Assembly: GCA_041398845.1 (NCBI GenBank)
Contig: JAWKTZ010000010.1
Location: forward strand, 189,758 to 253,757
Direction: 5' to 3'
DNA: 64,000 bases
Origin: Planctomycetaceae bacterium
GTDB taxonomy: Bacteria; Planctomycetota; Planctomycetia; Planctomycetales; Planctomycetaceae
The notes under the pieces were generated by a model. The model ran no database searches. It was given only the letters and a program-made list of their open reading frames with translations, and was not told the origin of the DNA. Shown here in pieces: positions 1 through 64,000 of the stretch (the first letter of the stretch is position 1; every line of letters starts with the position of its first letter). The position numbers and the translations under genes were made by a program.

Positions 1-1113
1 GACCAGCGCATCGAATGTCCTGACGGTCACCCGCTGGAAATTCACGTCATCGACAGTCAGGCCGAACAGTGGGCTCAATGTTTGACGGGGCGCATTCAGT
101 TTCTGGGCGATGTTTCGGGAATTCTGCCTCGCAATGTTCCAGCGTCGAAATGTGGGTTCATCGAAGCACGTGACTGGCATGGAATCGTCGGCGAAGGATT
201 CGATGCCGTGTTCATCTGTCTGGCGGACGAAGCTCTGGCGGTGACTCAGGCAACGCGGGTCGCCGATGCCATTTCCAGACGACAACAATTGAACGGCGGA
301 CGGAATAAGGTCATCCCGATTATCGTGCGCGTGCGTGAGGAAGAGTCGGGCTTTGGTCGACTGTTGTTGCAGAGATCCGCAGACGTTCAGGGCTGCATTC
401 GACCGGTGGGCCTGCAGGATCGCGTCTTTGATGTCATCGCTTCAATGCATCCGGTGGTGGAGATGCTGGCTCAGGTGTGTCATCAGGATTACCTGGGTCG
501 GCGGCAGGCTCAACTTCGCAACGCCACACCTCAGGGGGCTCAGAAGATTCTGCAGGACAAGGAACAGTCTCTGAAAAGCTGGTCCGGGCTGTCGGAACGT
601 CTTCGGGAATCCAATCGGGAACTCGTGCGCAGATTTCATGGCATGTTGGAAGTCCCGGACGAAACGGGACGCATCGTTCGTCGATTTCGCATGGAGTTCG
701 CTCCTGATGAAGTGATTGATCCGACGGTCGGCTATCAGCTTTCCGACGAAGAACTGCTGAGACTGGCCCGAATGGAACACGACAACTGGTATGCCACGCA
801 ATACAAAGCCGGCTGGCGTTACGGAGAACAGGATTCAGAGACGCCGCCGGTCGCCGGTCCGGCTGCGCTGTCACTGTCTGATCGCCTGCGACGGGCGGCG
901 GACGAACATCAGCGCTGGCTGTCGCAGCGGCGAGCCGACGGTCGACCGTATTCGGGACCTGTATCACTGCGACGCCCACGGCATGTGGTCTTCAATCCAA
1001 ACATGACAACATGGGACAACCTGAGCAGCGAGATGAAGGAGTTCGACTTTGGTATCATTCGTCGCATGCCGAGTGTACTGGCCAGAGCCGACTACAAACT
1101 GGTGGAAGTGTAA
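1..1113 (+). CDS. RyR-domain protein, 5' truncated by the window; probable TrkA-N/Rossmann-like region upstream of the RyR repeats
   Basis: Frame +1 is open from base 1 (DQRIECPDGHPLEIHVIDSQ...). RyR signatures LARMEHDNW..AGWRYG and NPNMTTWDNLSSEMKEFD, plus a degenerate first repeat LAQVCHQDY...WSGLSERLRESNR. Confidence 0.8.
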   Translation, partial: DQRIECPDGHPLEIHVIDSQAEQWAQCLTGRIQFLGDVSGILPRNVPASKCGFIEARDWHGIVGEGFDAVFICLADEALAVTQATRVADAISRRQQLNGGRNKVIPIIVRVREEESGFGRLLLQRSADVQGCIRPVGLQDRVFDVIASMHPVVEMLAQVCHQDYLGRRQAQLRNATPQGAQKILQDKEQSLKSWSGLSERLRESNRELVRRFHGMLEVPDETGRIVRRFRMEFAPDEVIDPTVGYQLSDEELLRLARMEHDNWYATQYKAGWRYGEQDSETPPVAGPAALSLSDRLRRAADEHQRWLSQRRADGRPYSGPVSLRRPRHVVFNPNMTTWDNLSSEMKEFDFGIIRRMPSVLARADYKLVEV

Positions 1114-1134
1114 TCTGAACGAGCCAGGATCAAC

Positions 1135-2454
1135 ATGACGGATGTCTCCCCCTATGTGTTTGTCAGTTATTCTCGCGCCGACGCGGCGCGAGTGCGTGTG
1201 ATCGTGCAGTCGCTTGAAAACGCCGGCATTGCCGTGTGGCGTGATCGGGAGAGACTGCTGGCGGGAAACACATACGGAATACAGATCGTGCAGGCCATCG
1301 AACAGGCCAGCGTGCTGTTGCTGTTCTGTTCGCGAAACTCGTTTGCGTCAAAAAACGTACGCAACGAAGTCATTACTGCCTGGGATCGAGGCCGTCGCAT
1401 TTATCTGCCGGTCTGGATCGACCGGCCGACCGAAGTACCACGCGATGTGGCCTACTGGCTGGCCGGGTGTCAATGGCTGGATGCCTCCGGAGAAACCGAA
1501 ATTGAATGGCTGCCAGCGCTGCTCAACGCACTGGAAGTCTGCGGTGTGACACCGCAGGCCGGAGCGGCCGCAGGCACTGCGGCGAACGTGTTCCCATTGA
1601 ACAACCTGCGTCCATCGACGCAGCAGACTCCCGACACGGAACCGCTTGTCGCGATCGAATCGATACAGATTGCCGTTTCCGAACAGCAGCGCTGGGCTGA
1701 ACGCATGCAGACGCAACTGGACGTCGAACGTTGCGGGTTAACGTTTCGGCTGATTCCTCCCGGACAGTTTCTGATGGGCGCTCCGTTGTCCGACCGGCGT
1801 GCCGAAGCGGACGAAAAGCCTGCGCTTCCCGTAACTATTCGGCATCCGTTGTATGTCATGAGCGCGCCGGTGACGTGCGGTTTTGTTCGAAAGTTGCTGA
1901 CTGCGTTTCCGGGCGACCGCAAATGGACCGACTGGTATCGTCGAACCGAAGAACTGCCGGATGGCTGCCCGGCAGTTGAAATCGGTCTGGAACACGTCAT
2001 GGATTTCTGTGCCGTAATGGCTCAACAGCACGGACTGCCGCTGCGTCTGCCAACAGAAGCTGAGTGGGAATATTTTTCCCGAGCCGGAGCTGGTGGACTC
2101 TATTGGTGGGGCGACCAGTTTTGCAAAGAGAACGTTGTGTGCGGAAGCAGGCATCCTGAGCCGTCATCCGTTCGCCGAGCCAACGCATGGGGACTGCTGG
2201 ATGTGCTGGGCAACGTGGCCGAATGGACCAGCAGCGCGTACGACAGCCTGCAGTCGGGCGAAGCTCTTCGTGCGGCCATTGCAGACACGCTTGAGTCGCG
2301 GTATCGTGTGGTCCGTGGCGGAAGTTATCGCGAACGAAGTGGAGACGAACTGCGGTTGTCCCGTCGACTGCGAGTCGCAGCGGATGCACCAGCCCGTCAT
2401 ATCGGTTTCCGCCTTGTCGCCGATGCAGCCGACATGCCGGATCTGAATTCTTAA
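1135..2454 (+). CDS. TIR domain + FGE-sulfatase (SUMF1-like) domain fusion protein
   Basis: N-terminal VFVSYSRAD..VWRDRE..AIEQASVLLLFCSRNSFASKNVRNEV (TIR_2-like, Glu78). C-terminal FRLIPPGQFLMG, RLPTEAEWEY, NAWGLLDVLGNVAEW, RVVRGGSY, IGFRL. AGGA SD upstream. Confidence 0.9.
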   Translation: MTDVSPYVFVSYSRADAARVRVIVQSLENAGIAVWRDRERLLAGNTYGIQIVQAIEQASVLLLFCSRNSFASKNVRNEVITAWDRGRRIYLPVWIDRPTEVPRDVAYWLAGCQWLDASGETEIEWLPALLNALEVCGVTPQAGAAAGTAANVFPLNNLRPSTQQTPDTEPLVAIESIQIAVSEQQRWAERMQTQLDVERCGLTFRLIPPGQFLMGAPLSDRRAEADEKPALPVTIRHPLYVMSAPVTCGFVRKLLTAFPGDRKWTDWYRRTEELPDGCPAVEIGLEHVMDFCAVMAQQHGLPLRLPTEAEWEYFSRAGAGGLYWWGDQFCKENVVCGSRHPEPSSVRRANAWGLLDVLGNVAEWTSSAYDSLQSGEALRAAIADTLESRYRVVRGGSYRERSGDELRLSRRLRVAADAPARHIGFRLVADAADMPDLNS

Positions 2455-2483
2455 ACGCTCTCCTGATTCGACGGAGATGAAAA

Positions 2484-4025
2484 ATGTCCGCCGACGTCCC
2501 CAATGGAAACGACGATGACCTGTGGGACAGCTTCCAGGCCGCCTTTGGAGACGCCTTACCCGATCCGGTGAAACCTCCACCGGACACTCATGCCAGCCTG
2601 CCCGGACACTCGGGGGTCAATGCGAACCGTTCCGAGCCCCCAGCCGATATCAGCGCGGCCAACCTGAGTGCGGCCGACATTTCAACTCTTATGAGCCAGT
2701 TGCAGCAACTGGCTCCGCGCTCGCCTTCAGCCGATTTGTCGCCACCGATCACCTCACGTCACGACACGTTGCCGCCGCCGGGTGCCAGCGCCGGACTTTC
2801 CGGTTTTCCGCTGCCGGCAGCGCAGAGCCTTCCGTCGGCTCCGGTTTTCGCTGTGCCGGATATGCGCGCGGTGTCAGCCACGGGACGCGCTGGCACGGTC
2901 CGTCTGGAACAGCGCGGTGGGACGTCTCTGAAGGTAAATCACAAGGCCGTCGTTGCGCTGCGGTTGATGACGATGTCGCGAGCCGTGAAGTATCGGCTGA
3001 GTCTGCAATCTGATCTGCTGGAAGAATCGATGATTTTCTGCGGATCATGTCCGGACCCGGGTGTTTATAACGTTGGTTCCCTGCGTTTCGTTCCGGTGGT
3101 TGCCGGAGCCGAAGAGATTCGAGTGCAACTGGTCATTCTGAATGACAATGACATTCCGATCGACTGTCTGACCGGAAGCTTTGTGGTGCAGGTGGAATCG
3201 GATCAGAGCCACTCAATCCATGCGGGTGGAGATGTGATCGTGATGGGAGGACGACCGGGTGGGCTGTTGCCGAACATCGGTTCGGTGCCGACCGACGTCT
3301 GGAATGATGTCGAGCTGGTTGCGGATGCTTCCTGGGGGGCTCGCACTGCAAGGCTCAAACCGCAGCCTCCTGAAGATCAACCGACAGAACTTCGGATTGC
3401 CGCAGACTTTCGTGCCGCCACCGGTGCGATGTATGTGGGACGTGCCGACGGATCGTTCCGGTGTTATGCCGTGTCAGCCGGGCTGAGAGCTTCCATCGGA
3501 CGCGGCGGAGCGGACGATGTGTGCTGGTGGATTCGTCCCGTGCCTGATCGTGACGGTCGGTTTTCCCGAATTTCGCGAAGGCACGTATCGATTGAACTGC
3601 GTGATCAGTATGCGTGGCTGACCGATCACAGTGCCAACGGAACACTTCTCAACGGAGTGAAACTGGCGACAGATGAAGCCACAGTGCTGGCCGATGGTGA
3701 CACCGTGGATGTTGCCGATGCAATCCGGTTTTCACTACATCTGTTCACCGGTAGTTCGGGCGTTTCCGCTGTGGAACTGGTCAGAAACGACAGCCTGAGC
3801 GATCAGTTGCGGCTGCTGCTGGTAAAGCCGGGTTGCCCACATCGAATATCGTGGGGGAACGAATCTTTCTGGGTCGCATGGTCGAAAAACGAGTGTCTGC
3901 AATTGAATCGCGGCGGTGATGCCTGGGACAATCTGAAGACGGGCGATGAACAGCAGGTCAATGATTCCGCAACGCTGTCATGGCATCAGGTGATGGCTGC
4001 GATCGATCAGGATCAGTTGTTTTGA
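2484..4025 (+). CDS. FHA domain protein with Pro-rich N-terminus and central beta-rich domain
   Basis: FHA motifs SIGR, ISRRH, DHSANGTLLNG, LADGDTV. GGAG SD upstream. Confidence 0.85.
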   Translation: MSADVPNGNDDDLWDSFQAAFGDALPDPVKPPPDTHASLPGHSGVNANRSEPPADISAANLSAADISTLMSQLQQLAPRSPSADLSPPITSRHDTLPPPGASAGLSGFPLPAAQSLPSAPVFAVPDMRAVSATGRAGTVRLEQRGGTSLKVNHKAVVALRLMTMSRAVKYRLSLQSDLLEESMIFCGSCPDPGVYNVGSLRFVPVVAGAEEIRVQLVILNDNDIPIDCLTGSFVVQVESDQSHSIHAGGDVIVMGGRPGGLLPNIGSVPTDVWNDVELVADASWGARTARLKPQPPEDQPTELRIAADFRAATGAMYVGRADGSFRCYAVSAGLRASIGRGGADDVCWWIRPVPDRDGRFSRISRRHVSIELRDQYAWLTDHSANGTLLNGVKLATDEATVLADGDTVDVADAIRFSLHLFTGSSGVSAVELVRNDSLSDQLRLLLVKPGCPHRISWGNESFWVAWSKNECLQLNRGGDAWDNLKTGDEQQVNDSATLSWHQVMAAIDQDQLF

Positions 4026-4079
4026 GAATCCTTGAGCCATCATCAGGCACAGGCCGGTTGTAAACAGAAGGTGGAGATC

Positions 4080-6131
4080 ATGGCGGCTGACGGAAACGAA
4101 CGACATTCCGGGGATTCCGAAGACCTGTTTCGAGATTTTGATGAGTCACTGCGGGCGCTGGCAAATCCCGGCCAGTCGCTTGAAAAACTCGGCGACCGGT
4201 TTATCAGTCAGGAGACCGGCTTTCAGCCAATTAAGCCGGAGGAAAAATTCGATCCTGACGAAGAAATCCGCGACTACCTGGGGTTTCTGCATCGTGCAAA
4301 GGAAGCTCGCGACCTGCATCGATCAGCACAATTGATTACTGCTCGAGTGACCGATCAGCTTCCCAACGGATTGCTGCCGGAAATCAAGAGACTGGTTGTT
4401 CCTGCGGATTCCACAATGTTCCTGTTTTCGGAACGGCACGCTCCGCTGCAGCTCGATCCGGGGAAGGAATACGAAGTCTCACGACTTGGTCTGGGCGGCG
4501 GAGTCGGTCAGTCGTTTGAAGCGTTCAGTGAGAACGGGGGCAGTGGAGCATTCCAGGAACGCAGCGGTGTGCTGATTTGCGAGATTCCTCGACGCTCACT
4601 GCCGTTCACCATCACTCTGCCGGACTACACGGGCTTTTATCCGCCCGGTACCGGAGATCAGTTCACTGGACTTGTGGCGTCGCTGTCCAATGCCACGGAG
4701 CCGGAAGTACGCAGGCAGCATGCGTCTGAGCTGGCCAAGGGACTGGGGCGCGTCTTCGAAGAGTCCCGTTTGAAAACGCAGGAAGGAATCTGTACCGGCG
4801 TGCGGGTTCAGGTGGAAATCGGTGTCCGGGATCCTCAGCGCCTGGTCGAAACATACTGCCGAAGTTATGCTCGCCAGTTGGAGAAGAAATACAAAGACCT
4901 TGATGCAAAGTTACACAGGCGGCCGATTGATCCGGGGCTGGCCAACAAGCTTCGGTTTCCGCTCAAACTGCTGTCTCAGGTTGTGTTCGGAGCCCGCCAG
5001 CAAAACGGAGTTCCGTTGCGGCCGGTGACACTGGCTCATGTCTACAAGCGCATTCGTCTGGAAATCGCAGACGCGCTGCGCGACGCCATTCGTCAGGAAA
5101 CCGCTCGACAACTCATCGAAGAACCGGCGCGCGTGCGCGAACGAGTGACCGATGCTCTGAACCAGCATGTGCAGCATTCGCTGGAACTGTACGGAGCAGA
5201 GATTCGTCGAGTGGTCAGTGTGGAATGTGTGTCGCCGGAGTACAACCGCATGATTATCGACCGCGGTCGACTCAGAATGCGGGATGAGAAACTGGACGAC
5301 GACCGGAATCGTTCGCGTATTGAAAACGAAGAACTCAGAATTGAGTCGCAGCGTTTTCAGGATCAGGTGCGGCACCAGAACGAACGCTCTCAGTATTCCA
5401 CCAGCCAGCAGGCCGAAACCGCTCGCCAGCAGCTTCACGAACTGGGCACCACCAATCAGGTTCGCGATACGGTCGAAGCAGAAGCCATGCGACGTCGGTT
5501 GCAGCGAGAAGCCGAAGAGGCCGCTCACAATCGTGAAGAACAGCGTCGCAATGCCGAAGTGGAAGCCGAGGTGCGGCGTCAGCTTGAACTGTCTGCTCTG
5601 GAAATCGAAGCCAGACGAATGGAACTTCAGCAGAAGAAGATGGAAGCAGCCGTTCATCTGAACCTGCAGTACGAATCCGGGCAGCATCAGTTGCAGCAGG
5701 AGGCTCTGGATCGCGAACACCAGCGTCAGATTGAACGGGTCCGACTGGCATTTAACCAGCAGATGGAAGCCAACTCGGCCGAGATGAATAACCGCATCAG
5801 CTTTCTGGAAAAGTTTGCCGGACTGAGCGGCGAACTGGACGAGAACAAACTGCTGGTGATGTCACTGGCGAGCAATCCGCAACTGGCCAAACCGTACGTC
5901 GAAGCAACTCGAGCTCGGGGTAAGGATGAACTGATGCAGAAGATGGAGGAATTCAAGAATCAGCTTGTGGCCGTTCACGGGCAGGAAGACAAACTGGTGC
6001 ATCAGTTGTGGCACGAAGGAATTCGGCAGATCGGTCAGGTGCTTGGCAAGCAGGCTCAGAAACCTGCCACCAACGTCTTCACGGACAACGTCAGGCTGGA
6101 CAACCCATCGCCAACGCACTCAGAGGATTGA
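4080..6131 (+). CDS. SPFH/Band-7-like domain protein with long C-terminal coiled coil
   Basis: RLVVPADSTMFLF..LDPGKEYEV resembles the Band_7 N-terminus. IRLEIADALRDAIRQETARQL...LELYGAEIRRVVSVECVSPEY resembles the SPFH core. About 200 aa E/Q/R-rich helix follows. ATG at 4080 has a GGAG SD (ORF track start is TTG 4032). Confidence 0.7.
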   Translation: MAADGNERHSGDSEDLFRDFDESLRALANPGQSLEKLGDRFISQETGFQPIKPEEKFDPDEEIRDYLGFLHRAKEARDLHRSAQLITARVTDQLPNGLLPEIKRLVVPADSTMFLFSERHAPLQLDPGKEYEVSRLGLGGGVGQSFEAFSENGGSGAFQERSGVLICEIPRRSLPFTITLPDYTGFYPPGTGDQFTGLVASLSNATEPEVRRQHASELAKGLGRVFEESRLKTQEGICTGVRVQVEIGVRDPQRLVETYCRSYARQLEKKYKDLDAKLHRRPIDPGLANKLRFPLKLLSQVVFGARQQNGVPLRPVTLAHVYKRIRLEIADALRDAIRQETARQLIEEPARVRERVTDALNQHVQHSLELYGAEIRRVVSVECVSPEYNRMIIDRGRLRMRDEKLDDDRNRSRIENEELRIESQRFQDQVRHQNERSQYSTSQQAETARQQLHELGTTNQVRDTVEAEAMRRRLQREAEEAAHNREEQRRNAEVEAEVRRQLELSALEIEARRMELQQKKMEAAVHLNLQYESGQHQLQQEALDREHQRQIERVRLAFNQQMEANSAEMNNRISFLEKFAGLSGELDENKLLVMSLASNPQLAKPYVEATRARGKDELMQKMEEFKNQLVAVHGQEDKLVHQLWHEGIRQIGQVLGKQAQKPATNVFTDNVRLDNPSPTHSED

Positions 6132-6174
6132 CCAGCACGACGTGCGTGGACAAAAGGTATCGGAAAGCTGCCTC

Positions 6175-8505
6175 ATGTCAGACTCCAACCATCAAAAGAA
6201 AACATCTTTGCCACGACCGCAGGGACTCGGCCCACCCGGACGCAGACTGCCAAAGCCCGGATCGCTGCAAGGTACCGACAGTCAGATCGACGGCCCGACT
6301 CGCACAGACGAAGCGTCGTCTGATGCTCGACCAGCCGGGAATCCGTCAATCGGTCGCCCGGATCGATATTCAGCCACAGTGACCAGCGAAGGACCGGAGG
6401 CTGCGCCGACCGGTCAGACGGTCGATGACGGCCGCTACCAGGTGCTCAGACTGATTGCTCGCGGCGGCATGGGCGAAGTCTGGCTGGCTCAGGATCTGAA
6501 ACTTCGCAAACGCTATGTGGCGATCAAGAGACTCACGGCCGAGTCACTGAACAATCCGAAACTGCGGCAACGCTTCGAAGCGGAAGCGGAATCCATGGCC
6601 CGGCTGACTCATCAGTATGTCATTCGGGTGTTCGACATCGGCTGTGACAGCCAGGGCCCATTCATCTGTATGGAATATGTATCCGGCCCGCCTGCAACGT
6701 TGGCCGACTGGCCGGCCGATCTGCCCGCACCGCCGCTCACGCTCCAGGAGTATGTCGAGCGAAAAGTGAAGCTGCCGCTCGCAGATGCCGTCACCTTGTT
6801 GCGTCAGCTTTGCGGAGCCGCCATGGAAGCGCACGCTCTGGGCATTGTTCATCGCGACATCAAGCCGGCCAACGTGCTGCTGGATACCAAACTGTCGCCG
6901 CGACTCATCGATTTCGGACTGGCGCGCGATCTGCAGCCGGAAGAAAGTCAGCACACCGCCGCCGGTGCTCAGATGCTGACGATTGGCTACGGAGCTCCCG
7001 AGCAGGAAACCGATGCCGGCGACGCCGACGAACGAGCGGACGTGTATGCTCTGGGAGCCGTGTTGTGGTTTCTGGTGTCCGGACAGAATCCCCGGTTTTA
7101 CAGAAACAGCGATGCTCCACCGGAATTGAAAACGATTCTGACGTCGGCTCTGATGCATGATCGTGCCGCCAGAACTCAGACGGTCGCCGATCTGGACCGC
7201 GCTTTGGCCGTCCTGCAGAACGGTCGCCGATCTGCCTTCGGCGAAGATGCCGAGCATTCCGATGGTGCCGGCGAACGATTGAACCAACTGTCTCAATGCC
7301 TTGAAGGCGAACGCAGGGCCGGTGTTTGCCCCTTTTGCCGTCACGTTCACGAACCAATTCCCCGGTCCGCAAAGGAACGCCAGTACTGTGCCGGATGCGG
7401 GACATCTCTCTGGATGAAATGCGGACGCTGTGCCGCCGGGAAATCGACGATCAGCCTGACCAAAGTTCGTCTGATTCCCATCTGGGAACGCTTCTGCAGC
7501 AAATGCGGCGACGATTTGCTGAGCCCGGTTGTCGAACACCTGAGCAGCGCTGCTCGTGCCATGGCAGAAGCTCATTCCGTCGTCAGTGCGGATACCAATC
7601 GAGCTCATCAACTGGCTGCGGCTGCCAGTGAATCGCTGGAATGTCTGGTGCGCCAGTGTGGCACCGACTTTTCTGCCGGACTCGTGGGACAGCGCTGTGC
7701 AGATGCGGAGAAGGAAATACAGGGGCTCCGAGCCAACGCAACAGTCAAAGCCGCTGCCAACGAAGAAGACACATGGAAAGCGGCGTTGGTGGCCAACAGC
7801 AAAGAAGCATTCCAGAATTTTCTGAAATCCTTTCCTGCAGGGGTTCATGCCGAAGACGCACAGCAACGTGTTGACGTGATGACTCTGGCCGATGATATTC
7901 GCAATCGCCTGCAGGCCAAAGCGTACGAAACCCTGCTGCCTGACGTTGGCCGGCTGATCAGTATGAGCACCGCAGCGAAGCAGAAGTGGTCTGACGATAA
8001 GCTGTCACAGTTACTCAAAAAGGATCATTCTGTCGAATCCTGCATGGCCTATCTGAAGCTGTATCCGGAAGGAAAATTGTCCCGGCAGGCCAGGGCCATT
8101 GTGTCTCCTGAACTGCGAAAGATGCTGCTGGCGAAAATGTCGGACCCGGTGGCTCGAGCAGAATACCTCGCATTCCGCTCGCCAGCGCAACAGGAAGAAG
8201 ATGAAGCTCGGGCTTTCAACAGCACGCTGTGGCTGTGGGCAACAGTCGGACTGTTGATTGCACTTCCCCTGGGAGGCTACGGGCTGATGAACGACGAACA
8301 GGCCAAGGTGATTTCCGGCATGGTGACAGCAGGCGGCGGCCTGGTCTGGGGAATTCTGATGTCGTTTCTCAGCAGCAAACGAGCAACCCAGGGCCCCTTG
8401 CCACTGCTGAATTACCTGTTGCCATTTTTTGCCCTCTCAAAGGCCTCGCCGGATCAAACGCCCCCCGAATCCACGTCGGACACAGAACCAGCCGACGTCG
8501 GATAG
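6175..8505 (+). CDS. Hanks-type Ser/Thr protein kinase with double zinc ribbon and C-terminal TM helices
   Basis: ARGGMGEV, VAIK, HRDIKPAN, DFGLA, GYGAPE. Four CxxC (CPFC, CAGC, CGRC, CSKC). Hydrophobic C-terminal segments. ATG 6175 preferred because the 5965 start overlaps the upstream gene. Confidence 0.92.
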   Translation: MSDSNHQKKTSLPRPQGLGPPGRRLPKPGSLQGTDSQIDGPTRTDEASSDARPAGNPSIGRPDRYSATVTSEGPEAAPTGQTVDDGRYQVLRLIARGGMGEVWLAQDLKLRKRYVAIKRLTAESLNNPKLRQRFEAEAESMARLTHQYVIRVFDIGCDSQGPFICMEYVSGPPATLADWPADLPAPPLTLQEYVERKVKLPLADAVTLLRQLCGAAMEAHALGIVHRDIKPANVLLDTKLSPRLIDFGLARDLQPEESQHTAAGAQMLTIGYGAPEQETDAGDADERADVYALGAVLWFLVSGQNPRFYRNSDAPPELKTILTSALMHDRAARTQTVADLDRALAVLQNGRRSAFGEDAEHSDGAGERLNQLSQCLEGERRAGVCPFCRHVHEPIPRSAKERQYCAGCGTSLWMKCGRCAAGKSTISLTKVRLIPIWERFCSKCGDDLLSPVVEHLSSAARAMAEAHSVVSADTNRAHQLAAAASESLECLVRQCGTDFSAGLVGQRCADAEKEIQGLRANATVKAAANEEDTWKAALVANSKEAFQNFLKSFPAGVHAEDAQQRVDVMTLADDIRNRLQAKAYETLLPDVGRLISMSTAAKQKWSDDKLSQLLKKDHSVESCMAYLKLYPEGKLSRQARAIVSPELRKMLLAKMSDPVARAEYLAFRSPAQQEEDEARAFNSTLWLWATVGLLIALPLGGYGLMNDEQAKVISGMVTAGGGLVWGILMSFLSSKRATQGPLPLLNYLLPFFALSKASPDQTPPESTSDTEPADVG

Positions 8506-8623
8506 CGCCAAATCGCTGATCCGCACCGGTATGGCATACAGCCCACCACACGATGATGTGGCGTTTACCTGCCGCTGATTGAGGGATTCATGCAGCGGAT
8601 CAAGCCACTGGAGGCGTCGCCGA

Positions 8624-9769
8624 CTACGTGATTGTGGACTGTTGTTCAATCAACGCGTCCAGTTCAGCCTTCAGCTTCGGCAGGATTTCGTGGTAGCTGT
8701 AGGCACCCAGACTTTCCGGGCCCTTCTTCAGGTTCACGTGATTTGGGCCGCACCACAAGCCGAGATCGGCGTCGTCCGTCTCACCGGGCCCGTTGACGCG
8801 GCAGCCCATCACGGCGATCGTGATCGCGTGATCTTCGGCGTAGCGGGTCATTTCTTTGACCTGTTGAGCCAGCTCCACAAAGGCTTCGTTTTCCACGCGC
8901 GAACAACTGGGGCAGCTAATGATGTTCAGCGTCTTCAGGCCGTAGTCCACCACCGAGCGAACTCGACCGTTGGCGATGTCATCCAGAATTTTGCGACCGG
9001 CTTCGATCTCTTCGTGCTTGCGGTTGTTCGGAACGGTCAGCGACACGCGAATCGTGTCGCCGATACCGCGGCTGATGAGCTGTTCGAACGCGATCCGCGT
9101 CTTGATGACGCCGTCCGGAGGCATGCCGGCTTCGGTCACTCCCAGGTGCAGAGGTACGTCCGGGCGTTTTTCGGCGAAGCGTTTGTTGACTTCAATCACC
9201 TTCTGCGGATCGGAATCCTTCAGCGACACGCAGTACCGCATGAAGTCATAATCGTCCAGTAAACGACAATGATCCCACGCGCTTTCGAGCATCGGGGAAA
9301 TCGAATCGTCTGCGGCGTACTTTGCTTTCTTGTCCGGGTCAACAGATCCGCAGTTAACGCCGACTCGAATGGCGCAATCGTGTTCCCTGGCCACATCCGC
9401 GATGTAGCGAACTTTGTCCTCCCACGGTTTCTCGCGTTCATGATGGTACAGGTGTCCGGGGTTGTACCGCAGCTTGTCTACATATGGAGCAATCACTTCG
9501 GCCAGTCGATAATTTTCCTGCAGGTCGACGGAAAAGTTGCCGTGTACCTGGCTGCGAATTTCAATCAGCGCTTCGGCGTCTTTCTGACTGTCGATGGCAA
9601 CGCGAATAACGTCGGCACCGGCGTTCAACAGATCCTGAATCTGAGCAACCGTGGCGTCGATGTCCTGAGTTCGCGTTGCCGTCATGCTCTGCACGGCAAT
9701 CGGCGAATCAGCTCCGATGGTCACGCTGCCAATCCGTACCGGTCGAGTTGGATTTCGTTCGATGGTCAC
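8624..9769 (-). CDS. ispG: (E)-4-hydroxy-3-methylbut-2-enyl-diphosphate synthase
   Basis: [60 protein letters not shown]. Confidence 0.97.
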
Positions 9770-10122
9770 AGTGTTTTCTTCTGTACAGGTTCAGTCATGC
9801 CTGCCCGGCAGGATTCGTGCTTTGAGGTGTATTAACAGGAGGTTGCCGCGATGGTCGCGAAACCCCGATTTCATAAAACGCCCCGCCATTTTCTACGCGG
9901 AGTATCCCGACGCCGCCAACGGAAACAAGGCAGATTTCGGGACGCCGGGCATTTCCCAACCGCAGAATCACAGAAAACGCAACACGGATGGAATTGAAAT
10001 CCGGAGATTTGGCCGCCTGCCACGACGGGTTGGGTCTGGCAAATCGAGACTCACCCGGGTAGATTGAAACTGACCGTCAGAATTCGTCCCGTACTGCGGC
10101 GATGCCGCGAAGGAGCCTTTCC

Positions 10123-10368
10123 ATGCGAATGTCGTTTCAGAATCTGGTGAGGTCTGGGCTTTGTGTGTTGATTTTGGCCGCGTGCTGCAGCGATACATGG
10201 GCCGGGAAAAAATCCGGACGGAAGGATCGCGCCGCTCGCCGAGCTGCTCGTGCGGAAGCAGACGCAGCGATGGGCGAATCTGAGAAAATCTCCGGCAACA
10301 AATTGCTCACGCGCCAGGATGTGGAAGCTGCGCTTCGGTTGCCGTGTCCGGAGGTGATTTGCTGCTGA
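10123..10368 (+). CDS. Small secreted hypothetical protein (81 aa)
   Basis: AAGGAG SD 7 nt before ATG 10123. Signal-peptide-like MRMSFQNLVRSGLCVLILAACCSDTWA. No recognisable domain. Confidence 0.5.
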   Translation: MRMSFQNLVRSGLCVLILAACCSDTWAGKKSGRKDRAARRAARAEADAAMGESEKISGNKLLTRQDVEAALRLPCPEVICC

Positions 10369-10521
10369 CGCCAGAGAACGCGGCCAGCAATGAGTCCGTA
10401 GTTCAGCCGTCCGCGCCAGTCGAGCAAAGGAATGAGAGATCTCCCACAGTGGAGATAATCTCCGTCCATGAACTGATGTGTCGCAGGCTGCGGCTGTTTT
10501 CTGAAATGCCTGTACCGGCTA

Positions 10522-11487
10522 CTAAAGGTTCACCACATTCTGAGGCCGTTCCTCAAGAAACGCTCGGATGTTTTCGACGCAGCCCTGAGTGAGCAGGTCG
10601 AGTCCTTCCGGAGTCTGGTCGGCGCTGTGCGGAGTCAGTACGACGTTGCGGCACTTCATTAGCACGTTGCCGGTTGTGATTGGTTCGGCGTCGTAAACGT
10701 CCACGCCGGCTCCGAACAGATGACCGCTGTTCACGGACGAAGCCAGGGCTGTGGTGTCAACGATGGCCGCTCGAGCCGTGTTGATCAGAATGGACCCGCG
10801 TTTCATCTGCTGAAGTTCTCGCGAACTGATCATGCCGCGCGTTTCTTCCGACAGCCGCACGTGCAGGCTGACGACGTCGCTGATGCTGAACAACTCCTCC
10901 AGCGACACATAGCGAAAGCCGAGTTCACGGGCGCGAGCTTTGTCCGGGTGGAATGTCCAGGCGACAGATTCCATGCCGAACATGGAACACAACCGAATCA
11001 TTTGCGAACCGATGTTGCCGGTGCCAATCACACCGATGCGTTTTCCGATCAGCGACATGCCAAGCTCGGCCGACCACTGCCCTGCCCTGAGCTGTTCCGT
11101 CATCGACGCCATTCGCCGCGACACTGCCAGCATCAGCCCGAACGCGTGCTCCGCAACCACTGTCGCCGTGCGTCCGGGAATGTTGCTGACAACGATGCCT
11201 CGCCGCGACGCGGCTTCAATGTCGATCGAATCGTAGCCGATGCCGCAGACAGCAATCATCTTCAGCTTAGGTAACTGATGAAGCACTTCGCCTGAAACCT
11301 TCACCGCGCTGCGGGAATTCAGCAGCACATCCGCAGGCTTCAGGCGTTTCAGCATTTCGGCATCGTTGGCCGGGCGGTCGGAATACAGCCGAACATCCGC
11401 CAGCTCACGCAGTTGATCAAGGCATTGCGATCGCCCTACCAGAGGCGGGTCGTCGCCGGGGATGACCACAACAGGGCGTTTGTGCAT
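10522..11487 (-). CDS. D-isomer-specific 2-hydroxyacid dehydrogenase family protein
   Basis: GIGYDSID, GVIGTGNIG (NAD-binding), LINTAR, DVYDAEP, LTPH. Confidence 0.93.
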   Translation of the reverse strand: MHKRPVVVIPGDDPPLVGRSQCLDQLRELADVRLYSDRPANDAEMLKRLKPADVLLNSRSAVKVSGEVLHQLPKLKMIAVCGIGYDSIDIEAASRRGIVVSNIPGRTATVVAEHAFGLMLAVSRRMASMTEQLRAGQWSAELGMSLIGKRIGVIGTGNIGSQMIRLCSMFGMESVAWTFHPDKARARELGFRYVSLEELFSISDVVSLHVRLSEETRGMISSRELQQMKRGSILINTARAAIVDTTALASSVNSGHLFGAGVDVYDAEPITTGNVLMKCRNVVLTPHSADQTPEGLDLLTQGCVENIRAFLEERPQNVVNL

Positions 11488-11526
11488 GAAGATTTGCTTG
11501 ATGATTTACGAGAGAACGATGGAACA

Positions 11527-13044
11527 TCAGAGTTTACCAAAGTCCACGATCTCTTTCCCGTCAATTGACAGCAATGCGTTCAGCGTCGCGGCGTCAATTG
11601 TTCCGGGAATCAGCCGAGCCGAACCATCGCAAAGGCAGGCATGAAAACCTTTGGCAGCGGCGTCGAGCAGTACCGTCAACGGGTTTTCGGCAGGAATCTC
11701 AACGTCTTCCGGCTTCGTCCAGATCACGGCCTGATCCGGAGCCGCTTCGACAATCATCAGCGTGTTGCTGGTGCCATCCAGAATGCTCTGAAACGTCATG
11801 CCACCGCCGGACCTGCCAAACGCACTGTCCTTTGTCAGTGGAGCCACCATGCGAGTCTTGCCGGCGGCGATGGCGGCTTCATCCGTTTGACTGCCGTCGT
11901 AAACACGCGGCATCTTTGAAACCAGTTTGATGTTGTGTGGACTGTCCCATGGTTCGTCCAGATGGAACTCCTGATACAGCGGAGCATTGTCCAGATAAGG
12001 AAGAATCAGGACTCGCCAACTGAGCAGTCGTTTGCCGTCTTTGCCGACGAGCGACTGAGGCGGAAGGTGTCCGTAGCTGTCATGAAAATTGTGCATCGCC
12101 AGAGCGATCTGCTTAAATGAATTCAGCGTACTCATGCGTTGAGCACGGAGGCGAGCCGGCGATGTCAATGTCTTCAGACTGTCGATCATCGCCGTCGTGC
12201 TCTGGAGCGAATTCGAGGCCAAAACGACGTTGCTTTCGTCGGCTTTCATCTGAATCGGTGTTGCTGCCGCCTTGATTTCCGAAGTGGTCCATTCGTTAAT
12301 CAGCGACGAGATGCCTTCTGCGGATTCCGGCGACTTTGTCTGAATCTGGAGTTCAAATGATGACGGCGGGAGCAGTCCCGACAGAGTCACGGCTTTCACG
12401 TTGACCAGCAGTTCCGCCGCTTGAGTCACCCGCGGATCGGCACTGCCGAAGATCTCCGGCAGTACGGACATGACTGGAACCAAAGTCGCAACCGGAGTCT
12501 TCAGGGCGATCGCGTGTGGATGCTTCAACCTGTTCACTGTGACCAGGAACTCTGCATCAGGCGTGCCGGAGCGTTCCCTGAGGTTGGCGATTTCGCTCTT
12601 GTCTCCGACCACGACACAGCTTCCATCAACCACGGCGGTGCCACCGGAACCTTCGGCCAGAGTCTTCAGAATCAGGGTCACCGCGTCGATCGTGTCGTCT
12701 GGCGCAGGGACGACGAACGCGCGCGGTCCTTGAGTCAGTCCGGCCAGATCGCTGATCCAATACATCCGAGTCACACCAAGCTGCACCAGAGCTGTCTTCA
12801 CCGCCTTCGCCTGCGTCAGGTCATTGCCTTGAGCATTCAGCGTCTTCGCAAATTCCGCCAGTTGATCGAGATCAAACTGCGACAGGTCGGCCCAGCCAAC
12901 GACCGTGGTTTGAGCATCCAGATACGCTTCAATGGGTTTGGTATTCGAAGCGTTGTTCTGCGCAACGGTCGTCGTGGTGGCGCACATCGCGATGAAGACC
13001 GAGAGTGTCAAGAGCAGTTGTTGTGGTTTGAGAAAGCGTTGCAT
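11527..13044 (-). CDS. Exported DUF1559 domain protein
   Basis: Signal peptide. NSFKQIALAMHNFHDSYGHLPP, LSWRVLILPYL, DEPWDSPHN, DGTSNTLMIVE, GFHACLCDGS. Confidence 0.9.
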   Translation of the reverse strand: MQRFLKPQQLLLTLSVFIAMCATTTTVAQNNASNTKPIEAYLDAQTTVVGWADLSQFDLDQLAEFAKTLNAQGNDLTQAKAVKTALVQLGVTRMYWISDLAGLTQGPRAFVVPAPDDTIDAVTLILKTLAEGSGGTAVVDGSCVVVGDKSEIANLRERSGTPDAEFLVTVNRLKHPHAIALKTPVATLVPVMSVLPEIFGSADPRVTQAAELLVNVKAVTLSGLLPPSSFELQIQTKSPESAEGISSLINEWTTSEIKAAATPIQMKADESNVVLASNSLQSTTAMIDSLKTLTSPARLRAQRMSTLNSFKQIALAMHNFHDSYGHLPPQSLVGKDGKRLLSWRVLILPYLDNAPLYQEFHLDEPWDSPHNIKLVSKMPRVYDGSQTDEAAIAAGKTRMVAPLTKDSAFGRSGGGMTFQSILDGTSNTLMIVEAAPDQAVIWTKPEDVEIPAENPLTVLLDAAAKGFHACLCDGSARLIPGTIDAATLNALLSIDGKEIVDFGKL

Positions 13045-13172
13045 AGCAGTAGGTATTCTTTGAACAGGGGGATTTGTTGACCTTCGACCGACGCAATCCT
13101 GCCGCCGGCCACTGAGTTCGTATTCGATGGCAGATTGAATCGACAGCCTCGTCGCCGCAGTGGTTCTCGGCG

Positions 13173-14708
13173 CTATTCCTTGAATCGCAATCGCAGCACG
13201 CGTAACGGCTGATAGTTCTTCGGACCGTCGGCGGTCAAGGTGACCACTTTCTCGCCGTCAATCGTTTCCACTTTGTATTCGAACGGTTGTCCGGTGTACG
13301 GGTCCGGCATGGCTGGCACCGGCGACAGTTGCTCAGTTGAATCGGGAACCGTGCCATTATTGGCTTCGGCGTGCATGCGGAGGGCTTCCACTGTCATCAA
13401 CCGGTTGTAGGACATCAACGTTCGCGTTTCGGCCGCCCTGGCCTGAACGATCGCCGGATACAGCACACCACCAATCACGGCCGCCATCGACGAAACGGAA
13501 TTTTTTCGACTCCACTGCTGAAACCGCTCGTTTTCGTCTTCGATCAGTGGCTGTGCCAGCGTCGTCGGCAAGAGATGAGCTTTGCAAAGATCGTCACCCA
13601 CGCGTCGCAGTTCTCGACCAGCATCCAGAATGACCAGTTGCAGAGTCGGCAGACGTTCGAGCTTTGCCCTGGGAAAGTCTGACGCTTCCAGTCGCCGTCG
13701 CGCTTCATCAGCAAATGTCACGGTGCCAATTGCCAGCGCCAGGCGAGCATCGTGGCCACTGGACAGCGTGTCCAGGTCTTTCAGGATCGACGCCCAGACC
13801 GTTCCCGCCTGAGCATCAGTCCACGTCGCCGTTTCGGCTTCTGTTAATGCGGGCAACACATTCGAGATGTTGTGCAGTTCCCACATCACGGCATCGCCGG
13901 TTCCTGCCAAGGGGCGAGGAATCGTGGCCAGAGCCCAATACAGATTGGGACTTCCGGGTGTGGCAATCATGTCGGTGATTCGATCCCGCATGATGCTCTG
14001 AATCGCAATGCCCACCAGATTCTGAATCAACGTCTCTCCCTGCCCGATGAATTCAGCCAGACGCAAGCCGTCAGAAATCGACTCGACCGCGCCCTCGAAG
14101 TCCTTTTGCAGAAGCTGGTAGCGAATCTTCATCGCCAGTATTCGAGCCAATGCCCGCGATTCCTGGACGTCGGGCAACAGGTACATATAAACGTCCGGAC
14201 CTCGCACGTCGCGGATTCGATGATCCGCCTTGAAGTCTTCCGACAGAGCCAGTTGATGCAGTTCCCGGTAGATCGATTCCAGCGATACCACCGCAGCTTC
14301 CAATTCGTCAATCGATGGAATCGCGCCATTGCCTTCACCATTCATCCATTCGTCGGACTGCCACTTGTTGCGACCTTCCTCAGGCTGTTGAGCGAACATT
14401 AACTGAGCTCGTGAAAAGTGCAGCAGTGCCGAACCCGGTTTCAGCTCCCACTTTGCCGGATAAAGTCGATATTTCAACGCGGGCGATGGTTCGGCTGCGG
14501 GCTGAACGTTGATCGTTGTTGGTGCTTTTTCCTGCTCGGCCTCTTTCTGCTTCGACCGCAGATCATCCAGTGTCATGGTTGACCCAAGCTTCTCGTCCGC
14601 CGCCGCCACAACCTGGAACTGAGGGACAGGATCGATTGCTGTTTGAGCGTTCGCGAACGCTGGGAAGACGAACATGAGGAAGACAAACGGGAGGAAGATG
14701 GATCGCAT
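13173..14708 (-). CDS. Exported helical hypothetical protein (planctomycete-type) with pilin-like C-terminal segment
   Basis: Signal peptide MRSIFLPFVFLMFVFPAFANA. C-terminal EALRMHA..NGTVPDS..QL.PVPAMPDPYTGQPFEY. Confidence 0.75.
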   Translation of the reverse strand: MRSIFLPFVFLMFVFPAFANAQTAIDPVPQFQVVAAADEKLGSTMTLDDLRSKQKEAEQEKAPTTINVQPAAEPSPALKYRLYPAKWELKPGSALLHFSRAQLMFAQQPEEGRNKWQSDEWMNGEGNGAIPSIDELEAAVVSLESIYRELHQLALSEDFKADHRIRDVRGPDVYMYLLPDVQESRALARILAMKIRYQLLQKDFEGAVESISDGLRLAEFIGQGETLIQNLVGIAIQSIMRDRITDMIATPGSPNLYWALATIPRPLAGTGDAVMWELHNISNVLPALTEAETATWTDAQAGTVWASILKDLDTLSSGHDARLALAIGTVTFADEARRRLEASDFPRAKLERLPTLQLVILDAGRELRRVGDDLCKAHLLPTTLAQPLIEDENERFQQWSRKNSVSSMAAVIGGVLYPAIVQARAAETRTLMSYNRLMTVEALRMHAEANNGTVPDSTEQLSPVPAMPDPYTGQPFEYKVETIDGEKVVTLTADGPKNYQPLRVLRLRFKE

Positions 14709-14764
14709 GGGAGTGCCAGGTGTTGAAGGATAAAGTCTGAATTGGGAACATCCGGTGCGTGAGC

Positions 14765-15403
14765 TCACAGCAGTTCACGCAGTCGTTCTTCGGTCGCCGG
14801 AAACGTTCTTAAGGGTGTTTCACGTTCTGCTGTTGCAGGCCCGGAGTTCCATACTTCCGTCCCAGTGTGGCTCACGGCATCAGCAGCCTCAACAAGGCAA
14901 CTCCAGTGCCGGCGGGCCGCCACGCTGAGCGGACGCGCTGCTGCGGGAACTGTGTCTTCGAAAGCGGATGCGTTCGCGTCAGCCCATGGTGAAAAGTTTT
15001 CTGTCAGGGACTTCCAGTCGATCGCAGGAGCAATCGTCTCGTTCGTGGCAGCCACTGCATCGACCTGATTGAACGCTTCGTGAGATCCACTCGCCTGATC
15101 GTTGTGAACAGTTGCAGATTCACTGTCGTGTGAATCCCGGGCGACGATCCGTTGCCCTTGTTCTGAGTCGTGCGATGACTGCGTCCATGCAGCCACTCCG
15201 ACGGACACCAACAAGCCACACAGCAGCCCACCCGAAAATGCCGGTATCCACCGTCCGCGCGGAGCCTTCCGCAACCTTGCCAACCCCGTTTGTTCGCAGG
15301 CTTGCCAACCCGCTCGGTAGAACGTTTCCGGCAACCGCTCATCAAGAGATGTCGGCTTCAGTTGCCGCAACTGATCTTCAAAATCTGTCATTGAGTCCGT
15401 CAT
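14765..15403 (-). CDS. Putative membrane-anchored anti-sigma factor
   Basis: Directly downstream of an ECF sigma. N-terminal FEDQLRQLKP, single TM (FSGGLLCGLLVSVGVAAW). Confidence 0.6.
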   Translation of the reverse strand: MTDSMTDFEDQLRQLKPTSLDERLPETFYRAGWQACEQTGLARLRKAPRGRWIPAFSGGLLCGLLVSVGVAAWTQSSHDSEQGQRIVARDSHDSESATVHNDQASGSHEAFNQVDAVAATNETIAPAIDWKSLTENFSPWADANASAFEDTVPAAARPLSVAARRHWSCLVEAADAVSHTGTEVWNSGPATAERETPLRTFPATEERLRELL

Positions 15404-15455
15404 TGGGTCACTTTGTTGCCTGATGTCGTCATGCGAATTTTGCAGGACTCGTCCA

Positions 15456-15980
15456 CTACGGAGTCGCGTGCCGTTCGGTTGAAACCGCTGGTTGCATCAG
15501 AGTCCGTAGTTGTGCAAGACCGGCGTCGTATTTTCGATGAGCTGTCGCGGGAGAAAGGTCGAATGCGGTTGCGATCTGGCGGAATGTCATGTCGTTCCAC
15601 AAATGGGCGACGACGATGTCGCGTGTGATATCGTCCAGTTGGCGCAGCGCCTGCTGGAGTTCGTCGGCCGATGGACGATCGATGCTGGCGGCGTCGATCG
15701 GTTCCAGCCACAGCGGCTGTCCGACCGCCACCGCGTGTTCTCGTTTTACTCGGCGCTGTTGTGACCGCACAGCGTCGATGGCGGCGTTGCGCACCGCAGT
15801 GAACAACCATGCCGTCGGATCGTTCGGCGGGGGTTCCTGCGTCGCCAGTCGAATGAACACTTCCTGCACGCAGTCTTCCGCCGCGCCGTTGGCAATCGCC
15901 CCGCAGTGTCCGCGAGCTATCAACAGCAACGCTGCCGAATGCCGCTTCCACAGCGTTGTTAATTCGTCGGAAGTCAGCAC
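15456..15980 (-). CDS. ECF RNA polymerase sigma factor
   Basis: AEDCVQEVFIRL, AWLFTAVRNAAID (region 2). LWNDMTFRQIA..LSPATAHRKY (region 4). Confidence 0.93.
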   Translation of the reverse strand: MLTSDELTTLWKRHSAALLLIARGHCGAIANGAAEDCVQEVFIRLATQEPPPNDPTAWLFTAVRNAAIDAVRSQQRRVKREHAVAVGQPLWLEPIDAASIDRPSADELQQALRQLDDITRDIVVAHLWNDMTFRQIATAFDLSPATAHRKYDAGLAQLRTLMQPAVSTERHATP

Positions 15981-16183
15981 TCGTCATCCCGCGTTCAGCC
16001 ATCGGTTCAGTCCTCTGTCAGAGAGACGTCACCCATCGCGATTTGTCTCACGGAATTCGAAAACGTGAGCGACTTCCTCGGCCGGGATTGACCTGTTGGA
16101 CGACAGGCGGCAGCATTTTCCGAGCCCACAGACGTCTGCAGATCACCTAAGAAACGCGAACCGCTTCTCTCGGAGAGATCGCG

Positions 16184-18502
16184 CTACGGTTGTTCCGGCT
16201 TGCCTTCGATCTCGTCGATGGCTTTTTGAATCATGCCCTTGTAGCGGTCGCTTTCCGTTTCGGCGTGAAGCTTTCGCAGCAGCGGCAGAGCTTCACCGGC
16301 GGCGGGGCCGATTTTGCCGATCAAAAACATCGCATAGTATTGAGTGCGGCGATCACTGGATTCCAGACCGGCCAGAAGAACGGGCAGGGCTTCCGGGCCG
16401 GCGGTGTCGATGTCTTTGATGGCTCCGCGAGCGAAATCGGTATCTTCTTCGCTGCTGAGCATTGGAAACAACACCGGGACAGCCGCCTTCGCATCCGCTC
16501 CCATCGCTCCCAGTGCCTCGGCCGCCGGACGTCGCACCGTCCAGTCATGATCCTTCAAAGCCTCAATAAACACAGGCACAGACTTCGAGCGATCTGTCTG
16601 AACGGCGGCGTAGCATCCGACCGCAGCAACTCGAATATCACTACGTTCGTGCTGCAGCAGTTTCGCCACCGCATCCGCGCTGCTCGCCGCTGCGTCACCC
16701 ATTTCCGTCAAAGACGTCACTGCGGCCAGAACCACATCGGTGTCTGAATCCGTTAGCAACTCGCCGAGTTTCATGGCAACTTCGGGAGTTGCTACTCCCA
16801 GACCACCGATGGCTGTCGCAGCAGCTCGGCGAACGTATGACTGCTGATCGGAAAGCAGGATCAGCAATGCGTCCAGAGATGACACTGCGGTTTCTCCGAA
16901 GCGTCCGACCGTCCCGGCAGCGCTGGCTCTGACGAAATCGGATTCGTCATGAAGTGCGGCGATGATTTCGGTGAGTACCGCCTTTGCACCTTCACCACGA
17001 TCGGCCAGTCCAACGATTGCGTTGCCGCGCACATCGGCAGAGACATCCTTCAGGGCCGCCGTCAGGACGGGCATTGCGACGTCGTCTGCAATGCCGGGCG
17101 ATGTTGCGATGCTCAACACGCTGGCCGCGCGCACAGACGTGTCCGGATCTGAGGAGACCTTGACCAGAGCCTTGACGGATTCTTCCGGCAGTGCTTTGCA
17201 GTGGCGAAACGCGGTGGCCACCGCCGAACGAAGTGCTGCGTCATCCGCCTGCAGGCACACTGTGAGTGGCTTCACCGATGCTTCGGGCACGGGTTTCATG
17301 GCTCCCAATGCCGCCGCCGCGCTGACGCGGACGTTTGGGGTTTCGTGAGACAGAGCGGCCGTCAATTCGTCGGCCGCCGCCGGACCGATCGCGGCCAGCG
17401 TTGTTGAGAGAACCTCTGTCGACTGCTCGGCATCCGCCGACGCGGCAAGCAGTGGAGTCACCGCTGTTGCTCCAATACGACTGATTGCCCGAGACACATT
17501 GTCGCGACCGTCGACTTTCTTCAACGCCGTGATCAGTTTGGGAATCGCACTTTCCGCGACCTGCCCCATGTTGCTCAACGCAAACGCTGCGGCAGATCGT
17601 TGCCGTGCGTCCTCAGACTCCAGCAGATCAGCCAGCATCGGGACAGCTTGAGTGGAATCCGGCCCCAGCTTCCTGAGTGCGACCACTGCCGAATTCTGTA
17701 CGGCTGGTTCGCTGTCCGAAAACGCGCCAATGATGATCGGCAGAAGAACTTTGCGATCCATTGCCGATGCTGCCAGCGCGACGATCGCCGCACCGCGTAC
17801 ATCCGCGACTTCGTCGTTTGTCAATTCCATCAATGCAGTCCGCGATTCGGCAGTCATCTTTGGAATGTCGGAAAACCCTGTGGCGGCGGCTGCGCGAACC
17901 GGTGCGTACCGGCTTGCCAGAGCAATGCGAAGCTGTGATTCCGCCGGAATTCCAAGCCGAGCCAAAGATCGGGCGGCTTCGATACAGACGTCCTCGTCAT
18001 CGTCTGCCAGTAACTGCTCCAGTTCAGGCAATACGCTGGACGGATCGGCCGTCATCCAGCCCATGGCCACCGCAATGCCTCGCCGCCGTCGCGGTTCTGC
18101 GTCCTTTAGCGCCTTGTGCAACGCGGCCACTGCAGACGGACCAATGCGGCCAATCGCCCATGCAGAGCGATACCGCTGCTGGTCGTCACGATTGTCGACA
18201 AATTCAATGAGGGCCGGGACGGCATCAACGGCAGGAGCACCAATCCTTGCGATCGTCATCGCCGACTGCATCCAAACCTGTTCGTCTCGATCGGACAGAC
18301 CTTTGATCAGCGCCGGAAGAGCTGGCAGTGATTCTTTTCCCAAAGCTGCCAGAGCATATGCGGCATCGCGGCGTTCGGCCAGTTCACCGCTTTTGAGTGC
18401 AGTGGCGAGCGATTCCACGGAAGGCTGATCCTGACCGTTCGCGGAAAGCGACAGCGCAACAATCACCGAGAACCCGACAATGGATCGAAGCAGACCTCTC
18501 AC
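16184..18502 (-). CDS. Exported HEAT-repeat protein (roughly 20 repeats)
   Basis: Recurrent LxDxDxxVRxxAAxAL repeats throughout. Signal peptide from GTG 18502, preceded by AAGGGG. Confidence 0.88.
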   Translation of the reverse strand: MRGLLRSIVGFSVIVALSLSANGQDQPSVESLATALKSGELAERRDAAYALAALGKESLPALPALIKGLSDRDEQVWMQSAMTIARIGAPAVDAVPALIEFVDNRDDQQRYRSAWAIGRIGPSAVAALHKALKDAEPRRRRGIAVAMGWMTADPSSVLPELEQLLADDDEDVCIEAARSLARLGIPAESQLRIALASRYAPVRAAAATGFSDIPKMTAESRTALMELTNDEVADVRGAAIVALAASAMDRKVLLPIIIGAFSDSEPAVQNSAVVALRKLGPDSTQAVPMLADLLESEDARQRSAAAFALSNMGQVAESAIPKLITALKKVDGRDNVSRAISRIGATAVTPLLAASADAEQSTEVLSTTLAAIGPAAADELTAALSHETPNVRVSAAAALGAMKPVPEASVKPLTVCLQADDAALRSAVATAFRHCKALPEESVKALVKVSSDPDTSVRAASVLSIATSPGIADDVAMPVLTAALKDVSADVRGNAIVGLADRGEGAKAVLTEIIAALHDESDFVRASAAGTVGRFGETAVSSLDALLILLSDQQSYVRRAAATAIGGLGVATPEVAMKLGELLTDSDTDVVLAAVTSLTEMGDAAASSADAVAKLLQHERSDIRVAAVGCYAAVQTDRSKSVPVFIEALKDHDWTVRRPAAEALGAMGADAKAAVPVLFPMLSSEEDTDFARGAIKDIDTAGPEALPVLLAGLESSDRRTQYYAMFLIGKIGPAAGEALPLLRKLHAETESDRYKGMIQKAIDEIEGKPEQP

Positions 18503-18516
18503 GACACCGGCCCCTT

Positions 18517-19869
18517 TCAGATCTGCAGGCCGGACAGTTGTCCCGTGCTGTCGCCGACAAAGTCGACAGGCGTGCCGAACCGATCGAGCATTGCCGTGAA
18601 CAGATTGCACATCGGCGTTTCTGTGGGAACTCGCAGGTGTCGTCCCGTATCGACAGAACCACCGCCGCGTCCGGCCAGCAGGACCGGCAGATTTTCGTTG
18701 TTATGTCGATCTCCGTCGCTGAGTCCGCTGCCGTAAACGATCATTGAATTATCAAGCAGGTTGCCGTGACCATCCGGCGTCGCCTTCATTTTTTGCAGCA
18801 GGTAACTGAGTTGAGCGACATGAAACTGGTTGATCTTGCGGATCTTCGCGTGCTTTTCCGCGTCACCGCGATGATGAGACAGAGCGTGGTGACCGTCCGG
18901 CACATCAATTTGACGATAGCTGCGGTTGCTGCCCGCGTCGGCAAACATGCAGGTGGAAATTCGAGTACTGTCCGTCTGAAACGCCAGCACCATCATGTCG
19001 CACATCAGTCTCAGATGCTGACCGTAGTCGCCAGGAATTCCTTCCGGCACGGGATAGTCGAGATCGGCCGAAAACTGAGGTTCGTCTTCCGTGATTTCAA
19101 TGCGGCGTTCTACTTCTCGAACACCGGTCAGGTATTCGTCAAGTTTGCGCTGGTCTTCGCGCCCAAGCTTTGCCTGAAGTTTCTGAGCGTCTTCGGAGAT
19201 GAAGTCCAGAATGCTCTTCTTCAGAGCTTCGCGGCGAAGCTTGTTTTTGTCCATTTCCTGCGTCCTGCCGTTGGCAAACAGACGTTCGAAAACGTGACGC
19301 GGGTTGGTTTCCTTTCCCAGAGGCGTTGCCTCGGACGACCACGAAATGCTGGACGAATAAGCACAGCTATAACCGGAATCGCAATTGCCCGCGCTGCGGC
19401 CGGGTTCGCAACCGAGTTCCAGCGAGGCGAAACGAGTCAGCTTGCCGGCCGCCTGAGCGGCCACCTGATCGACAGACGTGCCGGAACGAATGTTGGCTCC
19501 ATCGGTCTTCCGTGGCTGAGCACCCGTCAGAAAGACAGACGCACTGCGAGCATGATCGCCCGGACCGTCACCGTTGGCTCGCCCCTTGTCGTGAGTCAGC
19601 CCGCTGATGACCAACAGGTCGTCCTGAACCGGAGCCAGTGGATTCAGAATAAATGGCAACTCAAACCCATAGCCTTCCGTTGTCGGCGTCCAGTCCGGCA
19701 GGTGAACACCATTCGGCACGAAGATAAAACCCATTCGCTGCGGAGGCGTTGGAGCGACCGTTCCGGCGGCCACTGTTGCGGGAATCAGTGACTCAAACCA
19801 CGGCAGACCGAGTGAAACGCCAAGTCCGCGCAGTGCCGTGCGTCGTGACAGAGAAAGCGGGAAATTCAT
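18517..19869 (-). CDS. DUF1552 (HxxSHH) domain protein, Tat-like N-terminus
   Basis: LSRRTALRGLG, SLELGCE, CDSGYSCAYSSSISW, LAFQTDSTRI, HHALSHH, DGDRHN. Confidence 0.92.
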   Translation of the reverse strand: MNFPLSLSRRTALRGLGVSLGLPWFESLIPATVAAGTVAPTPPQRMGFIFVPNGVHLPDWTPTTEGYGFELPFILNPLAPVQDDLLVISGLTHDKGRANGDGPGDHARSASVFLTGAQPRKTDGANIRSGTSVDQVAAQAAGKLTRFASLELGCEPGRSAGNCDSGYSCAYSSSISWSSEATPLGKETNPRHVFERLFANGRTQEMDKNKLRREALKKSILDFISEDAQKLQAKLGREDQRKLDEYLTGVREVERRIEITEDEPQFSADLDYPVPEGIPGDYGQHLRLMCDMMVLAFQTDSTRISTCMFADAGSNRSYRQIDVPDGHHALSHHRGDAEKHAKIRKINQFHVAQLSYLLQKMKATPDGHGNLLDNSMIVYGSGLSDGDRHNNENLPVLLAGRGGGSVDTGRHLRVPTETPMCNLFTAMLDRFGTPVDFVGDSTGQLSGLQI

Positions 19870-19912
19870 GGTTGAGTCCTCAGAGGATGAGGTTTGGAGG
19901 GAGATTCAGATG

Positions 19913-21796
19913 TTACTTCGCTTCCCGCATCGTAAACGCAGGACTTGTCACAATCGCGGTCACAATGCTGCTGAAGCGATAATCATTTTCTTCAAGAGCA
20001 TCAACCACATCGTTGACCACGCAACGGTCGTAAGATACCAGTCCGCGGCCCAAAGCGTAAACCAACATCTTACCGGACAGGCACCGCAGAAACTCCGTTT
20101 TATTTTCTTCGGCCAGAATCTGCATCAATTCCGAGGCTCCGTCAAACTTCCTGCCCCCCGGGAGTTCACCGGCAGCATTCACCTCAAAGCGACCGTCACG
20201 GTCCCGCCAGGCGCCAATGGCGTCAAAGTTTTCCATACCAAATCCCAGAGCATCCATCTTCAGATGGCAGGTTGAGCACGCCGGATTCGACCGATGCTGC
20301 TCCATTTGTTCACGCAGCGAACCGAGGGTTTCCCCACCCTCTTCCAGTTCCGGAACATTCGGAGGCGGGGGAGGCGGAGGTTCGGCCAGAATGTTCTCCA
20401 GAATCCACTTGCCGCGTTTCACGGGCGACGTTCGAGTCGGATTGGACGTCAGCAGCAGAATGCTGGAATGAGTCAACACGCCTCGACGCCCATTGGCCAT
20501 CAGAACCTTTTGAAACTGTTCACCGGTGACATTGGTCATGCCATAGTGGGCCGCCAGTCGTTCATTGACGAAGGTGTAATCGGCGGTGAGGAACTCCAGC
20601 ACGCTGCGATCTTCCCGAATCATGTTTTCAAAAAACGTTTCCGTCTCACGACGCATTGCCAACTGCAGATCCGCATCAAACGTGGGAAATTGATCCGGGT
20701 CCGGCTGAAGTTTTGTCACGTCTCGCAACTGCAGCCATTGTCCGGCAAAGTTTTTCACGAGCGCTTGCGCCTTTGGATCTGCCAGCATGCGTTGTGCCTG
20801 AGCCTGCAACACCGTGGGCTTGATGAGTTCGCCGCTGGCTGCGAGATTGAAGAGCTCCTCATCGGGCATGGAGCTCCAGAGAAAGTAGGACAGCCGTGAC
20901 GCGAGTTCAAAGCCGTTCAGCGAGCGAATGCCATCCTGATCATCGTCGGCCGGATCCGCTTCGACTCGAAACAGAAAGTGCGGATTCGACAGCACGGCTG
21001 CAATAGCGGTTTCGTAGATTTCGTCGGGTTCGCTGCCCTGATCCCATGCGAACTTCATCACAGCAAACAAACGATCCTCTTCCGCCAGCGTGATCGGGCG
21101 TCGAAAGGCTCGCGTTGCGAATTCGTTGATGTTTCGCCGGGCGACATCCACGATCTGTTCGGGCGAATTCGCTTCATGCTTCAATATTCGCTTTCTGGCA
21201 GCTTCATCGGCCATGACGTTTTGTGCCACCGTTTGTGCTGCAGCGAGATACTTTTCCAGGAGGACCGGTGGAATCGTCAGCACGTCGCCGATGTTGTCGA
21301 AGCCTTCGCCGACGTCGTCGGAAGGAAAATCATCTGCGACGTTCAGATTCAGACCCACCAGATCGCGAATCGTGTTGTTGTATTCCGCCTTGTTCAGCCG
21401 TCGCAATGTAACTCGGCCGGGATGTTGTTCGGAGGTGCAGTCAAACGATTCCAACTGAACTGTCAGGTACTGCAGAATCGTGGTCAGTTCATCGGCGGTC
21501 GGCTGAGTCTCTTCGACTGGCGGCATCTGCCGATCACGAATCAGCCTTCGCGCCTTCTCCCACAATTCATAGTCGGTCTGGATGAGTGCCGAGTCCTGAT
21601 ACCTTTCGAAGTTGATACCGGCTTCGGCCTCATCGCCGCTGTGGCAACGGGTGCAGTGAGTGGCAAGAAACGGTTTGACGTTTCTGACAAATTGCTCCTG
21701 CGCCGTTGATGACGACTCGTCAGCGAACAGAACCGGCGACGTGACGGACACAATGGCCGACAGCGTCACGATGGATTTCAGAAAGAGACATTTCAT
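19913..21796 (-). CDS. DUF1592/DUF1588/DUF1585/DUF1587/DUF1595 protein with c-type heme motifs
   Basis: CTRCH and CSTCH, RRLNKAEYNNT, ELASRLSYFLWSSMPD, TSPVKRGKWIL, ALGRG. Confidence 0.92.
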   Translation of the reverse strand: MKCLFLKSIVTLSAIVSVTSPVLFADESSSTAQEQFVRNVKPFLATHCTRCHSGDEAEAGINFERYQDSALIQTDYELWEKARRLIRDRQMPPVEETQPTADELTTILQYLTVQLESFDCTSEQHPGRVTLRRLNKAEYNNTIRDLVGLNLNVADDFPSDDVGEGFDNIGDVLTIPPVLLEKYLAAAQTVAQNVMADEAARKRILKHEANSPEQIVDVARRNINEFATRAFRRPITLAEEDRLFAVMKFAWDQGSEPDEIYETAIAAVLSNPHFLFRVEADPADDDQDGIRSLNGFELASRLSYFLWSSMPDEELFNLAASGELIKPTVLQAQAQRMLADPKAQALVKNFAGQWLQLRDVTKLQPDPDQFPTFDADLQLAMRRETETFFENMIREDRSVLEFLTADYTFVNERLAAHYGMTNVTGEQFQKVLMANGRRGVLTHSSILLLTSNPTRTSPVKRGKWILENILAEPPPPPPPNVPELEEGGETLGSLREQMEQHRSNPACSTCHLKMDALGFGMENFDAIGAWRDRDGRFEVNAAGELPGGRKFDGASELMQILAEENKTEFLRCLSGKMLVYALGRGLVSYDRCVVNDVVDALEENDYRFSSIVTAIVTSPAFTMREAK

Positions 21797-21938
21797 AGCG
21801 GTCCAGTATAAGCGGACGGTGGGCAAACAAAAAACGTTTGTTCCACGACCTCCGCTGGTCGGCTTTTCGCCGGTCGCCTACACTACGGACGGAACGTCTG
21901 TATTTCCCGCTTTCTGTTCACTTTCTTTGAGATGTTTT

Positions 21939-23210
21939 ATGTTCACACCCCGATTTCCTGCCTGTCTGACGACCGTTCTGCTGTTTATCGCCACAATTCA
22001 CGCCGCAGACTGGCCTCAATGGCGCGGGCCTGACCGGGACGGTCGGTCGGCCGAAACCGGCCTGGACCTGGACTGGACGGATGGGGCTCCCAGACTGTTG
22101 TGGAAGCTCGAAGGGGTCGGCAGAGGCTACTCCAGTGTGGCGGTTGTCGACAACGTGATCTATACGACCGGCAACACGGACAACGGGCAGTGCGTGATTG
22201 CTCGCAAAGCCGCCGATGGATCGGAGATCTGGTCCACATCGCTGACGGACAGGGCTCCCAAACACGGGTATGATGGAGCTCGCTGCACGCCGTCCGTTAC
22301 CGACAAGCACGTTTATGTTGTCACATCCGACGGACAGATTGCCTGTCTGAAACGCAGCGACGGGCGTGTGGTGTGGTCGAAGAAATTCGCAGACGAGTGG
22401 AACGGGAAGATGATGAGCGGCTGGGGATTTTCCGAATCACCGCTGGTCGATGGAGATCGAGTGATCTGTACGCCGGGCGGTGACAAAGCGCTGATTGTTG
22501 CTCTGAACCGTCTGACGGGTGAAGAAATCTGGAGCAGCCCTTCCTTTGATTCCGACAAAGGCAATGACGGCGCCGGCTATTCGTCGGTGGTAATCAGCAA
22601 CGCCGGCGGAATCAAACAATACGTGACATTGACCGGTCACGGCGTCGTGAGTGTGGATGCGAAAGACGGATCGATTTTGTGGACATACGCCCGAGTGGCC
22701 AACGGCACCGCGAATATTCCCACACCTGTGGTGTTTGACGACTACGTGTTCTGTTCGTCAGGCTACGGCACCGGTTCGGCCCTGTTGCATATCGTCAAAG
22801 AAGGTGACGGCCTGAAGGCCAGCGAGAAGTACTTTCTGGATGCGGGGACTCTGCAGAATCATCACGGCGGCATGATTCGTGACGGCGACTACATCTACTG
22901 CGGCCATGGACACAACGAAGGCTTTCCGACCTGTCTGAAGATCGATACCGGTGAAGTTGTCTGGGGCGGAAAACTTCGGGGGGCCGGCAAAAAGTCTGCC
23001 GCCGTCACCATGGTCGGTGACCACCTGCTGTTCCGCTACGAATCGGGCGAACTGGCCTCCATTGTGGCCACTCCGGAAAGCTATCAGCTCAAAGGTTACT
23101 TCATGCCGGACTACCAGGAAGGCAAAAGCTGGGCTCATCCGGTTGTTGTGGACGGTCGTCTTTACCTGCGAGAACAGAACGTGCTGATGTGCTATGACAT
23201 CACCCGGTGA
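21939..23210 (+). CDS. Exported PQQ-like beta-propeller repeat protein
   Basis: ADWPQWRGPDRDG, GYSS, WAHPVVVDGRLYLR. Signal peptide from ATG 21939. Confidence 0.92.
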   Translation: MFTPRFPACLTTVLLFIATIHAADWPQWRGPDRDGRSAETGLDLDWTDGAPRLLWKLEGVGRGYSSVAVVDNVIYTTGNTDNGQCVIARKAADGSEIWSTSLTDRAPKHGYDGARCTPSVTDKHVYVVTSDGQIACLKRSDGRVVWSKKFADEWNGKMMSGWGFSESPLVDGDRVICTPGGDKALIVALNRLTGEEIWSSPSFDSDKGNDGAGYSSVVISNAGGIKQYVTLTGHGVVSVDAKDGSILWTYARVANGTANIPTPVVFDDYVFCSSGYGTGSALLHIVKEGDGLKASEKYFLDAGTLQNHHGGMIRDGDYIYCGHGHNEGFPTCLKIDTGEVVWGGKLRGAGKKSAAVTMVGDHLLFRYESGELASIVATPESYQLKGYFMPDYQEGKSWAHPVVVDGRLYLREQNVLMCYDITR

Positions 23211-24391
23211 TGCTGATGAATTTCGATGTCATCGTTCTGGGAACCGGAGGTGTCGGAAGTGCGGCCCTGTTTCATCTGGCGAAACAGGGCCTGCGTGTGC
23301 TCGGACTGGACCGCTTTCCACCAGGACATGATCGAGGCAGCTCGCACGGCGAATCACGAGTCATCCGCCGGTCCTACTTCGAACATCCTGATTACGTTCC
23401 GCTGCTGAACATGGCTTATGCTCTGTGGGATGATCTGAGCGAACAATGCGGCAGGACGCTGCTGCATCGCACGGGAATTCTGTACTTCGGCGCTGCGGAG
23501 GGTCAGGTCGTGAACGGCATTCAGACCAGCGCAGCTCAGCACAATCTGACCATCGAATGCCTGGACATTCAGGAAGCCGCAAACCGGTTTCCTGTCTTCA
23601 CCGCACCGGAAAACACGACTGCGATTTTCGAACGTGATGCCGGATATCTGCGAGTCGAAGATTGCGTGACGGCTCACGTGTCGCAGGCACTGCAACGGGG
23701 AGCTCAGCAGCGACATGGTGAAACTGTACTGAACTGGTCGGCGACCGATGATGGGGTCACCGTGTTGACTCAGAACGGACGCTATGAAGCGGATCGACTG
23801 ATTATCACGGCCGGAGCATGGACCAACGATCTGCTCACGGAACTGAAGATTCCGCTGCGAGTGGTTCGCAAGCATCTGCACTGGCACGCCGTGACAGACG
23901 ACCGTTGTCTCTCAGCGAACGGCTGTCCATGTTATTTTATGGAATCGCAGGGCGGATATTTTTACGGCTGCCCGGCCATTGGTTCGGACGGATTCAAGAT
24001 TGCCGAACACAGCGGAGGCGTGACTGTCCCGGACCCGCTCACCGATTTGACAACGCCGGACATTCACGACACAGCGCGTGTTGACACCTTTCGGTCCCGG
24101 CATCTGACTGGAGTTTCACCAACGCGGACACGACATCAGCGCTGCTTTTACACCATGACCCCGGACGAACATTTTGTTGTCGATCGTCATCCGCAATTCC
24201 GTTCGGTGGCGTTTGCGGCGGGTCTGTCCGGACACGGCTTCAAGTTTACGTCGGTTCTGGGAAGAATTCTGGCGGAACTCGTGACGACAACAGAACCGTG
24301 CTGCGAGATTGGTTTTTTCAGCCTGAACAGGTCAGCTCTGAAGGCATCGGATCACAGTGGACCAACCGGGAATCCACCGGCGGGAGCATGA
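23207..24391 (+). CDS. solA: N-methyl-L-tryptophan oxidase / monomeric sarcosine oxidase family flavoprotein
   Basis: VIVLGTGGVGS, GSSHGESRVIR, CFYTMTPDEHF, GLSGHGFKF. Start overlaps the upstream stop. Confidence 0.88.
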   Translation: MMLMNFDVIVLGTGGVGSAALFHLAKQGLRVLGLDRFPPGHDRGSSHGESRVIRRSYFEHPDYVPLLNMAYALWDDLSEQCGRTLLHRTGILYFGAAEGQVVNGIQTSAAQHNLTIECLDIQEAANRFPVFTAPENTTAIFERDAGYLRVEDCVTAHVSQALQRGAQQRHGETVLNWSATDDGVTVLTQNGRYEADRLIITAGAWTNDLLTELKIPLRVVRKHLHWHAVTDDRCLSANGCPCYFMESQGGYFYGCPAIGSDGFKIAEHSGGVTVPDPLTDLTTPDIHDTARVDTFRSRHLTGVSPTRTRHQRCFYTMTPDEHFVVDRHPQFRSVAFAAGLSGHGFKFTSVLGRILAELVTTTEPCCEIGFFSLNRSALKASDHSGPTGNPPAGA

Positions 24392-26157
24392 TTGGGTTCC
24401 AGGCTCGGCGGCTGTTCGGCGCCCAGAACCGGCAAAGCCCAGCGGACGGTTTCTCCCAGCATTGAGTGTTCACCGTAGGTTGCTCGAGCTCGCTGCAGGT
24501 CCGAAACCGCCGTTCGACCATCCATCCATGCGATGCTCAGGACAGCCATGCGACGGACGATGAAGAATTCAGGCTGAAATGGATTGTCGTCAAAGATTCG
24601 TTCCAGCAGTTTCCCGATGAAAGTCGGATCGGGTTTGCCTTCGTTGATCTTTCCAAGTGCCCACAGTCCGGCGGCACGAGCTTCCGGGTCGCCAGCGTTT
24701 TTGGAAAACTGCTCTTCGCAAAGTGGCTGCAGAGACTTTGTCCGCAGCAATCCGGCGTGCTGGAACAGAAACACCAGTTGCAGATGATTGTATTCGGGAG
24801 GAAGACTGGAACCCGGCGGGCGGCCCATTTTATAGCGACGCAATGTGACTTCGTTCACGGCTTCGGCAACCGATTGTTCCGGCATCAGATGCAGCAGCCA
24901 TGCGGCCGTCACATAGACTTCCGGACGAACATGATCCAGCCAGGGCACACAATCTGCCTGCCATTCCCGATGCCGGAGTTCACCCAGCAGAATCAGTGAC
25001 TGTTCAACCTGCTGCCATCCGCTGCTGGCGTCTCCGATCACAGCTCCGGCGTTTTTCAGAATTCCGGGACGAAGTTCCGACTGGCTGGTTGCCAGATCCT
25101 GAAGTGTCGTTCGAGCCGCATTGCGAACTCCAATGTGAACATCAGCCAGCAGAGAATGGACAGCATCACAGCGTTCGATTGTCGGCAGTGTCTGAACCAG
25201 CTTCGTGACGACGGTTCGCACATTCGCATCTGAGTGAACGAGTCCGCGATCCAGTTTCTCCAGCAGCCGATGCGGATCCCGGGCCAGCAGACTGCTCCAT
25301 GCCTGCGAGGCCACAGCGTTGGCGGGATCATCGCACAACGTGGAAAGCAGAGTCAGCGCTGCGTCTGTCTGACTTTGTTCCAGCAGGGCACACGCAAGCA
25401 GTCGATCGGGAATGTCGCCCTGAGCATACGTTGTGGCTTCCCGGGTTGCTCGCGGTTCGTCCAGTGTGCTGACTGCTCGCGCAGCCGCATGGCGTTTGGC
25501 GTATTCCGTCGTTGAAGCCAGCACGTTCAGCAGTGGTTCCACAGCGGACGCGTCATTCAGTGCCACAAGCCCTTCGCTGGCGAGACGAACCAGAACGGTT
25601 GAAAAGTTATCCGGCTTCTGAACGCGACTCAACCATGTGGTTCGCAGTGCATCTCCACCCCACGCCACAAAGTCCGGTTCGATTCGCAGACACAGAGTTT
25701 CATATTGAGGAACACAAAGCTTTGCCACATCGCCGGCAAACTGAGCATCGCCGATAGCCGCCAGCGCCGACGCGCTGGCTTGCCTGACCCGCCGACTGTC
25801 CGACGACTTCAGTTGTTTCTGAAGCAGCCTGCCTGCGGCGGAAGCGTCGGAAAGCTTTTCCGTCGCCACTCGTTCGATCGATCGAATGGCATCCACCAGA
25901 ATTTCGTTGTCCGGTGCCGTTTCCAGCAGCCGCAGGAAGAGCTCCATCCGGCCGTCGTCGAGATACAGGATGTCGTCAGGCAGCAGGAGTTCCGGTTCCA
26001 GATACATGCGTCGAGGCAGATCGGCAAATCGGGCAATCTCAGGCAGGTCGATGGTTCCGGCAAACTCCAGTTCCTGCTGGCCGGCAGCAATCGGCAGACT
26101 GATTGTCAGCAGGAGACTCGCAATACAAAACCGTACACACATTCGAATGACTCGCAT
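24352..26157 (-). CDS. Exported HEAT/ARM-like repeat hypothetical protein
   Basis: Signal peptide (..LPIAAGQ). Repeats such as SRRVRQASASALAAIG, DANVRTVV, PEARAAGLWALG. Confidence 0.75.
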   Translation of the reverse strand: MRVIRMCVRFCIASLLLTISLPIAAGQQELEFAGTIDLPEIARFADLPRRMYLEPELLLPDDILYLDDGRMELFLRLLETAPDNEILVDAIRSIERVATEKLSDASAAGRLLQKQLKSSDSRRVRQASASALAAIGDAQFAGDVAKLCVPQYETLCLRIEPDFVAWGGDALRTTWLSRVQKPDNFSTVLVRLASEGLVALNDASAVEPLLNVLASTTEYAKRHAAARAVSTLDEPRATREATTYAQGDIPDRLLACALLEQSQTDAALTLLSTLCDDPANAVASQAWSSLLARDPHRLLEKLDRGLVHSDANVRTVVTKLVQTLPTIERCDAVHSLLADVHIGVRNAARTTLQDLATSQSELRPGILKNAGAVIGDASSGWQQVEQSLILLGELRHREWQADCVPWLDHVRPEVYVTAAWLLHLMPEQSVAEAVNEVTLRRYKMGRPPGSSLPPEYNHLQLVFLFQHAGLLRTKSLQPLCEEQFSKNAGDPEARAAGLWALGKINEGKPDPTFIGKLLERIFDDNPFQPEFFIVRRMAVLSIAWMDGRTAVSDLQRARATYGEHSMLGETVRWALPVLGAEQPPSLEPNHAPAGGFPVGPL

Positions 26158-26194
26158 GAATAATCGTCTCGGATTTTCTCAGCAGGCAGGTCCG

Positions 26195-27862
26195 TCAATC
26201 CGGTTCCCAGAGCCGCCATGTTCGCAGCGACAGAACCACCAGCAGTACGCCGCATAACATTCCGGAATTGACCCATGTGGCCCGCAGCAGTCCGTCGTAG
26301 GCCTGAAATCCCTCCACTTCCATCGCGTTCAACGCTCCCGCCATCGCGTTCACCGACAGCGCGCGTTCCACCACGGCGTGACTGAACGGCGAATCCCGAT
26401 TGAGCCAGACCAGCAGCGTTCCGCCATACAGCAATATCAACAGTGCATAGGCCACCGTTGTGGCAACGGCCGTCGAACGGAAGAAACTGCTCACCGTCGC
26501 GCTGACCAGCATGGCGACGGCGGCGGTGACCACCAGAGACAGAATGACCTGAAGGACCTGCTGCTGAAGCACCGGCTTGATCACCATAATGATTCCGTAC
26601 CCCGGCAACGAAGCACACAGCACCAGCAGCAGTGTCAGACTGACGCTCAACAGCTTGCCAATCAGAACCCGATGAACTCCCAGAGGGGTTGTTCGCAGCA
26701 TGTTCCAGCCGCCGCTTTCCACTTCGCCGGCAATCAGAGCACCGGACAGTCCAGGGGTCAGCACCAGCACCAGACCAACCTGAGCCACAATGATGATGCC
26801 GCCGACCCGTTCGACACCCCAGTCCAGAGTTCCCATCGTGGTGGCCAGAGTCAGCAGCAGCGACAGCACCGCACATCCCGCCACCATTCTCAGCAGCCAG
26901 TGCATCCGCCCGAACTGTCGACTGCGAAATTCCTTCACCATCAGAGGATTCAGATACCACGGGATTCCGGATTTGCGTTTCTGAGGGTCCACCAGATACA
27001 TCAGTCGGCGAGCCGCTTTCTGGCTTGTTGAGCGGTCATCGGTGATGATTCCCTGATCTCGTGAACGGTCCATCAATGCGTAGTTCAGACGTTGAATGCA
27101 AAACACGCTGCCCAGCAAAATGACAACCAGAGCTGACTTCACATACGCCGAAATCAGATCGTCCGATTCGAAGGCTCCCGTCCCTCCGGGTGATGCATCA
27201 CCCACCAACTGGACCAGAGCAGGAACCGGCGACAGTTTGCGCAGTTGACTGGCTGCCGTCGCATAGATGCTGTCGCCGCCCTGCAGAAACAGATACGGGA
27301 TGGTGAGAATGCCTACCAGAAGAAACGTGATTCCGTAAACCCATCTCAGCCCCGATTCCGGAGTCCGGGCGATTGTGCCTACCAGCAGGCCCAGCACAAT
27401 CAGTTCGACGCAGATGACTCCCAGCAACCCATACAATGCCAGCACGTCACGAGTTGGCGAAAGTGCGCCCATGGCATAACAGCAGGCCATTGCCGGCATG
27501 GTCACAGTCAGGACAAGAGCCGAAAAGATGACCAGAGCCAGCAGTTTGCCCACAAAGATTTCTGCTCGTCGCAGAGGAGAATTCAGCAGCAGTTCCATTG
27601 TTCGCCGTCGCACTTCGCGAATGAGCCCGGTGGCCGGAAAGGCGGGCACGACGAACACAACCACAACAAACATCGAATACGCGAGGGCTCGAAACACGCT
27701 CCGGGCCTGAACTCCGCTCAGATCCGCCGTTGCGCTCGAAGGCCACTTCAGCAGCACTGCCGCCGAAAACGTCATCGCAATGATGACCAGCAGCAGCAGC
27801 GTGCGTCGACTGCGCAGCAGCGCAGGGAGTTCCCGGTTCAGAATGGCAAGACTTCCAGTCAT
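26195..27862 (-). CDS. ABC-2 type transporter permease (duplicated membrane domain)
   Basis: Two halves (ILNRELPALLRS.. and NPLMVKEFRS..), each with about 6 TM and ELLLNSPL / NMLRTTPL motifs. Confidence 0.88.
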   Translation of the reverse strand: MTGSLAILNRELPALLRSRRTLLLLVIIAMTFSAAVLLKWPSSATADLSGVQARSVFRALAYSMFVVVVFVVPAFPATGLIREVRRRTMELLLNSPLRRAEIFVGKLLALVIFSALVLTVTMPAMACCYAMGALSPTRDVLALYGLLGVICVELIVLGLLVGTIARTPESGLRWVYGITFLLVGILTIPYLFLQGGDSIYATAASQLRKLSPVPALVQLVGDASPGGTGAFESDDLISAYVKSALVVILLGSVFCIQRLNYALMDRSRDQGIITDDRSTSQKAARRLMYLVDPQKRKSGIPWYLNPLMVKEFRSRQFGRMHWLLRMVAGCAVLSLLLTLATTMGTLDWGVERVGGIIIVAQVGLVLVLTPGLSGALIAGEVESGGWNMLRTTPLGVHRVLIGKLLSVSLTLLLVLCASLPGYGIIMVIKPVLQQQVLQVILSLVVTAAVAMLVSATVSSFFRSTAVATTVAYALLILLYGGTLLVWLNRDSPFSHAVVERALSVNAMAGALNAMEVEGFQAYDGLLRATWVNSGMLCGVLLVVLSLRTWRLWEPD

Positions 27863-28860
27863 GATGCCGCCTCCACCGTTGCCGGAACGGCTTCCGCTGT
27901 CACAGCGGCCTGCTGAGTCACGCTGATAAAGATCTCTTCAAGGTCACCCGCCACTTCACGAAACTGCGAAATCTGTTCGCCGCTGCCGATCAGTTGACAC
28001 AACAAAGCCGACATCTGCTCATCCGTGCCTGCGGTTCGAAAACGCACGACGGCTTCCGTTTCTGACGGCATCACTTCACAGTCGTCTTCGAGGGCCTTAC
28101 GCACCTCATCAGCCACTGACGCCACTCGACCGGCATCCAGCAGCTCCACTTCCATGGTCCGTCGCTGAGAAAGCGTGCGACTGACGTCCTGCAGCGTCCC
28201 GAAGGCCTTCAGTTGTCCACCGGCCACAATGGCCACGCGGTCACAGATGCGTGACAGTTCGGGAAGGATATGACTGGTGACAATCAGGGTGCGTCCTTCG
28301 TCGGCAAGCCTCAGCAGAATGTCCCGCATTTCGATTCTGGCCTGAGGATCCAGGCCGTTGGCGGGTTCGTCCAGAATCAGCACCTGCGGATCGTGCAGCA
28401 GGGTTCGAGCAATGCCGATGCGCTGCTGCATCCCGTGGCTCAGGCTTTCGACATAGCGGTCTTTCATCCATGTCGCGTTGGTAATCTCCAGGACTTCGGC
28501 AATCCGCATCTGCCGCGACTTTCGACCGATGCCGAACGCGGCCCCGAAAAAATCCAGGTACTCCGTGACTCGCATGTTGTCATACGACCCGAACTTGTCC
28601 GGCATGTAACCGACCAGCCGCCGCACCTTTCGAGCTTCCCGCACACAATCGGCTCCGGCAATATGCGCCGTGCCGGATGTGGGGCGAGTCAACCCGACCA
28701 GAATGCGAATGGTGGTGGTCTTTCCGGCACCGTTCGGGCCAATGAACCCCAGAATATTCCCTTTGTTCAATGTCAGATTCAGTTGATCCAGAGCGACGAA
28801 ATCTCCGAACCGTTTGGTCAGATTCCGAATTTCAATGACCGGCTTGGCACCATTTTCCAC
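27859..28860 (-). CDS. ABC transporter ATP-binding protein
   Basis: GPNGAGKTT, LSHGMQQR, LILDEP, TSHIL. 4-bp overlap with the permease gene. Confidence 0.96.
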   Translation of the reverse strand: MENGAKPVIEIRNLTKRFGDFVALDQLNLTLNKGNILGFIGPNGAGKTTTIRILVGLTRPTSGTAHIAGADCVREARKVRRLVGYMPDKFGSYDNMRVTEYLDFFGAAFGIGRKSRQMRIAEVLEITNATWMKDRYVESLSHGMQQRIGIARTLLHDPQVLILDEPANGLDPQARIEMRDILLRLADEGRTLIVTSHILPELSRICDRVAIVAGGQLKAFGTLQDVSRTLSQRRTMEVELLDAGRVASVADEVRKALEDDCEVMPSETEAVVRFRTAGTDEQMSALLCQLIGSGEQISQFREVAGDLEEIFISVTQQAAVTAEAVPATVEAAS

Positions 28861-28884
28861 GTCGTTGTCTTTCTGAAGTGATTG

Positions 28885-31335
28885 CTAAGGCTCACGACGC
28901 TGGCCATCCAGCGTCAGCAGCATCCGTTCTATTTTCCAGTAGTCATCTCGAGTAATGTCGCTGTCTTCGTCTTCTGTCGTCTGCAGGTCACTCACATCCA
29001 GACGCACAAAAAATGCTCCGGACATCGCGATGTCCTGCAGATGCTGAGATTCCAGTCGCAGCGTGAACAGACCAGCCGGACTGTCCATCGTGCTCAACGC
29101 CGCAGCGTTATCACGAGCACCAGCGCTGACCTTCACCTGACGCGATCCGGCATGCAGTCGAATGGCGAGCGTACCGCCTGAGGCCGCGAACGGCTGACAG
29201 ACCTGCGGAACGCTGAACTTCACCCACGTTGTCGATGCCATGTTTCGCGGTGCCCACGTTCGCTGGCGATTGTCAAACGCAGAACTCAATCCTCCCAGAT
29301 CGTCGACGACCGTTCGATAAGGAAGCAGGACGGGGGGAATTGTGATATCGGTGTTGGCGGTCGGAGGCAGCAGCTCAACGTTCTGTGAAAGCAGCACGGA
29401 ACCGGCCTGTCGAGTTGCTTCGTCACCGACTCTGATGGATGACTGCTGCTGATCGATCCACGAAAACAACATCAGTTGATCCGGGTACGCCGAATTCTTT
29501 TTCTCAGTTTCAAACATCGCCCTGTATACGGCAGAGCGGCGTTTTTGTGTGTCTGACAGCAGTGTTCCCGTGACAAATTCTGAACCGGCAAGCACATTGT
29601 CCGGTGTTGAAACCAAAGTCCCGTCGGATGTCTGCCGCACGGCCATTCGATCGGCCGACGTTCCTGCAAGGACCAGGTCTGAACGGCCGGCCAGAGTAGG
29701 ATCCCGAAACTGTCCGACAAGGCCTGTCTGATCAAATGTGAACCAAACCTGTTCCGGTTCCGGCAGTCGCTGGACGGATCGAGCGGCATAGTCGCGAATG
29801 CCGGCATCCTGATGCAGCTTCTGCCAGCTCGATTCACCAACGTCGGTCCATACCAGACGCCGCTCACCGCGATCCTGATCGGGATTCACCGGAGTCAGCA
29901 GCGCATAGTCGCTCATGGTCACGTTCAGCGGGCCGGGCGAGGGCTGAAAGACGCTGGTCACACCATCGGCGGCCAGAGTTGTCTGACCGGCTGCCAGATT
30001 GGACACCTGTTGTTGAATGGCGGTCGGTGGAGCAACATTTCGCGATCGACCTCCAACCCAGACGGCAGGCAGAGCACACAAACACGCCAGCGCCGGAACA
30101 CCCCATAACAGCGTCATGGCGCGATCGTTTCTTAGCAGAGTGATTCCGCACAAAGATAACGCGACCGCAAATCCAAACATGACGCTTCCTGCAAAGAATC
30201 GCGACGGCACCTGGTAACCGATCGATCCGGCTGCGGCGGCTCCGAGCTGCTCACTGGAAACTCGTGGAACCGCTGCCGCAACGTCAAAGAGCCGATTCGA
30301 AATGTCCTGAGCCATCGGGAGGAACTGTCTTGTCGGCGTTCGTTCCAGAAAGACCTCGGGAGAAACCATCGTGAGCATGATCGTGCCGTCGCCGTAGGGA
30401 AGCTCGATCACAGCCGGCCAGCCGTCCACCGTCCAGCGAACCGTCCCCGCCTCCGCGATCACGCGCACCAGTCGCACCGGTTCATCAAATTCACGGCTGA
30501 CTGTTGCCGGTGTGGGCTGACCGTCTCGCGGGCTGGCGACGAAGGTCATGGTGTTGGACGAAGTTTCGTCGATCTCGGTCAGTGGCAGCGTATCGCCCAG
30601 CAGCGCTGCGGCAGACGGCATTCCACACTGATCCAGCAGGACCCATGTGCGGCCGCCGCGTTGAGTCCACACGCGGACGGCATCGCAGGCTTCCGGAAAC
30701 CGATGCAGAGTCTGCGATGTGATGACCAGTTGCTCCAGCGGTTCCAGAGCTTCAGGGTATCCGGCAAGCTGTTCTTCCTGGACTAACAACTCCATGGGGG
30801 CCAGTCCCGCCTTCTGACGCAGAATTTCCGCCAGTTCCCGCAATGATTCCGCGTCGCGAGCAGTCTCGTCGTCCGACGACAACAAACCTCGATAACCCGC
30901 CGGTCGGCTGCTCAGATGTTCGGAATTTACGACGGCGAAACTCTGAGTTACCGTTTCGCCGTGAGTTCGTTTGATTGACGATTCGTCGTCCGGATCATCG
31001 AAAACCAGAAACTCAAATTCAAAAGACTTCGCCGGATCGTCCGGAATCTGCACCGGCCACTGACAGGACCTCGTCGTGCCGGCCGGAATGACCACTCGGC
31101 GACCATACTGCATGCCTCGACTGAATGCCGGAATGGCAACCGCCAGAACCTCGCGATCATGGTCTGTGCTATTGACCAGATTGGCTTTGACCAGACCCCA
31201 GTGGCCGCGCTGAAAACGCCCTGTGCCTCCGGCGCTCACTCGCACCTGCACTCCCTGCCCCCGCCCGGACGGAACCAGAACGGAAGTCCACAGAAGGACG
31301 ACAAACATTACAACACTGGCAGATCGATGGAACAT
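28885..31335 (-). CDS. Large membrane-anchored hypothetical protein associated with the ABC exporter
   Basis: Signal peptide, N-terminal RFQRGHWG, two central TMs. Co-oriented with the ABC genes. Alternative coupled GTG start at 31413. Confidence 0.75.
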   Translation of the reverse strand: MFHRSASVVMFVVLLWTSVLVPSGRGQGVQVRVSAGGTGRFQRGHWGLVKANLVNSTDHDREVLAVAIPAFSRGMQYGRRVVIPAGTTRSCQWPVQIPDDPAKSFEFEFLVFDDPDDESSIKRTHGETVTQSFAVVNSEHLSSRPAGYRGLLSSDDETARDAESLRELAEILRQKAGLAPMELLVQEEQLAGYPEALEPLEQLVITSQTLHRFPEACDAVRVWTQRGGRTWVLLDQCGMPSAAALLGDTLPLTEIDETSSNTMTFVASPRDGQPTPATVSREFDEPVRLVRVIAEAGTVRWTVDGWPAVIELPYGDGTIMLTMVSPEVFLERTPTRQFLPMAQDISNRLFDVAAAVPRVSSEQLGAAAAGSIGYQVPSRFFAGSVMFGFAVALSLCGITLLRNDRAMTLLWGVPALACLCALPAVWVGGRSRNVAPPTAIQQQVSNLAAGQTTLAADGVTSVFQPSPGPLNVTMSDYALLTPVNPDQDRGERRLVWTDVGESSWQKLHQDAGIRDYAARSVQRLPEPEQVWFTFDQTGLVGQFRDPTLAGRSDLVLAGTSADRMAVRQTSDGTLVSTPDNVLAGSEFVTGTLLSDTQKRRSAVYRAMFETEKKNSAYPDQLMLFSWIDQQQSSIRVGDEATRQAGSVLLSQNVELLPPTANTDITIPPVLLPYRTVVDDLGGLSSAFDNRQRTWAPRNMASTTWVKFSVPQVCQPFAASGGTLAIRLHAGSRQVKVSAGARDNAAALSTMDSPAGLFTLRLESQHLQDIAMSGAFFVRLDVSDLQTTEDEDSDITRDDYWKIERMLLTLDGQRREP

Positions 31336-31409
31336 CCGAAAACCAACAGAGCAGAAGAAACCGGACACACTGTCTGCGGATTTCACCGACAATCGGATCA
31401 GGAAACAAC

Positions 31410-32879
31410 TCACTTCGCCACGATCCGCAGGTCATTGTCCCGAACCGCGACCAGCCTGGCCGCCAGTTTCTGCCGGAACTCAGCTACCAGAGCGGTATGC
31501 TCAGGCAACAACGCCAGATTTGTGTACTGCTTCGGATCCGCTTCGACATCAAACAGTTCGATCCCACCAGCCGCATCTTCGCCGTATTGAATATAGGCCC
31601 ACTTGTCCTCTCGCAGCAGAAAACCCTTACGCATCGGAGCCACGCTGAACGCCGCGTCGCGAACCCGCGTTGTCGGGTCGTCCAGAACGGCGGAAATGTC
31701 TTTGCCCTGCAGACGTTCCGGCACTTCCAGTCCACATAACTTCGAAAGCGTCGGATACAGATCCAGCAGCTCAACAAGACTGTGACACACGGCGGGTTTC
31801 TTCCCCGGCATCCGAATGATTAACGGCACTCCGGCGGATTCATCTCGCAGACTGACCTTCGCCCAGAAGTCATGCTCGCCCAGATGATAACCATGGTCGC
31901 TGGTGAAGATCACGATCGTGCGATCATCGATGCCCGCTGTCTTTAACGCAGCCATCACCTTGCCCACCTGAGCATCCATGAAAGCCACCGACGCGTAATA
32001 GCCCCCCATCGCCTTTTTCTGACGACGAATATCCATCTTCATATTGCTGCTGGTTTTGTAGTTGATACCGGGCTTCGGAATATCGTCCCAATCGCCCGCA
32101 ATCTTCTCCGGCAGCACCATCCTGTCAAACGGCTTGAACGGCGGGTAATACGAACGAGGTGCCACGAAGGGCACATGAGGCCGCACAAAGCCGATTCCCA
32201 GCCAAAACGGTTCGTCCTTGTGCTGGTGAATCAGTTCCACCGCCTTTGCCGCTGTCATGCCGTCCGAATGCACCATGTCGTCGCCGTCGGCTTCGACCAC
32301 CACAAACGTGTTGCCACCCACCACGGGCTTCCTGCCGTCCGGATTGTTTTCCAGTGTTTCTCCGTCACCCGCAGCCTTCCATTCCGGTCCAGGACTGTTG
32401 AAACGTTCCGTCCAGGAAGCCTCGTCATCCGCTCCGTTGTAGTTATTGTGATCACGTCCATCGCCGCCGAGTTCAACGCCGCCGGGCACGCCCATGTGAT
32501 AAATCTTGCTGACCCGAGCTGTATAGTAGCCATTGTTTTTGAAGTGCTGAGGCCACGTCGCTCGATCGCCAATCTGCGGTCGAGGACTTGTGTAACCCAG
32601 AACGCCTGTGGCATGAGGATAGTAGCCCGAAAGCAAGGAAGCCCGCGACGGTCCGCAGTAGGTTCCCTGGCAGTAAGCTCGAGTAAACCGAGTGCCCTGC
32701 TGTGCAATCGCATCAATGTTCGGAGTCTGACAGACCGTGTTGCCGTAACACGAAAGAGCCGTCGCCGTCAGGTCATCGGAAATGATGAACAGCACATTGT
32801 AAGGCGGTTTCGCTGGCTCCGTCGCCAAAACAAAGTTCGACAGCAAGCCTGAAATCAGGATGGAACAAACAAACTTCAT
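31410..32879 (-). CDS. Sulfatase (iduronate-2-sulfatase-like S1 family)
   Basis: NVLFIISDDL, CGPSRASLLSG, RPHVPF, SDHGYHLGEH. Signal peptide. Confidence 0.95.
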   Translation of the reverse strand: MKFVCSILISGLLSNFVLATEPAKPPYNVLFIISDDLTATALSCYGNTVCQTPNIDAIAQQGTRFTRAYCQGTYCGPSRASLLSGYYPHATGVLGYTSPRPQIGDRATWPQHFKNNGYYTARVSKIYHMGVPGGVELGGDGRDHNNYNGADDEASWTERFNSPGPEWKAAGDGETLENNPDGRKPVVGGNTFVVVEADGDDMVHSDGMTAAKAVELIHQHKDEPFWLGIGFVRPHVPFVAPRSYYPPFKPFDRMVLPEKIAGDWDDIPKPGINYKTSSNMKMDIRRQKKAMGGYYASVAFMDAQVGKVMAALKTAGIDDRTIVIFTSDHGYHLGEHDFWAKVSLRDESAGVPLIIRMPGKKPAVCHSLVELLDLYPTLSKLCGLEVPERLQGKDISAVLDDPTTRVRDAAFSVAPMRKGFLLREDKWAYIQYGEDAAGGIELFDVEADPKQYTNLALLPEHTALVAEFRQKLAARLVAVRDNDLRIVAK

Positions 32880-33035
32880 GATACGACTCATCTGTATTCG
32901 GCAGTGCTCTTCCGGACATCGTTTCGCCTGCGGCACGAATCGGTCCGGCCTCCCGCAGTTATTGTCTCGGAGATGCTACTCGTCCCTGAAGCGAAAGGCC
33001 AGCGTCATTGCTTTCGGTACCGCTGCATTCACACT

Positions 33036-33068
33036 GGGTGGCACATCTTGCCGACCAGGCAAGGTGTG
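33036..33068 (+). repeat. REP-like unit, class B (GGGTGG + hairpin)
   Basis: GGGTGG CACATCTTGCC GACCA GGCAAGGTGTG: 11-bp stem with one G-T pair. Its first 14 bp are the exact reverse complement of 33290-33303. Confidence 0.7.
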
Positions 33069-33180
33069 TGGCTTCAGCCATGGGAAACTGTGATCAAGGA
33101 TTCAAAAACAGAGCAGGCATTCTGGCAGATCATGGTCGGCACTACAGTTTGGAACGACCAATCATTTACTGGCGCACCTC

Positions 33181-33235
33181 GTCGTGGGATTCGCCAGAAT
33201 TCCCTTCTCACAGGATTTCTGGCGAAATCCACTAC
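33181..33235. repeat. GTAG-type REP doublet (inverted pair), class A
   Basis: GTCGTGGGATTCGCCAGAATTCC, 9-nt spacer, GGATTTCTGGCGAAATCCACTAC. 19/23 inverted identity, each arm internally palindromic, right arm ends in CTAC (GTAG on the minus strand). Confidence 0.8.
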
Positions 33236-33276
33236 GCCATCAATTGATGAAGCGTTCCTTACCTATCGCTGCGCGA

Positions 33277-33303
33277 CACACCTTCTTCGAAGATGTGCCA
33301 CCC
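33277..33303 (-). repeat. REP-like unit, class B, inverted partner
   Basis: Minus strand reads GGGTGG CACATCTTC GAA GAAGGTGTG. A further degenerate copy AGATGTGGCACCC lies at 33324-33336. Confidence 0.7.
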
Positions 33304-33354
33304 TTGTGAGCACGGGCAGAGCCAGATGTGGCACCCGGCGTCCCTCAATGTGCA

Positions 33355-33798
33355 TCACCACACAAACGGCACAAAGCGCTTCGTCGTTCGAGCGTAATCC
33401 GGATACGCTGGGAAGCGCTGCGCTAACAGTCGTTCCTCAATCCGAGACTTCAACGCCAGCACCAGCACCAGCCCAACAAACGCCGCCAGTTTCCACCAGT
33501 GCCAGGGCGTGAAAACCAGTCCGCAACAAAACAACAGCAAACCGGAATACATCGGATGCCGCACGTAGCGATATGGCCCTGACGTCTTCAATTCGGCATC
33601 ATCACGTGCTTGCGGCATCACCGAAACTCGCCGCCAGCCAATCGCAGCGATCGCCCAAAGACTCAGCAACACACCGGAGACCGTCAGTAAATGCCATCCC
33701 AACGACGACAAGTTCGGTCGGGCCGTCAGTACCAGCGCTGCTCCAATCAGAAACTGCAACGTCACCAAAATTCGCGGCAGCATTCCGATTCCTTTCAT
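33355..33798 (-). CDS. Isoprenylcysteine carboxyl methyltransferase (ICMT/PEMT) family membrane protein
   Basis: SGPYRYVRHPMYSG, EERLL..F..YPDY..TKRFVP, four TMs. Confidence 0.92.
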   Translation of the reverse strand: MKGIGMLPRILVTLQFLIGAALVLTARPNLSSLGWHLLTVSGVLLSLWAIAAIGWRRVSVMPQARDDAELKTSGPYRYVRHPMYSGLLLFCCGLVFTPWHWWKLAAFVGLVLVLALKSRIEERLLAQRFPAYPDYARTTKRFVPFVW

Positions 33799-33890
33799 GT
33801 CAGTCAACGATCGACACCAGGCTGACGGTGTGACGACAGATTCCCGGCAGCAAAACGAACTTCTGTGCCCTGAGCGCCGCCGCTGGAACT

Positions 33891-35411
33891 CTATGGTGTT
33901 AACAATCGAGGCGCCGAATACCCCTGCTCGCGAATCTTTTTCAACAGCGACTGCAGTTCCTGAACGCGGTCCGGATGTTGAGCTGCCAGATTCGTTCGCT
34001 GCCCCTTGTCTTTCGACAGGTCGTACAGTTCCACCGCGTTGTCGTCGTCGGCCGGATAGTTGTGTTTGGCTTCCCAGGCCTTGTTCCGACCACTGACGTA
34101 GCCGTCTTTCGTGTCGACCAGCAACCAGTCGCCGTGGCGAATGGCGTACTCATTCACTTTCGTGTTGTGAACGTGAGTCGTCCGCACAGGCTGTGAATCG
34201 CCTGTCAGCAGCGGCAGTAGATCATGAGAGTCCTCGGCGGCATCGTTCGGCAGTTCAAAGTTGAGTGCCGCTGCCAGGGTGGCCATGATGTCGATCTGCG
34301 AAACCAAAGCGTCGCAGGTTGTTCCGGCTTTCGTGACGCCCGGCCAGCTCACGATGAACGGAACATGATGCCCCCCTTCGTAGATGTCGCGTTTTAATCC
34401 TCGAAACGGCGTGCTGGACCAGTGGTCGTATTTTTCATCGCGAGCATACGCGTACTTTTCCGGGCCGTTGTCGGCTGAAAAGATCACAACTGTGCTGTCC
34501 GCCTGCCCGGATTCCTCCAACGCGTTCAGCAGTTTGCCGATGGCATCATCCGTTTCGTAGACAAAGTCACCATAGGGCCCGGCCTGTGACTTTCCGTCAA
34601 ATTCGTCGTTGGGAATGATCGGTGCGTGTGGCGAAGGAAACGCAAAGTAGAGAAAGAACGGCTTATCGGAATCCTTGCGCGATTTGATGTAGTCCACACC
34701 GCGAGCCGTCGTGGTGGGAATATTCTGATACGGATCCCAGTCGGAACACATCGGTCCCGGACGACACTCCCAGTTCCCTTCCTTGATCGCTTTCCACCTG
34801 GACGTGTCCATCAACACATCCGGAGCCTTCACCACCTTGTCATCTTCAATCCAGCAGTACGGCGGAAAGTTGATCACGGTGTCACCAAAGTAGTGATCGA
34901 ACCCATGAGCCAGCGGACCATCGGGAATGGACTTGTTCCAGTCAAACGCTTCCGGTCCCCAGGCCGTAGTCCTGCCCGCTTTCGTTGCTTTCGCATTCGG
35001 CCGACGAATGGTATCCCAGTCCCAACCCAGATGCCACTTCCCGATGGCCGACGTGTCGTACCCGGATGCCTTCATCATTTCCGGCAAAGTCAACCGTTCC
35101 GGCTTAAACACCGACGCGCCCATTGCATTCACAATCCCGTGAAAATCACGCCAGTGGTGTCGCCCGGTCAGCAAGGCGTAACGACTGGGCGTACAAATCC
35201 CTGATGAAGAATGCCCATCCGTAAACCGCATCCCCTGCTGAGCCAGCCGATTCAGATTCGGCGTGGGAATCTTCGACTGCGGATTGTTGACGCGAAGATC
35301 GCCGAACCCCAGATCATCAGCGTAAATGATCAGCACGTTGGGATGCTCAGCGGCGAAACAGTTCACGCCGCAGACGAGAACCGAAAACGTGAACAGGAAT
35401 TTGAACATCAT
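33891..35411 (-). CDS. Arylsulfatase A-like sulfatase
   Basis: PNVLIIYADDLGFGD, CTPSRYALLTG, GKWHLG, SADNG, YEGGHHVPF. Start at 35411 (MMFKFL..), alternatively 35456. Confidence 0.95.
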   Translation of the reverse strand: MMFKFLFTFSVLVCGVNCFAAEHPNVLIIYADDLGFGDLRVNNPQSKIPTPNLNRLAQQGMRFTDGHSSSGICTPSRYALLTGRHHWRDFHGIVNAMGASVFKPERLTLPEMMKASGYDTSAIGKWHLGWDWDTIRRPNAKATKAGRTTAWGPEAFDWNKSIPDGPLAHGFDHYFGDTVINFPPYCWIEDDKVVKAPDVLMDTSRWKAIKEGNWECRPGPMCSDWDPYQNIPTTTARGVDYIKSRKDSDKPFFLYFAFPSPHAPIIPNDEFDGKSQAGPYGDFVYETDDAIGKLLNALEESGQADSTVVIFSADNGPEKYAYARDEKYDHWSSTPFRGLKRDIYEGGHHVPFIVSWPGVTKAGTTCDALVSQIDIMATLAAALNFELPNDAAEDSHDLLPLLTGDSQPVRTTHVHNTKVNEYAIRHGDWLLVDTKDGYVSGRNKAWEAKHNYPADDDNAVELYDLSKDKGQRTNLAAQHPDRVQELQSLLKKIREQGYSAPRLLTP

Positions 35412-35517
35412 GAAGTCGATTTCCGTAACAGGGTTTTGATTCTCGGCTTGCGTCATTTGCCTGGATCTCCCGATAATAGCGTATTGGAATTTACGTTGCA
35501 CACACAGGGAACGGTTC

Positions 35518-35724
35518 ATGTCATCGGGAAGTGTCGAAGATCGAATCACGCAACTCGAACAGAAAGTTCGTCAGTTGGAAAGCATGGATCGCCCTGTTGC
35601 AAATTCGCTGCCATGGTGGGAACGTGTGGCGGGCGCGTTTGAAAACGACCCTGTCTACGCCGCCGCCATGAAACTGGGGGCGGAATTTCGCAAGGCAGAT
35701 CAGCTGCAGGAATCGGCGGAATGA
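35518..35724 (+). CDS. Putative antitoxin (VapB role)
   Basis: 68 aa, coiled N-terminus plus PWWERVAGAFENDP. 4-bp overlap with the downstream PIN gene. Confidence 0.75.
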   Translation: MSSGSVEDRITQLEQKVRQLESMDRPVANSLPWWERVAGAFENDPVYAAAMKLGAEFRKADQLQESAE

Positions 35725-36143
35725 TTGTCCTTGATACGGACCATTTGAGCTGCCTTGAGTGGGGCAGCGAAGAATCCGCCAGTTTACGAATACGGCTCAA
35801 CGAATCATCTGATCGGAAGATCGTCGCTTCGATTATCAGCTATGAAGAGCAGACGCGGGGCTGGATGGCCTTAATCGCGAAAACGCCGGATATTCATCGA
35901 CAGGTTGATGCGTACTCGCGACTGCGAAAGCATTTGCAACTCTACTGTTCGGTGCCGCTCCTGGATTTTTCGGAGATAGCTGCACGGAAATTCAATGAAC
36001 TGAGGCAACAGAAAATTCGCATCGGCACAATGGATCTCAAAATCGCAGCGTCATGTCTGTGCGAGAATGCTGTCCTGCTGACTCGAAATACGGTTGATTT
36101 TTCGAGGATCCCGGGACTGAAGTTTGAAGACTGGACTCAGTAA
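35721..36143 (+). CDS. vapC: PIN-domain ribonuclease toxin (VapC family)
   Basis: MIVLDTDHLS, ISYEEQ, MDLKIAA, LLTRNTVDF: acidic PIN active-site residues present. Confidence 0.93.
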   Translation: MIVLDTDHLSCLEWGSEESASLRIRLNESSDRKIVASIISYEEQTRGWMALIAKTPDIHRQVDAYSRLRKHLQLYCSVPLLDFSEIAARKFNELRQQKIRIGTMDLKIAASCLCENAVLLTRNTVDFSRIPGLKFEDWTQ

Positions 36144-36182
36144 GGTGCTCCTTTCTGCAGGTGAGCCCTTTCTGGAGCACCT
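36143..36182. terminator. Possible hairpin between convergent vapC and DUF1501 genes
   Basis: AGGTGCTCC / GGAGCACCT 9-bp inverted repeat with 22-nt loop. No clear U-tract. Confidence 0.3.
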
Positions 36183-36348
36183 CCACCTGCTGGCTGATTC
36201 GACGATTTCGGATTCGTCACGATCACCGGACCGGCGACTGCCTGAACGGACATTTTCAAACAACACTGGCGATGCCAGAAGTGGCACCCTGCGTCAGGGG
36301 ATTGACATCGTCCGCTCACCGTTGTTTTGGCAGCCCGATGCCGTCCGG

Positions 36349-37779
36349 TCAGCTAAGGATTTCCGTGATCACATCCCCATGAACATTGGTCAATCGCCGT
36401 TGAATGCCGTTGTGATAGAACGTCAGTTTTTCGTGATCAATGCCAAACAGGTGCAGAACAGTAGCATGAAAGTCGTGCCAGGGAATCGGTCGTTCCACCG
36501 CCTTCCAGCCGATGTCGTCGGTTTCGCCGATGGCAATGCCCGCCTTTAAGCCGGCTCCGGCCATCCAGCAGCTGAAGCCATAACGATTGTGGTCTCGGCC
36601 GGGTCCGACCGTATTGGCATCCGACTGAGCGAACGGAGTGCGGCCAAATTCTGTCGTGAACAGCACCAGCGTGTCCTTCAGCATGCCTCGCTGTTTTAAG
36701 TCGTGCAGCAAAGCAGCGACCGGTTGATCGATGCGACCAGCTTCGAGAGTATGGTTATCTTTGACGTTTTCATGAGCGTCCCAGCTTGCTCGCGGACTGC
36801 CGGCAATGGGCCCGCCGGAAAACAACTGAACAAAACGAACACCACGCTCCAGCAGGCGGCGACCCAGCAAACAGCGGCGGCCCATGTCGGCCGTTTGTTT
36901 CTGGTGAATTCCATAAGCATCCTGAGTAGCCTGGGTTTCCTGGTGAATGTCGGCAACTTTCGGAATCGACATCTGCATCTTTGCGGCCAGTTCGTAACTC
37001 TTGATGCGACTGACCAGCAGATCTTCTTCGCCCGTGTGCTGCAGGTGCTGTCGGTTGATGGCGTTCACGAACTGTCGAGTTGCGTGGTCAGTCGTCGCGT
37101 CGACCGACAACGCAGGAAACAAATCGCGAACCGGCTGACTTCCTCCGGTCAGCACGACTCCCTGATGATCGGATGGCAGGAAAGCACTGCTCCAGGTCGA
37201 CGATCCCGTATTCGGAGCTCCACGTTCATCATTCAGAACAACGTAGGCCGGCAGAGAATCCGTTTCGGCTCCCAGACCATACGACAGCCAACTTCCCATC
37301 GACGGATAGCCGTTGAATTCGAAACCGCTGTTGGCCACAAACAATCCCGGAGTATGATTGGCCGACTGTGATTCCATGGAACGCAGCACCGTCAGATCGT
37401 CGGCGTGCTGAGCAATGTGTGGAAACATGTCAGAAATCATCAGCCCGGATTCGCCGCGCGGCTGAAACGCAAAATCTTCTTTTCGAAGCTGGCCGATTTT
37501 GCCAAAGAAAATGTCCGGCTTCTCGTCGGTCTGCAGAGACTTGCCGTGCAGATTTGTGAGTTCTGGCTTGTGGTCAAACGAATCGACATGACTGAGTCCG
37601 CCAATGAGGCAGATCTGGATGGCTCGCTTTGCTTTGGGGGCGAAGTTGGCGAGCGTGGTGTCGGAGGCACATGACTGCTGCTGCAACAACGCAGCCAGCG
37701 CGGTGGCTCCCAGACCGTTGATGCTCCAGTCAAGAAAATCGCGGCGAGGTACGAAGTTGGGTTGCGCGTGTTGGTTCAT
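36349..37779 (-). CDS. DUF1501 domain protein (Tat-type)
   Basis: PRRDFL, GGLSHVDSFDHKP, LARRLLERG-like LLGRRLLERGVRFVQL, WDAH, TEFGRTP, RDHN, RRLTNVHG. Confidence 0.93.
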   Translation of the reverse strand: MNQHAQPNFVPRRDFLDWSINGLGATALAALLQQQSCASDTTLANFAPKAKRAIQICLIGGLSHVDSFDHKPELTNLHGKSLQTDEKPDIFFGKIGQLRKEDFAFQPRGESGLMISDMFPHIAQHADDLTVLRSMESQSANHTPGLFVANSGFEFNGYPSMGSWLSYGLGAETDSLPAYVVLNDERGAPNTGSSTWSSAFLPSDHQGVVLTGGSQPVRDLFPALSVDATTDHATRQFVNAINRQHLQHTGEEDLLVSRIKSYELAAKMQMSIPKVADIHQETQATQDAYGIHQKQTADMGRRCLLGRRLLERGVRFVQLFSGGPIAGSPRASWDAHENVKDNHTLEAGRIDQPVAALLHDLKQRGMLKDTLVLFTTEFGRTPFAQSDANTVGPGRDHNRYGFSCWMAGAGLKAGIAIGETDDIGWKAVERPIPWHDFHATVLHLFGIDHEKLTFYHNGIQRRLTNVHGDVITEILS

Positions 37780-37896
37780 CAGAGGGCTTCCAGTTGTATC
37801 ACTTGTTCAGTTCGTTTCATCCGTGGCCGACAGGCCAGGCGGTTCCTGCAATAGTGCTCCACGCAGCCGTGGTCTGTCGGCCGACAGGTGAAACGA

Positions 37897-40800
37897 TTAC
37901 TCGACCACTACGAATTCGTTTGAGTTAAACAGTCCGCGGCACAACGCAGGCAGCCCGTGTTGTGCCACCAATTCTGTTGATAGGCGCTGTTCTTCCGGAG
38001 TCGGCGGCCGACACAGAGCCAACTGCCATGCGTGCTGAATTTGCTGTGACACATCGAGCCCGGCTTCCTGTTCAAGTCGTTCTGCAAAGTCGCCCGCCAT
38101 GCGCAGCACAAAGGCGTTATTCAGCAGACTGAGTGCCTGCAATGGAGTCGTCGTGATGCTGCGGCGTGGAGCGGCCGATGCGGGGTCCGGACAGTCAAAC
38201 GTTTCCAGCAACGCACTGCGATTGCCTCGCGGAGTAAAGCGGTAGATCGTTCGCCGAAACTGGTCAGGGTTGTTCGCGTCGATCGGTTCGAAGTAAGTCG
38301 TGCCGTTGTTCACGATCGTCTGAACGTCTTCAAACCCTGGCCCACCCATTTTCGAATTCAATTGGCCGGCAACCACCAGCATCGCATCTCGAATGGCTTC
38401 GGCTTCCAGACGTCGAGGTGACATGCGCCACAACAGGCGGTTCCCGGCATCAATGCTTCGCGGATCATTTGCCGAATTCGCGACACCCGACGAGCGAAGC
38501 TGACCGGATCGCTGATACGCATCGCTGGTCACAATCAAACGGTGCAGGTCTTTCATCTGATAACCGTTTTCGTGAAAGCGAAGAGCCAGCCAGTCGAGGA
38601 GTTCGGGATGAGACGGTCTGCCTCCGTTAAATCCGAAGTCGTTGGGTGTGTCAACAAGGCCGGTTCCGAAGTGGTAATGCCAGATGCGGTTCACGATGAC
38701 TCGGGCAAACAATGGATTGTTGTCGGCCGTTACCCATTCCATGAGTTTTCGTCGACGGTCGGCTTCTGCCGCATCGGGTGGCAATTGAAAGTCGGCCGCT
38801 GCACCTGCAATGGCGGCGACGGCTCCGGGAGCCACTACCTCACCAGGACTGTCCGGATCGCCTCGCAGCAGAACTCTCGTCACCGCAGCCTTGCCTGGTG
38901 TCAGCGTATACATCGTGCGGTTCGCACGGCTGGCCTGAACGTCGCGTTGGTGGGCAACATCGGTGATCTGCGCGATCAGTTGTTCTCGCCGCAGTCGTTC
39001 CGGTTCGGGCAGTGACTCGGCAATTTCCTTTTCGGAAACGAAATTGGTCACGTTGGCCGCAGAAGCCGCCACTTCTTCGGGCGACAACGCTCGATCATAA
39101 AACGCAGCGTGATGAATTTTCCCCTTGAGAAAACGGTTGCCGCCTCCGGGCTTGTGCCGCAGTCCAATCAGCAACTGTGTCTGACCCGCCGCATAAGACT
39201 GAAGCGACGACTTGCGAATGGAACGTCCGTATGGCAGGCCGTTGCGATAGGCCGTGATGATGTCGTCGGAACTGTAGACCAGAGTGATCAGGATCGGCTG
39301 GCTGACGGTTTCAGTTTCGGGCGGCGCGTCAAACGATTCGGTTCTTGCAAATCCGTTACTGCCCGCCAGCCATTGTCCGGGGTCTCGTTCGCCGTACACG
39401 ATGGCATCAAAGATTCCGCCGTCTGTCGTCTGAATCGACAGCACACCACCGCCTCGCTGTTCAAGATCATCCAGTTGAACATAGGCTTCCAACGTCTTTT
39501 GCTGAACACCGGTTGTGAGCACTGCGGTTTCAACAAACGAAGCACCGTCCAACATCAGAGCTCCGTCGCTCAGTTTCGCGTTGCCCACGGCTTTGCCATG
39601 CAGCGTGCCAATGCTGTCGTTGAAGTCGGTGTCGAATTCCCAGCGAGCGAACGGCGCCGGAGGGACGGGGGCGCTGGCGTCATCGTTCGTTCGCGCCGCA
39701 AGAATCTGCGTTCGAGCCTTCTGATCAATGTCAGCACGCTGACGCTGCAGGTCTTTCAGTTGCTGTTCGATCACCTTCAGTGCGGCCGCATCGGCGGGCG
39801 ATTGTTCGGTTCGTTCTCCATAGCCCAGTCCGGAAATCGCCGACGCCAGTTGATAAAATTCCTGCTGACTGACAGGATCAAACTTGTGGTCGTGGCAGCG
39901 AGCACAGTTGACGGTGAGCCCGAGGAACGTCTGTCCCACAGTGGCCAGGACTTCTTCGATTTCGTCCTGGCGAGCCAGTTGCTTCATGCGTTCGCTGCCA
40001 CCCACAACCGTGTTGTGAACGCCAGCCACCCAGAAGCCTGTGGCCGCAGCACCATCGACGCCACCTGTCAGCAGGTCGCCGCACAACTGCTGCCTGGCAA
40101 ATTCATCGTAAGGCATGTCGGTATTCAACGCGTTGATCACCCAGTCGCGATAATGCCAGGCATTCTTTCGCGGAAAGTTGCGTTCAAACCCATCGCTTTC
40201 GCCATAGCGAACCACATCCAGCCAGTGACGAGCCCAGCGTTCGCCATACTGTGGTGATGACAGCAACTCATCCACCAGACGACGATACGCAGCCGGCGAC
40301 GGACCTGCTTCGAAGGCGGCCACCTGTTCGGGGGTGGGAGGCAGTCCGATCAGGTCAAACCAAAGACGTCGCACCAGAGCTCGCGGTGTCGCGGGCGGAA
40401 ACGGCGTCAGTCCCGCCTGCCGCAGACCTTCCGATAAGAACGCGTCAATGGCGTTGCCGGAAGACGGTGACGTTGAATTGGCCGGCACAGCAACCGGACG
40501 CAGCGGCTGCAATGCCCACCAGTCACGACCAGCTCGAGACGTTGTTGTGAATGCAAACGGATCGATGGGACTGGTGCCCCATTTCGCACCGTTTTCGATC
40601 CATTTCTTCAGGACAGCCTTTTGATCGTCCGTCAACGGATGTTTGGGAGGCATTTGGTCGTCACGAACTCGCTGCCACAGCAGGCTTTGGTCGGCGTTCC
40701 CGGGGATGAACGCGGTGCCACTGTCACCGCCCTGCACGGCAAGGTCTTGTCGAAACAGGGCCAACCCGCCTTCCGGTTTCGCACCGCGATGACATTCCAG

Positions 40801-40950
40801 ACAATGACCAGCCAGAATCGGCGCCACGTGCTGGTCAAACGAAAGATCCTGAGCCACAACCACGTTGCTCAGTGCAACAAGCATCAGCACGCAGTGGCCG
40901 AAGGGCGACGGGCTTAGTGCCCGCAGGAATGGAGCGGCCAACGTATTCAT
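37897..40950 (-). CDS. PSD1/PSCyt (DUF1553+DUF1549) planctomycete cytochrome c protein with inserted LamG-like domain
   Basis: CLECH, YGERWARHWLDVVRY, CARCHDHKFDP, NRIWHYHFGTGLV, PSHPELLDWLA. LamG-like ARWEFD..DSIG..HG...YRNG insert. Confidence 0.92.
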   Translation of the reverse strand: MNTLAAPFLRALSPSPFGHCVLMLVALSNVVVAQDLSFDQHVAPILAGHCLECHRGAKPEGGLALFRQDLAVQGGDSGTAFIPGNADQSLLWQRVRDDQMPPKHPLTDDQKAVLKKWIENGAKWGTSPIDPFAFTTTSRAGRDWWALQPLRPVAVPANSTSPSSGNAIDAFLSEGLRQAGLTPFPPATPRALVRRLWFDLIGLPPTPEQVAAFEAGPSPAAYRRLVDELLSSPQYGERWARHWLDVVRYGESDGFERNFPRKNAWHYRDWVINALNTDMPYDEFARQQLCGDLLTGGVDGAAATGFWVAGVHNTVVGGSERMKQLARQDEIEEVLATVGQTFLGLTVNCARCHDHKFDPVSQQEFYQLASAISGLGYGERTEQSPADAAALKVIEQQLKDLQRQRADIDQKARTQILAARTNDDASAPVPPAPFARWEFDTDFNDSIGTLHGKAVGNAKLSDGALMLDGASFVETAVLTTGVQQKTLEAYVQLDDLEQRGGGVLSIQTTDGGIFDAIVYGERDPGQWLAGSNGFARTESFDAPPETETVSQPILITLVYSSDDIITAYRNGLPYGRSIRKSSLQSYAAGQTQLLIGLRHKPGGGNRFLKGKIHHAAFYDRALSPEEVAASAANVTNFVSEKEIAESLPEPERLRREQLIAQITDVAHQRDVQASRANRTMYTLTPGKAAVTRVLLRGDPDSPGEVVAPGAVAAIAGAAADFQLPPDAAEADRRRKLMEWVTADNNPLFARVIVNRIWHYHFGTGLVDTPNDFGFNGGRPSHPELLDWLALRFHENGYQMKDLHRLIVTSDAYQRSGQLRSSGVANSANDPRSIDAGNRLLWRMSPRRLEAEAIRDAMLVVAGQLNSKMGGPGFEDVQTIVNNGTTYFEPIDANNPDQFRRTIYRFTPRGNRSALLETFDCPDPASAAPRRSITTTPLQALSLLNNAFVLRMAGDFAERLEQEAGLDVSQQIQHAWQLALCRPPTPEEQRLSTELVAQHGLPALCRGLFNSNEFVVVE

Positions 40951-41180
40951 AACTTCTCGCTGCCCCAAACAAAGGACGGTGACAATCGTACGACACCACC
41001 TTCCTCTTTTTCCCGCATCCGGTCAACTGTCCGCACGATCCTCGACAAACGCTCGGAATTCAACTGACCGTCTCTGTTTTCGCCGCCCCATTTGCGGGAT
41101 GATCCGCCACAATCGAAGATCAGCGTTTCATTTGCAATTATCAGCGGTCCACCAAAACCTATTGTACTCAGCCAGTCACG

Positions 41181-44006
41181 ATGCCCGAACCCGATCTCTT
41201 TCCCGACCAGAAAAAACTTGTCCTGCTGGATGGCATGGCCCTGGTTTATCGAGCTCACTTTGCTCTGATCCGCAGCCCGCGACACACGTCCGGCGGACTG
41301 TGTACCTCTGGCGTATTCGGTATGACCAACACCGTGCTGGACATCATTAAGAAGGAAAAGCCAACTCACATTGCCGCCGCGTTCGACACGTCGGAACCCA
41401 CCGAACGGCACAAGGTCTTTCCGGCCTATAAGGCTCAGCGAGACGCCTTGCCGGAAGACATCGGCGCTCAACTGCCCTACGTCGACAGGTTACTGGAAGC
41501 CTTCAATATTACCGTCATCCGTATGCCGGGCTATGAAGCCGACGATATCATCGGCACGCTGGCGCACGAGGCATCTCAGCAGGGCTTTCGAACGCTGATG
41601 GTCACGCCGGACAAGGATTACCATCAGCTTGTGAGTGACGATATCGTGATCTTTCGCCCGGGACGCAAAGGAGCCGCCTATGAAACGCTGGGTGTGCCGG
41701 AAGTGCTGGCTCATTGGGAAATCGAACGCGTCGATCAGGTCATCGATATTCTCGGCTTGATGGGCGACGCCAGCGACAACATTCCCGGAGTGCCCGGCAT
41801 CGGACCCAAGACAGCTCAGAAGCTGATTGAAACCTACGGTTCAATCGAAAACCTGCTGCAACATTCTCAGGAACTCAAAGGTAAGCAGAAAGAGCGTGTT
41901 GAAGAGAACGCAGAACAGGCGTTGCTTTCGAAACGGCTTGTGACGATCCAACTGGACGTGCCGCACACGATCAAGCTGGATGAGCTGCAGATCCAACCGC
42001 AGAATGATGATGCTCTGCAGGCGTTGTTTGAGGAACTCGAATTCGACACGATCGGCAGGAAGCTGTTCGGCAATAAGTTTTCATCATCGGCCAGCCGGAC
42101 AGAAAAGATTCGCGAGAAACGCGAAGTACAGATTCAGGCAACCCTGTTTGACGATGCCGACGACGTTGAAGTCAGGACCATCAAGGACGTCAAACATACG
42201 TATCACGTGGTGCGAACGGCAAAGGAACGGGCTGATCTGGTGAAAAAACTGATGAAGCAGAAAGAGATCTGCTTTGATACAGAAACCACGGGACTTGACC
42301 CGCGCACCGCCCTGCCCCTGGGAATCGCGTTCAGCTTTGAACCGCACACCGGATACTACGTCGTGTGTGATTCGACAGCGACTGCAACGTCCAGCCACAC
42401 ACCCGAAGCTCAGGCAATTCTGGAAGAATTCCGACCGGTCCTGGAAAACCCCGACATCCGCAAGATCGGCCACAATCTGAAGTATGACGTCACGCTTCTG
42501 AAGTGGCATGGCATCGACATCGGTGGCAAACTGATGGACACCATGCTGGCTCATTCCATGAAAGAGCCGGAGATGCGGCATGGGCTGGATTATCTGGCAG
42601 AATTGTATCTGGCCTACAAACCCATCCCGACCATGGATCTGATCGGCCCGAAAGGCGACGGTCAAAAAAACATGGCCGACGTACCGATGGAAACAGTGGC
42701 CGAATACGCGGCCGAAGATGCCGACATCACATTGCAGGTTGCCCGAGTGATCGCTCCTGACATCGAAAAGCAGGGAGTCGCTCAGGTTTGCTACGAAGTT
42801 GAATGCCCGCTGGTACCAGTGCTTGTCGACATGGAATATGAAGGCATCCGCCTGGATACCGAGGCACTGGCCGCTTATTCGGTGCAGCTCACCGCAGAGA
42901 TCGACCAACTGCGAGACATGATTTATCAGGCCGCCGGCCATGAATTCAATATTGATTCGCCCAAACAACTGGGAGTTGTGCTGTACGAAGAACTGGAACT
43001 GGAAAAGAACCCGAAGAAAACGGCCACCGGACAATGGTCAACTCGCGAAACCGAACTGCAGCGACTGTCCGGCAAACACCAGATCGTGGCTGACGTGCTG
43101 GACTACCGCAATGCGGTCAAGCTGAAGTCGGTTTACGTTGACCAGTTGCCATCACACGTGAACTCCAAAACCGGTCGTCTGCATACGCACTACAGTCAGA
43201 CATGGACAGCCACCGGTCGTATGCAGAGCAACGATCCCAACCTGCAGACGATTCCCGTGCGCAAGCAGCGCGGTCGCGAAATCCGAGCTGCCTTTGTGCC
43301 TCGCAATGACGATTACCTGCTGCTGTCTGCCGACTATTCTCAGATTGAACTGCGCATCATGGCAGAACTCAGCGGCGACGAAGCCATGCTGCAGGCGTTC
43401 ACGGATGGCACCGACATTCATCAGGTCACAGCATCCAAGGTTTACGGCGTCGGTCTGGACGAAGTAACTCGGGAAATGCGAGACAAAGCCAAGATGGTCA
43501 ACTTCGGCATCATCTATGGCATATCGGGCTTTGGTCTTCAGCAGCGTCTGAATATTCCTCGATCCGAAGCCAACGACCTGATCAGCAACTACAAGAAGGA
43601 GTATCCCGGAGTTCAGCGCTGGATCGATTCCACAATCGAATTTGCCAGAGAACACGGCTACGTGAAAACTCAAACCGGAAGACGCCGCTATCTTCGAGAC
43701 ATCACGTCTCGCAACCGGTCTTTAGCCAACGCGGCCGAACGCCTGGCGATGAACAGTCCAATCCAGGGCACAGCGGCTGACATGCTGAAGCTGGCCATGA
43801 TCAAAGTTCACTCGGCATTGAAAGCAGGCAGCTTCCAAACCAAAATGCTGCTGACCGTACACGACGAAATCGTATTCGACATGCTGAAGAGCGAAGAAGA
43901 CGCCGTGAAACCTCTGATCGAAAACGCGATGAAGACCGCTCTGCCGATGCAGGTGCCAATCGTTGTCGAAATGGGAACCGGCATCAACTGGCTGGAAGCT
44001 CATTGA
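41181..44006 (+). CDS. polA: DNA polymerase I
   Basis: 5'-3' exo (LLDGMALVYRAHFA, GYEADD, DNIPGVPGIGPKTA), 3'-5' exo (FDTETTG), motifs A (ADYSQIELR), B (KMVNFGIIYG) and C (VHDEIV). Confidence 0.98.
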   Translation: MPEPDLFPDQKKLVLLDGMALVYRAHFALIRSPRHTSGGLCTSGVFGMTNTVLDIIKKEKPTHIAAAFDTSEPTERHKVFPAYKAQRDALPEDIGAQLPYVDRLLEAFNITVIRMPGYEADDIIGTLAHEASQQGFRTLMVTPDKDYHQLVSDDIVIFRPGRKGAAYETLGVPEVLAHWEIERVDQVIDILGLMGDASDNIPGVPGIGPKTAQKLIETYGSIENLLQHSQELKGKQKERVEENAEQALLSKRLVTIQLDVPHTIKLDELQIQPQNDDALQALFEELEFDTIGRKLFGNKFSSSASRTEKIREKREVQIQATLFDDADDVEVRTIKDVKHTYHVVRTAKERADLVKKLMKQKEICFDTETTGLDPRTALPLGIAFSFEPHTGYYVVCDSTATATSSHTPEAQAILEEFRPVLENPDIRKIGHNLKYDVTLLKWHGIDIGGKLMDTMLAHSMKEPEMRHGLDYLAELYLAYKPIPTMDLIGPKGDGQKNMADVPMETVAEYAAEDADITLQVARVIAPDIEKQGVAQVCYEVECPLVPVLVDMEYEGIRLDTEALAAYSVQLTAEIDQLRDMIYQAAGHEFNIDSPKQLGVVLYEELELEKNPKKTATGQWSTRETELQRLSGKHQIVADVLDYRNAVKLKSVYVDQLPSHVNSKTGRLHTHYSQTWTATGRMQSNDPNLQTIPVRKQRGREIRAAFVPRNDDYLLLSADYSQIELRIMAELSGDEAMLQAFTDGTDIHQVTASKVYGVGLDEVTREMRDKAKMVNFGIIYGISGFGLQQRLNIPRSEANDLISNYKKEYPGVQRWIDSTIEFAREHGYVKTQTGRRRYLRDITSRNRSLANAAERLAMNSPIQGTAADMLKLAMIKVHSALKAGSFQTKMLLTVHDEIVFDMLKSEEDAVKPLIENAMKTALPMQVPIVVEMGTGINWLEAH

Positions 44007-44290
44007 CTTTCAGAAGTCTCTGCGGGCTGACCGGTTTTGATGATCGCTGCAATGATGACTCCGGCCAGCAGCCAGGACAGTGTGTCGTAGGCAAAATGAA
44101 AGGCCGTCCACAGTGGCGGGTGTCTCCACCAGATCATGTTGCCGACATCGGCCCAGACGGCACAAAACAGACCCAGACAAAACACAAACGCCAGTCGTCC
44201 TGTAAAGGAATGCAGCCGCAGATTCGCATCGGGGGAGGTCCTGGGGGCACAGAACTGCAGATTGAGCAAAGACAACAACCACGTGCGATC
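44000..44290 (-). pseudogene. Probable C-terminal remnant of a multi-TM membrane protein
   Basis: SFTGRLAFVFCLGLFCAVWADVGNMIWWRHPPLWTAFHFAYDTLSWLLAGVIIAAIIK looks like real TM protein sequence, but there is no plausible start or SD and the upstream frame looks non-coding. Confidence 0.4.
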
Positions 44291-44377
44291 GCAGGGCCGT
44301 GCGGTTCTCAATGTCGAAAGCACGCGTGCAACGGACAACGATGCGTAGGGTCTGTGAAGCGGAGTCAATCTGTGGCG

Positions 44378-45145
44378 CTACCGTTCGGGCAACACGGCCC
44401 ATTTCTTCCACTCGTTGGCCTTCTGCCGCATGCATTCGGCCGCATCGGCATGGCCGAGATGTTCAAAGTGGCGAACCATCCATTCAAAATGATGCACTCG
44501 ATGGCAGGCCGAAAAATAGTTGGGCACTTCATGAAACCCGACTCCTGCATGCCAGTTCAGGCTGGCGGAATTTCCCAGATGGCAGCGGCTGTACAACGTT
44601 GGAATGTCGGCCTGCCGCAGCACCGCCAGCACGGCACACAACATGGCTTTCCCAAGACCCTGGCGGTGATGTTCGGGATCCACCATCACCGGTTCGACAA
44701 CCGGACCCCGATGATCGGGACGAATCTGCAGCGCCGCCACGACGGCATCGGACAAAGTCACAACGAACGACTGATTCAGGTAACCCGTCGTTCTGCCAGC
44801 GCTATGTCGACGTCCAAAGAACGATTCGGCGCTGGCTTCAGCGTCTTTCTGGAAATCGCTGTCGCTCCAGCCCGTGTATTCGATCGACTGATCAAACGCA
44901 CGCTGGAACAGTTTTACAATGGCGGCGCAGTCACTGTGATCAACCGGTCTGAGTTCATATCCCGGACTTAGTTTCGGTTCAGCGACGAACGTGCGGGCAA
45001 CCGGAAGTTCGAAGTCCGCCACGGCGGTGTATTGCGGCGATAATCGTGCCGTTTGATCCCAGTATTCATGCTTCCAGCCCAGTCGATGCTTCATCACAAG
45101 GAAGTCTTCAATGGGCATGGATATCGTCGGTTGTGGACTCGGCAT
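44378..45145 (-). CDS. GNAT family N-acetyltransferase
   Basis: EPVMVDPEHHRQGLGKAML (motif A), NSASLNWHAGVGF. Confidence 0.85.
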   Translation of the reverse strand: MPSPQPTISMPIEDFLVMKHRLGWKHEYWDQTARLSPQYTAVADFELPVARTFVAEPKLSPGYELRPVDHSDCAAIVKLFQRAFDQSIEYTGWSDSDFQKDAEASAESFFGRRHSAGRTTGYLNQSFVVTLSDAVVAALQIRPDHRGPVVEPVMVDPEHHRQGLGKAMLCAVLAVLRQADIPTLYSRCHLGNSASLNWHAGVGFHEVPNYFSACHRVHHFEWMVRHFEHLGHADAAECMRQKANEWKKWAVLPER

Positions 45146-45324
45146 CTGAGTTTCCCGGTCGCGATCATCCCGGTCAGTCGGTGCTCACGTTGAGTCCGAA
45201 TGTCCACTGCGATCAAAAATCTGCATTCGCATTCTGAACTCAAAGATTCCTGATTGCCAATGCAGATTGAACTTCCATCGCCGGATGTCGCGTCGATACA
45301 GGTCCCCGGAGTGTCTGCTTCTGT

Positions 45325-46182
45325 CTATGAAGCTCGAGCCCAGTTTTTGCGGGGAGCTGTCGTGGCTGCGGTGTCCGAGGAAGCCGGTTCAGACCGGGAG
45401 GTCGAAAACAGCTCTTCCAGCGAGTCTGTGGCCGACAGGTCGGCGATCGATTCCACAATTCGATCCGGTCGAAACGCGAATCGGTTCAGATCTTCCCGCT
45501 GAGTTCCGCCGGACAACACCAGAATGGACCGAAACCCTGACTGCACACCTCCGAGGATGTCCGTCTCCATCGTATCACCAATCATGATCGTCTGATCGGT
45601 CGACAGGCGGAGCTCCTTGCGAGCCGCTCGCATCATGATTGGACTGGGTTTCCCGACGCTGAACGCCTTGATTCCCGCTGCCGATTCCAGCATCGCCACG
45701 ATCGCACCGCAGCCGGGACGTGTGCCGTTCTGAGTCGGGCAGTTGGGATCCAGGTTGGTGGCCACCAGCATGGCTCCGCCAAGAATCATTTCCAGAGCCG
45801 TCTCCATCATTTCAAATGTCATTGTTCGACCTTCTCCGACGACAACGTAGTCGGGATCCTTTTCGACAATGGAATATCCATTGCGATGCAAAGCCATCAG
45901 CAGGCCGCCTTCGCCAATGACATACGCCGTGCCATTCGGCTTTTGATGAGCAAGGTAGCGAGCAGTTGCCATTGCGCACGTGAAGATGTGTTGTTCATCA
46001 ACATCGATTCCGAGACGCTGCAGCTTTGTCGTCACGTCTCGTCGCGTTCGCTGACTATTGTTGGTGAGGAACCGAAAGGGAATCTGCGCGCGCCTGAGTC
46101 CCCGAATGAATTCGTCCGCTCCGGGAATCAGTTCGCCGCCTCGATAAATCACACCATCCATGTCGATTAGATATCCGTGCAT
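45325..46182 (-). CDS. HAD-IIA family hydrolase (NagD-like)
   Basis: LIDMDGVIY, FLTNNS, VGKPSP, IGDTMETDILG. Alternative start at 46203. Confidence 0.95.
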   Translation of the reverse strand: MHGYLIDMDGVIYRGGELIPGADEFIRGLRRAQIPFRFLTNNSQRTRRDVTTKLQRLGIDVDEQHIFTCAMATARYLAHQKPNGTAYVIGEGGLLMALHRNGYSIVEKDPDYVVVGEGRTMTFEMMETALEMILGGAMLVATNLDPNCPTQNGTRPGCGAIVAMLESAAGIKAFSVGKPSPIMMRAARKELRLSTDQTIMIGDTMETDILGGVQSGFRSILVLSGGTQREDLNRFAFRPDRIVESIADLSATDSLEELFSTSRSEPASSDTAATTAPRKNWARAS

Positions 46183-46279
46183 CGTTGTCTTTCTGTGAGT
46201 CATCCATGAAGTTTGTGAGAAGAATCTCGCCCATCGCGGTTGGCATCGAAAGGCCGATTGCGATGAACCTCACGGTGTA

Positions 46280-46295
46280 AGCAACTGATGTGCCG
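46280..46295 (-). promoter_or_regulatory. Sigma54 (-24/-12) promoter of the HAD hydrolase gene
   Basis: Minus strand CGGCACATCAGTTGCT matches YGGCAC-N5-TTGCW with exact GG-N10-GC spacing, 77-98 bp upstream of the start. Confidence 0.7.
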
Positions 46296-46660
46296 ATCGA
46301 ACGGCCGCATCCTTTCATAAGCATATTTGCGTGTCCTGCCCGACAAATTCGCAATGATTCGAGAAGCGTCTGTGCCTGCGTTCTTCGCAGCGCTGCCAGC
46401 GTGCCGAGCGATTCGGCCGGACAACGTTGGAAATGGTAAACCCCACCCGCCCGGGAGTGTCACTCACGGGTGGTTGATGTTGATCTTCCAGCGGCGTGCC
46501 GATCATCCGGCAGGCTGAATATCGTCATCGGCGAACGCGCCGACGGTGAAAAGGGACTTGCCGATAAGGTGGCCAGCCTGCTTTAAGATGGTGGCTGGCA
46601 GTCAGCAACGCCTTCGATCAGAGAAATTCCGGTCGAAGGTGAGGCTGCTGCAAACGGACA

Positions 46661-47680
46661 TCAGTGAAGCAATGCGTCGCTGATGGCTGCCATGTTCTCC
46701 GTCAGGCCGACAGCGATTCCGCGCACCGACTGGTTGCTTAACTCCAGAGTCTCCCAGACCCGAGGTGACGTGTATGGAAATGGCTGCCCCTCCGGCGAAT
46801 AGCCAAGTCCATGAGCAATCGCATCCGCACAGTGTATTACTCTGGCAGAATCTGAATTCGATTCGGCATGGTGATGATTTAAAGCAGCGTCACAGATCTC
46901 CGGAGCCAGTCCCCAGTTCGTCAGCAGGTCATATCCGATTTCCGAGTGAGTCATCCCGAGGATGGCGAGTTCCGCTTCCAGAAAGCCGGCCTCCTGCGAG
47001 TTGACTGCCATCCGAATGGCCCGAAATTCGTCGGGCAACTGCTGAGCGACGACCAGACGCCCCACATCGTGCAACAAGCCGGACAGAAACAGACTGTTGG
47101 AATCCAGACTTCCGGTGCCGCGATTCTTCAGGACGCCGCCAATCAACTGTGCTCCTGTGGCCACGGCCAGCGAATGTTCCCAGTGTGTCGAAACATCCAG
47201 GCCGAATGCTTCCCGGGAAAACGATCCAATGACGGAAACTGTCAGAACAGCACTGCGGATGCGTTCGATCCCGAGCAGCGAGACGGCCTGTTCCAGACTG
47301 TCGATTCGTCGAGACATTCCGCACAGCGGAGAATTCACCAAAGCCAGGACTCGAACTGTCAATCCCGCGTCCATCATGACGACGTCGGCAATGTCCGCCG
47401 CGCGGCTGTTGGGAGAATCCAGCACCGCATCCAGTTGTTCAACGATCACTGGAATGGTGGGCAGTGTCAATTGCGCGGCAATACGAGCCCGCGTGTCCAC
47501 TCGCAACCGCCACAACTCGTCGCAGTCCGACAGCGCAGATTTGCTTCCATGAGTGCATGCTGCACTCTCCTGAAGCAGGCGGCAGAAGGTCCTGGCAAAC
47601 GGAGAATAAAGCTGGTTTTCAAAACGCGCGCGAACACGATCTCCCGCCGATGCAGGAGGGGCTTCCTGGGAACGTGTCAT
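46661..47680 (-). CDS. HDOD domain protein
   Basis: LPTIPVIV, DAGLTVRVLALVNS, WEHSLAVA, LLHDVGRL, WGLAPEICDAALNHH. Confidence 0.92.
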   Translation of the reverse strand: MTRSQEAPPASAGDRVRARFENQLYSPFARTFCRLLQESAACTHGSKSALSDCDELWRLRVDTRARIAAQLTLPTIPVIVEQLDAVLDSPNSRAADIADVVMMDAGLTVRVLALVNSPLCGMSRRIDSLEQAVSLLGIERIRSAVLTVSVIGSFSREAFGLDVSTHWEHSLAVATGAQLIGGVLKNRGTGSLDSNSLFLSGLLHDVGRLVVAQQLPDEFRAIRMAVNSQEAGFLEAELAILGMTHSEIGYDLLTNWGLAPEICDAALNHHHAESNSDSARVIHCADAIAHGLGYSPEGQPFPYTSPRVWETLELSNQSVRGIAVGLTENMAAISDALLH

Positions 47681-47991
47681 GATTCTGCCGTGATGTCAAT
47701 CAGGGTGCTGGAATCGTAGGTCGGTCGCCATCTGGCCCGCGGGGACTCCCACATGTGGGTCAATCCCCACTGCACCGGAATATCGAACGCAGGCAACCCA
47801 TTTCTTGACTGGAAATCCGGTGTCGCGATGGAAACTGCCAGACCGGTGAACATCTGATCAGTCTGCAGAAATCGCCGATTGATCAGGTGAAGTCGCAGAC
47901 CAGCCCGAAATGCAAGCGAGTGCCTTGAATCCCCATTCGCTTGCGTTTTGGACTTTTCGGCAGATTCGTCATCAGAAATTCGGACCTCCGT

Positions 47992-49464
47992 TCAGGTTTC
48001 TGTGACCTGATACATGACCATTCGGCGGTATAGGGTGTCCCATGTTTCGATCGTCGCCAGCGCGGACCAGAGTTCACCCCGAGACAGGCGGTCAATCACG
48101 GAATTGTTCGATTCGAGCGTATAGATCTGAACGGGCTGACTGGTGCCGGGAATTGTGCCGACCACCGTCCGGCCGCGTTCATAGCGGTGGTCAGTTCCGG
48201 AAAAGCCGTACGTTGTTGCCACCCGGTCGATCGTCACAGCAACGTTGTAAATGTGCCCGGTCGCTGCCGCGACAATTTCTGATCGCTCGTTTCCAAATCG
48301 TCCGACGCGTTCAATTTCGTCGACAAGCGCCAGCAGCGGACCGATGTCTTCGCCGTGACCGGAGCCTGCATTCGATGACGCTGTGAACGTCGTGCCAGCC
48401 TGAGTCGCTCGATCTTCAGTAGACGGATCGGTGAATGGCAACGCCGAAGAATCGGTCACCGCGTGCTGATGCGCCGTCAGAAACTCACCGGGAATCATCT
48501 GCAGGTCTGTCCGGCGAGACCAGTCGGGGAACCGAGGTATGTCGATCCGAACTTCCACCACCCACGTGATTTTATTCGACGGAACATTCAGACTCCACGC
48601 ATCAAGGTTTGGAATCGGAATCTCGAAATCATCATGGACCAGTTCGCCCGCCATGAGCAGTTCAGTGGAACGCAGCATGTGTTTTGTTTCATGAAGTGTG
48701 TGGCGATGAGTTGTTGCGTTGGTTCCGCTGCCTGATGTCGCCGCTTCGACAACGGTCAGTGTGGCTGTGATGCTGTTTATGGAAAATGATTTTCGCGGTG
48801 TAAAACTCAGTTCCACCGGCAGCGTTTCTCCTGGTCCGACAACCACATGAGGAATCTTCAGTTCGACTTCGCCGACTCGACTGGCAATCATCTTTTTCCA
48901 GAACCAGTAGACACCGCCGCCGAACAGAAACACGGGAAGCAGGAAAAGAAAGAACACTCCCAGAATCAGAACCAGGAGGCCCAGCAGTGCGAACACTACG
49001 ATTTTCGCGGGGCCGGTCAGTTGCGTCGTCTGGCCGTGAAACGGAACAACGGCTCCACGTTCCCCCGTCAGTTCCGGAGGTCGCATTCCCGCAAGCACGA
49101 TGTATTCCTCTTCGTGCTTTGGGTCAATGGCCCAAGAAACGTCAACTGCGACATGCACATAGTGGTCCACGTTGATGAAATGACCGTGGTATGTCAGAGG
49201 CCACCGTTGGGCGACAAATTCGAAGGGCAACACCAGTTCTTCGCCTGCCTGCAGCGGAACCATTTCAGAAAGCCGAATGGTGTGCTTCTCACTTTCATGG
49301 CGGTTGCCACGTCCGTGAGTCCTCCAGAAATGTGTGAGCACAATGCCGTTGCTGCGAATGTCCTGATTCACCTGAATGTGAACTTCGCCGGACACCGTAT
49401 CGCCCCCGCGATACGTTCGATCCGGGCGACCAAAGACAATCTGGATTTCACATTTCGACATCAC
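47992..49464 (-). CDS. Spo0M/arrestin-like beta-sandwich membrane protein
   Basis: YRGGDTVSGEVHI..WRTHGRGN..PFEF..PLTYHG...YVHV resembles arrestin_N/Spo0M. Central 36-aa hydrophobic stretch, then a second similar sandwich. Confidence 0.65.
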   Translation of the reverse strand: MMSKCEIQIVFGRPDRTYRGGDTVSGEVHIQVNQDIRSNGIVLTHFWRTHGRGNRHESEKHTIRLSEMVPLQAGEELVLPFEFVAQRWPLTYHGHFINVDHYVHVAVDVSWAIDPKHEEEYIVLAGMRPPELTGERGAVVPFHGQTTQLTGPAKIVVFALLGLLVLILGVFFLFLLPVFLFGGGVYWFWKKMIASRVGEVELKIPHVVVGPGETLPVELSFTPRKSFSINSITATLTVVEAATSGSGTNATTHRHTLHETKHMLRSTELLMAGELVHDDFEIPIPNLDAWSLNVPSNKITWVVEVRIDIPRFPDWSRRTDLQMIPGEFLTAHQHAVTDSSALPFTDPSTEDRATQAGTTFTASSNAGSGHGEDIGPLLALVDEIERVGRFGNERSEIVAAATGHIYNVAVTIDRVATTYGFSGTDHRYERGRTVVGTIPGTSQPVQIYTLESNNSVIDRLSRGELWSALATIETWDTLYRRMVMYQVTET

Positions 49465-49494
49465 TTACATCTCACACCAAAGTCCATCGCGTAC

Positions 49495-50109
49495 TCAGAC
49501 ATCACACACTCTCGCCAGATTCTGGAATCTCACATACAGTTCGTGAAGCGAACTGCGAAGATCCGGCCCGAATTTCCGCAATAGTTCCTGTGCTGTTTCC
49601 TGAGTTACTGTGGGGACCGGACCCGATGATCGTCGAGCCCACGCGATCCGGGCGTTCGCCAGTTCATACAGTCGCTGCACATTTGTTCCGTACTGAACGT
49701 GGATCGTCTGGACGCGGCGACCGGCCCGCTGGAGTGACTTTGTAAAATCACGATGAGTTCCCAGAACCAGAGGGACTCGCTGTCGAAAAACCCGGACCTG
49801 TTGCCAGAGCGTCAGTCTCTGTGCTTCATCGATTAGAACCGGGTTGCCGACCGGCACTTTGATCCGCTGTCCTTCGGGAATGTGAACATATGCCGCGTTC
49901 GCAAACTGAGCTCGAATGGCCAGCAGATGCGTCGTCTTGCCATATCCTTTCTCACCGACAAACTGAACGGCAATGTGCGGATCGGTCAGTTCGAGAGTGA
50001 TCGATTTCACATCCACTCGTGCCAGAGCAGTCCAGTCGGCCGCACACAGTTCGCCAAAAGGATTCTGTCGCAGATTCAGATGAGCGTAGGGTAGTTGACA
50101 CGGATCCAC
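49495..50109 (-). CDS. Small P-loop ATPase (AAA-like)
   Basis: N-terminal RQNPF, Walker A GEKGYGKTT, Walker B VLIDEAQ. Confidence 0.8.
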   Translation of the reverse strand: MDPCQLPYAHLNLRQNPFGELCAADWTALARVDVKSITLELTDPHIAVQFVGEKGYGKTTHLLAIRAQFANAAYVHIPEGQRIKVPVGNPVLIDEAQRLTLWQQVRVFRQRVPLVLGTHRDFTKSLQRAGRRVQTIHVQYGTNVQRLYELANARIAWARRSSGPVPTVTQETAQELLRKFGPDLRSSLHELYVRFQNLARVCDV

Positions 50110-50245
50110 AGATTCTCCGGTCCTCAGCAGAAGAAAACATTCATCCTGCCAACTGGGTTTGCAGAACGAAGGGCGTTGTCGGTATGCTTCATTGCAGTCT
50201 CAGGTCCAGCGAATGTTTCCTCACCACCCTCCGGAGCCTCTGATT

Positions 50246-50728
50246 ATGAAAAAGTCACTGTTCACACTGTTGACGGCTTGTGCCGCACTTGCCTTTGTCG
50301 TTTCTGCAGGTCACGCAGAAGACGACAAGCCGAAGAAGAAAAAAGAAGTTACCACGACGACCTGTCCTGTGGCTGGCAAGGAAATCAAGATTGCTGACGC
50401 CAAAACGGTAGCTTACAAAGACGCTAAGGTCTACGTCTGCTGCGATAAGTGCAAAGCAAAAATGGAAGAAGACGCCAAGCCGTTTGCCGTCAAAGCCAAC
50501 CAGCAACTGGTGCAGACAAGACAATACCGTCAGACCAAATGCCCACTTAGCGGCGGAGAAATCAACAAAGAACAGAAGACAAAAGTCGGAGCCACCATGG
50601 TGCGATTCTGCTGCGAAAAATGCAAAGGCAAAGTCGATGAAGCCAAAGGCGATGCTCAGTTGGAACTGGTCTTCAGTGACAAAGCGTTCGCACAGGGCTT
50701 CAAAGCCGCGAAGAAAAAATCTGAATAA
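50246..50728 (+). CDS. Exported protein with two YHS/TRASH metal-binding repeats
   Basis: Signal peptide. CPVAGK..YVCCDKC and CPLSG..RFCCEKC. Confidence 0.85.
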   Translation: MKKSLFTLLTACAALAFVVSAGHAEDDKPKKKKEVTTTTCPVAGKEIKIADAKTVAYKDAKVYVCCDKCKAKMEEDAKPFAVKANQQLVQTRQYRQTKCPLSGGEINKEQKTKVGATMVRFCCEKCKGKVDEAKGDAQLELVFSDKAFAQGFKAAKKKSE

Positions 50729-50759
50729 TCTTCGGCAGACAACTGGAAACCGTCACAGG

Positions 50760-50787
50760 GGCGTTCGATTGATCGAACGCCTTTTTT
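50760..50787 (+). terminator. Rho-independent terminator
   Basis: GGCGTTCGA-TTGA-TCGAACGCC followed by TTTTTT, 31 bp after the YHS gene stop. Confidence 0.85.
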
Positions 50788-50831
50788 ATGTCATCCCATC
50801 TGATTCACCGGACCAGGTCATTACGAAATCC

Positions 50832-51227
50832 ATGATGATCGAAAAAACGGCCGCGAACTTTTCTGCTCATGTTCATGAACTGGGCAAAGTGACCGTATTC
50901 TATATTCCATCCCACAAACTGGACGACCCTCGTTACTTCAACGGCTCACAGACGGCGCGCATGGTGACTCATGACTTCCTGATGGAACGCTATCGCGCGT
51001 ACACACAGTCACCCACTCCGGTAAAAGGCTACTGGGCCGACCAGCATGGCGTCATGGTTCACGATGTCATGGAACGCTTTGAAGTGTCCTTCGGAAGCGA
51101 ATCAGAATTCAACCGCCTGATCGAATTCCTGGTCGACATGTGCGTTCGACTGACTGAAGACGCCATCTACGTCACGCGAGGAGAACGCAGCTTTCTGGTG
51201 CAGCGACTTCCCGATAACCGGTCGTAG
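50832..51227 (+). CDS. Small hypothetical protein (about 131 aa)
   Basis: Coding-like alpha/beta sequence from ATG 50832 (VTVFYIPS..VKGYW..ERFEVSF..EDAIYV). The longer ORF-track start overlaps the YHS gene. Confidence 0.7.
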   Translation: MMIEKTAANFSAHVHELGKVTVFYIPSHKLDDPRYFNGSQTARMVTHDFLMERYRAYTQSPTPVKGYWADQHGVMVHDVMERFEVSFGSESEFNRLIEFLVDMCVRLTEDAIYVTRGERSFLVQRLPDNRS

Positions 51228-51231
51228 CACA

Positions 51232-52569
51232 TCAGGCAAGCAGTTCCTGAATCACGCCGGTGGAATCCTGAAATTCCGAACCCGCATCAACACCGGCTCG
51301 ATCCAGCATGGTATGCCAGACGCAGGACAGCGGAGTTTGTTCCGGCAATCGTAAATGGCCCTGGTGCTGCACACCTGCCGCCTTGCCGCCGAACAGGCAC
51401 GTGGGCAACCGGTCTTTGGAATGGCCGATCCCCATGCCGCTGCTGAAGCCCAGCAACGTGTGGTCCAGCAAGGTGGAACCATCCGGTTGTTTCATGGATT
51501 TCAGGCGGTCCAGAAAGTACCCCCACTGTTGCATATAGATGCGGTCGACTTTCGCCAGTTCGGCAAGATTCTTCGGGTCGTTGCCGTGATGAGTCAGTTC
51601 GTGGAACCCTTTGCTCACGCCGAATTCCGGAAACGACCCGCCCGCACTTTCCTGTCGCACCACGTATGTGATGACTCGGGTGGAATCGCTTACGTACGCC
51701 AGAACAATCAGGTCGTAAGCCATTTTGGCGTACCTGTCATACGAAAACTGACCGGCTGGCATGTGGACCTGGCAGCTTTCTGAAAAGTCACTCATGCCCG
51801 TCGTGTCGACAGCAGGTTTGGGCTTCACGTTCCAGTCGATGTCACGTTCCAGTTGCTGTTCCACTTCGCGAACGCTCGTGAGGTATTCATCCAGCTTGAT
51901 GCCGTCCTGTTTGCCAACCTGCCGTTCCAGACGTTTGGCGTCTTCCATGACCACATCCAGAATGCTGCGTCGCTGGCGGAAGCCTCTTTCTCGAAGTTCT
52001 TTTTCGGCCGGTCCGTCGACCTTGAACAGTCGGTTGAACAGCACATGAGGATCGTTTTCGGACGCCAGAGGAACTCCGTTGCGGTTCCATGACAGTGTCC
52101 TGAGGTTGCCCCCAAATCCGGTGCCTCGCTCGACGCACATCTGCAGCGACGGAAAACGAGTTTCCCGACCGAGCTGTTCCGCTGCGATCTGATCCATTGA
52201 CACGGAGTTCCTGATTGCCCCGTTGTCTTTGGCTTTGACGCCGGTTGAAAACGTATAGTCGCCATCATGGCCACCGCCGTGTTTCAAAAACGTTCCAGAG
52301 AAAACCGTAAAGTCGTCTCTGTGCTTCTCCAGAACCCTGAGCGTTGGCGACAGGGTATAGTTGCGGCCTTCGTCCTGCGGTTCAAATTCCCGCATATTCA
52401 TGCCGGTGCCGAAATAGAACAGCCCCAGACGTTTCGGCGTCGACGCAGCAACGCTGACAGCATTCGCAGTTTGCGGCAACATGGCTTCCAGCAGCGGGAG
52501 TGCCATCACTCCGCCTGTCCCGCGAAGAACCGTGCGTCGAGAAATCTGTCTGGCATGCGTGTTTGGCAT
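51232..52569 (-). CDS. DUF1552 domain protein (second copy)
   Basis: ISRRTVLRGTG, RFPSLQM, TLSWNRNG, LAYVSDSTRVIT, FHELTHH. Confidence 0.9.
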   Translation of the reverse strand: MPNTHARQISRRTVLRGTGGVMALPLLEAMLPQTANAVSVAASTPKRLGLFYFGTGMNMREFEPQDEGRNYTLSPTLRVLEKHRDDFTVFSGTFLKHGGGHDGDYTFSTGVKAKDNGAIRNSVSMDQIAAEQLGRETRFPSLQMCVERGTGFGGNLRTLSWNRNGVPLASENDPHVLFNRLFKVDGPAEKELRERGFRQRRSILDVVMEDAKRLERQVGKQDGIKLDEYLTSVREVEQQLERDIDWNVKPKPAVDTTGMSDFSESCQVHMPAGQFSYDRYAKMAYDLIVLAYVSDSTRVITYVVRQESAGGSFPEFGVSKGFHELTHHGNDPKNLAELAKVDRIYMQQWGYFLDRLKSMKQPDGSTLLDHTLLGFSSGMGIGHSKDRLPTCLFGGKAAGVQHQGHLRLPEQTPLSCVWHTMLDRAGVDAGSEFQDSTGVIQELLA

Positions 52570-52666
52570 TTTTCGAAGACCAAGAGTGGAGAGCGGAAAG
52601 CCGATGTCAAAATCATGCAGATCGCCGCTTTCCGCGTTCAGCTTTCCGCTATTGTCTTTGTCCATC

Positions 52667-55180
52667 CTACTTCGTTCGAAACGCGTCCGAAAGCACAATT
52701 CCTTCGATCAGGCTTTGCAAAGTCTGGTTGTTGGCTTTCATGTGTTTCACCAGCCCGTCGATCGTTGTGCGGTCGCTCGGTTCGACAATGCGGCCCAGCG
52801 CATATGTAAACAGCTTTTCGCTGAGTCCTCGCAGAAATCGATCGCTCTGGTCACGGAGCGCGGCGCGGAATTCTTCGATAGTGGTGAAGGTAACGCCATT
52901 GGGTAGAGTTCCGCTGGCGTCAACGACTGCTTCATCGGGCCACCAGCCTCGTTCACCGTCCTGTTTTGTCCGCCACTGGCCAACGACGTTGAAGTTTTCC
53001 AGCGCCAGGCCATAAGGATCCAGTGTGCGGTGACAGCTTGCACACGCGGGAATGGTGCGGTGCTGGTCGAGTCGCTGCCGCACGGTCAGGTTTTCGCCCT
53101 GAACGTTAGGTTCGACCTCGCCCACATTCGGCGGCGGTGGTTTGGGAGGATCATTGAACAGCACGTCCAGAACATACTTGCCGCGTTCCACCGGCTTGGT
53201 GCGATTGCCGTCACTGCCAAATTTGTGAACGGCCGCCATCGTGGTCAATCCTCCTCGATGAGAATCCGCAGGCAAAGCGCCCCTGGTAAATTCACGGCCC
53301 TGAACTCCATCGATGCCGTAGTATCGGGCCAGAGGTTCGTTGGCCATCGTCCAGTCGCTGTCCAGAAAATCCAGCACGCTGCCACCGGTGTTCAGAATGT
53401 GCCGGAAGAACTCCAGCGGCTCCGCATTGATGGCTTCATTCAGTCCGGCGTTGCGGGTGCTGTAGAAATCGCGATACAGATTACGGTCCACAGCAAAACG
53501 GTCGAATTCATCTGCCTTTAGCCACTGCCGCGCAAACCCATCCACCAATGCGGTGGCGCGATCATCGTTGAGCATGCGGTGGACGTGCCGCAGAAGCTGA
53601 TCAACGCTTTGTAACTCGCCGTTGTCGGCTGCAATGCGAAGCTGTTCATCAGGAATGGAACTCCACAGGAACAGACTCAGACGAAACGCCAGTTCGTGGC
53701 CGGTGAGCTGACGCGGGCCGTCGTCAGCGGTGAGACTTCGGTCCGGCGCGGATTCGTTCACCAGCAGAAACTCCGGGCTGCACAGCATGGCGATCAGGCC
53801 CGATTTCACGGCGTCCGGGAATGTCTCGCCATGGTGCTGTTCGCTGGTGATCATTTTGGCAATGCGATCCACCTCGGTGTCATCGACCGGGCGGCGGAAG
53901 GCAATCGGCAGCAGGCGGGCAACGATTTCCCGCGCATATGCGGGGCCGAATTCGCTTTGATTCAGGCCGCGATGAAACACCACCTGCGTGCTGCGCGGGG
54001 GCCATTGATCGTACAGCGGCCCTTCCAGTTCAATCCAGTCGAACAGGATACGCGGCATATGATCGGTGGTTCGGGAATCCGGATGTTCGCGGCCCTGATT
54101 GGGAAAACCCTGAGCTCCCATTTGAGCTCGCAGGCGTCCTGCCCGCTGTGCGTCGCCGCCGGTAATCGCCGCGTCAGCCGCTCGATTCAGGTCACTGAAA
54201 TGGTAATTGACCGTCCCGAACGGCGGAGCGTCTTCGAACTGAATACCGATTTCATCACTCCCCGGCACATCAAACGCGCGTTCCACTTCGATCACTTCCG
54301 GAGCGTCCAGCGTGCCGGGAACTTTGCCGAAATAGATGTCGCCATCACCGCCACGACTGATTCGCATATACAAGGCCTCGCGGTCCTTTGCATCGGCACC
54401 CACACGAACGCGCAGCCTGTAGCGACCCCGGACGGGAATCAGTTGACCGTTCCATGGATGCCGCAGGTTGTCGTCCGACCGCATCCCCTGCGACATCGTG
54501 ATGATGCCGGTGTCGGTAACAATCGTTGTGCGAGATTCCTTGATATAGCCGATGCCGCCGTCGATCTCTTCGTATTCCATGCGATTGCGGCGAGTCGGCA
54601 CGGGAGGCGGGCCGGTGATGACGGCTTTGTCTGCCACGATCGACGCAATCTCAAAGTACTTCTCCATCAACGAAGGATCCAGGAGCAGCGCCTTGCTCAC
54701 TTTGTCGAAGCCGTTCAGTGTTCCGTCCGGTGGCAGCAAATCACGCGGTCCTTCGCCGGGAAGGAACTCCACCGCCAGCAGATCTCGCACGATATTGGCG
54801 TACTCGCTGCGGTTGAGTCGCCGCATCAGAACTCGGCCACCGGTGCTCTTCGCCTGCATGGCCGCGTCGCGCAATTCCGTGGCGATCCAGTCGGTTGTTT
54901 GTTCGATGAGTTCAACGGGGGGCTGGGCTTCACCATCCGGCGGCATTTCGCCAAGGTTCAGATTGTCCATGACTTCGATCCACTTTGCGGCGGTTTGTGA
55001 ATCGGAAAAATTCGCTTCGAGAGTATCCAGTCGCAGATCACCTTCCCGAGTTTTTGACCCATGGCAGGCGATGCAATGCGTTTTGATGAGTGTCGTGACG
55101 GCACCGGGCAGCTCAGCGAGCGAAGTTGGCGAAGAGACGGCCACGGAAAGCATCAGGATGATGAGAGATTGCGATTTCAT
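52667..55180 (-). CDS. DUF1592-family protein with c-type heme motifs (second copy, enlarged)
   Basis: CIACH, CASCH, RRLNRSEY, LAFRLSLFLWSSIPD, TKPVERGKYVL, YALGR. Confidence 0.92.
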   Translation of the reverse strand: MKSQSLIILMLSVAVSSPTSLAELPGAVTTLIKTHCIACHGSKTREGDLRLDTLEANFSDSQTAAKWIEVMDNLNLGEMPPDGEAQPPVELIEQTTDWIATELRDAAMQAKSTGGRVLMRRLNRSEYANIVRDLLAVEFLPGEGPRDLLPPDGTLNGFDKVSKALLLDPSLMEKYFEIASIVADKAVITGPPPVPTRRNRMEYEEIDGGIGYIKESRTTIVTDTGIITMSQGMRSDDNLRHPWNGQLIPVRGRYRLRVRVGADAKDREALYMRISRGGDGDIYFGKVPGTLDAPEVIEVERAFDVPGSDEIGIQFEDAPPFGTVNYHFSDLNRAADAAITGGDAQRAGRLRAQMGAQGFPNQGREHPDSRTTDHMPRILFDWIELEGPLYDQWPPRSTQVVFHRGLNQSEFGPAYAREIVARLLPIAFRRPVDDTEVDRIAKMITSEQHHGETFPDAVKSGLIAMLCSPEFLLVNESAPDRSLTADDGPRQLTGHELAFRLSLFLWSSIPDEQLRIAADNGELQSVDQLLRHVHRMLNDDRATALVDGFARQWLKADEFDRFAVDRNLYRDFYSTRNAGLNEAINAEPLEFFRHILNTGGSVLDFLDSDWTMANEPLARYYGIDGVQGREFTRGALPADSHRGGLTTMAAVHKFGSDGNRTKPVERGKYVLDVLFNDPPKPPPPNVGEVEPNVQGENLTVRQRLDQHRTIPACASCHRTLDPYGLALENFNVVGQWRTKQDGERGWWPDEAVVDASGTLPNGVTFTTIEEFRAALRDQSDRFLRGLSEKLFTYALGRIVEPSDRTTIDGLVKHMKANNQTLQSLIEGIVLSDAFRTK

Positions 55181-55328
55181 GCGTTTCGTAGCTCGATCTC
55201 TCTGAGTCGAGCAGCTCAGGGGAATTCAGAGGTGTTTCGGCCAGGGCGTTCGTGATGTTCGTCGTGAGCTGTTTTCGAGAGTTGTCGGGTCTATGCGATT
55301 CGAAATTGCTTGACTCACAGAGAGCAAG

Positions 55329-57758
55329 TTACGGGGTCCAGTCGACGGTGTACACGATCACGTTGGTCTTCGGCATCCGCTTTTTCAGTTCGTTCATTTT
55401 CTCCTCAGTCATCTGAGTATCGTTGCGCGGCAGCCAAAGTTCCGTCAGCCAGACCGCTGGTTCCATTTTCATTAAACCGTCGTTGGTCAGAGCGGCCGCA
55501 GGCTGGATACCCCGCTGAGCCAGCCTCAGTTTTTTCAGCGATTTCACCCGCGATAAATACTCAAAGGCGACATCGGTCAGGCCAGGTGTCAGTAATGTCA
55601 GGTCCTGGAGTTCGGGAAGGTTGACCAGGGATCTCAGGCCGGAACCAGTGATGTTTTTGGACTGAATGGTCAGTCGTTTCAGCCGATTGATGCGTCCGAG
55701 CGCGACGACGCCGGTGTCGGTGATGCGATGGCAATGCAATTGCAGTTCCTGAATGGAAAATGCCTGAGACAAGTGCTGAAGTCCGACATCGGTCAGGTCA
55801 TCGGTGACGATGCGAACATCTTCAATGCGCGGGATTGATGCGATTGCGGTCGCCGCCCGATCACCGGCATGAGTGTCTGTCAGATTCAGTGAGCGAAGTT
55901 TCTGCAGTCCGGCCAGCACCGCAAAATCGTCGTCCGCGAAACCGGTGCAGCGATCAAGATGAAGCCGTTGCAGGTTGCTCAGTCCGGAAATGACGTCCAG
56001 GCTGCTTCCCGTCAGGCCGCCCTGCCCGTCCAGTTGCAGTTGTTGCAGCCGAGGAAACTTCGCCAGATGAACAGTGTGATGATCCGTCAGCGTGCCATCG
56101 TGTCCATACATCGCGGTCGAACTCAATGACGTCAGCGGGCAGCCGACGAACGCTTCGAGAAACAGTCCCGTGGCTTCGTTTTCGTAAACATGCAGCGTCC
56201 GAAGCTGACGATTGCCGCTCAACTGAGCAATTCCGCTGTCTTTCAGTCCGCCCGCAGTGCCGAAGCATTCGAATTCAACAAGCGACGTCAATCCGTTCAA
56301 CATCGCAAGCTCGCGATCAGTCAGCGGCGAGCTGCGAGGAAACTTCAGCACTTCCAGTTGTGCGAGCCGATTCAACGGCGACAGGTCGATCGTTGTCGGA
56401 TCGAAGTCGCTCGCAATTTCCAGCGACTTCAAAGTGCTCAGCGAGGCAACGGTATTGATGCTCGCCTGAGACAACCGACCATCGCGTTTTCGCCATGCGA
56501 TACGAACTCGCTCAAGATCCGGCAGCCGTTGCAGGTTGATCAGGGCTGCCTCGTCAAAACTCTCACCTTCGAATCGCACTTCCAGATCCAGACCACGTGA
56601 TGAATACACCTTGCCGCCAGCCGCTTTCACTGCAGCCACCGCAGCCTGTTCTGCCGTGTACATCTCGCGAGCTGTTGTCGATACGTTTGCGTCCGCGTCA
56701 CGAGCAATGCGGAAGCCAATATAGCACGCAGCATCTTCACGATCCCAGTACGTGCGGCTGGCCGAACGACAGATCAGATCTCCGTTGTACCAGCTTCCGC
56801 CACGAATGGTGTGAAAGTTGTTGGCGGGTGTCTGAGGGCGATTGGTGTTGACCGGATCAACGGCCGTTCTGTTAGGTTGATCGTAGCGCGGCTTCTCGAA
56901 ATCCTTGTACACCGTATCCAGCCACAGATCTTCGCACCATTCCCAAACGTTGCCATGCATATCGTGCAGGGCAAAGGCATTGGCTTCGTAGCTCTTCACC
57001 GGAGCCGTAAACACATACCCGTCTTCCGGATCGTTGTCAAAATCCAGCAACCATTGGCGTTCGGCCGCGTGTTTGCGATGACGCTCAAGTTCGACATTGC
57101 CGAGGTTTCCGTATTGATGCACAACACCTTTCGCCTTGTCGCCAAACGAAAACCATGTTGACGTTCCGGCCCGACATGCGAATTCCCATTCCGCTTCTGT
57201 TGGCAATCGATAATGGGCGCCATCCTTTTCACTCAGCCATTCACAATAGGCCTTCGCATCCGCCCAGCTCACGCCGACCACCGGATGATTGCCCTTCTGC
57301 GGGAAACCCGGATTCTTCCATGTAAACTTCGCGTCGCGAAGAAAGTCGTACGATTGGTACAGCGGTTTATCGGGCGGTGTTGGTTCCCAGCCGACCATTT
57401 CTGTCTGCTGCCGTTCGGCTGACGTTTTGTAACCCGCAGATGTCACGAACTCAGCGAACTGATCCACCGTCACTTCGGTTTCGGCTAGATAGAACGGCTT
57501 CGTAATCCATGTCACATGAGCTGGATCTTCGGCGTTGCCGTAGAATTGTCCGGTGGTTGACAGCGGGAAGGCTTTCTGCAGAGTACGTTCGCCGCCCGAT
57601 GTTCCCTGGACAAAGCGGCCGCCGTGCATCAGCCGCAGCGTGGTGCCTGAAGAATCCTGAATCGCTTCCTGAGCACCAGCCGTTGCCACCAGCGCCAGCA
57701 ACGCAATCCACATTCGCACAGACGACAGGGACCGCAGAGGTTGACATTGGTTGTTCAC
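55329..57758 (-). CDS. Exported FGE-sulfatase (SUMF1-like) domain + leucine-rich repeat protein
   Basis: Signal peptide (alternative start 57713). ETEVTVDQF, NHPVVGVSWADA, RLPTEAEWE, LHDMHGNVWEW, RGGSW, IGFRI. About 12 LRR units (LxxLxxLxL..itD.gl). Confidence 0.92.
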   Translation of the reverse strand: MNNQCQPLRSLSSVRMWIALLALVATAGAQEAIQDSSGTTLRLMHGGRFVQGTSGGERTLQKAFPLSTTGQFYGNAEDPAHVTWITKPFYLAETEVTVDQFAEFVTSAGYKTSAERQQTEMVGWEPTPPDKPLYQSYDFLRDAKFTWKNPGFPQKGNHPVVGVSWADAKAYCEWLSEKDGAHYRLPTEAEWEFACRAGTSTWFSFGDKAKGVVHQYGNLGNVELERHRKHAAERQWLLDFDNDPEDGYVFTAPVKSYEANAFALHDMHGNVWEWCEDLWLDTVYKDFEKPRYDQPNRTAVDPVNTNRPQTPANNFHTIRGGSWYNGDLICRSASRTYWDREDAACYIGFRIARDADANVSTTAREMYTAEQAAVAAVKAAGGKVYSSRGLDLEVRFEGESFDEAALINLQRLPDLERVRIAWRKRDGRLSQASINTVASLSTLKSLEIASDFDPTTIDLSPLNRLAQLEVLKFPRSSPLTDRELAMLNGLTSLVEFECFGTAGGLKDSGIAQLSGNRQLRTLHVYENEATGLFLEAFVGCPLTSLSSTAMYGHDGTLTDHHTVHLAKFPRLQQLQLDGQGGLTGSSLDVISGLSNLQRLHLDRCTGFADDDFAVLAGLQKLRSLNLTDTHAGDRAATAIASIPRIEDVRIVTDDLTDVGLQHLSQAFSIQELQLHCHRITDTGVVALGRINRLKRLTIQSKNITGSGLRSLVNLPELQDLTLLTPGLTDVAFEYLSRVKSLKKLRLAQRGIQPAAALTNDGLMKMEPAVWLTELWLPRNDTQMTEEKMNELKKRMPKTNVIVYTVDWTP

Positions 57759-57789
57759 TGAATATTCCCCGGCATTCCGCTGACTGATA

Positions 57790-57888
57790 GAGGCTATCTG
57801 AAAAAGGGGTCTGACCCTCTCCGGGCAGCCTTTTTGACTGTCATTTTGCTGACCTCCAAAGGGTCAGCCCCCTTTTTCACATAGCCTC
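57790..57888. mobile_element. MITE/REP-like element with 29-bp terminal inverted repeats
   Basis: GAGGCTATCTGAAAAAGGGGTCTGACCCT (57790-57818) against AGGGTCAGCCCCCTTTTTCACATAGCCTC (57860-57888): 27/29 inverted match, 41-bp core, no ORF. Confidence 0.75.
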
Positions 57889-57901
57889 GAGGTCACGTCG
57901 C

Positions 57902-60900
57902 TCAGTCGATTACGGCGGGCAGCGCCAGCGACTGTTGATCCTTGGGGATATAATACGGCAGCGCGAGTTCTTCGATCAATGCCGTCAGCTTCTCTGTCTT
58001 GTCTGCAGATTCCTTCTGCAGGCCCAGTTCGGTCAGACTGCCAAGGTTTTCCCGCCAGACCGGCTGCTGTTCCTCGGGCACGATGAGTTCGACGACGACG
58101 CAGTCGCCTTCCGGAATTCGGTTTGAGCCGAGGCTGCGGCCACGTAACGCCAGCGGAGTCTGTCGTTCATGAATGGGTGATTTGTCAGCCGGTGACGTTG
58201 CGATTCGAACTTGAAAAACCGTTGGACGATTTTCTTCAATCTTCACGTCTTCGCGTGATACCACCGCTCGCAACGAACTGCGGACCGTTTTGACGCCTTC
58301 GCTGGCATCGTTCAGGACGGGATTCAGATTGACCTTCAGACTCACCTCAGTTCCCGTGCCCAGCGCAGCGGTCTCGGGATTCTGCATCTGCTGCAGGCCG
58401 GCAGCCAGTTCGTCCCAGGGAATCGGAACAATGGCCAGTGCTGCTGGAGCACTGGCGAAGACTCCTGCCAGGTGATCATCGTCATAGACATGAACGCTGG
58501 CACCAGCCGTGCTGGATCGCCGAGTCGTCAGCACGACACGTCCCGTGCTGCGGTCGAGGATATTTCCGGCGACCAGCCAGGCATCGCGGTGCGCGAACCA
58601 CTGAAAGGCTGCTTCCTGAAGCGCGGACGACTGAGCTGCCACGGCCTGGTCGACATTCAGGTCACCCATTCCGTTCCAGCTCAGCATTCGAGCTTTGGGA
58701 AACGTTGACAGGCCGGCCAGTTCGCTGTTGTCGGGTGAGAATCGCAGCGACTGCAGAGCCGCGAAGACTGGTTCGGACGCCTGAAAATCCGGGCGGCGAC
58801 TGCCCTTTGGTCTATCACTGGCCTTCAGTGGAACGCGTTTGACGCGAACTTTCGGATCGGGAGGATACATGATTGCCACCGGCTTGCCGTCGCTGGCGTC
58901 GAGCACTCCGAGTTGTCCCGCCGCAACCAGGGCGACGTACTTTCCGTCATCGGAAATCGCGGCATTTCCCTGTTTGAAGCGGACGTTCGACACCTTGATG
59001 GACTTGCGGCGTTTACCGTTGCTGCAGTCCCAGACCAGAAGTTCGTCTGACCAGCGGTCACCAATCATCAACGATGTTGACGACAGTAACATCACGTCCA
59101 CAAATCGCTTGCTGTCGCCGGCGGCTGTGAACAGCTTTTCACCGGTCTGAGTATTCCACACGGTGACAGCGACATCCTGCTGATCCGTTGCCTTGGCCGT
59201 GGCCGCGAACAGTTGACCATCCGGAGACAGTGCGGTTTGAGCATGCAGTGGGTACGTTCCATTCAGCTCTCGTTGAACCGTTTTGGCGGCTTTGTCCCAC
59301 ACCTTGTTGCCGGAAATTACGACAGGGCATGTCGATACGCCCATCGTGAAACCGGCCGATGGTTCGAACGGTATGGTTTCATACTTTGCAGCGACGGCAG
59401 ACACGATCTCCTGAGTTTTCACTTGCGGCGTCTTCGGTTCAGTCGGCGTCGGCGTCTCGGTAACGGCGGTCGCGGCTGTCTGCGGTGCGTCAGTTTTCGA
59501 TTTCGCAGTCTGGTTTTTTTCCGAATTGCCATTCGGCTTCTTTTGTCCCTGTCCCTTACCTTTTCCTTTGCCCTTGTTGTTGTTGTTGGACCGGTCGGAA
59601 TTTGCTGTTGGCGCTGGTGATGCCGGCGCAGTGATCACCGGTGCGACTGCGACAAGGTCATCTTCCGGTACGTTGGTCAATTTGAAATAAATGACGTAAC
59701 CCGCGAGCAGAAACACGCCGACGGCCAGTGAGATCGCCAGTGCCGGATGGACTTCCTGTCCCATCACCAGAACTCCGGGAGTCTTTGCCGGTTTCTTTGA
59801 CTTCGCCGAGCGTTTGCTGCTGCCAGCCTTCGGAGGCAGCGCTTCGTCGCTACTCATTCCGAGCCATTCCAGATCCGGATCCGCAGCGCCCTGAGTCTCT
59901 GCCGCTCGTCGCGAAGCCACAGCCCCGCTCTTCGTACTCGGACCAACACGTCGCTGAGCCGACCGGCGACTGGACGCGCTGGACGAACTGGCACGCGTGC
60001 CCGATTGCGACGACGGACCTGCTGCAGATCCGGATCCGGACGCACGCAGCTTTGCGGACTGTGACACCGATGAGCCGGACGAACGGGTGCCGGACGCAGA
60101 CTGAGATCCCGAGGATCGCGGCTCTGGCTGAGTCGGTTTGACGGACGGTGGGACATCCTGGGTTGTCGGAATTGCCGCTGATGGTGTGGTCACGGCGGAA
60201 ATCGGCGCTCTGAGCCCCTCAAGAACGGCTTCGGCAAAGTCTTCACAACTGTCAAAGCGATCCTTCGGACTCTTTTCAATCCCCTTCTGAACGGCCAACG
60301 CCAGTTCGCGAGACACCACGTCCGGACGCACTTCCGAAAGCAGCGGCAGACTCTTCTGAGTCTGATTGATCATCGTCATCGTGGCGCTGTTGCCCTGCAT
60401 TGGAGGACTGCCGGTGAGCGCGTGGTAGATGGTGATCGCCATCGAATACTGGTCGGCTCGACCGTCATACGGCTGGCCCAGCACGACTTCGGGAGAAATA
60501 TAATTGGGAGTTCCCAGCACAATTCCGGCGGCGGTTTCTGACGAATTCAGTTCCGCATGTTCGCCGTACATGATCTTTGACAGTCCAAAGTCGGCGACAT
60601 ACGGATTGTTGTCATCATCAAACAGAATATTTGCCGGCTTCACATCGCGATGCACCATGCCTTTGCGAAAACAGAAGTCCAGAGCTCGCCCCACTTCGCG
60701 CACCCAAGACTTCAGCGAATCCGGCGTCATGCGGCCTTTGGCATCCGCTTCGTTCTGCATGCGATCGGCCAGGCTTCCGCCGGACAATAACTGCATGACC
60801 ACATAAGGCAGCTTTTCATATTCCCCAACGTCCAGCACCTTGACGACGTGCGGATGTGAAAACCGCACCAGCAACTGGCTCTCACGTTTGAAGCGTTCGC

Positions 60901-61588
60901 GAAAATCTTCGGTCGTGAACTTCTCGGGCTTGGGCACTTTGACAACAGCGTCTGTCTGCAGCCGACTGTCGGCGACCAGAAACACATAAGCCATGCTGCC
61001 CTTACCCAGCATCGACTTGATCGTGTAACGACCTCCCGCCAACACAGCTCCCACCAGCGTCTTTGTGGCTTTGGCCTGACCGGATTCCTTCTTTTGAGTT
61101 CGATCCGCTCGTCGCTTTGCAAACTTTGAGTCACCCGACCCTTTCACCAGCCGCTTCAATTTGCGAGTGCGTGAATGCGAGGCGGTCGAGCCGGAATCCG
61201 GAGACGCATTGCTGCTGTCGCTGGACTCTTCGCCGTCTTCAGCGGATACCTGTTCTTTTTCTTCGGCCGGATCGCTGGCCGCAGAAGGATCGGCAGACGA
61301 TGAAGCTGTCGTACCAGAATCATTCACGCCGGGATCATTCACGCTCGCGGCCGAAACGTTGGCGGCAGTCGCCTGCGAGTCACTGTCAGCGGTGGGATCC
61401 GCAACGGCCGTTTGAACCTCAGCCACTCCAGCCAGGCTTCCTACCGGCACCCATGTCTGACCATCATCAGACGTACACTCAGCCGCAGCGTCAAGGACGC
61501 CGTTTGAGGTTTCCTGCCGGAGTCGTTCCAGCGTGTAAGGTTCAGACAGCCCCGATTCCGTTTGGAGCCGATAAAATGTTTCGGACAT
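57902..61588 (-). CDS. Transmembrane Ser/Thr kinase with N-terminal GYF_2-like domain and C-terminal WD40-like beta-propeller
   Basis: N-terminal SEPYTLERLRQ..DDGQTWVPV. LGKGSMAYV, HRDVKPAN, DFGLS, GTPNYISPE. TM ALAISLAVGVFLLAGYVIYF. Repeats ALSPDGQLFA, VWNTQTG, ISDDGKYVA, FSPDNSELA. Confidence 0.92.
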   Translation of the reverse strand: MSETFYRLQTESGLSEPYTLERLRQETSNGVLDAAAECTSDDGQTWVPVGSLAGVAEVQTAVADPTADSDSQATAANVSAASVNDPGVNDSGTTASSSADPSAASDPAEEKEQVSAEDGEESSDSSNASPDSGSTASHSRTRKLKRLVKGSGDSKFAKRRADRTQKKESGQAKATKTLVGAVLAGGRYTIKSMLGKGSMAYVFLVADSRLQTDAVVKVPKPEKFTTEDFRERFKRESQLLVRFSHPHVVKVLDVGEYEKLPYVVMQLLSGGSLADRMQNEADAKGRMTPDSLKSWVREVGRALDFCFRKGMVHRDVKPANILFDDDNNPYVADFGLSKIMYGEHAELNSSETAAGIVLGTPNYISPEVVLGQPYDGRADQYSMAITIYHALTGSPPMQGNSATMTMINQTQKSLPLLSEVRPDVVSRELALAVQKGIEKSPKDRFDSCEDFAEAVLEGLRAPISAVTTPSAAIPTTQDVPPSVKPTQPEPRSSGSQSASGTRSSGSSVSQSAKLRASGSGSAAGPSSQSGTRASSSSASSRRSAQRRVGPSTKSGAVASRRAAETQGAADPDLEWLGMSSDEALPPKAGSSKRSAKSKKPAKTPGVLVMGQEVHPALAISLAVGVFLLAGYVIYFKLTNVPEDDLVAVAPVITAPASPAPTANSDRSNNNNKGKGKGKGQGQKKPNGNSEKNQTAKSKTDAPQTAATAVTETPTPTEPKTPQVKTQEIVSAVAAKYETIPFEPSAGFTMGVSTCPVVISGNKVWDKAAKTVQRELNGTYPLHAQTALSPDGQLFAATAKATDQQDVAVTVWNTQTGEKLFTAAGDSKRFVDVMLLSSTSLMIGDRWSDELLVWDCSNGKRRKSIKVSNVRFKQGNAAISDDGKYVALVAAGQLGVLDASDGKPVAIMYPPDPKVRVKRVPLKASDRPKGSRRPDFQASEPVFAALQSLRFSPDNSELAGLSTFPKARMLSWNGMGDLNVDQAVAAQSSALQEAAFQWFAHRDAWLVAGNILDRSTGRVVLTTRRSSTAGASVHVYDDDHLAGVFASAPAALAIVPIPWDELAAGLQQMQNPETAALGTGTEVSLKVNLNPVLNDASEGVKTVRSSLRAVVSREDVKIEENRPTVFQVRIATSPADKSPIHERQTPLALRGRSLGSNRIPEGDCVVVELIVPEEQQPVWRENLGSLTELGLQKESADKTEKLTALIEELALPYYIPKDQQSLALPAVID

Positions 61589-61735
61589 TCCGCTGCCTGT
61601 GATGGCCGTGCGTGGGTGACCCTTCGAGCTGCTCTATGCTAACCTCAAATGTCAGGGAATCGGGACTACGGATCACAAATCCGCAGCGCATTTCATATCA
61701 GCGAAGGCCGCCCATGTTAACGTGAACAGCCTGGT

Positions 61736-61760
61736 GAATTTGAGCAATTTGCTGAAATTC
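61736..61760. promoter_or_regulatory. Near-perfect palindrome (operator or weak terminator candidate)
   Basis: GAATTTGAGCAA-T-TTGCTGAAATTC, 11/12 symmetric, between the AKR stop and the kinase start. Confidence 0.4.
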
Positions 61761-61787
61761 CTGCCAGAACGTCTGACGGCTCGAATT

Positions 61788-62822
61788 TTACAGACGTCTC
61801 AGGCCATCTTCTTTCAAAGGATTAGGGATTTCTTCGTCAATTTGATTGATTCGCTGTAGGGTTTCATCGCACAAATGCAGGTCTTTTGCGGCCAGACTTT
61901 CGTCCAACTGCTCAACAGACGTGGCTCCGATAATCGTTGACGCCACAAAATCGTGCTGACGACTCCACGCGACCGCCAGCGCCGTCAGAGTGATTCCTAA
62001 ATCTGCGGCGATCGGTTTCAACCGCTCCACAGTGGCTCGACTGCGATCATTCAGAAACCGTTCACTCATTTTCTGCTGACGTTCACCCGCGTTGCGATAG
62101 GCCGTGAAGCGAGATCCTTCCGGCCAGGCGTCAGTGTATTTGCCCGTCAGCACGCCGCCACCCAGCGGAGAATACGGCAGCAGACTGACCTGTTCGCGAC
62201 GACACACCTGAGCCAGCTCACTTTCGCAACGGCGATTGATCAGGCTGAAATTGTTCTGCACAGTGTCATACCGAGACAGTCCGTGCTGATCAGCCGCCCA
62301 CAGACTCTTCATCAATCCCCAACAGGTTTCGTTGCTGCACCCGGCCGCTCGAATCTTGCCCTGCTGAATCAATGTCGTCAGCGCCTCCAGAATGTCTTCA
62401 TAGCGAGCAAAGTGGTCAGGCCAGTGCGTCTGATACAGGTCGATGTAGTCGGTCTGCAATCGCTGCAGACTGTTTTCAACCGCACGCATGATCTGAAACC
62501 GATCCAGAGCCGTCCGACCATAGCGCACCGGCGGAACAAACCAACCGTGTCCGGGACCAGTGATCTTGGTGGCGACAATGACGGACTCGCGAGGCTTCGT
62601 CTTCAGCCATTTGCCAACGATTTCTTCGGTCACACCAAACGTCTTTGCATCCGGCGGCACCGGATACAGTTCGGCCGCGTCAAAAAAATCGATTCCCTCA
62701 TCGTAGGCTCGATCCATAATGCGAAAGGACAGCGATTCATCACACTGAGCACCAAACGTCATGGTCCCCATGCAGATATCCGTAACAGAAATTCCACTGC
62801 CTCCCAGACGACGACGTTCCAT
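61788..62822 (-). CDS. Aldo/keto reductase (Tas-like)
   Basis: [51 protein letters not shown]. Confidence 0.95.
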
Positions 62823-63069
62823 TGTTTTCAATTCCAGATGCCATGACATGAACGATTGAACCATCCGGTTTCGATCCCGGATGCGTCCAGAATAGACAAT
62901 CCTGTGGCATTCGCAAACCGGCAACAGTAATCGATTTGACGATCGCTGGTGACATGCCGTGCAAACGGATTCAGAGCGGCTTGGTTGCAGTTCCGTGGCG
63001 GGTCGATGAAACTGATGATTCCCCGATCCGGCCTCGCTCTTCGCACCTCAATCACAGCAAGCCACCACG

Positions 63070-64000
63070 ATGCTCTCCATCACCGACAGACTTCGACTGA
63101 TCATGATTGGCCTGGCATTGGTAACACCAGTCACAGCGACCAGCGCTGCAGAACCATTGTCACTCACGCTGCGTTATCAGCAGGAGACCGCTTTCAACAG
63201 TGGCCGGTTTCATCGGTTGATGAGGTCTGAAGACTGGAATCCGGAAGAAACGGCGATCGTCGTTTGCGATGTCTGGGACTACCATCACTCGATCAACGCC
63301 GTCAAACGCCTCGAAGAATTCGCACCTCGACTGAACGACGTGTTGACCAGAGCTCGCCAGAGCGGCGTGATGATCATCCATTCGCCCAGCGATTGTATGC
63401 CGGCGTACGAAAGCCATCCGGCTCGACAGCGCGCTATCGCCGTTCCAAATGCCGACTTCATACCGCTGGACTGCGAGTCCTGGTGTTCCGTTGTTCCTGC
63501 CGAGGAACGCGCGGTGTACCCCATCGATCAGTCCGATGGTGGTGACGACGATGATCCGCAGCAACACGCGGAATGGGCTCAGAAGCTGAAGGCATTAGGA
63601 CGCAATCCGAATCTGCCGTGGCAAAAACAGTCGGACATGATCACCATTGACGAAGACAGAGACTACATCAGCGACAGGGGCGACGAAGTCTGGAACATTC
63701 TGCAGCAGCGCGGCATTCGGAATGTGATCCTGACCGGAGTTCACACCAACATGTGCGTGACCGGTCGCCCGTTCGGACTGCGTCAGATGGCTCGCAACGG
63801 TAAGAACGTGGTCCTGATGCGAGACATGACCGACACAATGTACAACCCCAACCGCTGGCCATTTGTCAGCCACTTCACCGGAACCGATCTGATCGTGTCG
63901 CACATCGAACGCTACATTTGTCCAACGATTACCAGTGACCAGATTCTGCGACATCAGCCAACCAAAGCCCCTCCGGGATGGGTCGTTCGACAGGTCACCG
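63070..64000 (+). CDS. Exported isochorismatase/cysteine hydrolase family protein, 3' truncated by the window
   Basis: Not in the ORF track because it has no stop in the window. Manual translation from ATG 63070: MLSITDRLRLIMIGLALVTPVTATSAAEP...TAIVVCDVWDYH...VILTGVHTNMCVTGRPFG...RDMTDTMYNP. Catalytic Asp and Cys present. Confidence 0.88.
   Translation, partial: MLSITDRLRLIMIGLALVTPVTATSAAEPLSLTLRYQQETAFNSGRFHRLMRSEDWNPEETAIVVCDVWDYHHSINAVKRLEEFAPRLNDVLTRARQSGVMIIHSPSDCMPAYESHPARQRAIAVPNADFIPLDCESWCSVVPAEERAVYPIDQSDGGDDDDPQQHAEWAQKLKALGRNPNLPWQKQSDMITIDEDRDYISDRGDEVWNILQQRGIRNVILTGVHTNMCVTGRPFGLRQMARNGKNVVLMRDMTDTMYNPNRWPFVSHFTGTDLIVSHIERYICPTITSDQILRHQPTKAPPGWVVRQVT

What the first reader, a model, noticed from the sequence alone, without database searches (positions are those of the whole stretch)
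1135..2454. TIR with intact catalytic Glu fused to a non-catalytic FGE/CLec-fold domain
Seen: SKNVRNEV places Glu78 at the canonical TIR NADase position. The FGE domain ends RVVRGGSYRERSGDELRLSRR, with no Cys pair as used by true formylglycine-generating enzymes. No signal peptide, so cytoplasmic. Established: FGE-type CLec folds act as binding modules and are common DGR targets. Inference: a cytoplasmic ligand sensor directly coupled to a NAD+-consuming TIR, like a pattern-recognition receptor.
Basis: partly seen in the sequence, partly recalled or inferred. Interest (0 to 1): 0.65.

Follow-up and report, generated by a model that had tools for sequence, protein, structure and literature searches.

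The report
TIR–lectin-fold protein in a signalling island
The gene really encodes a cytoplasmic NAD-cleaving-type TIR domain fused to an enzyme-dead FGE/lectin-fold domain, but it is not a lone or hypermutating receptor: it is one part of a rare, horizontally acquired six-gene island that pairs it with a kinase/FHA/SPFH module and with ryanodine-receptor-type domains recently shown to bind TIR-made signals.

Summary
ORF 1135-2454 (439 aa) has a TIR_2 domain (E 8e-22) and an FGE-sulfatase domain (E 5e-34). E78 is invariant and sits at the catalytic spacing. There is no Cys in residues 337-439, and no signal peptide or TM helix.

The DGR idea fails: the genome holds no template repeat, and the C-terminal "variable-region" stretch is the most conserved part of the protein (68% vs 51% overall). 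TIR/effector–FGS "intracellular lectin sensors" were already proposed by Kaur et al. (2020, 2021).

What is new is the context. The gene heads a conserved four-gene cassette: [TIR, kinase or DUF4062-like]–FGE, then an FHA protein, a soluble SPFH/coiled-coil protein, and a Zn-ribbon Ser/Thr kinase. I found the cassette in about nine Planctomycetota loci. Its SPFH marker has only 52 representative clusters among 1.84 billion proteins.

In this genome the cassette forms one 10-kb insertion together with a 96-aa RyR protein and a 2TM–TrkA_N–RyR protein. A same-genus genome has the empty site. Both RyR proteins keep the H/W/H/D pocket that phage RyDEP and RyR-Tad use to bind or cleave 2'/3'cADPR.

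My best model is a phospho-regulated, TIR-signalling conflict system. No biochemistry was done.

The parts
1..1113 (+). 3' part (last 370 aa) of a 723-aa channel-like membrane protein with the layout 2 TM helices, TrkA_N/RCK, RyR. The gene starts 1,059 nt upstream of the window at G000:C10:188699 (= L010:10942). A 96-aa stand-alone RyR gene lies 65 bp further upstream (L010:10586-10876), outside the window.
   Evidence: Pfam RyR 3e-9 and TrkA_N 2e-5. TM helices at aa 11-29 and 110-128. The C-terminal RyR unit has EHQRW...H(+25)...D. The small RyR protein matches Pfam RyR at 7e-37 and has H32/W35/H57/D74.
1135..2454 (+). TIR-FGE gene (439 aa), the subject of the finding.
1156..1494 (+). TIR_2 domain (aa 8-120). 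The fold continues to about aa 138 with helix alphaE.
   Evidence: Pfam 7.9e-22. PADLOC best matches are the TIRs of SAVED-TIR (5.9e-13) and TIR-APAZ. AF2 secondary structure betaA-alphaE.
1366..1368 (+). Codon of E78, the putative catalytic glutamate. N74 (1354-1356) replaces the usual Trp.
1549..1662 (+). Ser/Thr/Pro/Ala-rich linker (aa 139-176), disordered and poorly conserved. It is a candidate phosphorylation region (inference).
   Evidence: pLDDT <50 at aa 147-163. Mean pairwise identity 0.17.
1750..2418 (+). FGE-sulfatase / C-type-lectin-fold domain (aa 206-428) without the Cys pair. It is preceded by a helix at aa 177-190 that AF2 predicts and that stays alignable in the DUF4062-like variant P0007, although its sequence is poorly conserved among the five orthologs (0.20).
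   Evidence: Pfam 4.6e-34. Foldseek to EgtB/ToxD/PvdO/FGE/TvpA. No Cys in aa 337-439. The C-terminal 48 aa are the most conserved region.
2484..4025 (+). FHA-domain protein (513 aa): disordered N-terminus, a beta-rich middle part, FHA at aa 338-409 with GR...SRRH...NG, and a conserved C-terminal domain.
   Evidence: Pfam FHA 5e-10. 42% identical over its full length to the gene after the ortholog in L007. 28% over 386 aa to the Phycisphaerales cassette protein.
4032..6131 (+). Soluble SPFH-like protein with a coiled coil of about 200 aa ('g3', 699 aa; a possible ATG start at 4080). It is the most conserved marker of the cassette.
   Evidence: No Pfam hit for this copy, but one homolog hits Band_7 at 2.7e-4. 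AF2 plus Foldseek: the top hits are flotillin, stomatin, HflK/C, prohibitin and major vault protein at prob >=0.96. 57% identical to the L007 copy.
6172..8505 (+). Ser/Thr protein kinase (777 aa) with VAIK/HRD/DFG/APE intact, four CxxC motifs (two Zn ribbons) and two C-terminal TM helices.
   Evidence: Pfam Pkinase 1e-31; motifs and TM helices.
8506..8623 (.). Right-hand junction of the ~10-kb insertion, up to the convergent core gene ispG (8624-9769, minus strand).
   Evidence: Own C10:188197-198393 (10,196 bp) corresponds to 170 bp between the GDSL-lipase and ispG orthologs of same-genus genome G005.

Best explanation
ORF 1135-2454 encodes a soluble cytoplasmic protein. An N-terminal TIR domain is joined by a disordered linker to a non-enzymatic FGE/C-type-lectin-fold domain.

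Shown:
- It is the effector-bearing first gene of a conserved four-gene cassette: X-FGE, FHA protein, soluble SPFH/coiled-coil protein, then a Zn-ribbon Ser/Thr kinase.
- The FGE domain and the three partner genes are constant. The N-terminal domain of gene 1 is exchangeable: TIR in six Planctomycetaceae loci, a DUF4062-like domain in one lineage, and a protein kinase in two others.
- In this genome the cassette arrived as one ~10-kb insertion together with a 96-aa RyR-domain protein and a channel-like 2TM-TrkA_N-RyR protein.
- The gene is not a DGR target.

Inferred mechanism:
- The FGE domain is the recognition or docking module. It binds a conserved (not arms-race-variable) ligand or a cassette partner.
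- The active kinase and the pThr-binding FHA protein, probably on an oligomeric SPFH scaffold, control clustering of the TIR domains. TIR domains need self-association to form an active site.
- The activated TIR cleaves NAD+ through E78 and probably makes an ADP-ribose-derived signal.
- The neighbouring RyR domains read or buffer that signal. The membrane 2TM-RCK-RyR protein is the likely downstream effector, and the small RyR protein is a sponge or off-switch.
- The overall role is most likely a conflict (anti-phage or abortive-infection-type) system.
For: Domains and residues.

Cassette:
- TIR-FGE is followed by an FHA gene in the window, L006, L007, L009 and L025.
- The FHA proteins are 42% identical over their full length.
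- The third gene is 57-73% identical and is followed by an STK in L023, L025, L027, L028, L029 and, with a truncated STK, L026.
- The apparent 'FGE-only' gene of L025 is a TIR-FGE split by a scaffold gap.
- In the FGE-domain tree, all cassette gene-1 domains form one clade (100/96 support). Its sister clade is made of TM-less kinase-FGE proteins.
- One of those, from a Phycisphaerales genome, sits in the same cassette: FHA protein at E 4e-38, g3 at hhalign 99.9%.
- The kinase motifs and the FHA pThr-binding residues are intact.

Sporadic distribution and mobility:
- A full-length ortholog occurs in 1 of 80 relatives and in none of 18 same-genus genomes.
- g3 occurs in 0 of 400 other genomes sampled from the phylum, and in only 52 clusters at E<=1e-10 among 1.84e9 representatives.
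- The cassette has different flanking genes in every locus.
- A same-genus genome has the empty site.

RyR link:
- The genome's only strong RyR hit and only significant TIR hit lie 2.3 kb apart.
- The trio of small RyR, TrkA_N(-RyR) and TIR recurs in L008 and L023.
- 4 of 20 other small-RyR loci in the family carry a TIR protein within 8 kb: TIR-kinase-FGE, TIR-NACHT, TIR-NB-ARC-TPR and x-TIR.
- The small RyR proteins keep H, W(+3), H(+25) and D(+42). This is the spacing of the ligand and catalytic residues of RyDEP (H75/W78/H100/D117) and RyR-Tad (H129/W132/H154/D171), which cleave or bind 2'/3'cADPR (PMC13232231 and 10.64898/2026.06.04.730250).
Against:
- The Trp usually found four residues before the catalytic Glu is Asn. 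NADase competence is therefore not guaranteed.
- By sequence the TIR is closest to NAD-depleting effector TIRs (SAVED-TIR, SPARTA-type), not to ThsB.
- At least two TIR-FGE cassettes (L007+L029, L025) have no RyR gene within the sequence available. Many RyR modules have their own TIR or none detected. The RyR pair and the cassette may therefore be two separable modules that are merely co-resident.
- No known defence genes lie in this island. PADLOC recognises only the generic kinase and TIR.
- STK/FHA/SPFH proteins are also typical of housekeeping envelope signalling.
- The ligand of the FGE domain is unknown.
- The cassette sample is small (about 9 loci), and most come from fragmentary metagenomic contigs.
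Confidence: 0.55

Rival explanations
1. Stand-alone cytoplasmic pattern-recognition receptor. The FGE domain binds a phage or foreign molecule directly, the TIR domains cluster, and NAD+ is depleted (abortive infection). The neighbouring genes are functionally unrelated.
For: The two-domain architecture is sufficient in principle. FGS/FGE domains are published candidate sensors in STAND and other conflict proteins. The TIR resembles NAD-depleting effector TIRs.
Against: The FGE clade is invariably followed by the same three genes, across two classes of Planctomycetota, even when the TIR is replaced by a kinase or a DUF4062-like domain. The gaps between genes are 21-54 bp on one strand. The recognition surface is conserved rather than diversifying.
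Confidence: 0.15
2. Non-immune physiological signalling. The cassette is an envelope, membrane-stress or developmental Ser/Thr-phosphorylation module (SPFH plus Zn-ribbon plus kinase). The TIR acts as a regulated NAD(P)-metabolising or purely scaffolding domain.
For: STK, FHA and SPFH/Zn-ribbon proteins are common in housekeeping signalling, and kinase-FGE fusions abound in Planctomycetota. There are no known defence genes and no integrase in the island. The FGE surface is conserved.
Against: The cassette is extremely sporadic: 0 of 18 same-genus genomes and 0 of 400 sampled in the phylum. It is an insertion with variable flanks. Its head domain is exchangeable. It co-occurs with TCAD9/TPR-S, TIR-NLR, CHAT, MoxR-vWA and Cas genes in related loci. 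These are all hallmarks of conflict systems rather than core physiology.
Confidence: 0.2
3. The FGE-like domain is a real enzyme of the SUMF1/EgtB/PvdO superfamily (as NCBI names the orthologs). It would modify a peptide or protein partner, for example the FHA or SPFH protein.
For: The best PDB sequence match is ToxD (1.4e-14). Fold matches include EgtB, PvdO, CalU17 and FGE. Two invariant glutamates (E400, E405) lie roughly where the FGE Cys pair would be (the position comes from recalled motif spacing and was not tested).
Against: There is no Cys pair. There is no DinB-like iron-binding domain of the kind EgtB and OvoA need. No NCBIfam enzyme model comes anywhere near its cut-off: the best score is 60 bits against a cut-off of 350. 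Many members of the fold (TvpA, PorK/GldK, DGR targets) are binding modules.
Confidence: 0.07
4. DGR-diversified receptor. The 3' end of the gene is a variable region rewritten from a template repeat elsewhere in the genome.
For: FGE/CLec folds are the commonest DGR targets. The genome has five reverse-transcriptase genes.
Against: There is no template-like match to any part of the gene in a 99.97%-complete genome. There are no adenine-biased repeat pairs near any RT. The C-terminus is the most conserved region among orthologs.
Confidence: 0.02

Closest known systems
FGS (FGE-sulfatase/C-type-lectin fold) 'intracellular invader-sensing' domains of prokaryotic conflict systems (Kaur, Burroughs, Iyer, Aravind 2020 eLife PMC7159879; 2021 eLife PMC8195603); also FGE-sulfatase sensors of defence STANDs (Nature 2026, PMC13581612)
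   Same: A C-terminal FGS domain with an effector domain placed N-terminal to it, which is the 'strict syntax' described by those authors. TIR is among the listed effector partners. The location is cytoplasmic. The proposed role is recognition rather than catalysis.
   Different: Those systems are built around NTPases (MoxR-vWA, STAND, GTPases) and are often DGR-diversified. Here there is no NTPase and no DGR, and the FGS surface is conserved. The fixed partners are an FHA protein, an SPFH protein and a Ser/Thr kinase, none of which is mentioned with FGS in those papers.
Thoeris-type TIR signalling defence (ThsB plus an effector with a signal-binding domain; types I-XI, Yirmiya et al. 2025 preprint 10.64898/2025.12.03.692087). 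The nearest case is type X: TIR plus a predicted ion-channel effector ThsK, signal unknown.
   Same: A TIR protein with the catalytic Glu is encoded next to proteins that carry a small-molecule-binding domain, one of them a channel-like membrane protein. The distribution is sporadic and island-like.
   Different: The TIR is fused to an FGE domain and embedded in a kinase/FHA/SPFH cassette. The candidate signal-binding domain is RyR (PF02026), which that preprint does not mention (0 occurrences of RyR, TrkA or FGE). No defence phenotype or signal has been measured here.
Phage RyR-domain proteins RyDEP (glycosidase for 2'/3'cADPR; PMC13232231) and RyR-Tad (gcADPR sponge; 10.64898/2026.06.04.730250)
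   Same: The 96-aa RyR protein upstream of the window has 254 phage tblastn matches. It keeps the H-x-x-W, H(+25), D(+42) pocket with identical spacing.
   Different: Those are viral counter-defence proteins. Here the RyR domains are host-encoded, lie in the same island as the TIR, and one is fused to a 2TM-RCK module. That implies a receptor, effector or self-regulatory role rather than immune evasion.
Membrane-spanning TIR-TM-FGE proteins of Alphaproteobacteria (about 560 aa; e.g. Hyphomonas, Parvularculaceae; P0023-P0041)
   Same: The same Pfam pair, TIR_2 plus FGE-sulfatase, in the same order.
   Different: They have a strong TM helix between the domains (KD 2.3-2.8), so the FGE part is extracytoplasmic. 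They form a separate FGE clade (99/99). They are not followed by FHA/SPFH/STK genes. The fusion therefore arose independently.
True formylglycine-generating enzymes (SUMF1/FGE) and DGR variable proteins such as TvpA
   Same: The fold (Foldseek E about 1e-12 to 1y1h, 2q17, 2y3c).
   Different: No Cu-binding Cys pair and no secretion signal, so it is not an FGE. No template repeat and no hypervariability, so it is not a DGR target.

Membership tests
TIR-domain NAD+ glycohydrolase/cyclase (Pfam TIR_2, STIR clan) | TIR (flavodoxin-like) fold recognised by the family profile | tested here: met
   TIR_2 E 7.9e-22, 78.5 bits against a cut-off of 28. AF2 gives the betaA-alphaA...betaE-alphaE order with pLDDT mostly >80.
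TIR-domain NAD+ glycohydrolase/cyclase (Pfam TIR_2, STIR clan) | Catalytic glutamate in helix alphaC | tested here: met
   E78 lies 12 residues after the betaC-terminal Ser, the same spacing as the Glu in L6 and the AbTIR-like chain 7uxr as printed (that this Glu is catalytic is from my own knowledge). It falls in the predicted helix 73-84 and is invariant in 5 of 5 orthologs. No residue-level structural superposition was possible.
TIR-domain NAD+ glycohydrolase/cyclase (Pfam TIR_2, STIR clan) | Aromatic Trp four residues before the Glu (WxxxE) lining the NAD pocket in many NADase TIRs | tested here: not met
   The position is N74, invariant in the orthologs. This feature is common but not universal (own knowledge), so it lowers certainty about activity without excluding it.
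TIR-domain NAD+ glycohydrolase/cyclase (Pfam TIR_2, STIR clan) | NAD+ cleavage that depends on oligomerisation | not testable with these tools
   Needs enzyme assays.
Formylglycine-generating enzyme (SUMF1/FGE) | FGE-sulfatase fold | tested here: met
   Pfam 4.6e-34. Foldseek to human and bacterial FGEs at E about 1e-12 to 1e-13.
Formylglycine-generating enzyme (SUMF1/FGE) | Pair of Cu(I)-binding catalytic cysteines near the C-terminus | tested here: not met
   No Cys in aa 337-439. This is the region that aligns to the C-terminal 83 residues of human FGE chains.
DGR variable protein (CLec/FGE-type target) | Cognate template repeat with adenine-specific mismatches, plus an RT/Avd | tested here: not met
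   No TR-like match genome-wide. The RTs are all on contig C6 and have no A-biased repeat pairs.
DGR variable protein (CLec/FGE-type target) | Hypervariable C-terminal region among close homologs | tested here: not met
   aa 385-432 have a mean pairwise identity of 0.68, the highest of any region.
Thoeris-like TIR signalling system | A TIR gene adjacent to an effector carrying a domain that binds the TIR product | tested here: inconclusive
   RyR-domain genes lie 21 bp and about 2.3 kb upstream in the same insertion, with conserved H/W/H/D pocket residues. TIR-RyR adjacency recurs. Binding itself is untested, and some cassettes lack RyR genes.
Thoeris-like TIR signalling system | Protection against phage that depends on the TIR catalytic Glu | not testable with these tools
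   Needs phage challenge in a laboratory host.
NTPase-centred FGS conflict systems (Kaur et al. 2020/2021) | A core NTPase (MoxR-vWA ternary system, STAND, or GTPase) encoded with or fused to the FGS protein | tested here: not met
   The six island genes contain no NTPase domain.

The most novel reading that the evidence does not exclude
The island is an undescribed TIR-signalling immune system with three features.
(i) The signal-making TIR is switched on through a cytoplasmic lectin-fold (FGE) module, under Ser/Thr-kinase/FHA control, on an SPFH cage.
(ii) Its NAD-derived product is read by ryanodine-receptor-type domains, including a channel-like 2TM-RCK-RyR effector.
(iii) A small RyR protein acts as a built-in sponge or glycosidase off-switch.
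This would be a bacterial counterpart, and a possible evolutionary root, of the animal cADPR-to-ryanodine-receptor axis. It would also be the first defence system gated by an SPFH/phospho-threonine scaffold.
Probability: 0.25. Interest if true: 0.85.

Novelty: new variant of a known kind. Interest (0 to 1): 0.6.

Why it matters
The TIR-FGE fusion alone adds little. The architecture and the 'intracellular lectin sensor plus TIR' idea are already published.

The context is what matters.
- It defines a rare, mobile four-gene cassette (FGE, FHA, SPFH, STK) with a swappable output domain. I found no paper, PADLOC model or NCBIfam model describing it.
- It places host-encoded RyR domains beside the TIR. 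Only in 2026 were RyR domains shown to bind or cleave TIR-made cADPR isomers.

If the model holds, it gives three things:
- a testable case of phosphorylation-gated TIR activation in bacteria;
- a role for the very common but unexplained kinase-FGE/FGE proteins of Planctomycetota;
- a tractable bacterial system for asking whether RyR Repeat12-type domains are receptors for TIR products.

Tried and rejected
- **DGR target: rejected.** There is no template repeat, no A-biased repeats near the five RTs, and the C-terminus is conserved.
- **An 'FGE-only' natural variant (P0006, L025): rejected.** A TIR coding stretch (47% identical) lies just upstream, across a run of Ns, so this is a scaffold-gap artefact.
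- **DUF4062-like head of P0007 as a divergent TIR: not supported.** Neither blastp nor hhalign detects it; only the FGE part aligns. Left open.
- **A false negative of my own.** In one search the window proteins seemed unrelated to the neighbours of the orthologs. The script had picked an alignment row as 'window'. Direct comparisons corrected this.
- **tblastn with TIR probes was too insensitive** around RyR genes. I replaced it with a home-built TIR HMM plus Pfam confirmation. The 4/20 count is therefore a lower bound.
- **Promoter and terminator scans:** nothing above shuffled expectation.
- **Residue-level check of E400/E405 against the FGE Cys pair: not achieved.** HMMER never printed an FGE alignment, so the equivalence rests on recalled motif spacing.
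- **Fold search of the whole model** returned only FGE-fold hits, so the position of E78 could not be checked by superposition.
- **NCBIfam and PADLOC:** no specific family for any of the six proteins.
Full report
**1. The observation**

The window (G000 contig C10:189758-253757; an 8.56-Mb, 99.97%-complete Planctomycetaceae-type genome) has a 439-aa ORF at 1135-2454 (+).
- Pfam finds TIR_2 at aa 8-120 (E 7.9e-22) and FGE-sulfatase at aa 206-428 (E 4.6e-34).
- 'SKNVRNEV' is aa 72-79, and the E78 codon is 1366-1368.
- Counting from the Ser that ends strand betaC (S66), E78 is at +12. The Glu in plant L6 (SKWCLMEL) and in the AbTIR-like chain 7uxr (KNWTEYEL) is at the same offset in the alignments; that this Glu is the catalytic one is from my own knowledge. 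The AF2 model (pLDDT 88) puts E78 in helix 73-84.
- E78 is invariant in five orthologs. So is N74, which replaces the usual Trp of the WxxxE motif.
- The FGE-like domain has no Cys after residue 336, so the Cu-binding Cys pair is absent.
- No 19-residue window exceeds a Kyte-Doolittle mean of 1.38, so there is no signal peptide or TM helix.
- Foldseek matches the C-terminal domain to EgtB, ToxD, PvdO, FGE, CalU17, TvpA and PorK.

**2. Not a DGR target**

- A sensitive blastn of the gene against its own genome gives only the self-hit and noise. The best match to the 3' end is 45 bp at 73%.
- All five RVT_1 matches are on contig C6. The repeats near them show no adenine-specific mismatch spectrum.
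- Among five orthologs (51-53% identical to the query; 0.51 mean pairwise identity), mean pairwise identity by region is: TIR 0.62, linker 0.17, N-terminal third of the FGE domain 0.40, middle 0.63, and the last 48 residues 0.68. DGR variable regions lie in those last residues.

The recognition surface is therefore conserved, not diversifying.

**3. How common is the architecture?**

TIR_2 plus FGE-sulfatase proteins are numerous in the 5.8-billion-protein collection, alongside kinase-FGE, caspase-FGE and other fusions. They are not one family.
- In a tree of FGE domains, the alphaproteobacterial TIR-FGE proteins (about 560 aa) form their own clade (99/99).
- Those proteins carry a strong TM helix between the two domains (KD 2.3-2.8). 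They look like membrane receptors and have unrelated neighbours.
- The query belongs to a small clade of soluble proteins (100/96). Its sister clade consists of TM-less kinase-FGE proteins.

The literature already describes the 'FGS' domain as a lectin-fold module that always sits C-terminal to effector domains, TIR included. It proposes FGS as an intracellular invader sensor (PMC7159879, PMC8195603). TIR-bearing DGR targets (PMC10907252) and FGE-sulfatase sensors in defence STANDs (PMC13581612) are also published.

**4. The conserved cassette**

Wherever enough sequence is available, a gene of the query's FGE clade is followed on the same strand by three genes:
- an FHA protein;
- a protein of about 650-700 aa with no Pfam match ('g3');
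- a Ser/Thr kinase of about 750-790 aa.

The loci are:
- the window (2484-4025, 4032-6131, 6172-8505);
- L007+L029, L006+L023, L009 and L025, all with TIR-FGE;
- L027/L028, with a DUF4062-like head.

Supporting comparisons:
- The FHA proteins are 42% identical end to end. g3 is 57-73% identical.
- The apparent FGE-only gene in L025 is a TIR-FGE interrupted by a scaffold gap.
- In L024 a kinase-FGE from another FGE clade occupies the first position.
- In a Phycisphaerales genome a sister-clade kinase-FGE is followed by a Zn-ribbon-FHA protein (E 4e-38 to the window's FHA protein), a g3 homolog (hhalign 99.9%) and a Zn-ribbon kinase. That locus is flanked by MoxR-AAA/vWA and Cas genes.

The partner proteins:
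- g3 folds as an SPFH domain with a coiled coil of about 200 residues. All confident Foldseek hits are flotillin, stomatin, HflK/C, prohibitin or vault proteins. One homolog reaches Band_7 at 2.7e-4. g3 has no TM helix.
- The kinase has VAIK, HRD, DFG and APE, four CxxC motifs and two C-terminal TM helices. The FHA domain has the GR/SxxH/NG pThr-binding residues.

So the FGE domain, FHA, SPFH and STK are constant, and the head domain of gene 1 is exchangeable. That is the pattern of a core machine with swappable effectors.

**5. Rarity and mobility**

- The full-length ortholog is present in 1 of 80 relatives and in none of the 18 other same-genus genomes.
- g3 is absent from 400 other genomes sampled across the phylum. 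It has only 68, 52 and 17 representative clusters at E<=1e-3, 1e-10 and 1e-30 among 1.84 billion proteins.
- The flanking genes differ in every locus.
- In same-genus genome G005 the GDSL-lipase ortholog (72% identical) and ispG (85%) are 170 bp apart. In this genome they are 10,196 bp apart.

The insertion holds exactly six co-directional genes and no integrase:
1. RyR (96 aa);
2. 2TM-TrkA_N-RyR (723 aa);
3. TIR-FGE;
4. FHA protein;
5. SPFH protein;
6. STK.

**6. The RyR connection**

The gene that runs into the window's 5' end (1-1113) is the 723-aa membrane protein. It has two TM helices about 80 residues apart, an RCK/TrkA_N domain and C-terminal RyR units. Just upstream of it lies the 96-aa RyR gene (Pfam 7e-37).

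Evidence that RyR and TIR genes go together:
- In the whole genome there is one strong PF02026 hit and one significant TIR hit, 2.3 kb apart.
- The trio of small RyR, TrkA_N(-RyR) and TIR recurs in L008. It recurs in L023 with a second TIR protein and a TCAD9/TPR-S protein.
- RyR genes occur in 47 of 251 genomes of the family.
- Of 20 further small-RyR loci, 7 have a TrkA_N-RyR-like gene and 9 a TCAD9/TPR-S gene.
- At least 4 of those 20 have a TIR protein within 8 kb: TIR-kinase-TM-FGE directly downstream, TIR-NACHT, TIR-NB-ARC-TPR and x-TIR. With about one or two TIR genes per 7-Mb genome, I expect well under 1% by chance (rough estimate, not computed).

Two 2026 preprints show what phage RyR-domain proteins do:
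- RyDEP cleaves 2'/3'cADPR through H75 and D117, with W78 and H100 also binding the ligand (PMC13232231).
- RyR-Tad binds 3'cADPR with a Kd of 43 nM through H129/W132, H154 and D171 (10.64898/2026.06.04.730250).

The small RyR proteins of the window genome, L008 and L023 have H, W(+3), H(+25) and D(+42) at the same spacing. By eye, the last RyR unit of the 723-aa protein has EHQRW, H(+25) and the Asp after a 4-residue insertion (sequence). This is direct sequence evidence for a conserved nucleotide pocket. That the ligand is a product of this TIR is inference.

**7. Model and caveats**

I commit to the following model.

Shown:
- the architecture;
- the cassette;
- the insertion;
- absence of a DGR;
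- the conserved catalytic and pocket residues.

Inferred:
- The FGE domain is a recognition or docking module for a conserved ligand or cassette partner.
- STK and FHA phospho-signalling on an SPFH scaffold controls TIR clustering.
- The TIR makes an ADPR-type signal.
- The RyR proteins sense or buffer that signal, with the channel-like protein as effector.
- The system serves conflict or defence.

Caveats:
- N74 replaces the pocket Trp.
- The TIR is most similar to NAD-depleting effector TIRs.
- Two TIR-FGE cassettes lack RyR genes in the sequence available, so the RyR pair and the cassette may be separable modules.
- No known defence gene lies in the island.
- No expression or biochemical data were available.

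Notes from other agents of this scan report TIR plus TM-TrkA_N-RyR pairs in many other genomes. I treat these as leads. They are consistent with my own counts but are not independent proof.

Thoeris type X (TIR plus a predicted ion channel, signal unknown) may be related. That preprint mentions neither RyR nor TrkA.

**8. Verdict**

The sensor-plus-TIR idea is plausible and already published. The DGR link and the stand-alone-receptor reading are not supported.
- The protein is a new variant of a known kind (TIR-FGS conflict proteins, TIR signalling systems). It sits in a previously undescribed FGE-FHA-SPFH-STK cassette joined to a RyR module.
- Interest is moderate to high because of the context, not because of the fusion itself.

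Noticed in passing
L035:1164-4649 (genome G519, contig C582): A small RyR gene is followed directly by a 1,064-aa protein with the order TIR_2, Pkinase, TM helix (KD 1.83 at aa 505), FGE-sulfatase, 3-keto-disaccharide-hydrolase domain. This single polypeptide joins TIR, kinase and FGE, here with the FGE part extracytoplasmic.
   Followed up: partly
L023:5135-11027 (MAG JAGQPY01, contig 159): Directly after the cassette's kinase, on the opposite strand, lie four genes: a TCAD9+TPR-S protein, a 329-aa protein with a weak SLOG-like N-terminus and TIR_2, a 102-aa RyR protein, and a 727-aa TrkA_N-RyR protein. This is a second TIR/RyR module beside the TIR-FGE cassette.
   Followed up: partly
L032, L033, L034, L036, L037, L039, L040, L046, L047: In 9 of 20 Planctomycetaceae loci, the small RyR gene lies within about 8 kb of a TCAD9/TPR-S ('ternary complex associated domain 9') protein, directly adjacent in most. 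I found no report of this recurrent pairing in the papers read.
   Followed up: partly
L024:2180-8415: A variant cassette (kinase-FGE, FHA, g3, two more kinase-FGE genes) is preceded by a CHAT protease and a 719-aa protein with Zn ribbon, Band_7/SPFH and Zn ribbon. This is a second, different SPFH protein in the same locus.
   Followed up: no
window 2332-2349 (aa 400-405 of the TIR-FGE protein): E400 and E405 are invariant in the cassette clade (D/E in the DUF4062-like variant). By recalled motif spacing they lie about where the two catalytic cysteines of true FGEs sit, within an Arg-rich stretch (11 Arg in 47 residues). This may be a conserved metal- or ligand-binding site.
   Followed up: partly
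window 2499-2546 and 4113-4160: The FHA protein and the SPFH protein both begin with a conserved acidic-aromatic motif before a disordered stretch: GNDDDLWDSFQAAFG and DSEDLFRDFDESLRAL. The motifs are conserved in L007. They could be short docking motifs.
   Followed up: no
G000:C6:1064600-1070260 (outside the window): Next to an RVT_1-containing 929-aa open frame there are extensive internal repeats of about 100-400 bp at 68-83% identity, on both sides of the RT. They show no adenine bias. I did not interpret them.
   Followed up: no
L054:8001-9707 and P0023, P0025, P0028, P0118: Alphaproteobacterial TIR-TM-FGE proteins look like single-pass receptors: a cytoplasmic TIR and a periplasmic FGE domain. 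This is an independent origin of the same Pfam pair.
   Followed up: partly
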